A DNA stretch of 61,019 nucleotides, counting the filler, from Porpidia crustulata (lineage: Eukaryota): assembly GCA_964255105.1 (NCBI GenBank). It is 4 parts of 4 records of this genome, joined end to end, with 100 filler letters (N's around TTAATTAATTAA, not from the genome) between each part and the next. Parts side by side here need not be neighbours in the genome. Positions count along the whole stretch, not along the records: positions 30,622 to 45,773 come from CAXUWE010000333.1; 3 more parts are not named here. One strand, given 5' to 3'. A program made the translations under genes and the position numbers. Shown piece after piece: positions 1-61,019 of the stretch (the stretch's first letter is position 1; each line of letters starts with the position of its first letter). The notes beneath the pieces were generated by a model that saw nothing but the letters and a program-made list of their open reading frames with translations, was not told the DNA's origin and did no database searches.

Positions 1-500
1 ACCCCCCACATATCCTCAGACACGCAAACCCTCGAATTGCCATCATAACGATCAGAAAAGGCGCAAAGGCTGTACTTTGTGCACGTCAGAATGCCGAACC
101 CTCAAAACTGGTAATCCAGGTCGAGTAGGCTCCTCAAGTAGGAACCGAATTCCAGGACGTTTGAGTATATCAGGTTGTCCGTATAGTGGTCCTCTCGAGG
201 TTCGGGATCTCACGTTCCACAGCCAGCGCGATGGTTTGATGGGGTCGTGCTTGGCGGACAGCCTGCTGTGCGGTATTAGCCTTGTGGAGTGATCCATAGA
301 CACTGGCTGTTTAGATGTTTGCGTAAGCAGGCGTTTCGCACCCAAGGTATCAAAAATCAATTATACTACATTCAACTACATGTCTCGCATGTGTGCGGTC
401 CGGGAATATTTATGTACATGAATCGAAGTTTGGCTTCAATTCCCGTTGAAGAATATCATGAACGTGAACACTTCTCCGCCAGCAGACTGTCCCTCCCCAG

Positions 501-1605
501 TCACCCATGGGACGCAGGACGCAGCATCACCTTCTGCGCTTTCGCGCCTCCGTGGTCCATCATCACCAAGAAACTATTCTGGTCCAGGCTCAGTTCTCCG
601 GCCCATACACTCTGCGCCGGCCCTACCGTGATCTTGTTCCCCCAGGTTGCGCCCCCGTCCCCGCTGGTCACCACCTTGACGGCGACATCGGCCGTATATT
701 CTGGTGATGGGGCCGACGCGCCAGAGTCCTCGTTTATAATGAAGCTGACGGCGAGAGTACCTCCTACATTGACGACTTGTGGAGCCCCGGCGCTGGTGTT
801 TGGGTTGGTGGGGGTGTAGACGGTTTGCCTGTTGCCCCATGTTTTGCCGTCGTCCTCGGACATGATGGAGTGGATACTGAATTCACCCGTGATTTCGCTC
901 TCGAATACACAGATCAATCTATTCCCGCTTATAGTAGTGACGCCTGTCATGCCGTCGCGAGCCGTGATATCAGCGCCAGAGATAATGTTGGCGCTCGTCC
1001 AAGATGCACCCCCATCAGTCGAGAATCGCTCGAGGGAGTCCTGATCATCACCAGCATTTTCACGTGAGTAGTAAAGCTGCAATGACCTGTCCTTGGCGTT
1101 CCGCATGAATGGCTCCCAATTCCCATGCACAGGGCCCTGGTCACTCGCAGGTTGGCTGAGATATCGCCAGGTTGCGCCGTTGTCATCCGAGAAAGAGATG
1201 GTAATCCGAAAGAATGTGTAGGCGCCAGTTTTTTGAGTGATTTCTATATGCACAAAGCACGCGACCCGAGGGCAGTTGAAGGACGTAAGGGTTATCGATG
1301 TCGTTGGCATTGGATGGACCTTGAGCCACCGTGCCAAGAGCTTGCCATGATACACCACCATTTGTACTTCTGACTGTCCTTATGACATTGTTGCCGTTTT
1401 CAAATGCGGTATAAGCGCCTAGGATGCTACCGTCTTTGAGGAAGTTGGCACGGGGGTAGGTACCAGTACCCATGATGGCTTCTCCTCCTGCTAAGACAGG
1501 CACAGCGACACTCTGCCCCGACTTGGATGGCTGAGCTGGAGCTGCGAGGCTCCTTCTTACTAGACTCGCCATAAGGAGGCATCTCGATAAAAAGCCGGCC
1601 CTCAT
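501..1605 (-). pseudogene. Secreted BNR/Asp-box glycosidase (GH93 exo-arabinanase-like), split by a frameshift
   Basis: Signal-like N-terminus MRAGFLSRCLLMASLVRRSLA; GTYPRA motif; Asp-boxes S.D.G.TW (STNGGVSW, SDDNGATW, STDGGASW, SEDDGKTW, SGDGGATW); WEPF motif. The frame changes at the A6 run 1229-1234 (YRNHSK / TGAYTFFRIT) with no intron available. Either a pseudogene or a homopolymer error. Confidence 0.75.
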
Positions 1606-2951
1606 GATACGGGATATGGAACAGCGGTGATATACTGAATCGCAAATGACTCGAGGATCCGGGTTCACCAGAGGTCAGCTGCAAGCGTGAGACTGATGAT
1701 CGATCAGTCGTTGCGAAATGCCTACAGCTTTGGGTCCGGCCCGATAAGTCATGAAAGGTAAGGTACTCAGGGAAACTTAGGCTCTCCACTTGATTGAGAT
1801 GCAGCGAGAACATGTTTTTTTGAAAGAAATAGTGTAGCTGGAACATCTTGGCTGACGGTCCTTTATTCATCTCAATTTCGTCCATCCCGTGTTCGCACTT
1901 CCCGAGTAGAGCCGGAATTGGAAGCATGTCGATAGAGGCTCCGCCGGCAGCGAGCTCAATGAAATCTTTCCACATGTTTCAGAAATTTTGAGCCAGTCGC
2001 TCAGGATCTATGGTCGTCAGCGACAGACCTACGTCCAATGAGACATGCTGATCGACAATTGAAAGGCGGAGATTAAGAACCGATACTCAAGCGAAGGATG
2101 TATCTTATCTACATGTTGGCTGAACTCCTGATATGTCTGCAGGCCACCTCAAGGTACGTTGTTTTCAAATGCTGTCAGTGGTCCGCTAGTTCTCTAGTAG
2201 TTTCTATGAGGTAGTCGTTGAGACATCGCTCTTCCTTGGCGATCATTGGAAATTAAAGGGGACCAACGCGTAATATTCAAGATGAGTTTCATCCCACTTA
2301 AATACTTCGCTTCGTAGCCGCACGAACCGGAAGTATCGTCGAGACTCAAGACCACGAGAATAATCCGCTGTCTCGTGGGATTTGCGGCTTGGTCCAGGCG
2401 GACGATGGTTCTTTCATTAGATATCAGGATCTCGGGCAGCTTTTCCACAATTATGACTGTGAAGTACTCTGCTCACTTGTAGCTAGGTAGCATCGTTCAA
2501 GTAGTAGCACGAAGAAGCAATCAGTGACATTCAAAAGATATTGATTTTAAGGTAGGAATATCACTGATATGGTGCCTGAGGTCAAGAGATGTTATATATA
2601 TGCTAACAGAGCGATTTTTACCATACCATGACCACTACACCCAAGTACATTGTACGACTGGATTAGAAAGTCATACGTATTGTTAAAGGCATCTACATTC
2701 AGAAGAGTGAGAGGTCTAATCCAGCTCATCCCATCTAAGATGGAATTGGATGATTTGACTGGCATGTCGCAATCGTGACTGCATATTTATCGTATTCGAT
2801 TGATAGACATGAAGGGTATATAGTCTTTCTTCAAAGGAAGATCATCGCTTTTGGGACGTTACCGAGTATGTCTATGGGCCTGATCACAAATCTATCCTGC
2901 AATTCCAATGCCACCATGTCCACCTTCCCGTGCCAGCCCAGCTTTGCATGA

Positions 2952-5900
2952 TCACTTACTCATGTACGATTGCAGCGCTGCCTGTGCGCCCGGCGATAAT
3001 CTTGCTCCGGCATAGGTACTTATCTTACCCTTTTTCCTTGTGTCCGCAGTCCTTAAGTACACTCCGACCCATCTCTTCACGTCCGTAACTTCCGGCCACT
3101 GATCCCTTGAAGGCCTTTTGATAGTGTTGAGTCGTGTGAAGCCAACACCGAAGCTCATGTCGTCAACATCTTGGTCTACAATCGCATCATCTGCGACTGC
3201 CAGAATTGGGGGGTTTTCAAGAAGCTTGATCAGAGCTTCGCACGTGAAGCCCCATCCTTTGTTCACGTACTTGGTTTCAAAAGCGACAGAGTCGGTGAGG
3301 GTCTTCGTTAGCGAGATGACAGCTGTTTTTCTATCCAGCGAGCGAGCTAATTTCTGGGTGTCTGGAAGGATTATGCTGAGGTAGAGCTGAACGAATACGC
3401 TGTCATGTGAATTAGCTTCGAAAGTACATGGAAGGGTTGGGTGTGCGTACCCTGACTGTAATTGCTCTACTAGATTGATGAAATAGTCGGCTCCGAGACC
3501 TTTGTCATCTTTAGCTGAGATAAAGTGGTATAGCTGGACAAATCTTAGGGTGAAGGTCTCTGTTCTTGAATTCTGTAGTCTTGTCAATAGTACTTGTAGG
3601 ATAGTCGCAAAGTAGGTCTCAAGCGCGGGCCTGTTTGCTCTGTCAGATCAAGATTATTGAGCCGTGTGAGACCACTCACGGAGAAAAGTTGGTAATAATA
3701 CATTCGAGAAGCTCGAAGCCGTAAGTTTCATTACTCTTGGTGGAGACTAATTGTGAAAATATGGCCAGCATCGTCTCGATCTGGTTATTCTTCTCTATAT
3801 GGTGGGCGCCACGAGCTATTATCGAGGAGAGCAAACGGACTAGAGCAGGTACATTTCCTCTAGAGGCCCAAAGTTCGGGCGTGAGGATGGGCGGTATCAA
3901 GGATTGATAATATTCGGACAACGATCCGGATGGATTGGCTTCAAGTAAAGCAGCAAAAAGCTGGAATACATAAGGTACGAATTCTAAGAGATGATGAGAC
4001 GAGGCGGAAGGAAGTCGCTACGGGCGTTCTTTACCTGAAACATCGTTTTGCAATATTCCTGCGAACGAAGAATAAAACCCATTTTCCAGCTTCTCGGGCT
4101 GCGAAGGGGCCGCAAACCTGAGCAAATTAGGGGCGCGTTTTCAAGAGTCCATAGGCACGTACCGAATGAACGCCCCTATGGCTTCAAAGTGATAGTAGTA
4201 GAATCGTGGGTTGCTGGGATTCCGGCTCATTATTTGTGTAATGTTGACAAAGTTACCAAGAACACTATCAATGATGGGTACTACGCCATCTTTGATTATT
4301 ATAAGAACTCTCATAATGCATCGCATGAGGAATTCGTTCTCCTGTATCTTTTCAGCCGCTGGATCTTTTCCCACCAGTCCAAAAAGATGTTCTAGTAATT
4401 GAGGAGCCAGTGATAGTACATCTGCTTGGCTAATAATAGGCTGGTTGTTGTCATTTGTGAGAGCCATTACACGGTCTAAGGCTATCGCAGCATAGGTATA
4501 AACAACATAATCTGAGGAGCCCAGGTGTTTCACCAGTAAAGGAAAAGCATCATGCCACTGGTTCTTGGTTATTTGACTCCTGAACGTATACAGGTATTTG
4601 ATCGCATCAACTTTGAGGATAGCTTCAATACCGACATCTGACAGTAGATCCTGCGCAATATTCGTCTGAAAGAACTCAATAACGTTAACATCCTCATTGG
4701 TAGTCTTAACACCTTGGCTAGCGGTCATTGTCCCTTTGGCAGCGATGGAGGTGTAGAGATAGACAGCAGTGTCTTTAGATTTCCAATTGGCTTCCCGATC
4801 CTTGGAATAGTCAGATAAGTAATGTTCGACGTATCTAAACACGACTCTTGGCACCATCTTGTCAAATTGTGTCATCAGCTGCCGGAGAAAATCTGTCGCA
4901 GCCCTTCGCCGGGTGTCGCTGTCCGATCCTTCAAGATCTCTTCTAATAAATTCTACTGGTTCTTCTTCAAACAATTCGATGTCGGACTCTCGCAACGCTA
5001 GGTTAGGTAAGATAACCTTCTCAACAACCTGGCTCATTGTGCTTTCGCTATTGAACGTCTGTGCATACTGCTGAATCCGGGTCACGGCAGTCAGGAATTG
5101 CAATGCCTTGCTGACCAGGATATCGTATTTAGTCTCCGGCCCTACCGTAGTTAGAAGGTTCCATGAGCTACCAATGAATTGTTCCACATGTTGTCCGAAT
5201 GCGTCTTCATATTTTTGTATGTACAGCACCAAAACTTCGAATATGCCGGCTTTAACATGCTCTAGCAGTCCAGATTCGGCGTCATCCTGAGTATGCAGTA
5301 GCGGATTGTCGTAGATTAGGTATCTGTGAAGAAGGTCTGCTATTGCAGGGAGGTTATCCTCAATTATCGGCGGTAGATCCTGGACCGAGAGATCGTAGAA
5401 GAGCTTAACGACTAGGATAAGCGTGGACATTACCTGAGGTAATATCTTATTCTTTTGGTTTTGTCGAATCATGGAATCAGTACTCTAAATAGCATATAGT
5501 CAGATAGTGCCGATTGCAGAGCCACTGTGAGGCAGGAGCCGGCTTACCTCTAGCAAAGATAAGAAAGGTACGCCGAACTTTTCCAAGACATGGTTAATTT
5601 CAGTAAAAAGGCTATCTGAACGGTAAAGTGGCCGCCAGCGTTTGAAGATTGAGTGTGCAACCTGGAGTACTCCATTGTTTATTGCTGGATTATCAGATGT
5701 CAGGCGAGACACAAGATCCTACATAACAATGAGCTGTGTCTATCGGATTGACTCAAGAGGCATACGTCTACGAGGGTATCCCATCTGTCCCAGAAATCGC
5801 TGTCCGCTATCACTCCAATCGCGTCTCCGAGTTGATACTGAATGTTTGGAGGTACAGAGATCATGAGCCCTATAAGTTCCTGTTTGATCGCCGCCGCTTC

Positions 5901-6252
5901 ATTCTCAGGAAGCTTATGATTGCCCTCCTCATCCTATGTACTTAAATCAATCCCAGCTGTAGATTCAATCAGGTTCAAGCCTAAGGCATACTGTCCAGTT
6001 TCTCTTGATGAAGTTTTTGAAGTACAGAGCGCTAGCAAGTCGAGCAGTATCACCGTAAGCCCCCGTGGCTACAATCTGGAGCAGTGACACAGAAAAGCCG
6101 GGCTTCTTTTCCTCTTGCAAGATTGCCAGCTCCGCTGAGGCAGTCAGTCACTTGCGCCTAGAAGTTTAGCTCACGAACTGACCCTGCTTGTTTTTTGAAG
6201 GGTCCAAACTCGCTTCCAAGACCTGGGATAGCCCTTGCAGGTCTGTAGCCAT
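2952..6252 (-). CDS. CSE1: Exportin-2 / importin-alpha re-exporter Cse1 (multi-exon)
   Basis: MATDLQGLSQVLEASLDP start; importin-beta N motif LASALYFKNFIKRNW; PVEFIRRDLEGSDSDTRRRAATDFL; NPSNPRFYYYHFE; canonical introns join the track ORFs. Confidence 0.95.
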
Positions 6253-6379
6253 ACCGTGGACGTTATTGCCAGGCGGAGTGTTCGAAGGGTAAGCTCAGCA
6301 CTGGGTATTGCCGAACTCTCAAAACAAACCGTGTAGCAAGCGCGAATCAGCCGCTAGCTTACCGACGGCTAAGGTACCT

Positions 6380-6486
6380 TACTCGTACTCACCCCTACTT
6401 CGGCCACACCCCTACTTCGGCCACAACACCAAGGGTTAGGGTTAAAAATTGAAATTCAGCGAGCGTGGCCGAACTAGGGGTGAGTA
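6380..6486. mobile_element. Miniature pogo/Fot1-like inverted-repeat element with internal telomere-like repeat
   Basis: Left end TACTCGTACTC followed by a 17-bp unit ACCCCTACTTCGGCCAC twice (6391-6424); right end GTGGCCGAACTAGGGGTGAGTA (6465-6486) is the reverse complement of 6386-6407 with 1 mismatch; AGGGTTAGGGTTA at 6432-6444. Confidence 0.7.
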
Positions 6487-6496
6487 AAGATGGGTA

Positions 6497-6754
6497 GTAC
6501 CCACGCACGCGGGTCACAAAAAATGCCGCGCACCCAAACTTTTCCCGCACCTTCATTATCAACTTTACGAAGATTTATTGTTTTAATAGCTCGCAATTTT
6601 ATTCTCGTCGTTTATTAATATTATTAAATTTTATTGAATATAATACTTATAGACTGAAGAAGAATTGAAACGTAGCAATTCGTAATTCTGTCGCTTTAAC
6701 ACGTGAAGGAAAATTTGGGTGCGTCGCTTTTTTTGTGATCCGCGTGCCACGTAC
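6497..6754. mobile_element. MITE (Tc1/mariner-type) with about 45-bp imperfect TIRs and AT-rich core
   Basis: GTACCCACGCACGCGGGTCACAAAAAATGCCGCGCACCCAAACTTTT versus AAAATTTGGGTGCGTCGCTTTTTTTGTGATCCGCGTGCCACGTAC; TA at both ends; no coding capacity. Confidence 0.7.
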
Positions 6755-6902
6755 CTTATGGAGTATAGCGCGGCAGATATGATGTCATAGGCGCTATACC
6801 CAAAGTAGTTAGCATAGGGTCTTACCAGGAATCCCCTCCGACTTCTGTAGATAGAGATTAATTGTTGGGTCATGTCAAGGAATAAAACATCATCGTTGAA
6901 TC

Positions 6903-7105
6903 TGTTAGGGGCCTCCTAACTACCTAGCTATGGGGGTAAATCAACGAAGAAATAAATGCTAAGGAAGAAAGGAAATCCGGATGCAGAGCGGTATTTGGGG
7001 TGATGGGAAATTGGCAATGCTAGAGCGACGCTAGGCCTCATTAGGCTCGGCACCACCTTGATCCGGTGTGCTGCTGGGGATGTTGGGGAAGGTCTGATCG
7101 TAACA
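6903..7105. mobile_element. Solo LTR (203 bp)
   Basis: Starts TGTTA and ends TAACA; perfect 5-bp target-site duplication GAATC (6898-6902 and 7106-7110); the first 50 bp recur exactly, inverted, at 15321-15370. Confidence 0.85.
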
Positions 7106-7524
7106 GAATCTTCTCAGTATTCGATCCCACAACAGAGGTAAACTGAGGAATGCACAAAAATCATAAGAAATTCCGACAGCCAGCATTAGTGAGTAATAAG
7201 ATGTTTCACAACACCAGCGAGTCAATTCTGCTGGATCAAAATCCTTTGTTCCTGAATGTAAGTCATTAAATCTGAATTGTGATGGCTATTAGAAATTTCG
7301 TACTTGTCGTTTTGGATGGTGACAACATTGTCATTATGTTGGCGTCTTAGCCACCTTCTCCATCATTTGGCTCTTGCTCATTAACTTTCAACTTTCAATA
7401 TTTCAACATTACTTTATGCATATATCTAGGGACATATTAGCTCAGTGCACATGGTATAGGCCATTGTGCCACACCGAGATCAGCAAGGTCAATCTCATCA
7501 GCCCTTTGCGCGGACGACGATGCT

Positions 7525-10500
7525 ATGAGTGCAAATAATGGCCGATCGACGCCTGACACGGAGGCCTCCACACCTACACTGACAGAAAGGGTGAGAGATC
7601 TAGCTGTTGGGCGTAGAAGCCTACCATCTCTACGTGGGACCAACAGTGGAAGCTCACGGTCCAGCGCCAGCTTATCTCTCACCCCAACGAATCGTCCGAA
7701 TGCCTCTCATGGCCAAACTATGGAGTCGGAGCAGACTTACAGAGAGCGATGCCTTGTGGATCTCCATGACAGCCGACCACTTAAAGAAAGAATCAAAGCC
7801 ATCAAAGCCATAAAGTCGGAGATCAAGCTTCATTCTGCAGGAACCTTGATGTCAATCTTGGCCAATGTTGAAGATCTCACTACCGAGTCTGCACCAATAG
7901 AAGCTCGGAAAGCAGTGTTCGACCTTCTCATATCTTCGGTAGGACACTCCGAATTAGATTCTCGGAGCTGCTTCAAGCTATTTACGATAATCACTACTCC
8001 TTACCCGGCGCCCGACTCAAGCCCTCAAATACTAGCACTTAGGCAACTGGTCCGTGATGGTCGGCAAATTGAATCTTTTGCAGGTTCACTGATAGCATAT
8101 CTAAATGATCGAATCCCTAGTATTTTCGACCACACTACAAAAGCTCGCGCGAGCCTTAAGAAGCAAAGGTTCCGACGACTAACGGAACCTTTTGGTGAGG
8201 AAGTTGGCCTTGAGCATATCCTATCTTTAGCCGCAGACGTCGTCTACATTACTCCCGCCTCTTTCGAAGATGATCAATTAGTGCTACTGGTAAGCAATGT
8301 GTTACAGATTGCGCAAAGGACGACTGCGGGCCTCGATCTCCAGGCGGCTGTGGAGGTCATCAAAAATATCACGCAATTCTCACAGATCCCTTTATCCACT
8401 ATGGAACTCTGTCTAGAGGTCCTCTGTGCAGGGTCCTCTATGGTGGAGGGCACAGTCACGTGGACATGTATCAGTAACATTCTGAGATCGAAAGATCAGA
8501 ATAGAGCCCTCAACATTATTCTGAACATCTTGTCGACGGCTGCTGATAGACGAGCCGAAAGCAGGACTCGGATTGTTCGTGGAGCACTATCAACTATAGC
8601 AAAAGTCGTTTCTTACGATGGGAAAGAGGATCTGCCACTTGTCCCTGTTCAGTCTCTCGCCAACGCCCTGAGAGCTGCGTCGCTTGATCCAAAGCATGAA
8701 TCAGCATGTTTAGAAACGGTAGTGATGATTCTCAACAACAGTGAATTTTTGAACCGCTTGATTAAGGAAGACTGGGGGTTTCTTCGCCATATACTTGATC
8801 AGTTCACCCGAACCAGAACTGTAGACGCTTCTGCAGACGTCCCAACACTTCCTTACAGTGTTACCTCAGCGTCGCCTCTGTACGACTTTATTATCAGCAT
8901 TCCAGCGAGTACTAACAAGATAAGTGGCTCGGTAGCAGAGAATTTACAGGATATCACTTCATGTCTCTCTTCTCGGTGGGACTCATTCGATCCGAAACAG
9001 AGGCAATTCCTTGTAAACCTATTTCTTAACATAGGCCTACACATTGATATCCCGGATTTGGGACTAGTTGTTGATTACATGATGTCCGAACAACTCATTT
9101 CTCCCTCGGATGAGAATTGGGCTCCGCACCTCAGCGTTCTTGTTGACGTTTTACTCCTGGACATTGAAAAGACAGACATGATACGGTGCCGAGTACTGTA
9201 CGCAATGAAGGAGGTACATGAGCTTATACGAGAAACGAGAGGAGATAGTATGTACGACAGAGATATACTTCTACACATTTTGCAATCTCTGAAAAATGAC
9301 GGGAAACCTATACTCGCCAACGCTCTGGCAGACTTTCTGACAGACCTTGCACGGGATGCCGACGATGAGATTTTCGATGCTATACTTACGAGACTCGTGC
9401 CATTACTAGAAATCAAAGACACGCCATCAGTAATACAACAAAATCAAACAGCATCATGTCTGATACGCTTATTTCTACAAATCTTACCGTACTCAGCATC
9501 ACATACAGTAAGAACCTATAACGTTTTAGTTGACGCAACGTCGAATAGAGCCATTTCTACTGGCATCAGATTGAGTATCATGAAGCTTCTAACACGTCTA
9601 CGATGTGACGAAAATCTTGCGGTCAGGGTCGTTCCTTTACCAGATAGCCAAGGCTTAGCGGATACGCTGTACAGGACAGAGGCCTCTTCTTTTCCACAAT
9701 CTACAATCATTAGGGCTTCCAATGATGATCCACATGTGTCACGAGCAGGTCGGACAAGTACGATAGACCAGTCAAATTCAGACCGTTCACGATCGACAAC
9801 GAGGTCTGGTAACGCGACAGACCGCTCAGCTAAAACTACTCCCCCACTTTGGATGTATCCTGGCGCGAAGGCGTTACCTTTAGAACCTCCGGTCAACGTG
9901 AGCCAACACGTCTACGTAAATGATCTTTCCAGTAGGCCGGGCACCATGGCCTTGGATCTTAGTCTCTGGCTAGACGCTATGCTGGATACGATCGAGAACG
10001 AAAGCGACTGGGAGCTTTATAGTTACGTTTTGGTCCACTTGCCTTCACAATTGAGCAACCTTCGATTGTTCACTGGTGCAGGCCCACGTCTGGCCAACCT
10101 GGAAGATCTGATGCTATCTTTTCTCAGTCGTGGAAACTTTCATGAGCCGCCAGCCAGCACAGGGGTCAAAAAGGGTGATGTAGCATTGTGTATGTTTCAG
10201 AGTCTTGTTATGCTCATCGGCTATCGTGAGCACTTTGGAAGGGCTCGAATGGACAAGACGGTTCATACATTTTTAGAAGGTATTAGTAAGTGGGATCGAG
10301 CAACAAAATGTTGTCTTCATGGACTCGCTGTTTGCTGCTACGAGATTCCAAACAGCATAGCTACCTATCTTCCACATATTATCGGCAAAATGTCTAAGAT
10401 CATTACCCAGTCATATTTGGCAGTGGATATTCTTGAATTCCTCGGCGGCTTGGCCAGGCTTCCAGATGCTTGTCGCAATATTGCTGATGACAACCTTCGG

Positions 10501-12129
10501 GCAATATTTGGTATCTGCATTAGCTATATTGACCACTCGAGAGAACAGCGGCAAAGAAACGTCGTCGTCTCTGGAGCAAGAGCCAACATCACATCGCCAC
10601 GCTATAGTGGGAATTCCGGGGAGCTCAGGCCGGCATCCGAGGCTGGTCGCACTGCTGAAGTGGACAAAGATCTACCAGAATACGTTTTTGCTTTAGCGTA
10701 CCATGTCATGACTCACTGGTTCTTGTCGATTGATATTAGAAAACGATCAAAGCATGTCGGCTGGATTGCTAGACGCCTTACTTGGAAGGATGAATTTGGA
10801 AATGAGACAATGGGAGAACAAAGTCAGGTGACCCTCGATATGATGCACCGAACAGCTTATTTGGATCTCGGTGAGACGAAATCGCAACTAAAATTTAGTG
10901 ACGAAGATGGCCCCGTATTGAAACAAACCTGGCTTGTGGGCATGAGCATCGTGACTATAGAGACTGCCACAGTCAGCGGACTTACGCAAGTCACGAAAAG
11001 ACAGGCCTCAGGGACAACGCATGCCAGATATCAGCAATGCACAGCATCTTTACCTCCGCATCACATTCCTGTCCGAAGCCTAGGCCTGTCTACCGAAACC
11101 ATTCTTCCTAGCCATGTTCTCCTGCAGCTTGGATCTACCATCGCTCCTATGCCAATTCCAATACAGCCAATAGTCCTTCCTGATGACGATAGCACAAAGA
11201 GAGCCATAAGTAGCTTCGATCGCAACGACACTGTTGATGGCTATAAAGTTGGCGTTGTCTTCGTCAGTAAGGGTCAAACGTCGGAGACGGAAATTCTCGC
11301 AAATGAATCAGGGACAGAATCCTACGATAGATTCATATCAGGCCTCGGCACCAGAGTCAGCTTGAAGGACGCTATCTTTAATACTCAAGGTCTAGACCGG
11401 GAGTCTAATCAGGATGGTACGCATACTTATGCTTGGCGCGATCGTGTGACAGAAATAGTGTTCCACATTCCTACGATGATGCCGACGGATGTTGAGAATG
11501 ATCCACGATGCACAAACAAGAAGCGACACATAGGCAATGAATTTGTGAAGATCATATACAACGACTCAGGGCTCCCTTTTGATTTTGACACGTTCGAATC
11601 TCAGTTCAATTACGTAAACATTGTGATCACCCCAGAAGCCTTGGGGCCGCCACAAGAACTGTCCATGGACGAGGCTGGCCCGGATTATCTCAAACATAGG
11701 ACGGCTGAGGTGTTCACGAAGAATTCAAACAGCAAGCAATTCTATAAAGTACAAACCCAGTGCGCTTCCTCCTTACCTCGTATCTCTCCCGCTGCGACGC
11801 CCAAGATCATCTCGGCTTCAACCCTTCCCGCTTTTGTCCGTCAGGTCGCACTCAGCGCCTCCGTGTTCAGCCAAGCATGGTCAAACCGTGACGGTGGCGA
11901 ACATGTGTCAAGCTGGAGAAATCGACTCAAGGAAATCATCAAATTGAGGAATCGATATGGGAATACTGCAACTTCACAGACTGGGGCGTACCCCGGAATG
12001 AGCACCGAAGATCGAGGTGGTGCACGCTCTTACGCCGAGGGCGACCCCTGGAAAGGAACCCTGGCTCTCGGGGGTATGGCAGAAGAAGAGAAGTTGGTGC
12101 TGAGCCTCGATTTCACACGGTGGACCTGA
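7525..12129 (+). CDS. TSC2: Tuberin, Rheb GTPase-activating protein (single 1534-aa ORF)
   Basis: Tuberin region (SDWELYSYVLVHLPSQLSN, ILEFLGGLARLP) and C-terminal RapGAP domain (YKVGVVFV, EIVFHIPTMMP, KKRHIGNEFVKIIYNDS). Confidence 0.93.
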   Translation: MSANNGRSTPDTEASTPTLTERVRDLAVGRRSLPSLRGTNSGSSRSSASLSLTPTNRPNASHGQTMESEQTYRERCLVDLHDSRPLKERIKAIKAIKSEIKLHSAGTLMSILANVEDLTTESAPIEARKAVFDLLISSVGHSELDSRSCFKLFTIITTPYPAPDSSPQILALRQLVRDGRQIESFAGSLIAYLNDRIPSIFDHTTKARASLKKQRFRRLTEPFGEEVGLEHILSLAADVVYITPASFEDDQLVLLVSNVLQIAQRTTAGLDLQAAVEVIKNITQFSQIPLSTMELCLEVLCAGSSMVEGTVTWTCISNILRSKDQNRALNIILNILSTAADRRAESRTRIVRGALSTIAKVVSYDGKEDLPLVPVQSLANALRAASLDPKHESACLETVVMILNNSEFLNRLIKEDWGFLRHILDQFTRTRTVDASADVPTLPYSVTSASPLYDFIISIPASTNKISGSVAENLQDITSCLSSRWDSFDPKQRQFLVNLFLNIGLHIDIPDLGLVVDYMMSEQLISPSDENWAPHLSVLVDVLLLDIEKTDMIRCRVLYAMKEVHELIRETRGDSMYDRDILLHILQSLKNDGKPILANALADFLTDLARDADDEIFDAILTRLVPLLEIKDTPSVIQQNQTASCLIRLFLQILPYSASHTVRTYNVLVDATSNRAISTGIRLSIMKLLTRLRCDENLAVRVVPLPDSQGLADTLYRTEASSFPQSTIIRASNDDPHVSRAGRTSTIDQSNSDRSRSTTRSGNATDRSAKTTPPLWMYPGAKALPLEPPVNVSQHVYVNDLSSRPGTMALDLSLWLDAMLDTIENESDWELYSYVLVHLPSQLSNLRLFTGAGPRLANLEDLMLSFLSRGNFHEPPASTGVKKGDVALCMFQSLVMLIGYREHFGRARMDKTVHTFLEGISKWDRATKCCLHGLAVCCYEIPNSIATYLPHIIGKMSKIITQSYLAVDILEFLGGLARLPDACRNIADDNLRAIFGICISYIDHSREQRQRNVVVSGARANITSPRYSGNSGELRPASEAGRTAEVDKDLPEYVFALAYHVMTHWFLSIDIRKRSKHVGWIARRLTWKDEFGNETMGEQSQVTLDMMHRTAYLDLGETKSQLKFSDEDGPVLKQTWLVGMSIVTIETATVSGLTQVTKRQASGTTHARYQQCTASLPPHHIPVRSLGLSTETILPSHVLLQLGSTIAPMPIPIQPIVLPDDDSTKRAISSFDRNDTVDGYKVGVVFVSKGQTSETEILANESGTESYDRFISGLGTRVSLKDAIFNTQGLDRESNQDGTHTYAWRDRVTEIVFHIPTMMPTDVENDPRCTNKKRHIGNEFVKIIYNDSGLPFDFDTFESQFNYVNIVITPEALGPPQELSMDEAGPDYLKHRTAEVFTKNSNSKQFYKVQTQCASSLPRISPAATPKIISASTLPAFVRQVALSASVFSQAWSNRDGGEHVSSWRNRLKEIIKLRNRYGNTATSQTGAYPGMSTEDRGGARSYAEGDPWKGTLALGGMAEEEKLVLSLDFTRWT

Positions 12130-12803
12130 TGAACGGCGAATTGTTCGATCCATGCAGCACCTCTGGAGTCTGGGATGGGACAATGGCACTAGTAGATGTA
12201 ACATCAGGTGTGGGTGTCATTGAGGAAGGCATGGCGTTTCTCATTTCGCGTGAGTATATATTGTCGCTCTTTCCTTTGGCGTTGCGGCAAGATTGTAGGT
12301 AACGATACGTACGACTGGGTCTCACTCTACTCAGGAAGATACCAAATAGGCGTTGGTGACAAAAATTGGGATTGTGGAATTAGGATACCATCAAAATTGT
12401 TTGGATGGAACATACGCTGTCTAAAAAGTACTTTATTGTCAATTTCCACTTCCGTGTAACTTATATCAAATAAGAAGATTGCAGTCTTTTCGCAACGCAA
12501 ACCCCGATTTTCGAGACTAAGAGATTTCTCTCAGACTAATTTGGAAATGAATAGATAGGATTCGTTGAAGTGCTAGTCGCAGTTATCGGGTATCCCTAAA
12601 TATTGCAATAAGCTTGACGATTAGTGACAACAACGGATTCGCAGTATTAAACCATACTCTTACCTAACAATTTCCTGGTTGAGAATTAAGTATCAATTTT
12701 ATTTACTTAGTCTATGTCATGGCTGTATAGACGCCGCATCCTCATGCTATCAGTTCAATCGTCTTTAGGCACTTCCTTTCCTGATTTTGAATTGTTCTAA
12801 GAC

Positions 12804-13406
12804 TCATTTTGAATCGATGACTGTCTGAATTCTGCAGGACAAATTGGTGATAGCGAGTAGAAGGGTGAAGATCGTACAGAGGATGGGAAATATGAAGGTT
12901 CGGGATTTTCTTTTTTCATCAGAATTCGAGAAGTCCTTCGAAGGAGCCGGTAAGAATAAATGTCGCTCCAACCACTTCCAGCCTGGGCCAATAACTCCCA
13001 CTCTGTACTTAAATCAACACAATATTAATAGACTCTTCGGAACACTGAGTTCAAAGAATCAACTCACATAGCCATAGCTACTCCTTTGAAGTGCTCGGTA
13101 AATAAAGGTTCCTTCATAGCCAAAGCTATCAATAAAGTTCTGCTCAGCTAGCTCATATAGAGCCGCTCCATCGACATTTAGATTCTTTGCCATCTGAATC
13201 GCTTTCTGCAGGGTACGATCACAGTTCAATGCCCGAAGGAATTGGACTAAAAAGCCGCGAACAATTATGTTGGAAGCGGTGGGATCTGGAACAAAGAGAC
13301 GCAGGACTCCGGCGGAAGTCGAGCTGAGGGGTTCTTCGCTCTGTGATAATTAGCTTGATGGGACAGTGTTACTGGGAGTGTATACTCACATTGTATTAGT
13401 AGACAT
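12804..13406 (-). CDS. Probable small 3-exon hypothetical protein with C-terminal hydrophobic segment
   Basis: ATG at 13406; GTGAGT donors near 13389 and 13068; stop-free middle exon (VRGFLVQFLRALN...VDGAALYELAEQNFIDSFGYEGTFIYRALQRSSYGY) splices in frame to ORF 12804-13001 (IFPILCTIFTLLLAITNL). The first acceptor phase is uncertain. Confidence 0.5.
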
Positions 13407-13553
13407 GTTTGTGGTGTTGTGGAGTGTTCAGGTTGAAATGTTTGAAGAAGCCTACTCTAGCTCAATTTCGGCAAATTAGCGAGAATGATAAATAGAAGCG
13501 CGTTAGAACGCTATCTACCTTCAAAGACCAGGGGACGTTGCCCAATCGTATTC

Positions 13554-14729
13554 ATGGCGACCTCAACAGATCTTGACAACGTCAAAGTTGAAGTTATTTC
13601 CAATGAGAGATCGCTTCCGCGTTATGATGACCCTGACGCAATAGAACAAGATCAGCCGCGGACTCGCCAAAATTATATCGAGGCAGTCACTGGTGCTAAA
13701 TTCATCGTGAGGGTGACCTTGGACGAACGATTCTACATGGGGCATTGCGATGCAGCTAGAATAGTCTTATCTTTCGACGGCGCGGAGCGCGGATGGTACT
13801 GCGATGTTAACAGAGGCAACGACCACAGGCTCAAGGATCGACCGTTGCGAGATCGGCAAGTCAAGTTCTCTCATGCGCATCAATTCTGCGAGCGTACGAA
13901 ACAGTGGAAGTCTGGTAGACTCTGCTTTGGGAATCTTGTGATGAGTACGCACATCTTGAGAAGACTGGAGACACGACCTGACAGTGCGCTATCTGCAGCC
14001 GAGACATCGGGATCGACTGTTTCTCCAGCAGAGATACAGAAGCTTGGCTAAATACGCCTGAGTATAAGACGAGTCAAATTAGGCACCATCAGCAAAGATA
14101 CCTCGAGATTTTCCCTAAAGAGAGTTGAAGAGGTCTCTGAGAAGGTAATGAAAGGCAAGGCTATAACCAATACCATCGAGTACTACATCCCCTACACCAT
14201 TCCTTCTACTCGCTGACCATTCCTCAGTATTACAGACTCTGTGATATTGGGAAAACCTTCGCACTCTGTTCATGCCGATCCGGTGTATGGGTCACTTGGA
14301 CGCTCTCTTCACTGGAATCTTCTATACCGATCAAAGTGTGAGTCTATATCGAGTAGTTAGCATATCGAATTCTAAAATCCTCTTCCCCAGCCACTCTTCA
14401 GATGCTCGGTTGCATTCCAAAGACCCCTTCGCCAGAACCCGATCACTCAGGCCCCGTCAATGCTGCTCTGCCAAGTGCCATGACTGCCGCAGACCGAAAG
14501 CGGGAGGCAGATACCTTACGTGTAAGTCGAGTTGCCCAGTGGTCAATAGATCCTGCAATATCTAATTACCTCGAAGGCTCGACTGGCTCTTCTGGAAGAC
14601 AATGTCGACGTCAAATCGGAGCATAACAAAAATGTCAAACGTGAGCGTGATGACAGGGGTACCGCAAGCTCCCACAAAAAGCCCCGAGTCTCTGGCTCTA
14701 TCGCCGTTGTAGATCTTACCGCGGATTGA
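13554..14729 (+). pseudogene. DUF7918-like fungal protein with in-frame premature stop
   Basis: LPRYDDPD, NYIEAVTGAKF, KLG*IRLSIRRV, VSEKVMKGKAIT, YRS..TLQMLGCIPKTPSP, VVDLTAD* motifs across intact introns; TAA at 14049-14051 interrupts an exon. Confidence 0.7.
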
Positions 14730-15220
14730 AAAACCGTATCATACGACGATAATCGGAACAGATCCGTCAGTAGCGATCCGCTGTCAGGAAAGCATTCCAA
14801 TCCAGGATGCTCTTCCCTTTCGCTTCATCTACTATTCCTTTCTCAACGAGGACTGAACGCACCCTTCAAACTTTCAATCTTTCCATCTTTCTATGATACC
14901 CATTTTGTTCAGCAAACATTGCTTCATGTACATCACGCTGCCGAGCTAGAGCTACATCATTGGAACCAGATCTCCGTGATGATTGATTCTGCCACTAGGC
15001 ACTTCCAGACATACAAGACCAATTCATTACTCGCTGACTGTGACGGAGTAAATTTGCCACCCCGCGAAAACGACCAAATCCCAAACGGCTCAAGCCAAAA
15101 CCAAAACCAAACCCCCAAACTCGCAAACCCCCAAACCCAGCAGTAGAACCCGATCCCAATCCAAATCCAAACCCAACCCCCGCATCACTTTTCCAAATCC
15201 CAGCACAAGCGCTCAGAGGA

Positions 15221-15320
15221 NNNNNNNNNNNNNNNNNNNNNNNNNNNNNNNNNNNNNNNNNNNNTTAATTAATTAANNNNNNNNNNNNNNNNNNNNNNNN
15301 NNNNNNNNNNNNNNNNNNNN
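15221..15320. other. Artificial assembly spacer
   Basis: N44-TTAATTAATTAA-N44, which has stops in all six frames. Confidence 0.98.
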
Positions 15321-15370
15321 TTTCTTCGTTGATTTACCCCCATAGCTAGGTAGTTAGGAGGCCCCTAACA
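15321..15370. mobile_element. End of a second LTR copy, inverted relative to 6903-7105 and cut by the gap
   Basis: Exact reverse complement of 6903-6952, ending in TAACA. Confidence 0.85.
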
Positions 15371-15627
15371 CAATCCGGATTGAATTATTTTACTATTTCT
15401 ATGGAGATTGTTAAAGGTTATTGAACTATCTACATTGGGGAGCGTGGATTGAAAGGTTTAAAGACTTTTGACATATCCCGTATTTATTCTATCTCAAATC
15501 TCGATAAGAAACTTGTACCCACGTCAGGCCCGAGGTCTAGAAGATATAGTCAAGCTGGCATCCAGTTGTGTGTGAGGATGAAGCTAACGGCATCAATGAA
15601 ACAAGCTCAAAAGCCGTCGCCCCTATC

Positions 15628-16848
15628 TCATTGCCCCTCAGCACCCTCTGCGCGAAACCCTGAAACGTGCCCCCTCTCAACAGCTTTTTGTTTCCGTGCG
15701 TTCATTTCCTTGCTCAAAGCTTTGATCCGCTCGTTCAAGAAAGTATATCTCGCGCGATCCGGGGCTTGACGCCAGGTAACTTTCTCGGTTTGTGCTGCTT
15801 CTTCAAAGATTTTTCCCTCGCTCCTCCATTGTTCCAACTCGACCTCGTATTTGATTTTCGCATCTCGAAGCTCCAGGAAGGCCTGATATGGAGCCTCTCC
15901 GCCAAAACAGACACCGAACCCATCACAGTAGCATGAATATTCCGTCGGACAATCGGCACTTTGACTGGTGAAGACATATTGCCAAGTATACTCCCAAATC
16001 CTGCCTGATATGTAGTCACTGAGTGGCGTCCTTAACATCCAGTCTCGGTAGAAGACAAATCGGCTTAACGGTATGGCTAGAAGCCGTTCTTTAGATAGCG
16101 CGAACTGTGCGCAACATGGCTGAGCCAAGAACGCTGGTATTGGTTCGAGAGGGAACAATTCACTCCAACATTTTGACAGCATTGTTTCTTCCTGCTTCCC
16201 TAGGAGCTCCTGTTTGCTAACGGGATGTAACCACTCGGGACAACCTGGACTCCAATGACACCTCATATTCATGTATCCTTTTCTTATGACATGCCAAGAT
16301 CGTAATCTGTAAATCATCTCCACAGCATCATGTCCAAGGAACTCATTATTATGATGAGTCCAGCGGTGCGAATGCATGAAAAGAACAATATCCGGTAGGT
16401 TATCGTAATGATCAATGATGTAGGTCAAGTATATCATCACTTCATGCCCTTTGTTCCGCGGTGGATGCAGCGGCGCAGATGCATCATTGGCAACATATAC
16501 GGATGTGTTCAAATCCGGCAGCTCGTCCGTGATCCATGTTATATCTTCGTCCTTCATCCGAGGCACAACCATGACCCGCGAATAATTTGAAACTTGGGAC
16601 TTGAACGAACCTGGGTGAAACCCGGACGATATCCCTTCATTCGCGTCGCTTAGACGTACAAAACTTTGCCTGTTCGCGTTTCTAGCTGGTCGTGAGGACA
16701 GACGTGTTTCGGACAGCATTTCATCACCTTCGTCAGAACGAGAAAATCCGAGCGACAAGGCTTGCAATTTCTGCTGAAATAGCAACGCGATGAACACGAG
16801 CGACGTTGCGGCTGCGCATAGGGGTACTATCTTTTTCTGAAGATACAT
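15628..16848 (-). CDS. DUF3431 family protein with N-terminal membrane anchor
   Basis: PRNKGHEVMIYLTYIIDHYDNLPDIVLFMHSH, YMNMRCHWSPGCP, QPCCAQFALS, SGRIWEYTWQYVF, CYCDGFGVC motifs. Confidence 0.88.
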   Translation of the reverse strand: MYLQKKIVPLCAAATSLVFIALLFQQKLQALSLGFSRSDEGDEMLSETRLSSRPARNANRQSFVRLSDANEGISSGFHPGSFKSQVSNYSRVMVVPRMKDEDITWITDELPDLNTSVYVANDASAPLHPPRNKGHEVMIYLTYIIDHYDNLPDIVLFMHSHRWTHHNNEFLGHDAVEMIYRLRSWHVIRKGYMNMRCHWSPGCPEWLHPVSKQELLGKQEETMLSKCWSELFPLEPIPAFLAQPCCAQFALSKERLLAIPLSRFVFYRDWMLRTPLSDYISGRIWEYTWQYVFTSQSADCPTEYSCYCDGFGVCFGGEAPYQAFLELRDAKIKYEVELEQWRSEGKIFEEAAQTEKVTWRQAPDRARYTFLNERIKALSKEMNARKQKAVERGHVSGFRAEGAEGQ

Positions 16849-17877
16849 GATGATGAGATCAGGTCCCAGACCCAGATTGGACAACTCGTGTTGATGGCAA
16901 TCTCGGCCTCAGGTTATACTCAATCTCTAGGCGCGGTATCAGCAAGCCACGAATTGTAACTAGAATTACGCTGTGGGTTCTAAGCAATTACATTATCATT
17001 TGGAATCGCGTACTAGAAACCTTCCGGATGTGACAAACGTTAATCTAATGGCGCTGGATGGAAATATTATTGTTCGGACTCAATGATGCTGATAAGTGAA
17101 GAGACGTAAGTGAAAGAATATAGAAATAATGAGACCTGCGTAGATAAACGACAATGTTGTCCACATTTAGAAGCGAGTGAGAGCATTCACAACATCTCTA
17201 AGATTAAATCGGATCACGTCCAAAAGAAAGTCTGTACATTAAATGGATGAATATCGAAACTACAGCGCTTTGACGTGGCGACTCTTGTCACTTGACGTAC
17301 AATACAAACCACAATGAACAAAAGGATAAGACGCCACGCACTACTGTGGGAGTACGTTCGTTATGGAGAAGACATGTAATGCAATGAGATACGTCGTCTT
17401 TCAATGCTGCCTGCTACCTCATTTTCCAACTATCATATGCCACACTCATGAAAACTTAGCAGGCCATTAGGCTATGAATGAGCACCCAAGTATTGTGGGC
17501 CTTGCTTATTAGTCAGCCACGACTTCAGGTTCTAGGTGAGGCCGAATACGTGCCATACACACGCTCTCTAATCGCTGTCTGCATAGGGCTGATGATCAAG
17601 TATCAATCTTGTAATTCATAGATAGCATAAGCCTCTTTTGTCTCGTAGGCTGGGCAGCTCTATTCCTGGCACAGCGAAAAGAAGCACTGATCAAAGTGAG
17701 CTTTTGCCACTTCAGAAAGGATTAACGAGCTAAACAGTCGACTTCGACGTCATGGCTACGGGCGGATGATATTTGAGTAGCTTCAAAGGATACTAAGGCA
17801 AGCAAAACGGTGCCAGCCTATTTTAATGGAATCAGGGCTTGCTTTTGGCGAGAGCGCAGGATTGTATGCATACAGAA

Positions 17878-20214
17878 TCACAGCCGGACCGAGTTTGGAG
17901 AAGAGGATCGGAGCGAGCCCCCGAGCACGCCGTCACTTGCGCCACTGTGCATCCTTGGACCATAGCCGTTTCTGATTGATCCTACGCTTCCTGAAGCGTA
18001 GCCGTCACTGTTCAGATACCGATCCCGATCGTCATGTCCATATACCTTGCCTCGATGAGGGCCCACGGGAGGAGCTTGTTTCCATCGCCTGCTTGAGTCT
18101 TGATCGTCGTCAATTATAATGACCATCCAAACGCCGATCTGTCCATTGCTGCCGATTAAAGGCGTACAGTGAATCCATCGGTTGCGGCCATCTTCCTCGA
18201 CTTTAGAGACCCAATGCACCTTTGCTGTGACACCACGGCCTTCTGCAAGAGCTGTGGTCAACTCATCTCGGACACCGGAAGAACCACCGATCTTGTTCAT
18301 GAATGGCGATTGGAGGATACCAGGGATGCGCAAACTAGGTGAAGCGAAAATAATCCGTAGCGATGGGTACGGGCGAACAAGTAAATACTACACATAATCA
18401 GCCACGCGGGTTCTTGGCAAGGGTAGAATTTGGTACATTTTGGTAAATGCCACCGAGCCTTCCACTCCCACGATTGCTCAAGCTTTGTGAAGTATTGTTA
18501 TCCGCCATCGGCTCTTTTAGCAAAAGTCTTGGCCTAGGCTGTGCCCCATTGCGTAAACCATCCACGTCTTCTTCTTGATATTCTCGGTGCATTCGCCCAC
18601 CCCATCGCCTCACAGTCTCTAACTCGCCCATATTCAACATTTCGCTCAGTTCTTGGAACTCGTCCGCATTAGCTTGCTCTCTGTTGTCGTTCCCGCCGTC
18701 TTGGCGGAGCTGCTCTCGGTCCACCAAACGTTGGAGTGACTCCAAGTCCGTACAGTCTTTTATAAGCCCGCTCACATCAACTTGAGCCCCAATGTAATAT
18801 CGGATTTTGCCCCGACTGTCACATAAAGGCGCGACCATGAGAAGATTTACAAAAGGTGAACCATCACGTCGGCTACGTCATGTTAATATTTGACAGCCCC
18901 AATAGCCAAAGTTCCAAACTTACTAATTTAGGAATACTTCGCAGTGTTCCTTGCCACCTTCAATCGCGTCTCGTAACCTTCTTACACTAAAAGGGTTCGT
19001 TTTGGGCCCTTGCAAAAACCGACAATTCCTTCCAATCGCATAGTTTAGGCCGTACTGTGTGGTTCGGTTGAACTCTGGATCCCGAATTTAGTCCATACGA
19101 CTTAGAAGATCTGAGGTAGAAATACAAACCTTCAGACACGAAGACGATGGGATTATCAGGTCTTGATGGATCGCTAACACAAAAGACCTCTGCCAGACCC
19201 TCGGACGCTTCACGGAGGTGGGGAGCCAAAGCCCCAGTGATTCGTTGAGATATGCTCAGACTGACTACCTGTATATACATCAAAGTAATATAAGCGGGAA
19301 GATCCTCTTTGACCAAAACATCAAAGGACTGGGCAGCTTTGTCTTCAAGGATTGCGTTGATTGTCGGTTTCGCCGACGTGGTGGTAAAGTCATGGCTGGG
19401 TATTGGACTCAAGGCTTCGGCAATGGCATTGGCATACTTGATGGCCTTCAACGCCTTTAGAGCGTCCAAATAGTATATAAGGATTGGAACGGATTGTGGA
19501 CGGTGCGTGCTCAAGAACGCCGTGAATCGTAATAATAATGACGGATCAGTGAATATGATCTCGAGGTGTTCGCGGGAGAAAAGCTGCTCCGAACGAGTCT
19601 CAAGGGAGAACGCTCGATAGCCTTCCTGTGGCGGGGCAACAAGATCAAAAGAACCAGCAATGTCCCCGGGTAATGGCTCCATCTGATCAAAATCTTCTAA
19701 GACTGATTGTGTCTGCAGTGGCGGTAGCTCTGATGAGGTCTCTTGTGTCTCATAGGTTTCGTGAGACATCGCTACGGAAACTGGGGATGCACTGCGAGAT
19801 TCATAATATGCGGATGACGGGGCCATGGGCTCAGCGCCCTTGGGACTGCTGTCTAGGTCAGTCATTTGCTTCCAATAACATGATATCTCACACTGTGAAG
19901 ATTGCTGACCTAGAACGCAGAGGAACTTGTTTTATGCGCTGATAAAGGTCTGGCATAGAGGGAGTCGTATTTGCTTTCATTCTTGGAGGTATGCTAACGT
20001 TTGCTATGCTTGGGCGTCGTGACGATGACCGTTCATGATTTTGGAAGCCTTGGACTTGTACCTGAGGCAGCGATGTTCCATTGGAATTGCCCTCATAGTC
20101 ACGGAGTCGTTGAGTTGGTGCGGTCTCGGGGCCAGTCCCGCCCGGGAGGAGATCGGTTTGGCGCATCGTTTGCGCGGACGGGTGATGCCGTAGAGGCATG
20201 TGAACGGAAGGCAT
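17878..20214 (-). CDS. RGS-LOV(-DUF) blue-light photoreceptor (BcLOV4-like architecture)
   Basis: RGS-like segment LLRFTAFLSTHRP..YYLDALKALKAIKYANA; LOV core spliced as AEVFCVSDPSRPDNPIVFVSE-EFNRTTQYGLNYAIGRNCRFLQGP...NYRRDGSPFVNLLMVAPL...YYIGAQVDV; C-terminal RWIHCTPLIGSNGQIGVWMV. The first exon is inferred. Confidence 0.88.
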
Positions 20215-21823
20215 GCGTCCAGGAGTTCAGAACGACGAAGTGACTTTCCTCTTGGATGTACTATGTTTCCATGGCTCGGATTCGCACCAGAGTCGAGAGC
20301 CCTAACCAAGGTGTAGATTACTAGGTGACGGAGTTGAAGATATCTAGGAGGTCGGTAATAATTGCGGCCAATAATAGGTAAGGCAGCTAGAGAAGGTTCG
20401 AAGGCATTGTAGTCGGAAAAGGATGATCCGTGTCAAGTAAGTAGGCAGGGAATTAAGGTAGGCAGGCGTGAGCTCAAAACGGGGGAATCACTAGGAAAGT
20501 GGTTGACAGTAGTTGCATCTTCATCATACTTAAGGTGCGTAGTACACCAGTATGCAGTATTATTGTAACGGAAATAGTTGGGCAGGCCTACTATTGGTGG
20601 TATACCAAATCTTAATTAGTAAAGATATGGAATCGACCAATGCGGACGAGATAATCTCCATGGAAAGGGTACCAGTACGATTTTGCTGGAACAGTAGACC
20701 TCATGTGGGAGATCACTCCCCATTCAGACCATTCTTGACCTTTTCCGTCTTACATCGTTAGCTGTAGTATTGTTCCGCTAAGGTTGAAGATGATCAAGAA
20801 GGGTACTTGACATTCGGGAAAGGGGCGAGTCGATTAAGCATAAAAAGTAGTACGAGATAGCTGAGATGCTACCCGTGTGCCTGTCATGGACTTATTTCGA
20901 CACTTGTACTCCGCACAACCAAAGAGGTCAGGTGATTAATGCAACGAGCAACGTGAGATCTTATTTTGGTGAGCGAATAATATCATATAACCTATTAAGT
21001 ACCCGTATCACAGCACACACCGTACCTACCTTATGCATCAACCCGCAGTCTACCCGGCTAGGACATAGTATGATAGGTAAGACGGGGGGCGGGTGACAGG
21101 CACACAGGGTACCTTACCTATCGTGCTTCTCACCCTAAAGCATCGAAATCATGTTCTCAATAGATACCTACACCCAAACGATACGACTTCTTAACATCTC
21201 TTAGCCTGCTATCGGTAATCCGTATCATGGGTTGCAATAGTGTTGAATCTTGACAAGAAAAGTCACGCGCGACATTTTATCATATTAAAATGGGCGCAAG
21301 GCCGCACGGTATGTAGCGCACGCTCAGCTGCTTACGGTCAAAGGCGAAACACAATACTACAGGCAATTTATGGAGGAGAACATCTCCCGAGCTGTTACCT
21401 CCCATGCCTATCACGACTTTGATTCCCGTAGATAGCGCCATCTCCATGGTCTTCTACCATGTGAGGCTGACTCGGCTAAATCGCGTTCGCATTCGCATGC
21501 GCAGGGCAACCAGTATGAGATAGTCACATAGTGAACATGTGAGACAGGCCTTCTGGGTACTTTTGGATATCTAATTTTTCTTCAGGAGCATATAGAGATA
21601 CCTGGATAGCAGCCCGTTCAATCACTTGTAATCGCCATCCAGTTTTGACTACCGTTCACGAAATGTCTTATCATTGATGTTGCACGCGCTTTGTCTTAGC
21701 CTGCACTCAAAGCAATGAAATAACCACAACCCCCTGAGTTTATGCACCTAGGTGAGCTTTCGGACTCCTACGCTATGCGGTCAAAATGCAAAACGAAAGC
21801 CTTTTGCGAGAACAAACCTTCCA

Positions 21824-24486
21824 TTAAATTTCGTCGACTTCGTCCTCAACTGTGACCACCTTACCTTTGCCCTTGGCTTGCGGGTTGTCATCGACTGAAG
21901 TTGGGTCAGCTCTATTTGACGACAATTCCTCGTCAGCAGCCCTAGTTTCCCCGCTCCATTCGTCTTGCTTGCTCTCTTGGCTAGCGCTGAGTCCCCTAAG
22001 GTTTGAGCGCCACGCAGGGAGCGTATGCGATTGACCATGTTCGAAGCTACCATCATGGATTGAGATTGGCATCTGCATCCCAAGCTCTGCTTGCTCACAG
22101 CCAGTACTGTGGTCTGCCTGTGTCTCATTCATACGCTGTCTTTCGCTGTGTGTCATTGGTGAAGACGACAGTAGGGCTCTCGGTGATTGATTTATGTCAC
22201 CGTGAACAGAGGCTGCCACCAGGCGTGCTGACTCCTGATCGGCCATTCCGGGTGTTGCCTGCGGATCATGCAATTCCGCTGTACTTTGGCCAGGATCTAA
22301 ACCTCTAGGTTGAGATTGTATTACCGGTGAGGCGTCGCTACGATCAAGCGAATGAGGGTCTAGTCCGGAGCTAAGAGCAAGGTTCGCAGGGGAGACCCTG
22401 AGATTTGCAACGCTGGGTAGCCTTTGTAGTGGCAAGATTGACCAACCATCCGGGATGGCCAAGCCAGAGGGCAAGTCTCGATTTCGAGACCCCAAGGCTT
22501 GCTGTGGTTGGCTGGTCGAAAAAATATGAGGGGTGTGCAACGGCTGCGACCCCTGCATAATGTTCTCTTGGGGCCGATATGGGGTTGGCGTAGATACACC
22601 TGTGCTGATTGAAGCTCCTGGGTTTGCTTCTACTGCACGAAGCCTGGCCAGTTCACTTTGCAGGGCTCGCACCAGGAAAAGCTGATCTGCCGGTAGTCGG
22701 AGTACGCTGAGCTCCCGCATCAACTGTTGTTCAATAAGCTGCAATTGCAATGGTACATCCATTGGATTGGAATTTGCAATGGCTGGCTGATTTGTAGGAG
22801 TTTGTCGAAGAAACCCAATGGCGTTGCCAAACCTTTGAAAGTCTCTCACTGCAGGAATACGTGCCTGCAGATTAGGCTGAGGCGGTTGGGTGTTTCCTTG
22901 GTTCGCAAGGTTTTGGTCCGCGTGTCTAGCGCCGAATGCCAAACGAAAGGGGCCGAACTGAAAGACGTTCTGTGCCACAACAGGCTGCTGAGCTTCCCCG
23001 TGACCGGCGGCAGGAGCCTGCGGCTGCTCCGGGTTTATTCGTGCTAAGTCGTCCTGGTTCAGGGGTGTTGCCCCTGGATTTAGACCCTGCGTACTTGAGA
23101 CAAGTACGGGTCTTCGACATGTAGGGCAATTCTGCTGGCGCTCTAGCCAGCTGCGTAGGCAAACAAAATGGAGAACATGACCACATGGTAGCTTTTTGGG
23201 TCTCAAGCGCTCATCAATAGCATTGCCTGCTGGTGGACTTCCTTGGTCTTGTGCTTGTGGCCAAGGCCGCATGTCTTCTCGACAGATGATACATACGTCT
23301 TCGCGAGCTACCTCGTCCACTGTAGCGTCTGGATATCGTGCGTTCATGTCTCTGGTTGCTTGACGATATCGCAAGAAATCATTGATGCGTTTGTAGAAGG
23401 ACCTGACCGTCAAAGCGACGTCGCGGATAATGTGTATGGGCATGCCATAGAACATGCAAAGTACACAGAAGAAACTGAGGTACAGAACGAGCTTCAAAAA
23501 ATCTAGGAGACATAGTCAGTATGAACACTCTGGAAACATTATCTGCATAGGTGGCACCTGTGGTAAGATCTAGGTAGAAGATCCAACGGCCCTTCTCCTC
23601 CCAGCCAGGAACGTCGATATCCATCAATTCGATGTCGTCATGGGCACGCATAGCATCAACAGACGGCATACTGGAGGAAGGCACTGCTGTATCTAGCTGT
23701 TGCTGACTCTGGTCTCGGTCCCGTCTCATCTGAATACGACGTGAGCTTGTTTGTTGTTTGATGATAGCGGCTTCATGAAGTGAAATGGAATAGCGAGCAG
23801 CAGTTGAGAGTGATGTGACCGTAAGAACAGCAAATTCAAACGCAAACATAACCATCATGTTGGGTCGCGCTTGAAGCAGAACAGTCTGAATAGAGTATCG
23901 AAGCATATACATATCGAATAACGTTGATATGGCCAGGGAGAATGAGAGACGGGCATGAAACAAACGAGGATTTGCCGGCGGCTGCTGCTCCAGAATATCG
24001 ACGCGGCCCTCCCCAATCCAGCCCCAGACTTTACCGATCAATAGACAGACAAACATCACGAGAAACCATCCTCCAACTTCTTCCCTGAAGATGGTCATGG
24101 CGAGGCAGGTCTCAGTAATGGCAAACCACGCCTTTTCGTAGAGCTGTTCCACCTCTATAGGACGTAGAGGGCCGTAGAGTAATCTTTGAAAAGCGAGCAT
24201 CATGGTACAGACCCCAAGGAGCCCAAGGTTGGTGAGAATCTAGGCCATGTCAGTGGAATAGACCAACGTCTACCTAGAATTGGATGTTACCATCAAACAC
24301 GCATTACTCTGTGCTAAGTACACACAAGCGGAGTAGAAATTCGCTCTTTGATGTACAGCGCGAATGATGACTCCAGTCGCCAGGACCATCGAGGTCTGCC
24401 AAAGCATGGGTAAGATGTTAGTGATAGCTCTCATGTGCATTGAAGGATGAGGAATAGATTACCCCGGCGTAAGCATAGTATCTCAT
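21824..24486 (-). CDS. HRD1: ERAD E3 ubiquitin ligase Hrd1
   Basis: MRYYAYAG start; [36 protein letters not shown]2 CIICREDM...[26 protein letters not shown]. Confidence 0.95.
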
Positions 24487-24778
24487 CCTCTATAGACTAC
24501 GCAATATTCTACTTCATTGAGGTGCTCGTTAGCGCATGCTTATGATCACCGTACTGGAACAGCAGGTGCTTGGAGGATGAAGCTCAACTAAAGGAAACAG
24601 CCACATATGCGCAAGGCTTCTCTCATGGTGCAGTGGACAAGGGCTCGATTACTAAGTGTCACTTGAGCTGGCATCTTGACATACGCCAATAAGCGAAGAC
24701 CTAGCGACTCTTATCCAAACCCCGTTGACATTCAGATTGTTGATTCAGTAAGATCTGCCAAGCCGTCCCTTCTCTGAA

Positions 24779-26565
24779 ATGCTCACTGCCAGTCGATCGC
24801 AAGCCGCTACCTACCTTTTAGGCGTCTGCCTCTTCTCCATTTCGTTCTTGGTTTTCCTCAATTCCTCAATTTCTTTCGTAGTTACAGATTTGATAGGAGA
24901 AAAGCATGGAGTTGGGAACGTCGTTGGGACTTTGGGCTTCGCCGATGAGCTCGTCGTACTTATCGCGTGTCCCGTATGGGGCATGATTTCTGATCGATGG
25001 CTTGGGGTTCGGCTTGTGACCATCACCTACACTCTGCGATAGAAAATTTCTGATTAGCCATGTAGGTTTGCGTTTTGGGCTATGCAATTGTCGGATTGGC
25101 CTTGATGCTATCTGTTCAGGCGAAAAATGTCTACCCACAGCTATTACTCACGCGCCTACTCTTCAGTCTTGGAGGGGCGGCTACGTCGACCATGGTCACC
25201 GCAATTCTTCCCTCGATGACTACACCTCGCAAGAATGAAATCAGAATCTCGTCCCCCGGAGCTCTCCAGCAAACTTATGGCCAGACCGTCTTGCCCTCTG
25301 TATCTCCAGAGCGCTTAATCGCTCCGCAAAAACCGAACCGGCATGGATCTCAATCACTGTCCAAGGCACAATTTGCGCCACCAATTTCTTCTCCAACACG
25401 TCTCGCAGGTCTCGTGGGCTTGTTTACTGGTTGTGGTGCGCTCATAGCATTGGGCCTTTTTCTGCCCCTACCAGTCCGGTTCCAGAAAGCTGGCGTCGGA
25501 CCTGGTCAAGCAGTAGCCGACGCCTACTACGTAGTAGGGACTATAGCGCTGGTGATATCAGTAGCATGCTATTATGGCTTGCGGAGTCTCCTTGGCGAGG
25601 AAAACAAAGGCTGGCGTGCCATCTTCAGGGGTCGGACCACTGACGATACAAGTCCTCACACGATAAGAGGTCTTTCTTTCCCGGGCTTGCTACTCGAAGC
25701 TGTCACACTTGGCTTCAAGGATCCTCTGTTAGGGTTAGGCTATGTCGGTGGGTTTGTCGCTCGCGCATCATCTGTCGGAATATCCCTTTTCATTCCATTG
25801 TTCGTCAATGCATACTTTATGTCATCGGGGCTTTGCGATGATTTTGATGGGGGGACGGAAGACGAGAAAAAGCGATGTCGAGGCGCCTATATACTTGCTG
25901 CCGAGCTTACTGGTGCGTCTCAGCTTGTGGCACTCGTATTTGCACCAGTATTTGGTTACTTGGGGGATCGATACCGCCGCCACAATATCCCACTTCTGGT
26001 TGCAGCGCTGGCAGGTGTCGTAGGCTATTCGGCATTAGCCTTCCTGCGAAGTCCGGAGCCGACTGGGGCCCACGGCAGCCCGTGGATTTTCATCATCGTA
26101 GCGTTGCTAGGGATCAGCCAGATTGGTGCGATAGTCTGCAGTCTTGGTCTTGTGGGACGTGCTGTGCTGGATCAACCTCAGTTTGTTGAGCCAACTGAGT
26201 TTGCATGTACAGGCGAGAGCACCACCAATAGCTACGGTTCCACAAGACCCTTGACCAATGCGATCCCAAGTGTATTTACTTCAAGAAGCTCACATGACGA
26301 GGATATTGTCGATAATGAAGAAACACGGGCTTTACTTGAAGATAGGTCTATAACCGCAAACTCTCGCCAATCAATGAAAGGCTCTATAGCTGGCGTATAT
26401 TCTCTTGCCGGTGGATGCGGAATTCTACTACTCACCAAGTTAGGTGGTTTATTATTTGATAATATGTCGCCAGTGGCTCCTTTCTACATGCTTTCTGTGT
26501 TCAACCTTACACTCCTCACAGTAGGACTTGCCTATGGTATCTTGGCGGCCGTAAAGGATCGCTGA
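24779..26565 (+). CDS. MFS transporter (2 exons)
   Basis: About 12 hydrophobic segments; WGMISDRWLGVR and FGYLGDRYRR loop motifs; intron about 25016-25065. Confidence 0.88.
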
Positions 26566-28255
26566 ATTACCCCGAAAAGGCCAAGGTGGATCGCTATGCC
26601 CACCGGTCATCTTAAAGACATCAATATCATTTACGTGAATATCCCTTCATCTCTACACCGCTCAAAGAGTGCAAACTACGTTGCTAGCCCAGGGAGTCAG
26701 AGCAAAAAGTGTCATCCTCGAAATAGCGAAGGCCGTGTTCAGTGTGGCTTGCTGAATTCCCAGAGAAGCCAGATCCTCAGGAAGTGTTGTAACCTAGTGT
26801 CCCTACGTTAGTGTTGCAGCAAGGATCGGTGCCAGCGCGATTTCTCGTATGCAGCTGCTCTCATACTAGGTTAGCTTTGCCGTCCTTTACGGCATACCAT
26901 CGCCAGCCTGCGCCGTTGTGCGTCAGAGAGGGCAACATATCCTCAACTTTGGTTGCACTTTAGTTGGTCTAACGACAATAACATAGCCCGCGATACAATA
27001 CAAAATGAGTCTCGATATGGTGTACATGCGATATCTGACTCACCAAGGCTTCACACCCTCTCTGCTTTAAGCTGGCTTTTCTGAGGAAGTCTTTCGTTAT
27101 ACATCCAATGTCAGTGCAGCCTAACAGACCTCAGGATAGGGTGCGGGATCCTGTAAAAACCACAAGTTCCGTTGTAATTTCCGACCTTTAGCTTTTGCTA
27201 ACTGCTGTTATCCCTCGAGCGCGAAGCGATAGCGTAGTCAGGATTTCAATTATGCCCTTGTATTGAATGAATATTCATGTCTCTTTTGTTGCATGGCACA
27301 CCTAGGTTTTCTCATGCAAGACATCGAAAGCATCGATGCGGGAAGGGTTTGCTATATTGCAGGGATGTAAGTTTGCTTTTTTTGTAGTGCTAGATAAAGT
27401 TTCTCTGTGGATTTATCCATTTGTTTACCATCTGGACGTAGACCTAAGCCAGAAATCTGCGTATGAGATATCGCAAGAAGCCGCTTTCCCCTAGCGGTAT
27501 TTCATGAAATGGGGACTTGATTGAAGTTCCGCTGAGTAGCGAGGTGGATCAAGAAGCTCATCGAGCGAACAAACCAGTGGCTCAGTATCTATGGAACCCA
27601 TGTATTGGGGAGCACAGGAGGTCTGGGCCAATCATACAAAGAAGTTATCGTTATTGGGGTGTCCCAACTTTGTATCTCTTCGTCTTCATCTCAAATCCAA
27701 TCTCAACTTTTCGAATTACATTTATCAGCGATCCCAAATAAATTGCTATAAGAGCACGTAGACCCACAGGAATTCTAACTGCAAGCATCTGGGATACGGC
27801 TCGATTCTTGGTTATCTCAAGAGCAATTACGAAGTATCCTCGCTATATCTAGCCAGATATATGCGCTTGTCTGGATAGGATATCTCTACAACAGCTACCC
27901 GGATGTTCATATTCAACAAGACTCGATGAAGCACGAGTGTGCTAGTATAAAACGCTTAGTTTAATACAAGAACAGTTTGAAGGTTTACGTAGCGTGTCGG
28001 CCATGACTGCTGGTGGTTGTGGATGAAACGCAAAATTGATATTATCAAGCTGAAAGACAGAATTTGGCCATTGACAGCCGCTGCAAGATCCCTTTGCTCC
28101 TGAGCTCAGGTTTCACGTCGCACAGCTGCATTTTAGGCGCCATCGCTTGCATCGGTAGACCGGGCATTATGCTTGCCAAATTCCCATGGTACTGCGCCAT
28201 GTCTGCTTCACCGCTTTGACTTACTCCGCTCCCATTCGGCTTTGTGATATGAGAG

Positions 28256-29805
28256 ATGGGTTTCAGTGTCAGCCTACGGCCGCCAAGCTCGCCCTGTGCT
28301 TCTCACCTGGACTTCTGCAGGCTGGCGCGGGAAATGCTCACCGACCTCCCTAGACCAAGCGGAATTTTTCTCTCTCATATTGAAGCTTCACCTCGAGGCC
28401 AGCCTCTATCAACGAGTCTGACACCATATAGGCCTGTCATCTTCGAAGAAGCCCACCACCATCCCGTTGTCATCATGGAGCCAGCCCTTTGGACCTCGCA
28501 CAGGACGTTTTTTTCTCAGCCTGGCTCATCTTTTCCAAAATTGAACACAAAGCTATTCAACTTTCCCGAACTCAGCTTCGAGCTGCAGCGGATAATTTGC
28601 CAACGCGTTATAGATGGAGAGCATTCCCAAAATTATAGCGACTACTCTTCGCTCGTTGCAATTCTAGGGCTCGACGTTGCCAGCGATGCTTGCAAGAGTC
28701 CTCACACAACCCTGGCGTTGTGGCAGGTTTCCAGAAATCCGGAGCTTTTCCACAGTGGTGAATCCAGACCGATCACCCAGTCGATGTGGCGTGAAGCTCC
28801 ATGGGAGAATCACGCTTACCCTACGAGTTTGATCAGTCTCGATGACATATCGGCCTTTCACGGCGTCGATAGTTACGATAGCCCCGGGGATGATCATCCG
28901 TCCTTCACATTTCCTAAGGATCATATTCCTGTCACTAGACTCCGAAACGATGTGTTGAATTGTCCAGGATCTCAGCCCTCGGGATTTGGATGTCCAGACC
29001 AGGTTCCGTATGAATTTGATAGGGCTATTTCATCGCCGGCTGGGGGTGGCCCTCTGTACGAGAAATCAGTGTTATCGACAGGATATTGTTTATCACAATA
29101 TGCAGCTTCTACCCCAATCGATGCCTTCTCGAACATTGATTTCACTAATGACTTCAAACCATCATCTGAACGTGCGGCTACACTGCCCATAGATCTTTGC
29201 CCAACAAGTTCCACCGACCCCGTTAATTATACAACAAGCCCACTCTCGGTACGGGGGTCTGTGACCAGCGTGGATGAAGACCATCAAGTGCGTAGTCAAA
29301 GCCTTGCTATATCGGAGGTGCGGCGCCACGCCAAGGACGATTTCTTAGTGCGATCGAAGCGCTCTGGTATGTCCTACCGGGATATCCGATGTAAAGGCAA
29401 TTTCAAGGAAGCCGAGTCCACCTTACGTGGGAGATATCGCACTTTGACGAAATGTAGAGAGCAACGGGTCAGAAAGCCTCAATGGCACCCCAAAGATGTG
29501 AGTCTCCAGTCCTTGAATAGATTGTGCATTACATTTCATGCTTAACACCAATCTAGATTCAACTTCTACGCCGCGCTGTGAGCGACATTACTCTGGCGGG
29601 CAACACGGTCCCGCTTCGACAGACATCACTGGGTACTGATAGTACAGAGCGAATGGTGAAATCTTCGAAAATCTCTTGGAAGCAGGTCGCCGAGTATATC
29701 TCGCTCCATGATGGCACTTACCATTTTGGAAATGCGACATGCCGAAAGAAATGGGACGAGATCAATGGAAAAACCTTATCAAGAAAAAGTCGCTCCAGTA
29801 CTTAG
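28256..29805 (+). CDS. Fungal protein with C-terminal Myb/SANT-like region (start uncertain, possibly 28475)
   Basis: KDDFLVRSKRSGMSYRDIR..GNFKEAESTLRGRYRTLTK..RVRKPQW; intron 29498-29557; ISWKQVAEYI..GTYHFGNATCRKKWDE. Confidence 0.8.
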
Positions 29806-30521
29806 ATCTGGATGAGAGATTATTTTCCTCTTCTTTCTTCCCCACTGTTTGGATCTACAGTCCGCTGAACACGTTTTGGACTTCTGACGCGAACGAGAGT
29901 CCTTCTCTGCTTATACTCATCCCGAGCAGGGATGTTATTGAACGGCTTATCGTACGCAACGAGCTGGGGAGGTAAGGCATACAGACCATTATTCATTCCT
30001 TACACAAGATTTCTCCCTTAAGCAGGGTTGTTGGCGTGGTTATGCAAAATACCACCAGCTATTAACTCACCCAAGTTAACCACTACATCTAGTTATTAAT
30101 ATCGCTTCACTCTTGTAAAATAATCGTTGGCTCTTCATCCTAGAGTTCGGGCGCCACGACATAGTAGGCTTAGTGATTGATTCGAATTGTTCATCATTTT
30201 GGAGGCACGCGTAGATTGCTGGGAAAGGCTTTGCCCAGCGTGCTTCTGTACTGGCTTCGACCTATACCCGTATCCGGCATGCGATAGGTGTAGATGGAAA
30301 GCCGTAGTTGAGGTCAGGTCTCGGGGACTCGCGATTGGATATAAGGTTGTAATTATCTATAAGGTAGAGAGGTTAGAGGAATTAATGCACTTTGGTAAGC
30401 ACTGAAGGCGAACTGCAATAAGTAGGGAGGATCGGTACCTGGGCAAATTCCTTGTTCCAAGTGCAGTCGATTTTGGTGTCATGTCCACTAACGTGATCTA
30501 CCCCCTAGTTGGCCAAACCCT

Positions 30522-30621
30522 NNNNNNNNNNNNNNNNNNNNNNNNNNNNNNNNNNNNNNNNNNNNTTAATTAATTAANNNNNNNNNNNNNNNNNNNNNNN
30601 NNNNNNNNNNNNNNNNNNNNN
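30522..30621. other. Artificial assembly spacer
   Basis: N44-TTAATTAATTAA-N44. Confidence 0.98.
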
Positions 30622-32219
30622 CTATCGAACTTGACCGCGCAAGTCCGCTGCTGGGCCTCGAACCCCTCGGGCCGACCACCGGACTCGCAATCCCACCAGC
30701 TCTCGGGGTAATCGATTCGATCCTCATCGTCCCACGGTCCATCACCGCCGCCGCCATGTTCCTTGCCGGCGAGTGCGACGATGCACGCCACCTCCGCCTC
30801 GACCACTGTGACGGTTTTCTCAAACTCGACCCATTGCTTCAGCTCCAGCCGCATGCGGGATTGCTCGGCGCTGAGATACTCCAGCCCCACGTTCGTCCAG
30901 AGCTGTTTCCAGCGTCCGGTGCCGTCCCGGACGTACTCCGGGACCGATGTGGGCGTGCCCACCTTGACGGTCTCGAGCCCGCGCCAGCCGCCGGTCCAGT
31001 CAATCCCAGGTTCGACGCCCAGCGCCCGGATCCATTCGCCGCAGCCGGAGAGGTCGAGCCATTTGAGGCAAATTAGACTCCGGCTGAACCGCCGGAGTAT
31101 TGCCGCGGCCTCGCTGAGGTCGCTGTCGTTAAGGCTAGCGAAGTCACTGGCGGCATGGTTCACACCGCCGTGATGTGTGAGTACGTAGGAGGTGTTGAAG
31201 TAGAGTGTCTTATTCGGAATGGGCCAGTTCGCTAGCGAGAGGTGCGTGAGGGTCGTAAGGTGCGGTACGAATGTGAGTAATAGGTGCCAGGATCCCGAGG
31301 ATGGGCGGGCGAGGGAAAGGTGGGTTAATGATGCGAAGCGGGAAACTGTCAGGGAGGAAAAGAGAAATGGGCACTCCCAGCTATCTGGGACTTTATTACT
31401 TCCAGTCGAGGTTATGTCCCAGAATGGGTGGGTCTGTTTCGGGACAAAGAACTCTTTGAGCTCTCCTAGGGTGAGCGAATGGCCAATGGATGTGGCGAGA
31501 TCAAGGTGTGTCAGTCCTTCCGTCCCTGTTGCGTCTTGTAGCTCGCTGCCATCATAGAATAAAATTCTAAGGTCACAACGGGTGACACTTTGCGGATTGT
31601 AAAAGGCAATGTGGCTCAGAAGCGCTTGCTTGTATCGGATCGGCAGCGTGGCAAGGTATAATTGGTCGTGTTCAACATGCCACTTCCATCTCTGTGCCAT
31701 TACTTTCAACGTTTTGTGTACGAGAGAACGTTCGTCGGGCAGATATTGATCTGGTAGCCCTCCCAAACGATTCGCCCATTTAGGATCTTTCTCCATCTCA
31801 CGTATTCCTTGCTTCTCGTGTCGCAGTTTTGCTGGTGCGTGCATGCTGTCGTTCAGAAATCTACTTGAATTGATCCAGCTGCTGGGCGGTGGAGGTCCCG
31901 CTGGGCCCCTCCCACGTATCGCAAGGGCAGCACTCATGCCAGGTCGCGGTCTTGGTGGAGGGGAGGTTGGAAGTTGGAGGATTGAAATCAAAGATGGATG
32001 AACAGTTTGTGGGTTTAGAGACCCTTGCGAACGCTCTTTGGGAGATGGTTGCGCACGGCTTTTCCTATGATCCTGAATAAGCTGGTTGACCGATCTCTCC
32101 ATGCTTGGTTCTTTGGTAGTGAGTGAGTTTGATCCATGGTTGCTAGCCGATGGCGACAACGAGGGATGCACAGGCGTAGATGGTTTAGTATATTGCAGCG
32201 GTGCTCTCTTCTTGGGCAT
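30622..32219 (-). CDS. Conserved fungal hypothetical protein with LRR-like motifs; 3' end cut by the gap
   Basis: MPKKR..YTKP...VHPSL start; GPAGPPPPSSW; LTHLDL, LTHLSLA twice, LKWLDLSGC..W. Confidence 0.8.
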
Positions 32220-32422
32220 ATAGTGAAGCTTGAACAAGAAATGTTTATATCCTTCCTTGAGCAGTCTACGAGGGACGTTTTAGGCCTTAGGGTTGTTGTT
32301 TCTACCTAGTCGACGACTTGCCTCGCATGTGAATGGAATGTAATGGCAAGGGCCTCTTCTTATCTCCGGGTGCCAATTGGTAACCCCGCGGGGGTTCCGG
32401 CCTTGCCGCGCTTGGTATGCAG

Positions 32423-32448
32423 CCACGCAGTCACGCAGTCACGCAGTC
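32423..32448. repeat. Short tandem repeat (CACGCAGT)x3
   Basis: Directly visible about 200 bp upstream of the 32219 start codon. Confidence 0.8.
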
Positions 32449-32803
32449 TACTATAAGATACTTGGAAGAATTCGAATTGTCAATTGATGTATGATGTATC
32501 AAATATAGTTCTGGGCCAACTAGATACCTATGGACTAGCCTGCAGCAACTGTAAGATGTTCCGAGCCGTCTGCAGGTCGGTATCCTGACGCTCATCGCCG
32601 TACACCACATTGCATCCCAGACAATTCCTCCAACGCCTTAGCTAAAACCAATAGAATGAACATGCGAGGCAACGTTATCGGCCTGATCCAAAGAGTCCAA
32701 TCCCTTGCTGTCCCAAATGCCCTAATCGCACCATATCTTTCACAGAACGCTAGAGTAGTCGTGGTTTATGGACGGCTATCCGATTGACAAAGCTCACGCA
32801 AGT

Positions 32804-33223
32804 CTACCTCGGGAAGATGGAATTTCCCGGCTCGTGGGCCCAATTTGAGTCGAGACTTGACCCAGTGAGGCCTGAAGTACCTCCAGTCACACCTCCTAAA
32901 GCACCAGCCAGTGCCGCTTCGGGGGAACGTTTGGGGAGCAGTTGGTTTCCTGGCTCGTGGGCCCAATTCGAATCGAGGCTGGACCCAGTAAGGCCAGAGA
33001 TACCGCTGTCGCTGGCTGATCCAACAGATGCGCCTGGTAGAGTACCACCCAGTGACGCCTCAGGGGATCGTTTGTCAAAAAAGAGTTCTTTCCCGATCGC
33101 ACTCACAGCCCGCTTGACGTTGACAAGTTCGGCGATGCCGGCTCGGTTGATCGAGATTGGGAAGGCGAGGCAGGGTGCCAGAATGGAGAGGAAGGCAATA
33201 GTAAAGGTTGATGAAAGCTTCAT
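32804..33223 (-). CDS. Small secreted Kex2-processed repeat protein (KEP-type peptide precursor)
   Basis: Signal peptide MKLSSTFTIAFLSILAPCLA; three KR sites; two KR-SP-EA units each containing SGLTGSSLDSNWAHEPGN. Confidence 0.8.
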   Translation of the reverse strand: MKLSSTFTIAFLSILAPCLAFPISINRAGIAELVNVKRAVSAIGKELFFDKRSPEASLGGTLPGASVGSASDSGISGLTGSSLDSNWAHEPGNQLLPKRSPEAALAGALGGVTGGTSGLTGSSLDSNWAHEPGNSIFPR

Positions 33224-36200
33224 GACGATTTCGACTTTGAGCACTAGATGTTGTGGCCGGTATTTGCTGGCTACGGCTGAGAAAACAGGAAGGCTGGAGC
33301 GGAGATCCTTAGATAGAACTCTGATGTAGTTTCGAGTGTATATGTTTGTCGAGGAAAGCGTATTGGGTCAGAGTAGTGTTGGTCAGATAGGAGGTTGATC
33401 GTATGTGGTGAGTTGGTATTGAGCTTCAAGGATGCTATCAGGGTAATGTGAGGGGGAAGGCAGTATTTATCAACAATTTTTGAAGCGCTGCAGTGTAGAT
33501 CGGTGTACGACATGCGGTGAAACCCTAAATCAAAAAGGCGGAGTGAAGTCTGTTTCGCTGCCCACGTGTGCCGTCTTTGAGCCTTTCGGCTTATGCGGTC
33601 AAATGCTCAGAATGCGATTCGAAACACTATTGAACGAAACGTTTGGATCGACACTGCTAGGTCTGAATAGTCAGCTCGGATTGTGGGGGAGGACTACGCA
33701 CATTGCGGGGCGTATGTATTCTTAAAACGCCCACTGGTCACCCCGTATTGGATGACGTCGAAGCGCAGCAATGTATCGAGAAACCGGTGTAGAGAATACG
33801 GGAGGAGATGAAATGGCAGGGAGAATGCCAAAAGCGAAACGCGATTCGCGTTAGTCGTTGGTGCGGCTGTCGCTTGTTGCCTCCTAGAATTTGAGATCCC
33901 CCTAGTCGCTTGGAACGGGGCAGCGACATTGGCGGGCTTTTCCTCCAGGCATGTCTACTCTGAGTCTGACACATGCCGTGTTTCTCTTGATTTAAATATG
34001 GATTTCCTTCCCAATCGTTGGTCGCACCTGGGGGCCGAAGATCGCGTGACTCTCTTGAGGCCTAGTTTCGTCAGATTGGGTGAACGTCGGTAGCCACCCA
34101 CGTACGATCCGAGGATCCTGGTGTTGATCACTGGCACGATTCTTGGTTGAGAGTTGCGGCTTAGATGACAGCCTAAACACTAATTTGAGCATATCTTAGC
34201 TACCATAGGGGATGTGAGATTGGTAGATGTACCGCGTGATCTCTGTAGTCGTAATTAGGCCACTGTACCTAACACTGGACGAACACTGTGGGGGGGAGGA
34301 TCTGAAGGGAGCCTCGACTATAAACGATCACGCTCAAAAGATTGATCGCTGAAGAGTGGATAGATATGATGATCGAGTGCAATGCCTCGTTATGGTACAC
34401 AGGTCAAACCCCCAAATCCCATGGGATAGGATTGTGTAATCTTCTTTTGGTGACGGGGACTTAGTCTTTGATCTCAAAAACAAATAGTTGAAAGCCAAAG
34501 AGAAAAATTGCACAGAACAAAGCCAATGGTCCTTCACGATGTGCTGTTAAAAGGAACGACTCAACCCATGCCAAATCCCCTAAATGCAGTAGAGCATATC
34601 GTTGACTCCTCTACCATAATTATTGAAGTAGGGAGCTTTATCCGGATCTTGCTTGTGCCTATCCATTAGGAGGAGTGCGCATTTGTGCCTGCGCATTACT
34701 AGTACTGCTGGTCCATGAGGGACATGTAATCTGGATACCGAATTCTGCTCACCAGATGCGCAAATTCCAGAGGAGCCACAGCTTTCGCATTGTTGACGCC
34801 AATAGGAAAATCGTAATTAGCTTAGAAAATCTGAACTGAAATTATTCAAAGTGCTCCATTGCTCACGATGAGATACCTTTGCCTACACATACTGCGGTCA
34901 TAGGTTCGCTGAACTCGTGAACTTTTCCGCGCAATAGATGGTGTTGGTTGATGTCCTTCCCCTGCCCACGATCATTAAGTGCCGTATCATCAGATTTGAT
35001 TTCCCAGGCTACACGATCGGGTTCCTTCTCTTGGGCGCACCCTTCATGGGACCCCTCAAGCGGGCACGACTCTCGATGAAGAATACAAGCTAAATAGACT
35101 TCTCCACAGCGATGTAGACGGCAACGTTCGCCTCTGGTAGTGAAAGGTATAATATGACTTCAGTTGTTCTTGCTCTTTGCTGATAATCGGCCTCTGTTCA
35201 GGTTCTTGCTCGAGGGCCCTTGCCTTGCCGAACACCTCTGATACAGTGAGAGATGCAGCGTACAACCTCAAAATAAAAGTCTAGTTTGGCAGCGATATCT
35301 CCCTGCTCAATCGTATGTTTGAGGTCAATTGATTTCGTGGTTCTTGGAAAGGTGAACTTGCTTCGCCTGGATTAAAGGTAATGAGGTGGGAAACAATCGA
35401 AGCCACAGCAGCGTAACTAAGCTCTCAATGAAGTCTCCAAGTTCAGCCAGTCCATGCCTTTCCTTTTGAGAATCAAAGAAATACGATATACCTCCCGGTC
35501 ATATCTCTTCTCACGGTCGATAGTCATGGAATGCCTCCGATCGAGGAAACCGAAAGCGACTAGAGTTAGTATTAGTAAAGTGTTCAAGGACTCTCTCCAC
35601 TAAACATTGCTCCTCCAACCCGCCAGGCTTTTTATCTGACTGGCAGCCAATCCCAAGGAGGATCAGTCTGCCGGTAATCGTAAAGGTGTCACACTGGCAC
35701 ATAAGCTTCTTCAGCATGTAGCGACTTCGTGCCCACTATCATAATCAGCTGGCTTTATGAGCTCTAGTTCGAGAGTCGTTACGGATGACGATACGTTTCG
35801 AGGCTCTAACAATGGGAAACTCTGGACGGAAGACATGGAGCTTCCCACCGCCCAATTCCTGGCAAGCGACTGCAGCACTCTAATCATCAGTACCAGTCGC
35901 TTTGTCGTAAGGACGGGAATTGCTTCAATTATTTCCTAGAAGAGTGGCACAAAGTTTTCTGATTCTAAGCCTTGCACAGCATGTGCAGCCGCAACCTTAA
36001 TGCGAAGGGTGTCTATGTGGGTGTCCTCAGCACGCTGGATCGAGTCACCGGTTGTTGCGTCTTTTTCAGGGCTTACAGCTACTGCCTGAATGCTGAGGAT
36101 ATCCACAGCTTGGTCTCAATGACTGGAATCGGGTCGACCAGTCGGGAGCTGTCGGTAGATTTTGTAGATAGAGGGACCTTTTCATGATCCTTCACTGGCC

Positions 36201-36511
36201 TCTTATTCTTTCCCACAGTATGACCGATGTTTGGTCTCTTACCTTCGGCCATCAAAGCTTACCGTTCAACACCTTCCCTGATGCCATTCGAGTCTATGAA
36301 AGTAAGTATTGATTGGGTCCTGTCCAAAATAGCCTTCGGTGTGTCTAAGTTAGGACGTTATAATGATACTAGGAACATGTAAGCTCCTTAATATATTCTA
36401 GTCTACTGCCGCTCAGTAAGAGGGGAGAATCGTCAAAGCGTTAGCCGAGCGTCAACCACCATTGTGATACAAGTCAATAAAAGTAAATTAGGGCAAGGGG
36501 GAACTATTTCA

Positions 36512-38589
36512 TTATCGCCGGACCTTTGCATTAAAAGTTTTCAGAGGATCCTCTTTCCTTCCTACGGGTTTTTTGCCTTTTCCCTTCATGCGGTTTTGCA
36601 TCCTAGCCTTTCTGATCCTGTTCTCACTAGATTTCTGAACTCCTACAAAGCCAATATCTTCTACGGCTATGCTGCTTTTGCCATTGGTGGGCATCAGGTA
36701 GTCTGGTACATGCTTGAGATGGGATTGTAGCCTTGCAGCTCTTAATTCCCCATCGTGCCTCAAGTGATGTAGATCTCCAGGATTTTCCTCAAAATGCCTC
36801 TTCAATTTTTCGCTTTTCAGTAACTCTTGCCTGAGCTCGCGCGTACGTGCTTCTCGAATGGCTGAGCGCGTGACTGCACGTAGGGCATCATTCATCCGGT
36901 ACCGGAAGGCATCTACTTGCTTCATGTCGAAGTGGTAAGGTTTGACTTCCTTCCCTTTCTTGCCTTGATACATGATGATTTTTGCTAAGACCTCTTCATC
37001 GTGTTGCGCGGATGGGAAAGATACTGATTTATGTTTGTGATAAAGCACTAGGGGCACAACAAAGGAAAGTGCTATGCCAGCCTTTCCAGCTCGTGCTGTT
37101 CTTCCAACGCGATGGGTATAAGATTTGGAAGTGGTTGGAAGATCAAAATTTAGCACACACGCAACATTCTTGAAATCAATACCGCGCGATATCCCGTATT
37201 CTTTGTTCTTTCGTTTAGTGCTCCTCTTTCTAGGCGACACGGCACTCTCCCTGTCATCAGGAACAGAAGTCTCTCGTCCTCTAACATCTTGAGTCGATGT
37301 AGGTGATGCCGAACCATCATTGTTCGACGCACTTGAAGAATTGTTGGCCATACTAGATGATAATGATGACGGATTGGCGTTAGTTTCGATTCTAGTAGTG
37401 TCATTATCGGCACTTCCACCCAAAGTTTCGTGTTCGTCTGCAGCAATTAAAATTTCGTAGATGTTCTTGTTGAATTCTTCTACCACATGAATTCGCGAAT
37501 TTACGGGTAGCTCGGAATTCAGGACACAACTCTTGATCCCAAATTGCTCGAAGAAGAGCTTAAGTCGATAACATCTATCAGTGTCGCCAACAAATACAAT
37601 ACATTTCCCTTTAATCAATTTAAGCTTGAAAATGACGTAAGCCAACAGGAATTTCTCATCTTCAGCACATCTACGTGTTGCTGTATTAGCGGACACAGCA
37701 ATCTTTTATACTGGCACAAGCAGGCCACTTACTTAAGAACATACTGATCAACATCATTGTTCTCCACGGCTTCCTCAAGCTCCAAATGCACTGGGTTCCG
37801 GCAGAATAAGTTCTTCAGTATCTCCATATCTACCGTCAGAGTGGCGCTTATAAGAAATGTTTGGATGCCTTTGGGTATAGCCTTAGCAATAACATGCATG
37901 TCTTCATTATAGCCGTAGGACAGAACAAGATCTGCCTCATCAATGACCAATTGTTTGAGATTGTCGATGTGTAAGGCTGAGGTATTGATATTCGAAGCCG
38001 CTCGCGCTGGAGTAGCGATCACTATATCGGGAGACTCTGCAAGTAGTGCGCGCTGTACAGCTTCAGGGAGTTTTTGGGTAAGATTGAGGGTTCGAACATC
38101 GCTAGCACAATACACAGAAAGGGCCGTAATAGCCTTGGTTACTTGCTGGGCCAACTCTCGAGTGGGCACTAGGATTATAGAGGTGATGTTACTGGCCGGA
38201 TCGACCTTTATTTGAAATTAGTATTTAATAATGTTTGAACGGGGCGCTGACAGACCGATTTGCGACGGAGTATCGAATCAAGAATTGGCAGAAGGTACGC
38301 AGCAGTCTTTCCTGACCCTGTTTTAGAACGAGCTGCAAGTATCATAAGCAGGCGCTAGCATGTCATTAAGAATCACACGCAACGTACCCAAGATATCTCT
38401 ACCCTCGAGAGCCAGTGGTATAACTTTGGACTGGATGGGAGTTGGTCTCAAAAATTGCTCCTTCAGAACCGCCTGCTGCAGTCGTGGATCGAGACGAAGG
38501 GAACCGAATCCCGATGAGCCATGAGACCCATGAGAGTCGTTAATTGACACAGGTGCCGGGGAATTACCACCGTCAAGCTTGCGCTTCAT
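36512..38589 (-). CDS. DBP9: ATP-dependent DEAD-box RNA helicase Dbp9
   Basis: MKRKLD start; [76 protein letters not shown]. Confidence 0.95.
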
Positions 38590-40016
38590 CGTCGCAAGAT
38601 CTGCCCAAAGTTGCACATTTGTAAAAAGGCTTGGCGTAACGGACACTTCCAATCGCTCGCTTAGTAGTTGGCCTAGCACACGCACCACTCCACCATATCT
38701 ATCTACAACATCCAAATCTCATTTCCACTGGAACGAGATCAGTACTTCTGAGGCTTTAATACTTCTGAATAGCAAGGTAGTCCAAGGTGGAAGTGGCAGC
38801 ATAACCTTTCACCAATTAAGGCTATACAAATATCCACTAGAAATTATCTCGCAGGACAGCAGCAAAGTCCTGCCAGTTCTATAACGAAACCCTCGCCGGG
38901 TTGGCGTGGTCGCACATTGGTACATCTGTGTACAGCAATGTCTCAAATGCAGACAGAATCTGGGCATCATGTGGATAAGCTTCCTAGCTTGTTCGCTGAA
39001 GTCGGAATAGATACGCGTGAGTTGATTCGAGCATACAGTCTGAGGTGGTCAGACTCTCCAGCCTTTCGAACATGAGATTGGATGGGAGTACCAAAAAAAA
39101 CATAGTCTCATGCATCTTTGAGACATAAAAGAATCTACACAGATAGGTAAACAGAACACTAAGAAGTGTCACTTACACATCAGAGCTGCATCTCCAACTA
39201 CTTTGATAATTACACGGCAATTTTCTGCACGAAGAATTTCACCAGTATCTATTTTCTTATCATCCGCAACTCACAAGGCTCAAGCGTACCTTATGTCTTG
39301 TCTTGGAGACCAGCCATGGGACGGCCCCAGGCCTGGATTTGTTCGCTACCCACAACCCCATTGCTGTTGGAGTAAAGAGACTATTCGGCTTTCGACACCG
39401 TCCGCCATGCAATGTCATGCATTGAATGCTTGCAGTTTCTAAGTCCTACATCAAATACAATCCTTTTATGGAATTACGCGACCCTCTTGCCAATAAATTG
39501 CGCATTGATGTTCATGTCTTGGTGTGGATGGCCCCCATTCACACTCCGCGACGTAAAATTAACCTAACAATCGTGGCTCCCTCCTGACAAGGCCAGGTAG
39601 CCGACTTGTCATACAGATGCACGAGCTCGAAGCTTTCCGAGCATCTATGCTACCATCAAATGCGTCTTCGGGCATAACGCAGTCGATTTTCACTGAAAGG
39701 AGAATACCCAATTTGTATATTAAGGCCGTGGACAATACAGTTCGTGAATCATTGAGATTAAACAACGTAATAGACCAGACAATCTCGGGAGCGCCAAGTA
39801 TACGAGAAATACAATTTCAGCTGCGTCATTTGGAACGATGTTGCTTCTGGCGTATCATAAGGCCAGTTCCCTCACTAGTTCGATCAATAATCAAGGAAAA
39901 TTCGCAGCAAATACTGAAGGCAAGACATGGTTGCAGCAGCTAGGAAATACTACCCATCATGGTATATCAAACACCGCCGATCTCGGGGTGCAACGTATGT
40001 GTTAGTGTGTGGGACT

Positions 40017-41586
40017 TCAGGTTTGCCTGTCTCGGACGGCTCTCCGATACTTGATGAGCTTCGGGAGAGATCTCTCGTGCACATCTCCGATGACTCGGAT
40101 CTTCCAGTTATGCTGGATGGGCTGTATCTTTCCGAGATTTATGCGCGAAAGAGGATCCAAATTGTCTTCGGGGCTTAGCGGAACAATCCTTAGCGGGTCT
40201 TTATTCATGTCCCTCTCCCCAGCGAGCCTTCGAGGTGGTTTTTTGCCTGTGTATACAATGGTATGAGCGTTTTGATTAACTCCAGGTTTTTCGGTCGCTC
40301 TACCACTATATGTTGTGATTGGGCTGCCGGCAAGGTTAATAAAGGGGCATCAATGCCTCGGAACACACTCACCAGCAATAGCAATAAAATTCGTCTGACA
40401 TTTCCTTGACCACGACGAATCGCCTATGAGTATGATACGCAAATTCTCCTGGAGCTACCGTCGTATAATTACTACCTTCGAAGGCGTTTTTGTATGCTGG
40501 ATCCACAACTGGCCCGGCGTTCTCGATGTACAGCATCATGAAGACCTAAAACAATCGGTACCGAGCCCATGCGGGAGATAGATTACGAACCTTGCCCACT
40601 ACAAAGGTCTTGTGCGTCTTGAATTGAATCTGCTTGTATAGTCCTTGCCATAGTTAGCTAGGTGTCTGTGTGGCATGTTCATTGAGACTTACTAGGGTCA
40701 AAAATGCTTCCAGTGTGACTGTCCGTATGAGGCAGCGCGGCTGCAGCTGAGTGTCCACTGGGACCAGGAGCTGCGACGCTGATAGATTGACCTCCTGGTG
40801 AGGACTCTCCATTACGCCTCTCAGTTGGGGAAACTGCAAGACTTGCATTTCTTGCTCGGACAAGATCATTTTCATCCAATCCAGTCATTAAGTATGATGT
40901 CGGATTGCCCTGATAGCGAGCATCTGAAGATACTTAGTGTTGATCCATTAATCAAAGGCACGGACTACCTTGTGCAGGCTGCTTGCCCGCGGCGATTTGA
41001 GTACTAATCATCGGGTTCATTGAGTATGTTGAACCTAACGGCTGGGCTACCGACCGACTCAGCTGTGTTGTAGGCATTATCGTATACCGAGGCTGTGAAG
41101 CATAGCCTGCACTTTGTAAGAATACTGCTCAACTGCTCAACAAGATGATTCTCTCGATTTGGTGTCATTGACCTTGATGACTAGGGTTTTGGCGTATGCT
41201 AAGTCGACTGTCGAATTGACTAGCCAGCTGGCTCACGTCTCCTGTACCTGAGAGGGAATTTGTTGCATAGTTGTACGACATGGAGCCATACTGAGGCTGC
41301 AATTGCCCAACGGAAGGAGTAACATATCGGGGGGTGGGTGTTCTGGCCCTGTTAGTGATGCTCTTATGGTTCACCAATTTTTTGATGCAGCATCATGGCA
41401 TACGTTGGATAACGGTATGTCAATTGATCTGCGATTCCGAATCAGTCTTTGAATTCCTGGGGCATCTTGATACCACCTCTATTATTCTTATCCGGGACAA
41501 GTTAGGGATTACTTACTGGTATTGCGATCTCGATGGTAATGCCTTCCATTCAGACTATCCCATATCCAGTAGTCCTGGCTCGCCAT
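40017..41586 (-). CDS. DUF6590-like protein, 8 exons
   Basis: Hand-spliced, stop-free with GT-AG introns: MASQDYWIWDSLNGRHYHRD...FVVGKVFMMLYIENAG...RRFVVVKE..CYCCPITTYSGRATEKPGV..HTIVYTG..KDPLRI..LDPLSRINLGKIQPIQHNWKIRVIGDV. Confidence 0.8.
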
Positions 41587-42368
41587 GTTGACGCCAGTGA
41601 CATGGGGTCATAACAATTTGCGATATAAACAAATGAGCAGTCACAAATGTTCCGCTGTACATGGCCGCTCATGGGTCTCCTATTCATAGGGGTCGATTTT
41701 ATTCTGGTGCGGCTCCAATTGTCCGGTTGGTGGTGTTGACATGGAAGACTCGTGCGCTTGCACTAACATGTAATATTCTACATTTGATGAATGGAAGATG
41801 CAGTTGTATCACATTTGACTGGGGGGTGATAGGTTGATGGTGTAGGCGACGATAACTTGGTGATTCGATAAGGAATTGATGTTACACAGACAGTCAATCA
41901 GATGCATTAATGTGCATGCATGAAGTGATGCTCGGTAAAAGTTGCATGTCGCTATGCCTACTTGTCGCTGCCTTACCGTCCAGGGCCACCAACAGCGTGT
42001 AAGAGAATGGTATCACAAGGCCGCAACTTCCTAGAACGCGTTGCGGCGTGTCTCAAGATGATTGAGGTAGATGAGAGGGGAGCCTGCATTCAGGAATGCG
42101 GCTGAAAAGGATCAGCAAACGCGTTCAACGCTGACTTGTAGACTACGCTGCTAGGTGTCCTCTCTCTGTTTTCAGCCACTGGCGATCAAGTATATCCAAT
42201 GTTCTACTGATAATAGTATCTGCTGTAAACTGGCTTGCGAGGGTCCAATTGATCAATAACACGTCAAATTGTGCAGTATCGCCTCTGACCAACGTTCAAA
42301 GCGGAGCATTCAGCTATGCACAAGGGACAGAACTTTTTCTTAGCAAGACAAACGTAATTGCTCTACCC

Positions 42369-43805
42369 ATGGCCGATCCGAGTTCGGGGTTCCAAGACAT
42401 GCTCCGGGATGAGCTAGAAGTTGCCCATCAAGCAACAGAATCGGATTATCCTGGCGATATCGATCCGCCCATGGGTATTGTTCAGGACGATGGAGCTAGC
42501 GAGACTCAAGGAACAATTAATGTTGAGCGTGTGATTTCTGCGTGGAACGACTTCAAAGGCCTCCGCGATTCAGTAGCAAGAACCAGACTTGCACTCCGTG
42601 AACTGAGGGTGGAACTAAGGCAGGAGCGTGTTCAAGCTCGCGCGTTGGAAGCACAATTGTGGCGAAATATAGAGAGTCACTGGGCTGAAGATAGACACGA
42701 TAAAACGACTCTTGAGAGGCTACATGGAGAGTTGAACAAGGCACGTGATGAGATTGGCCCGAAAGAAGAGAGTTACGACGAGCTGGAAGATGATTTCGAA
42801 GTCATGGAATATAGGCTTGAGAAAAGAGAGACTCGGTTTTACAGCCAGTTTGCACATTCACAATCCGAGCAACGTTCAAAATCTCCAATCTCAGATTCGT
42901 CATACGAAGGTGGCCAAGCGTGGTCCCGAAGTCGAGGCTCGGAGTATACCGATACCCGGTCTACTCCTTCGTACAAATACCTTTCCAAGGTGGGTGACGC
43001 GAACATCATCAAAGAGAGACTGGCGGAACTCGAAGCGGAACGAGATCATTATCTTGACGTTAACCGAGAACGAAATACTACAGGTCAGCCACTCTATCAG
43101 CCCAATGTGGAGTTCCTCGAGAATTTTTCGAAAGTCCACGATAGATATCTTGAGCAGCTCCGCCAAATTTACAATGACTTGGATACATTAAGTCGGAACG
43201 CCGGCATTGAGCACACAGAAAGTGAAGAGATGTCTTCACTGGCAAGCCAAGTGGTAGCGTCGAGGGCAACCAGTCTTCACGGCATACATGTTTATCCGAC
43301 TTCGCTACGTGACTCATATAGACGCAGTAGCGATGGAGACATCCGCCACCACCACACTTCTACTTCTCGCCAATATATCAATCAATGGATCCTCGATGCG
43401 CTGACACACTCTGGCCTTGAGCGAGCCCGGCACAAATCAATCTTGGAGGACCCGGGACTCAATGATGCCGCTTGGCTTAAGCTCGTTTGCGAATACTGGG
43501 GGCAAGACCCTGCAGCTTACTCGCTACACAATTCCCCTCGAGGAGATAGGCTCGCGTGTCCCGGGACCGCTAGCTCTGCCCACCGCGAAGGAGAAACCGA
43601 CATTACGTTGACGGAGGTTACTTCCAATGGCACGACGCCAACTCGAGAAATAGACGATAGAAGACGGCTGGGAATCCACAACATGAATCCTGCGGATCCT
43701 TTTGTCGACTTCCTTCCCAAAACACCTTCACACATCACCAAGGTTCGATCAGATTTCTTCCCCGATGAAATATTTTACGAAAAGGATTTCCAAAGCATGC
43801 CGTGA
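42369..43805 (+). CDS. Hypothetical coiled-coil protein
   Basis: Long intronless ORF; charged heptads (LRELRVELRQER, YDELEDDFEVMEYRLEKRE); YLSKVGDANIIKERLAEL; YINQWILDAL. ATG start chosen over the upstream TTG. Confidence 0.75.
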   Translation: MADPSSGFQDMLRDELEVAHQATESDYPGDIDPPMGIVQDDGASETQGTINVERVISAWNDFKGLRDSVARTRLALRELRVELRQERVQARALEAQLWRNIESHWAEDRHDKTTLERLHGELNKARDEIGPKEESYDELEDDFEVMEYRLEKRETRFYSQFAHSQSEQRSKSPISDSSYEGGQAWSRSRGSEYTDTRSTPSYKYLSKVGDANIIKERLAELEAERDHYLDVNRERNTTGQPLYQPNVEFLENFSKVHDRYLEQLRQIYNDLDTLSRNAGIEHTESEEMSSLASQVVASRATSLHGIHVYPTSLRDSYRRSSDGDIRHHHTSTSRQYINQWILDALTHSGLERARHKSILEDPGLNDAAWLKLVCEYWGQDPAAYSLHNSPRGDRLACPGTASSAHREGETDITLTEVTSNGTTPTREIDDRRRLGIHNMNPADPFVDFLPKTPSHITKVRSDFFPDEIFYEKDFQSMP

Positions 43806-45773
43806 CTAATATACCTTTGTGTGGGTTGGTGTACAGTATCTGGGTGTGATCTTTGTATAGGTACATGTAAGAGTATTCATGCGAACTTTGTTTCCTGCGG
43901 ATCGGCTTTCCATTCTGCCTTCTCTTTAAGGTATATCAGGCGCTTTCAAGCGACTGGGGTCTTCTGAATACATTCGGGCTTTCTAGCAGGGAGGGCGGCA
44001 GCAACAATGATCGTATAATTCGCGGCTACGAGTATTCGTTCATCGATACTTGCGAATAGAGAGGCCGGTCTAACGATCCAACGATATCCAAGCACCAAGG
44101 TACATCTAGTATGAAGCATTCTTGTACCATGTCTGTGTCGTGGATATTTCTTCACGAGCAGCAATATCGATTGAACACTCGGCATTGCTTTCAATACGAC
44201 ATAATATCGTTGACACATACTGGCTGATGGGCGCATGTCCATGCGGAGGGGGACGTGGGTGACCCCCACGTTCAGTAACAAGGATGTTGAAATTGTCTAA
44301 AGCAGCGTTGTTTGTTTCCCGTCCACTGCAGATTTCCACCCGGCCGCACAAGCAAATCAAACCCCGGCGACCCCAATGTAAGGCCGTGCTCACAACCAGA
44401 AGATCTCCTTGGCCCGCGAATAAGATGTATATAAAAAGGAAAATCTTCTTGGATGCACACCCGGAAGCCTTTTTTGTTCACTTATCATGTCTCACCCGCT
44501 CGATCTGGATCAATTGTCTGTATCTGGTGCAACCAGCTGACTTCCTGGTTGAAGGCGCACTTCCCGTTCATGATTTGACTGCAGGATATGTATGATCTGC
44601 CAATGGAGATGAATTTCCGTTTGTCTGGAGTGAGGATGTATGTCTCAATCTTCCGATTGGATTTGATCAGGGACTGCAAAGCTTGATCGACAGTTTCTGT
44701 GTTAAATCTCTCGGTGGTTTGCAAGATACGTTGGATTTATGGCTTTTGATCTCTGACGTTTTTCTTTCTGTCGCAACAATATCTGAGAAGATTCAGGGGC
44801 GGTAGCCATGAGCAAATTGACTGATACAAGACATCCACTGCGACGCCATCATCGCGACTCTACTATTCCGTCGCTCCTCGTCAATGATATCCTCAAAACT
44901 TCCGGCGACCATAATCTTTTCTTTTCGAGGAGCCCTGCGGTAATTCCGTGGGTTCTGAAAAACTCATTCCCGTTGTATGGATTATCTCTATTCTAACCTG
45001 TGTCCGGTGATTCGGTTTCCTATTCAGTTCTCGACGATCGATGATCATGGGCTTCGATCGTTTCTTAGTCCGCGACACAATCACAATATAATGTACCAAA
45101 GAACAAAGAATATCGACAACCTCAAAGTACTATCTGGCCTAGAGCCAAGGATTCCTTAGGAGACCACTTGAAAAGCTCATGGCTTGAGTCAAGCCCTTCC
45201 CTAACTTTGCGGAGCACGACAACACGACACTTCTGATAGGAATCCGGGACTCGTCGAATATTTCCTTAAAGGAGTCGTGTTCGTTACTGCCCAAGCATAT
45301 CAAAGATCCTGCACAACCTCTTTCGCCCCAACGGATACGTGACAAGTTACATGACCCTAAACATCGAGATACAAAACTCCCCATCCCCACACCCGCTGCA
45401 AAAGGAAACCTTTAGAATTTCTCTAATCATCGAATGCCAATAAATACTTTCCCAAAGCCTCCCGAGCGACAACTCCAGCTGCAATGAAAGGCCATGGCAC
45501 AGCATCTCGAAAGAACTCAAAAACAATTAAGATGGATATTCTTACCGTCAACTAAGAATTGAAATACATTTCTCAGTCAAAACACTCTTGGCAAAGCATG
45601 GCAGATCGAATTTTTATTTCCATCTCTTGAACCGCCCCGATGTGGATGCTTAGCGAGATTCTCTGGAAAAGATCGGATTTTATCCAACACAATCGAGGGT
45701 CGTAGAGTATCAAACTTGAACTAAATGACGGCTCGACATCATAGAATTAATCGTACATTCGTTTAATCCGTAC

Positions 45774-45873
45774 NNNNNNNNNNNNNNNNNNNNNNNNNNN
45801 NNNNNNNNNNNNNNNNNTTAATTAATTAANNNNNNNNNNNNNNNNNNNNNNNNNNNNNNNNNNNNNNNNNNNN
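45774..45873. other. Artificial assembly spacer
   Basis: N44-TTAATTAATTAA-N44. Confidence 0.98.
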
Positions 45874-46681
45874 GGGGAAGGGTTTGAATGGATGATGTTT
45901 GAAAAGAAAACTTACAGTGGATTGGTCTTGTCGCTGAGTTTGTTGAACCGATCGAATAAGCGGTCGAATTGACTGGACGAGGCTGCGGGATGCGCCTTGA
46001 TGGTGTGTGCAGTCTCATTGTCGAATTCCTCCCACTGCAGCCAACCACCAGGTTCTTCGAAAATGTTTTGGTTAGCTGACACACAAAAACAAAATTGGAT
46101 TCGAGGTAGCCGTTAAAGCAGTCTCCTCGATTCAGTGGCTTCGGTAGACATACTAAGCATGCGGATCAAGTTTTTTAACAGCGGTCGAGGGTCGCTGATC
46201 ACAAACATGAACAAACGGACATGGACGAGGTCAAATTGGCCGATCAAGTCTTCTGGTAATTCTTCAAGAGCGTTGACCGTGCGCATGGAAACGTTTCCAG
46301 GGAGCCAAATCTTGGGCGGACATATTGAAATATCCACATCCAGCCCGTCAAGAATAGCTGTTGGCGACAACAGACGTGCCATTTCAGTGATCCAGGTTCT
46401 ACGATTTGATTAAAGACCGTCGTTGATATTCCTCTTCCGCGCTGGATATTTTCCCACCCTGTGCCAGTGCCCACATCCGCAACTCGAGGGTCAGGACTGG
46501 AGATTGAGATACGGGGATGAACCAGATAACCGACTTGATCGCGCCAAAGGTGATGCTGGAGGTCAAGCCTTGGAGCTTGGTCAGTCTATCCTATGATCCG
46601 TTGGGCGAGATGGATTGACCTCGCGGAGGCTTTGTAGTCTCGCGCAAAAACGTAGTCGTCTTTCCCTGGGCTGCAATTCAT
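45874..46681 (-). CDS. Class I SAM-dependent methyltransferase (LaeA-like family); last exon probably lost in the gap
   Basis: Spliced: DYVFARDYKASAR-LDLQHHLW...RVADVGTGTG-IWITE...LDGLDVD...FDLVHVRL...LLKNLIRML-KPGGWLQWEE; the sequence ends within an intron (GTAAGT) at the gap. Confidence 0.88.
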
Positions 46682-46913
46682 ATCATGGTATCTGAACAAG
46701 TGAATGGTCGTTAATGGGAGTGAGAGCGCAAGTCGGGAAGGCTGATTATAAGGCTGCCGGTTGCGGCGGGGCAGAAGTCGCATTGGCCCCTAAAGTGCCT
46801 CAGCACGCTCTATTCCATGCGTGGTTTTCTTCGTGTATATAAGGGAACCTGTAAGGCACCTTGATTGCGCAGATTGAGTCAAGGCCAAAAAGTAACCAGG
46901 CTACCAGGCAAAA
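46682..46913. promoter_or_regulatory. Putative bidirectional promoter of methyltransferase and PAL
   Basis: 232 bp between divergent ATGs; TATA-like ATTATAAG (about 46746) and TATATAAG (about 46836); CCGG/CGGCGG cluster about 46757-46770. Confidence 0.55.
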
Positions 46914-49171
46914 ATGGATGCTTTCAATACATCCCATAATCAATTACTCTTGGTCCATTGGGAATCTTTTTTGCAAAGAATCCAACAAGTCGGGGGACAA
47001 CACCCTCAGATTGACGGTCGAAGTTTAGATCTTGCAACAGTCATCGCAGTAGCAAGGTACTCATTAATTCCTCTTCTCCTAACCAAACTCTAAACTTGAG
47101 AGGCATGGCGTATATCCCCAAGTCAGCGAAGCTGCGATGCAGGCGATCAGCCGAAGCGCAGAAGCTGTCAATGATAGTTTAGTCAACGGTCAAGTCGTTT
47201 ACGGTCAGTAGCATAACCGTATTTAAGCCCCACCACCTGATACCGTAATGTGTAGGTGTAAACACAGGATTTGGAGGCAGTGCAGACACGCGGACAGAAG
47301 GAATTGAAGAATTGCAGCGAGAGCTCATTCGAGGACTTCACTATGGCATACTTGTCCAGCAGAAGCAACCAAAGAGCGAAAACCATGTGGATGATGTCGC
47401 ATCACTTCTTGCCGGAACGGCTTTACCATTAAATGATCCGATTGCTTCGACGGCAATGCCCGAGGCATGGGTTCGCGCTTCCATGCTCATCCGTTTGAAC
47501 AGCTTAGCAAGCGGTGTATCTGGCGTCAAAGGTTCCACAATAGAAACCCTTGCCCAGCTTCTGGAAAGAGATGTCGTTCCGATGATCCCCCTCCGAGGCA
47601 GTATATCGGCTTCTGGTGACCTTAGTCCTTTATCGTATCTAGGAGGCCTCATGCAAGGCAAACCATCAATTACCGCATGGACTGGGAGCAAATCCTTAGG
47701 GCAGCGACGGATCGACAGAGCAGATCGTGTGCTGGCCGAACTATCCATTGTTCCAGTCAAATTTGGAGCTAAGGAAGGTCTGGCGATTGTGAATGGTACC
47801 GCGATTTCAGCCAGTGTTGGAGCTTTGGCAATACATGAAGCTCATTGCCAGGCTGCTCTATCTCAATTACTGACCGCCATGACGGTAGAAGCATTATGCG
47901 GGACAGATGAGAGTTTTGACCCTTTTTTTGCACAAGTCCGTCCTCATCCAGGCCAGGCAGAGTCGGCGAGAAACATTCACGCTTTCTTAGCCGAATCAAA
48001 ACTTGTATATCGGAGTGACGGTTCAGAGGAGTCGTCTTTGCGACAAGATAGATACTCTATCCGAACCGCATCACAATGGATTGGACCTGTTCTTGAAGAT
48101 CTCTTATTAGCTCACCAGCAAGTAATGATCGAGGTCAACTCGGTCACCGATAACCCCCTTATTGATCCCTCAAGTAAGAAAATATTGCATGGGGGTAATT
48201 TTCAGGCAAAAGCAATCACCTCTGCCATGGAAAAAGTGCGCCAAGCATGCCAAACGATTGGACGGATGCTCTCTGTCCAGTGCACAGAGCTTATCAACCC
48301 AGCCACGAATCGAGGGCTACCGCCAAATCTTGTAGTCGATGAGCCTAGCGAGTCTTTTCTCTGGAAAGGAACTGATATAATGATTGCAGCTCTGCAATCT
48401 GAGTTGGGATTCCTTGCCAATCCTGTCGGAAGTCATGTACAATCGGCAGAGATGGGCAATCAGGCGATCAATTCCTTGGCACTTATATCCGCACGATACA
48501 CTCTAGACGCTCTCGAAGTGTTATCTCAGCTTTCGGCGGCGCACTTGCTTGCTCTCTGCCAAGCATTGGACCTCCGGGCGATGAATCTGAAATTCATAGA
48601 ATCTTTGAGAGGACAATTCAAGGATATTCTACGGGATACCTTTGGGCAAGTCATCGGGCAAGAGGCCAAGCTCGACGCCACATCCATAGGTCTATGGAAT
48701 GATTTTACGAAACGGCTGAACGAGACCAGTGGCATGGATTCCTCTCGGCGATTTCAAGCCTTGGCATGGTCGTTGCAACCTTTAATCCTCCAATCTGTCC
48801 CTAAACATTTGGAGACACTCGAAGCTCTAGACAAGTGGACGCAAAGCTTCTCAAATGCAGCAGCAGCATTATTTATCAGCAACCGAGATGAATACATACT
48901 TCATCCCGATGCAACGCCGTACCTCGGCGTGGCTTCAGCTCAGATGTATAGGTTTGTCCGGAGAAGACTCCAAGTGCCTTTTGTGCAGGAAGCTACCATA
49001 AGCACCCCTAAGGCCGAGAACATCGAGATCCAAATCGGCTATATGGATGGATTTGATGCGGGAAGCACCCCCACTATGGGGACTTTCGCTACAACAATTT
49101 ATGAGTCCATGCGGTCAGGCGAGCTGTACGCTACGATTATGGATTGTCTGCAAGAAGTGAAGTCGGAATAG
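46914..49171 (+). CDS. PAL: Phenylalanine ammonia-lyase family enzyme (MIO-dependent), 3 exons
   Basis: IDGRSLDLATVIAVAR, YGVNTGFGGSADTRT, MIO motif SISASGDLSPLSY, KEGLAIVNGT, RPHPGQ, LRQDRYSIRT, TDNPLID, PAL-type GGNFQA (HAL has GGNFH), NQAINSLALISAR. Confidence 0.93.
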
Positions 49172-49381
49172 CTTTACCTAGATGACCATGTTGCGCAGTG
49201 TATGAAAATAGTCTCATTGAGCCAGTTGACCAGCTCATTGAAAACGGCGGAGAGTCCACCGCCTCTGGTAAGAACAGTGCCGGGTCGGACGCTGAGACGT
49301 TAGCGTATACATGTTCCTTGAGAAACCTTAATGGAGGGCTACGATTCTGAATTACGGTAGCAGAACGGTATCATCTGCGCG

Positions 49382-49520
49382 TACTCGTTCCCACCCCCAA
49401 ACGGTCCGCACCCCCAAACAGTCCGCCCTACCTAGGGTTAGGGCTGCAGCGTAGGGTTAGGGTTATATTGACTAATCTTAATTAGCGCGGACCGTTTGGG
49501 GGTGCGGACCGTTTGGGGGT
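49382..49520. mobile_element. Miniature pogo/Fot1-like inverted-repeat element with internal telomere-like repeats
   Basis: TACTCGTTCCC followed by a 17-bp unit ACCCCCAAAC(G/A)GTCCGC twice (49393-49426); inverted GCGGACCGTTTGGGGGT twice (49487-49520); TAGGGTTAGGG at 49433-49443 and TAGGGTTAGGGTTA at 49452-49465. Confidence 0.75.
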
Positions 49521-50122
49521 CCAGTGGGTGAATCTGAAGAGCAAGACGTCAACGGCCAGTACCGTCTGAGGAGCGCGAAGGGCGATGAACTTGAATGAGT
49601 AGAGTGACAAGATGAGTAATTCTCAACTTGAGAGAAGATTCTGTTTGGAAGAAACATTGTACATTCTTTCTCAGTTAGTTTCGAGATTGTCTTCAAAAGC
49701 GGAAAGAAAACACTCTTCAATCCCCCTTGTACAGAAAATCATTTATGAGAAATTCCCCGCCACCCCGCATTGACTGCCACACTGCTTCCGTGCTCCCGTA
49801 AGGCTAACGGCGACTAAAGCTCGCTAAAGATCGGAGGTCGGCGTTTGTCTGTCACCGGACAAGCCGAGGCCGTCAGCGTTCGCAACATGTCAAAGTTTTT
49901 GATGTAATTTAGTTTTCTCTTTCATTCAACATATACTTTTTTCCTTTATCCAACGTCAATGTCGCAGTCTACTCGATCACTCGCTTTCTACTTCTAACCT
50001 ATACACCTGTTGGTTTCGTTCACGGCTGCGCCTTTACTGCAGGCTACATCTTGATACGCATCAACCGTCGCCCTTGCCCAATCACACCTTTCACTCCGCA
50101 TATCGCGAAGCTTCGAGCTACT

Positions 50123-51223
50123 ATGAGGGTCAGAGTGCGTGGCCCTGCGGGCCAGTCTGTGGTAACGTTTCTTGAGAGAAGTACTGTGGCAGACCTCGAG
50201 CAGCAAATAAAAGAGAAGACCTTAATTTCCGATTACGATATAAAATATGGCTATCCACCGAAGCCTCTGCTTTTAGACCAGTATCGAGCAACAACGCAGC
50301 TCAGCGACCTTGGAATCAAGCTGGATGGGGAACAACTAATAGTCAGTGAGAAATTTGCGCCTCCACCCCAGACATCAAGCACGAGCACATCAACGTCCCA
50401 CATACAAAATGCCGCCATGCAATCACAATCATCGAATAAAACAATTCCTACCTCGCCTTCACATGCCTCTACTGGTACCAGCAAATCTTCAGCGGAAGAC
50501 ATGACTAAGAAATCTAGAAGCCCCAGCAAACCCCTATCCCTAGCCCGCAAGCCCACCACCTCATCCCTCGAACCTCCCGAACTTCCCCTCCCTACACACA
50601 ATTCTACCCTCGTCCTACGAATCATGCCGGACGACAACAGCTGCCTCTTCCGTGCCTTCGGCAGCGCCTTCTTCGGCGCCATGGACAACATGACCGAACT
50701 CCGCTCCATCATCGCGCAGCAAATCCAAGCCAGCCCAGACGTCTACAGTGCAGTAGTGCTTGACAAGGAGCCAGACGACTACTGCCGCTGGATACAGACC
50801 GAAGACGCGTGGGGCGGAGCTATAGAACTAGACATACTAAGCCGCCACTTCGAAATCGAAATCTGCAGCATCGACGTCCAGACCCTCCGCGTCGACAGGT
50901 TCAACGAGGGGAAACCGACAAGGTGCATACTCGTGTACTCGGGCATACATTACGACACTATCGCCCTCTCGCCTTCAGATCCGCCATACAAGAGCTCGTA
51001 TGCACCTCCGGAATTCGATACAAAGATCTTCGATGCCCAGGATACCGTGATCTTGGATACGGCGGTCGAGCTTTGCAGGGTCTTGCAGGGGCGGCACTAC
51101 TTTACGGATACGGCCAAGTTTAGCATAATGTGCGGTCAGTGTAAAGAGCGCTTTGTTGGGGAAACGGGGGCGTTGGAGCATGCAAAGCAAACGGGGCATT
51201 GGGATTTCGGGGAGGTCGATTGA
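50123..51223 (+). CDS. OTU1: Ubiquitin thioesterase Otu1/YOD1
   Basis: N-terminal UBX-like domain (YDIKYGYPPKPL); catalytic MPDDNSCLFRA, WGGAIEL, YSGIHYD; C-terminal zinc finger CGQC..H....GH. Confidence 0.94.
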   Translation: MRVRVRGPAGQSVVTFLERSTVADLEQQIKEKTLISDYDIKYGYPPKPLLLDQYRATTQLSDLGIKLDGEQLIVSEKFAPPPQTSSTSTSTSHIQNAAMQSQSSNKTIPTSPSHASTGTSKSSAEDMTKKSRSPSKPLSLARKPTTSSLEPPELPLPTHNSTLVLRIMPDDNSCLFRAFGSAFFGAMDNMTELRSIIAQQIQASPDVYSAVVLDKEPDDYCRWIQTEDAWGGAIELDILSRHFEIEICSIDVQTLRVDRFNEGKPTRCILVYSGIHYDTIALSPSDPPYKSSYAPPEFDTKIFDAQDTVILDTAVELCRVLQGRHYFTDTAKFSIMCGQCKERFVGETGALEHAKQTGHWDFGEVD

Positions 51224-51522
51224 GCATTTAATAATAAGGCGACTATCCGGTGGCGAGGATTCTGCTCTTGGGCGGCTTAAGCGTTTAAAGCCATTGCATA
51301 TGGAGCTGAATTCCTGAACAGGAAGCGTCTACATTAGCGAGAGCCATGGAATCGTACATTTCACATCTTCGGAGCACTCATTATGAGACAATCCTGACCG
51401 GAAATACGGAGATTTTCTGTCTCATTTGCCAACGTAGAATTATTTCTACATTGGTATCCTGCTAGCGCCTTGCCAAATCAAATCGCAAACCTGCCGAATA
51501 CTGCACGCGAAAAAGTTCAACT

Positions 51523-53222
51523 TCACTCTTTGTTCTTTTTACTTTTCTTCACCTTTTTTCTATCCTCTCCATCCCCGTTGACTTCACTATGCTTCCTCTT
51601 CTTCTTTTCCTTCTTCTCCTTCTTTTCGCTCTTCTCCTTCTTATCCCTTTTCTGCTTCTCCTGCTTCTGGACCGCTCGTGGTGCCACATCCGCCATATCC
51701 TCGTCGCTGTCAACGTGGGCGGTCGTGTCGTCGATATTGATATCGGCGAGAACGGAATCCATGGCGTTTTTCTTAGCTTTGTCAGTATGATCTTCGCGCG
51801 AGGGGGAAAGAGTAGGGAGGGTTCATACCATGGCAAGTTCGTTCTTTGTAGGCGGCACCCCGGAATCGTAGAACTTCAGTCGCTCTTCTACTTGTACCCT
51901 AAGGGCATCGCCAAATTTCGTTGTAGGTGCCTCGGAGAAATTATCTATCCTTGATGCGATGGAGCACTTGTTCGACAAGAACCTTGATATGCGACCCTTG
52001 TTTTTTTGCCCTGCCCTGCCAATGAATGATGAGTGATATATCAGGCCGTATTTTGGCGTGTTTCCCTTTGTTTTTAGGGCTCTAAATAAGGCCTTTTCTG
52101 CACCGAGAATTTGGAGTGTGGATGCTGGGTATTTGCATAAGCTGGTGAGGCTGCCAGCATGTGATATCAAGCGGGCTCCGACAATTTCTCCAATCAGTGC
52201 GGCGAGATTAGGAGCTACAACGCCCATTTTGGAGATGAGGTAGGCGTGGAGGGTCTTCCGGTACTTCGAAAGACTGACGACTCGTGCAGCGAAAGTGGTA
52301 ACATTTTCCATGTCGGCTTCGGAAATATCCTGGCCCATACTGACCTTTGCTGCGTCAATGATGCTTTGCGCAATTTCCGCGTCGTCATCGACTTGCTCCG
52401 CTAGGGAATGTAGGTCTGCGTCTGAAAGGCGCTTTTTGTCCCCGATAAAGAGGGCAAGGCGCGCATATTGCTGGTTTTCGGAAACGATGCGGATGAGTTC
52501 TGGGAAGTGCCACGAGTACCATTCTCGCACACGCATCGAGAACGTGTTTATAGCTTTGTCGAGGTGATCCAACGTCGCGATTGCCTGGATGATGTGGTTG
52601 TCGTTTCTCTGTACGCTGAACTTGACCCTAGCTCTTGAATAGGCGTGTCCGAGACCAAGCTGTGCGCGCTCAACATCACCCTCCTGCAATTGCTTCAAAA
52701 GCTTTGGCGCATGCTGTCTGATGCCCCGCAGCATGTCTGCTACTATCTCGCTTGTGTCCCCTGTTTCGCATTCGACGCCCGGAAAAGCGGCCTTTACGCT
52801 ACCTGCGATATTTCTTTCTGAGACACCCAGTGTAATCTTTGTTTTCTTCCCCACCTTTGGTAAGTTGAGCTCTAGCAGCGAAATGAGATATTCCGAAGCA
52901 ATGCCCTCCGAAATGTCATTCGCATTCTCTAAAGCTTGAGCTGCTCCTCTGCCGATGGTTTCAGCTTCGCTATGCCCCTCTCTAATTACAACGAAACTTA
53001 CTGAAACGGCGCGAAACTAAGGAGCTTGATCATCTTGCCAAATTTTGCAAGATCCTAGATACTATTAGTGGTGTCTCTCAATATGGAAATTTTCACTCAG
53101 TAACACACCTGGACAGACTCTTGTACCTCCTTCAGTCGATTCCCAACCGTATCTGGTTGGTGGACGACTTGAAATATTGCATAGCCTACAGGAGACTCGT
53201 GAAGTAGATAGTTGACCGACAT
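51523..53222 (-). CDS. NOP56: Box C/D snoRNP protein Nop56
   Basis: [72 protein letters not shown]; lysine/glutamate-rich tail. Confidence 0.95.
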
Positions 53223-53604
53223 CTTGAGCTGCTCCGGAGGTGTCGAGAACAGGGATTACTTGGTATTTTTGAAAGCCAACCTTTTATCAGACCCTAGAGC
53301 TAGTTGGTTTGATGATGTACCTTGCAGATAACATGTGGCAGCTCTTTGTTTTTTGTCAATTGCGTGGGATGTTCTTTTATTGCACAATGGAAATCTCAGG
53401 CCTCGCTTGATTTAAGTTTCTAGCTCAGCCCTACAAGGCTTCGGGCCAAGGCAGCGTGACCGCCGCCGCGTCAAAATATTCTTTTCTAAACGCGCTTGGT
53501 GAACAGTATTTCCACTTCCGGCCTTCATGCACTAAGGCTATTCCTGACATATTGAAAACCTTACTGCTGCGATTTGAGCCCAAGATCCCAGTCTTAGTAG
53601 CATC

Positions 53605-55710
53605 ATGTCAGCCGCTCAGCTTTTAAATCCCAAGGCCGAGTCAAGGGTACGCTCTATTCCCTGTATCTCATAGAAACCTGTACTAATTGATTAAGCGACG
53701 AGGAGAAGCTTTGAAGGTCAATATATCCGCCGGGGAAGGTCTTCAAGATGTTCTCAAGTCGAATTTGGGGCCTCTTGGAACTATCAAGATGTATGTTCTG
53801 CACAGAAGCCACTATGGTGGGTTTGAAAATAAGTAGCTTACGCACGAGTCAAGGCTTGTCGACGGTGCGGGATCAGTCTGTGATCACTGAAGGTGCCTAC
53901 TAAGAAACGATAGAGGCTTATAGTCATCGCAGATAAAACTGACGAAAGATGGCAATGTCTTACTTAGAGAAATGGTCAGCATATTCAAAACCTCCCATTT
54001 GAAAGCAAGGCTAACAAGTCACAGCAAATTCAGAATCCAACTGCAGTATGTGCAAGTACTCTAACTGATTCGAAAGCGCGCTAAAGTGTAAAGGTGATGA
54101 TTGCTAGAGCAGCAACAGCACAGGATGATATCACAGGAGATGGGACAACCTCGGTTGTCCTTATGGTTGGAGAACTTCTAAAGCAGGCGGATAGATACAT
54201 AGCTGAAGGGCTGCATCCCCGTATCATAACAGACGGCTACGAGATCGCAAAGACAGAAACATTAAAGGTATGATCACTGCGACGATATGATTATCTCGAG
54301 CTAATATCTCCCACTCAGTTTTTAGATTCTTTCAAGCTGCAAAAGGAAGTTGACCGCGAACTTTTGCTCTCTGTTGCCCGAACATCTCTGGCCACCAAAC
54401 TCAATGCGTCTCTTGCCGAAAAGCTAACACCCGCGATTGTTGACGCTGTACTGTCCATCTACCATCCTCCCGCAAAGCCAGACCTTTTCATGATTGAAAT
54501 CATGAAAATGCAACATCGGACCGCCTCCGACACTTCACTTATTAAAGGGCTCGCACTTGACCATGGTGCAAGGCATCCTGACATGCCCAAGCGTGTAGAA
54601 AATGCCTTTATTCTAACTCTAAACGTCAGTCTTGAGTATGAGAAATCCGAAGTTAACTCCGGCTTTTACTACTCGAGCGCAGAGCAACGTGACAAGCTTG
54701 TGGAGAGCGAGAGGAGGTTCGTAGACGACAAGCTTCGCAAGATCGTCGAACTAAAGAAGGAGGTGTGTGGCAACGATCCGAAGAAAGGATTTGTGATCAT
54801 CAACCAGAAAGGCATAGATCCATTAAGTTTGGATGTCCTAGTAAAAAACGGAATTTTTGCGCTCCGAAGAGCTAAAAGGAGAAACATGGAGAGATTGCAG
54901 CTTGTTTGTGGTGGTACGGCGCAGAACAGTGTAGACGATTTGACTCCTGACGTCCTGGGGTGGGCCGGCTTGGTCTATGAACATCAATTGGGGGAAGAAA
55001 AATATACTTTCATTGTGAGTAGTTTGCGGGTCCTGGAATAATTGCAAACGCTGAACCGCCGTTTTCAGGAGGACGTCAAAGATCCGAAATCGGTCACTCT
55101 ACTGATCAAAGGACCAAATACTCACACGACAACGCAAATAGCCGACGCCGTGCGTGATGGTCTACGCAGTGTATACAACATGATAGTAGACAAGAGCGTG
55201 GTCCCAGGAGCTGGAGCTTTTCAAATCGCATGTGCTGCTCATCTTTCAAGCGAGTCGTTCAGAAAGACAATCAAGGGTAAGGCAAAATACGGGGTCTCGG
55301 CTTTCGCAGATGCGCTTCTCATAATACCAAAGACCCTAGCTGCGAATGCTGGGCATGACATTCAAGATTGCTGTGAGAATTCACTTTCCAAGAATTTGAT
55401 ATGACATGTGCTGACAATCACGATCAGTGGTTAAGCTGCAACACGAGCAAGTCGAAGGTAATATTGTTGGACTTGATCTTACCACGGGAGAACCGATGGA
55501 TCCGGTCCAAGCGGGTGTATATGATTCTTTTCGGGTCCTTCGAAATTGCATTGCATCAAGCTCGGGGATAGCTTCGAATTTACTGCTGTGTGACGAGCTG
55601 CTGAAAGCAAGACAGATGGTGAGCTTCGTTGTATTGTAAATGATACATCAAGTACTAATCGGAGACAGGGACGACCACAAGGCCCAGGTCCAGGGGAAGG
55701 AGAGGGATGA
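53605..55710 (+). CDS. CCT6: Chaperonin CCT/TRiC subunit zeta
   Basis: [57 protein letters not shown]; multiple canonical introns. Confidence 0.96.
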
Positions 55711-56521
55711 TTGGATCTGAAGATTTCATAGTTGTGCAACTCAGATTATGTATGATGATATCGTAGATTAGACCTTGTGTGGATTAATCTGCATCTTGCA
55801 TCATCTGATGTTCTATTGATATTGTTGACCACAGAAGATCGAATAAAGCATGACAGGTAAGGTCGAGGGGGCGGAAGGGGGCCAGAGCGACGGTGGCATC
55901 AATGTGGTGGGGGCTACAAAAATTCAGAACAGGTGATGCTTTACCAAACGAAGAGATTCACTTCTAGGGTTCTTACGAAATGCCCCTCTATAGTTCCTGA
56001 AATAAGCTAGATTGTAAAGCTCTCGCAGCGATTAGGATTAAGCAGATAAGCAAAGGACCTCGTCCTTTCTCCGTTCTGGCAAACTTGAATTCCCGTTTCG
56101 TTTAGCGTCACATTGACCATGACATGCTGACTTTGTGCATCCCTTGGTCAGCTTAAATCCCTTTCACATAGCCAAGTAATTGGCATCAGGCTATGGTTGG
56201 TTGTGGGTGAGAAATGGATGGCAAGAAAGTGGGTGACTGGCAGATCTGCAAACGGCCCCGCCCCCACGACGGCAATCGCTTCTGCCGACAACGGTATGCC
56301 AAGAACTCCGCCAAGCAAAGAAAAGGAGCACGCGAGGCGCGACTCACATACATGACTACGCCCATCATTGCATCGTCGTTCGCTCTGGTATTACCACGGA
56401 CCAGCTCCTAACTAGGACTCAATGACAGAACCGCCCTCCAAGCTATCTACGAGCTCTAGGGGTACCATTGCCCTGGCCTCCGTATCGCTCCCTAGGCCTT
56501 GAAAGCCACCTCTTGTTCACG

Positions 56522-59500
56522 ATGCTTCGATTACGAAGATACAGGGTCTTCCTTATCTTCGCAGTGATTGCGCTTGGGACTTTCTATCATTTCAGCTCTC
56601 TGGGAGGTCTGCGGAACGCAGGAGCCTCCAGCGTGGAAGGACTGAGGAACTTTGGTTCGAAGAATAAGGATCACGAAATCAAGGAGATTACCACCACAAC
56701 CTCAAATTCAGAGCTAACCGAGACGAAAACGCAAGTTCTTGTCAGTGATGGTAATGCCAGATCTACCACAATCTCGGACAAGGTTGCACTATCACCCAGC
56801 CCTTCAGTGACCCCCACCGCGAACAGCTTAGTTACTTCAGCGACCAGTGTTTCCACAAGTCGTACTGCCACAAGACTCGCCAATGGTAGCGGTCTGCCGG
56901 GTGCGAAGAATGCCTCCACTACTGCGGTGCCCGCTAGGGTTGGGTCGGGCCCTGCGGACCCATTAATTGATCCTCAGCGGGGGGAAGGAAGACAAGAGGT
57001 GATTGAAGACAATGAAAGACCGAAGATACATTGGACAAGGTATCCCGAGCATTTCCCGATTCCCTCAGAAAGCCTTACGCCACTTCCCACTGCAAGGCCA
57101 AGGCCGATACCAAAGATCCAACATGACTTTCCTGAGGAGTCAGCTGAGGACAAGGTTGATCGACAAGAGAAGCTACAACAAATTAAGAAGACCTTTGAGT
57201 TCTCTTGGGATGGATACGTTAAAAACGCTTGGATGCAAGACGAGTTATTACCAGTATCAGGGCAGTATCGGAACCCATTTTGCGGATGGGCTGCAACTTT
57301 GGTAGACAGTCTGGATACGCTATGGATGATGGGCATGATTGATCAATTCGAAAATGCCACCACTGCAGTCAAAAACATAGACTTCACCACCAGCCCAAGG
57401 AAGGACATCCCTATGTTTGAGACGACCATCAGATATCTTGGCGGCCTTCTTGGCGCCTTTGATATAAGTGGGGGTAAGCATATGATCCTTCTGGATAAGG
57501 CTGTCGAGCTAGCTGAGATCCTGATGGGAGCCTTTGACACTCCCAATCGTATGCCCATGACGTTTTACTATTGGCAACCTGCTTTCGCGTCACAACCACA
57601 TCGGGCTCGTACTAGGGTAGTGTTAGCAGAACTGGGATCTATGTCTGTGGAATTTACCAGGCTTGCGCAAATCACAAAGGAAGATAAGTACTACGACGCA
57701 ATCGCTAGGATTACCAATGAATTCGAAATCTGGCAGAACAACACTAAAATTCCCGGATTATGGCCGAAGTCAGTGGACGCATCTGGTTGCAAGAAGCCAA
57801 GTTTACTATCAACGCCTGTCGATAAGTCTCTCACCAATGGACCTGGAAATCCTAAGGTTCAGTCTCCACAGCTTGTTGGTTCGCATGACCTGGAGGATGG
57901 AGAATGGGTTTGGCAGGGTAAGCAGATTAATAAGACTTCAATCATGAGAAAGATCGCGTCGAAAGACTCTCCAGAAATTACCAAGGCACCCAAAGAACAA
58001 GGTGCTTCCAATTCTGAAGACATGAATAACCCACTAGCTGATTCGCCTGCATGGTTGACTGCTAAGAGTAAAGGTCATTCGCATGAAGAACCGGCCGGCC
58101 CATCGGGAGCAACTGATGATACTTCAAAGGCGTCTTCTAAAACCAGCGATGCGATCGCACATTTGGACCATAGTGCTGATAAGCGACAGCTGGAAGATGA
58201 GGTGCCTTCATCGACGAGTGAGTCTCCAAAGCAAGCAGATTGCGAACCGCAGGGATTTGCTTCACCACCAAATATTTACAACGAAGACTTCACCATTGGC
58301 GGCCAAGCCGATTCCGTTTACGAGTACCTTCCGAAAGAGTATATGCTGCTTGGCGGTCTTGAAGAGAAGTATCGTACCATGTACGAAGCGACACTTGCGC
58401 CCATTGAGAAGCATCTTCTCTTTCGACCGATGATCCCTGATGAAAAACGAGACATCTTATTTGCGGGCTTATTAATCACAACCGGTAACATGGACAAACC
58501 CGAAGAAACACACTTGAAGCCCGAGAATACGCATCTGACTTGTTTCGCTGGCGGCATGTATGCCATCGGTGCCAAGATCTTTCGCCGTGATGGTGATCTG
58601 GACATTGCCAAAAAATTGACGGATGGCTGTGTGTGGTCATATGAAGCAACGGCAACGGGTATAATGCCGGAGGTTTTCCTAGGGATACCTTGCGATAGCA
58701 CCAAGACTTGTCCGTGGAACGTGACAAAGTGGTACGATGCCTTAGCTCCCAGAGGTTCAAAACAATATCGGGTTGATGATGCACCTGCAAAAGCCACGCA
58801 AGTTACTTTAGATGATAAGCCTAATGTGCCTGATCCGAAATCAGAAACCGAAGTACATCAAGCCAAATCGCTTGCGGACAAAACAAATAAGCTCCAGCAG
58901 GAAGAGAAATCGACAGCATCAACCTCAGCCACAACGAAAAGAAGCGTAGGGGTTGTCGTAGAGTCTACACCGGTTTCGGAGTCTCTAAAGAAGAGGCAGT
59001 TTGACCTGGAAGCAGAGACAGAGAAATTAATGGACAGCAAGGTTGCTAAAGTAGACAAGTCATTAAACAGCCTGGCCGCTACTTCTTCGAACCGCATACC
59101 AAGTAAAACGGAGGCAGATCCCGCGGTTATAAATCCGAAGGGTAACGGCAATGTTGGAAAACTTGCTACGGAAGAAGCCATTACGAAAGCAGATGTCACG
59201 GCCACCAATGAAGACCCATCTGTTAGACCGGTCGAGCCAGAGGTTCCTGAGTACACTCCGCCAGCAATACCCACGCAAGAAGAATACGCCAAATCTAGGA
59301 TAAGTGATGAGAGATTACCCGAAGGAATGATAAAGATCTGGAACAGTAAATACATTCTTAGGTAAGGGTCGCATTCTCCTTCCTAGTTTCACGCGCCTGT
59401 TGATAGCTTACTTCAATGCAGGCCTGAGGCTATTGAATCGGTCTTCATTATGTACCGAATTACCGGTGACAATTACTGGCGTGAGAAAGGGTGGGAAATG

Positions 59501-59765
59501 TTCTCCTCAATCCACAAGTACACTGCGTCCAACTTTGGCGCATCTGCCATCATAGATGTTACGAGTGAAATGCCACAGCCAACTGATGAAATGGAATCTT
59601 TCTGGCTGGCGGAGACATTAAAGTATTTTTATCTGCTGTTCAGCGAGCCAAGTGTTGTCAGCTTGGACGATTATGTACTGTGAGTAGATGCTCCAATTTT
59701 CCGATTTGATGTTTGCTAATTTTAATAGAAATACCGAAGCTCATCCTTTCAAACGACCCAAATAG
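56522..59765 (+). CDS. Class I alpha-1,2-mannosidase (GH47), type II membrane protein
   Basis: N-terminal TM segment; [97 protein letters not shown]. Confidence 0.94.
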
Positions 59766-60136
59766 GTAGAGGGCATGGGATGGCGTTGGTCTTTTGGGAA
59801 TCTTGATATGCTGGGGTCTCTAGATGCATTGACGCATCGAATCCCATGTATCTTTTTGTGCCGGTCATCGATTACATGCGTCCTTGTCCATAATTTACAT
59901 ATATCAGCGTCATTGGACAGCATTACTTTGTATGAATAAATTGTCAACTAGTAAACTCCCTAATACTGTAATTCATTCTCCATAACCTGACCTCTCGGAC
60001 CACCAGATCGTGCGATTTCACAAGATGGCAACTTATTCTCCAACAGAGCACCCATGACTTCCACTTTTTCCAAAATCCATGAGACCAGTCGTCAAACCTA
60101 GCCATGCTCTTGGAAAGATACCACGATACGTGAGAG

Positions 60137-61019
60137 ATGGAGTTTGAGGTTTTGTACACCCTAGATAATGAACAGCAGTTTTGGGATGGTGTGTAAGCCA
60201 GCGCCCACGATTTAATCTCCATACCACGCACTTATATTCAAGTCTTAGAACTCGATGATATTGTCTCCGTACATTGCCAGTCACACGATCTTATCGACAA
60301 CGCTCTGCGATCCTACTTGGCCTTTACGGCGCAATACAGAGGTAAGGTGGTCGAGCATTGCTCCATTGCTGGCGTTGACGGCTTTCTACTAGGAGAATAC
60401 CTACATAGCGAAGATGATATCGCTCGCTGCTCCTATAAGCTCCTGGCATCTATCTTGTTCGATACACACAAGGACTATGTTCGGCGACAGATTATATACA
60501 CCCTCCTTCAGGTACGTAGGCAGCTCCCCGACCTCCACTTCGCTGCTAATCTTACCCTCTTAGGAAGACTCTGCAGATACCCTCCACCTTGTCATTACCT
60601 TTCTGCTCCTCGATGGCCGGCAGAATGAGATTACATTCAATATGATGAACGAGGAGGGAGTTTTCCCAAGACTTGTCGAATTGGCTCAAGAGAAGAAAGA
60701 CGACGATGCCGGGCTGCATCGACTGCTGCTGGTATTACTTTACGAGATGTCACGAATACAACGATTACGAATAGAAGATTTAAGTGAGTGTGGGCTATGA
60801 TCTGTTACCCGTCGATGATTCTGATTGGCAATCGCAGTATTAATCGAGGATGAATTCATCATATACATGTTTGAAATGATCGAGGGTCTTTCCTATGATG
60901 TTGACGACCCATATCATTACCCGATCATACGCGTCCTGGTCTGGTGTCTCCCATCCGATTCTGACAGGTCCTTGTCTAATAAAAAATAAATCCAGCTGAT
61001 ACTGAACGAACAATACATG
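60137..61019 (+). CDS. LDB17: Ldb17/SPIN90 family protein, 5' part (runs off the window)
   Basis: MEFEVLYTLDNEQQFWD-ELDDIVS...IDNALRSYL; KDYVRRQIIYTLLQ; LLYEMSRIQRL; DDPYHYPIIRVL-LILNEQYM. Confidence 0.85.

Follow-up and report, generated by a model that had tools for sequence, protein, structure and literature searches.

Kex2-processed repeat proteins (KEPs) are defined by a signal peptide, at least four fragments after in silico cleavage at KR or RR and a near-identical repeated motif (PMC6339444). A survey of 1461 strains counted 7878 of them, as 838 types plus 2560 stand-alone proteins, and most of the types are without known function (PMC7329392). DUF3328 genes average 3.09 genes from their KEP gene, within 15 genes, and tyrosine is frequent, not obligatory, in DUF3328-linked KEPs (65.6%); 78% of KEPs have no DUF3328 gene (PMC7329392). 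The alpha-factor pathway with its Kex2/Kex1-type trimming is summarised in PMC6339444, and two-repeat alpha-factor precursors of 89 aa have been reported (PMC10569646). Here we compare with these systems a gene from Porpidia crustulata whose predicted product carries the motif NWAHEP in two repeated units.

Layout of the precursor gene

The window, by which we mean the whole 61,019-nucleotide stretch of DNA that was analysed, carries the following open reading frame and parts.

32804..33223, minus strand: complete intron-less CDS of a 139-aa precursor (ATG-to-stop ORF; stop codon 32804-32806)
33164..33223, minus strand: predicted signal peptide MKLSSTFTIAFLSILAPCLA, aa 1-20, cut before FPIS (hydropathy, inspection and alignment)
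33110..33163, minus strand: propeptide 1, FPISINRAGIAELVNV, and the first KR (K37-R38, 33110-33115), VKR being invariant
33068..33109, minus strand: propeptide 2, AVSAIGKELFFD, and the second KR (K51-R52, 33068-33073)
32927..33067, minus strand: unit 1, aa 53-99, with SP-EA, a G/S/A-rich spacer, the core, QLLP and KR (32927-32932)
32945..32998, minus strand: core 1, 18 aa, SGLTGSSLDSNWAHEPGN, with the cross-species decapeptide DSNWAHEPGN at 32945-32974
32807..32926, minus strand: unit 2, aa 100-139, with SP-EA, spacer, core, SIFP and a terminal R
32822..32875, minus strand: core 2, 18 aa, identical in protein to core 1, with the conserved decapeptide at 32822-32851

Translation of the minus strand over 32804..33223 gives MKLSSTFTIAFLSILAPCLA, then FPISINRAGIAELVNV-KR and AVSAIGKELFFD-KR, followed by unit 1 (SPEA-SLGGTLPGASVGSASDSGI-SGLTGSSLDSNWAHEPGN-QLLP-KR, core and tail together being SGLTGSSLDSNWAHEPGNQLLP) and unit 2 (SPEA-ALAGALGGVTGGT-SGLTGSSLDSNWAHEPGN-SIFP-R, core and tail SGLTGSSLDSNWAHEPGNSIFP). 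This is the layout that the first-pass annotation had described, with a signal peptide, a propeptide and two KR-SPEA-spacer-core units. The N-terminus does resemble a signal peptide, as was claimed there: the Kyte-Doolittle maximum is 2.45 at aa 9-19, and C and A stand at -3 and -1 of the cut (C-x-A). The stretch at aa 5-25 is the sole hydrophobic one by hydropathy and inspection, so that no other membrane segment is predicted, and the residues of the cut region (L19, A20, F21, P22, I23 and S24) are invariant in all 10 aligned sequences. AlphaFold2, supplied with the family alignment, gave a model with a mean pLDDT of 52 and a pTM of 0.15, in which helices were confined to the signal peptide (aa 4-19) and, with low confidence, the pro-region (aa 27-47). 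The precursor contains no tyrosine and a single cysteine, located within the signal peptide, and a Pfam scan of it returned no family at E up to 0.01.

The CDS at 32804..33223 is supported by nine same-frame homologs (E 1e-28 to 1e-34). Differences between the window and two of its orthologous loci, L001 and L003, were distributed over codon positions 1/2/3 as 37/24/76 and 41/26/70, respectively. This position-3 peak agrees with the earlier assignment of the coding strand. A gene on the opposite strand was rejected, as the 170-aa plus-strand ORF at 32817-33329 is open in the window only and is interrupted by 3-6 stops in the orthologs. By these comparisons, the peptide gene is real, coding and on the minus strand.

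Homologs and gene order

The precursor had been regarded as an orphan, and this part of the earlier description was overturned by the finding of 11 homologous proteins and eight fungal metagenome loci. A word-indexed search of 5.8 billion proteins returned nine homologs (120-138 aa, 48-55% identity, no Pfam domain), an exhaustive HMMER scan of 1.84 billion representatives gave three clusters only, and a profile search brought the total to the 11 proteins and found none beyond. Longer forms of the family, sought by profile, did not appear, which is weak evidence, and the window's own precursor was absent from the protein collection searched. The eight loci, L001-L008, came from a scan of metagenome contigs and lie on eukaryotic (fungal) contigs of up to 257 kb. 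The order DUF6590 gene, DEAD-box helicase, peptide gene and 569-aa gene was observed in the window and in every locus with long enough flanks, and the proteins of these neighbours are 61-90% identical to those of the window; the loci therefore hold orthologs of the peptide gene. In all, we collected 16 distinct family sequences with 33 NWA[HQ]EP units, and the peptide gene belongs to a very small conserved syntenic family.

Identity with a known family was rejected, with no match in Pfam and best ESM Atlas values of 0.76 and 0.75, under any useful level. The string NWAHEP was found in no full text, nor in the partial supplements of PMC7329392, PMC6339444 and PMC12048977; its absence from Table S2 of PMC6339444 says little because the text of that table was only partly covered.

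Repeated cores, selection and copy number

Eight codons, for S, L, S, S, D, S, P and N, distinguish the two 18-codon cores (aa 76-93 and 117-134), and codon comparison showed the first-pass count of eight synonymous differences in 18 to be exact. All eight are third-position and synonymous, with no non-synonymous difference over about 41 non-synonymous sites, while pS between the cores is 0.62 over 13 synonymous sites. The chance that eight random substitutions would all fall synonymous in the cores is about 1e-5. The duplication was detected independently in the DNA by a repeat finder (59 nt, 85% identity, spacing 123 nt). Two units are the minimum for a protein to be called a repeat protein.

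The 18-aa core is thus conserved inside the precursor gene, but across species only its C-terminal ~10 residues are kept, and the cross-species core reads D-[SP]-N-W-A-H-E-P-[GDN]-N, 10 residues. A blastn match covers the decapeptide of core 1 (32945-32974). The SGLTGSSL part of the core is specific to the window genome; other lineages carry SRI, HQI or HNL, and these residues are often common to both units of one protein.

In an alignment of 10 full-length proteins, L-A-F-P-I-S, V-K-R-A, the second K-R and the third K-R-S are invariant, and so is D-x-N-W-A-H-E-P-x-N in both units. With one fragment and the distant relative P0011 included, invariance in both units still held for D, N, W, A, E and P. 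We also compared pN/pS by region between the window and three orthologs, whose synonymous sites are saturated (pS 0.5-0.9). For the cores the ratio was 0.12-0.32, for the signal peptide 0.16-0.27 and for the pro-region 0.22-0.49; the spacers gave 0.67-0.81, the value of 0.81 being that of the unit 1 spacer. The low core values set against those of the spacers are in line with the selection on the peptide core that had been claimed. Together with the invariant residues, the ratios indicate that selection acts on a core of ~10-14 residues as well as on the signal peptide, the pro-region and the processing sites. By the same comparison, the spacers, rich in Gly, Ser and Ala, drift, taking indels and evolving almost neutrally.

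The number of units has changed within the family: the ortholog at locus L002 has three, the window gene two. The middle unit of L002 joins the unit-2 spacer and D-P to the unit-1 tail P-N-N-Q-M-L-P-K-R, and the hybrid junction falls inside the NWAHEP-coding stretch AATTGGGCTCACGAGCC, shared without change by all units. This hybrid is the footprint of unequal crossing-over, the usual route by which KEPs gain units.

Processing sites and predicted peptides

In silico cutting at KR/RR found KR at 37-38, 51-52 and 98-99, which gives four fragments after removal of the signal peptide. These three KR positions are identical in all 13 full-length distinct sequences, and the second (K51-R52) is kept in every sequence that covers its position; the three-unit L002 and the forms that carry a C-terminal tail have a fourth KR. 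Each KR is followed by A or S. Where a site leads into a unit, a Ste13-type dipeptide stands there, namely SP, SA or AP, or DA in P0011, where RR-DAEA stands ahead of the second unit. The Kex2/Ste13 signature claimed at first pass is therefore present, with KR sites and core conserved in the homologs.

Past the motif NWA[HQ]EP, at a distance of 6-8 residues, KR, RR or a terminal K/R was observed in 32 of the 33 units, the exceptional unit having a 6-residue insertion ahead of its KR. Three lineages have a full KR and a short tail after the last unit; elsewhere this unit ends in a single terminal K or R. Because of these three lineages, the terminal K/R is read as the remnant of a processing site, and the alternation between the two forms is what would be expected if Kex2/Kex1-type trimming, by analogy with the alpha-factor pathway, defined the C-terminus of the product.

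The spacer between the Ste13-type dipeptides and the conserved core is 17-23 residues long in the window and contains no dibasic site, so that plain Kex2/Ste13 processing would give peptides of ~35-45 residues. The release of an 18-mer by the KR/Ste13 signature does not agree with this arrangement, in which the core does not adjoin the Ste13 site. There are two options: the active peptides exceed the usual length of KEP or pheromone products, or cleavage calls for a further protease. For the unit peptides, the predictions are lengths of 45 and 39 residues and net charges of -4 and -3; neither tyrosine nor an N-glycosylation sequon occurs in them. An antimicrobial or lytic peptide is unlikely, since the predicted products are anionic and Gly/Ser-rich.

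Genomic context

Pfam scans were run on all 125 stop-to-stop ORFs of at least 90 aa in the window, a threshold that exons below 90 aa could escape. DUF3328/UstYa, P450, methyltransferase and tyrosinase matches were found neither among these 125 ORFs nor among 47 ORFs of at least 100 aa from L001 and L003, which extends to two orthologous loci the earlier report that the window holds no DUF3328/UstYa gene. The matches that were obtained in the window were of a housekeeping kind: Cse1, tuberin/Rap-GAP, DUF3431, a Hrd1-type RING ligase, an MFS transporter and the DEAD-box helicase, as well as an aromatic amino acid lyase, OTU1, Nop56, a TCP-1 subunit and GH47. The MAT-flanking genes SLA2 and APN2 did not turn up in these Pfam scans. 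With no DUF3328 gene nearby, the peptide gene is thus unaccompanied, like pheromone genes, and the lack of tailoring genes in the window and in L001 and L003 makes a linear peptide more likely than a dikaritin.

The neighbouring 569-aa gene was considered as a partner enzyme and rejected: it has no match in Pfam or in the PDB and lacks a signal peptide, which leaves no link between it and the peptide. By eye, its product is leucine-rich-repeat-like.

Upstream region and transcription

Ahead of the gene, alignment with the orthologous loci outlined a second conserved region.

33452..34054, minus strand: conserved non-coding upstream block, presumed promoter (alignment with frame-breaking indels)

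The block spans ~600 nt, from about -230 to -830 relative to the ATG, and is 72-76% identical to L001, L003 and L004, which equals the level of the CDS although synonymous sites are saturated. A coding region was rejected on account of the frame-breaking indels and of stops in every tblastx alignment over the block, and a known RNA on account of the lack of any Rfam match. A TATA-like ATAAATA lies 247 nt upstream of the ATG, at 33464-33470, and is conserved across the loci, in which its position ranges from -233 to -284. GAAAC cores occur in the block at 7-9 per kb, compared with 2.0 per kb in the whole window. The full heptamer TGAAACA was found at one aligned upstream site in all six orthologous loci examined; the window has CGAAACA at this site and no full TGAAACA in the 1 kb upstream. 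TGAAACA is the Ste12 pheromone-response element, which we treat here as a lead only.

In a soil metatranscriptome run (X1), one contig of 167 nt spans 32924-33090 with six differences; of the four that were listed, three are third-position and one changes T61 to S in the spacer. This contig is only a hint of transcription because DNA carry-over is possible. A second run, X2, contains the entire stretch without any difference and may be where the window comes from.

Discussion

We favour, as moderately probable, the reading that the product of the peptide gene is a small secreted prepro-protein of the KEP class. It has a predicted signal peptide, yields four fragments in silico and carries two identical 18-aa cores, an architecture that agrees with the published definition of KEPs (PMC6339444; PMC7329392), and from its sequence the NWAHEP precursor appears to be a new family in this known, well-populated class. 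Of the first-pass interpretation, the gene, its strand, the processing signature, the selection on the core and the preference for a linear peptide have held, whereas the orphan status and the 18-aa length of the conserved core have not.

From the dibasic sites and the layout of the precursor we infer secretion and a series of cleavage steps. The signal peptide would be removed after Ala20, Kex2 would cut after KR38, KR52 and KR99 in the late Golgi, Kex1 would trim the C-terminal basic residues, terminal R139 included, and Ste13 may take off the SP and EA dipeptides. Besides two short propeptides, this would release two related peptides of ~35-45 residues, acidic and unstructured, with predicted C-termini ...NWAHEPGNQLLP and ...NWAHEPGNSIFP. 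The functional epitope would be the C-terminal [ILM]-D-[SP]-NWAHEP-[GDN]-N with about four hydrophobic residues, and it would most likely act as a ligand, a signalling peptide perceived either by the fungus itself or by a partner organism. That the NWAHEP peptides act as signals is probable by analogy, and we hold this less firmly than the mechanism of the precursor. They are most likely linear, uncyclised by DUF3328 enzymes.

We also weighed the possibility that the gene is a divergent alpha-type pheromone precursor (a ppg1/ppgA equivalent), with NWAHEP as the ligand of a Ste2/Pre2-type receptor, which we judge unlikely. Its signal peptide, KR, XP/XA and repeated peptide followed by a KEX site match alpha-factor precursors (PMC10569646), and the Ste13 signature is described as "generally only dedicated" to alpha pheromones in Ascomycota (PMC6339444). 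The repeat of those precursors, however, has 9-14 aa and stands directly after the Ste13 site (PMC10569646); in the window the 17-23-residue spacer separates the two, and the KEX site lies ~4 residues past the core. The core does have a Trp and a Pro-centred turn, and both window units contain W-x-H-x-P-G-[N/Q], loosely like the Xylona motif RFCHLPGQGCSK (PMC6339444), but the turn dipeptide, GQ or PG in alpha-type repeats, is PG in 12 of the 33 units, both window units included, and the rest have PN, PD or PA. Most Pezizomycotina alpha pheromones have two cysteines, which the NWAHEP core lacks, although lineage-specific cysteine-free cores exist, such as PYG[L/M]P[I/V]G in Pleosporales (PMC6339444). 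Alpha pheromone genes resemble the peptide gene in having no DUF3328 companions (PMC7329392). The upstream GAAAC cluster, with TGAAACA at the aligned site in six of six orthologous loci, would also suit a pheromone gene; the 1 kb upstream in the window, lacking the full heptamer, would not. Also against this reading are the lack of Pfam MF_alpha or MF_alpha_N matches, the narrowness of the family (three clusters) and the fact that neither SLA2 nor APN2 appeared in the window Pfam scans.

The precursor could instead belong to a RiPP, its core being modified (by a Trp/His cross-link or by cyclisation) by enzymes encoded elsewhere in the genome, a reading that we regard as very unlikely. The strict invariance of N-W-A-H-E-P would suit enzyme recognition or a modified motif, and in some DUF3328-associated KEP types W with P, or di-histidine motifs, replace Tyr. 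In a survey of lichen RiPP clusters, DUF3328 clusters turned up in which no precursor could be recognised, and a precursor located outside the cluster was suggested as a possibility (PMC12048977). DUF3328 genes are nevertheless on average 3.09 genes away from their KEP genes (PMC7329392), and neither DUF3328 nor tyrosinase, methyltransferase or P450 was matched in the 61-kb window or in L001 and L003 (125 and 47 ORFs). Dikaritin cores are short, with a Tyr or another cross-linkable aromatic residue; the NWAHEP precursor has no Tyr, and each of its cores has one Trp and one His. It also has just 2-3 units, and its long near-neutral spacers are unlike the 8-14-aa repeats of known dikaritin precursors (PMC7329392).

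A secreted or wall-associated protein that acts whole, or minus its pro-region, with the NWAHEP motifs as binding sites for a metal, a wall polymer or a partner, is also very unlikely: the inter-unit KR and the final KR or terminal K/R are kept in all sequences while their neighbours vary, no fold is predicted and copy number differs among orthologs, even though the pro-region is as constrained as the cores by pN/pS, the D, H, E and W of the core could form a binding motif and Kex2-processed products can stay on the hyphal surface, as does Ustilago Rep1 (PMC6339444).

Should the peptide prove to be a signal, it would show that precursors with two units go undetected by the KEP mining pipelines now in use. 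In its first pass, the pipeline of Le Marquer et al. leaves out the C-terminal fragment (PMC6339444), and we infer that this makes two-unit proteins harder to detect. The NWAHEP family offers a clean test case, with an invariant epitope, selection measured against neutral spacers and conserved processing sites, as well as a copy-number change caught in the act and a strongly conserved promoter. To our knowledge, almost no KEP has a known function, pheromones and a few toxins apart. If the peptide is a signal, sexual or not, it would be a new ligand in the small set of fungal peptide hormones. The bolder form of this idea, in which NWAHEP is a new fungal peptide hormone, either an unrecognised cysteine-free alpha-type pheromone or a non-sexual signal with a Ste13 signature that passes between the fungus and itself or a partner, under an unusually conserved GAAAC-rich promoter of ~600 nt, is rather unlikely in our estimation. 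Were it true, the long near-neutral spacers would imply a processing step beyond Kex2, Kex1 and Ste13.

Among the described systems, dikaritin precursors (ustiloxin UstA, phomopsin PhomA and asperipin-2a AprA) share with the NWAHEP precursor a secreted form and a KR-bounded repeated core. Their units have 8-14 residues, whereas the NWAHEP units have 40-47; the NWAHEP precursor differs further in having no Tyr, and no DUF3328/UstYa gene was found in the window or in L001 and L003. Alpha pheromone precursors (MF-alpha, Ccg-4, Ppg1 and PpgA) come closer, with the same prepro layout, the Kex2/Kex1/Ste13 signatures, at least two copies of a conserved peptide with a Trp and a Pro-centred turn-like motif, and no clustered tailoring genes. 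The NWAHEP precursor is set apart from them by the lack of an MF_alpha Pfam match, by a core that has no cysteines and stands apart from the Ste13 site, and by predicted products of 35-45 residues where pheromones have 9-14 (PMC10569646). With the KEPs (Le Marquer et al. 2019, PMC6339444; Umemura 2020, PMC7329392) it shares a motif repeated between dibasic sites, XP/XA after KR, copy-number variation and, as in 78% of KEPs, the lack of a nearby DUF3328 gene. It differs from them in having only two units (three in one ortholog), long near-neutral spacers between the Ste13-type site and the core, and a conserved pro-region with two extra KR sites.

Nucleotide-level identity of the core codons

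The five codons for N-W-A-H-E in the core of the precursor (AAT TGG GCy CAC GAG) were compared across 11 units from five sequences, the window and the orthologous metagenome loci L001-L004. Within the window they lie as follows.

32954-32968: N-W-A-H-E codons of one unit
32831-32845: N-W-A-H-E codons of the other unit

These codons were identical in 11 of 11 units, the two units of the window having C as the third base of the Ala codon and all of the remaining ones T, whereas the adjacent synonymous sites in the same units varied freely. Short-tract gene conversion between units, together with chance, may explain the identity; constraint acting at the nucleotide level could also account for it. 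The identical NWAHEP-coding DNA was the site of the unequal crossover that gave rise to a precursor of 158 aa with three units, an allele or ortholog of the precursor encoded at L002:10001-10477. The peptide gene is also overlapped on the opposite strand by a longer reading frame.

32817-33329 (+): antisense ORF, 170 aa

It is open in the window genome only and is a side effect of the peptide gene's codon composition.

Upstream sequence and an Argonaute-like gene

Two blocks of conserved sequence were detected.

33452-34054: block 1, non-coding, upstream of the peptide gene, 72-76% conservation
34565-34848: block 2, 67-75% conservation

Block 1 contains a conserved TATA and clustered GAAAC cores. 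Block 2 is the counterpart of the 3' end of an Argonaute-like gene of L001 and of the sequence immediately downstream of it. That gene (L001:5227-8277) separates the peptide gene from the DEAD-box helicase, and its ORF of 1017 aa showed PAZ and Piwi domains in a Pfam scan. A 424-aa ORF with a PAZ match occupies the equivalent position in L003 (1596-2867). Just faint remnants, colinear with the L001 gene, were found at 34872-35669 of the window, where 34872-35196 matches residues 900-1010 of the L001 protein (E 7e-5) and 35483-35669 matches residues 162-224 (E 0.08). From these remnants it seems that the Argonaute-like gene has been lost or has decayed in the window genome.

The downstream neighbour

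30573-32279 (-): 569-aa ORF, directly downstream of the peptide gene

The 3' end of this ORF enters a masked N stretch. Six runs of 44 N (paired at 15221-15320, 30522-30621 and 45774-45873, with about 15.3 kb from one pair to the next) are masked stretches without biological meaning. The ORF is syntenic in all eight loci, wherever the flanks reach, with 61% identity over 301 residues. It returned no Pfam match and no PDB sequence match; by eye, its LTHLxL motifs resemble leucine-rich repeats.
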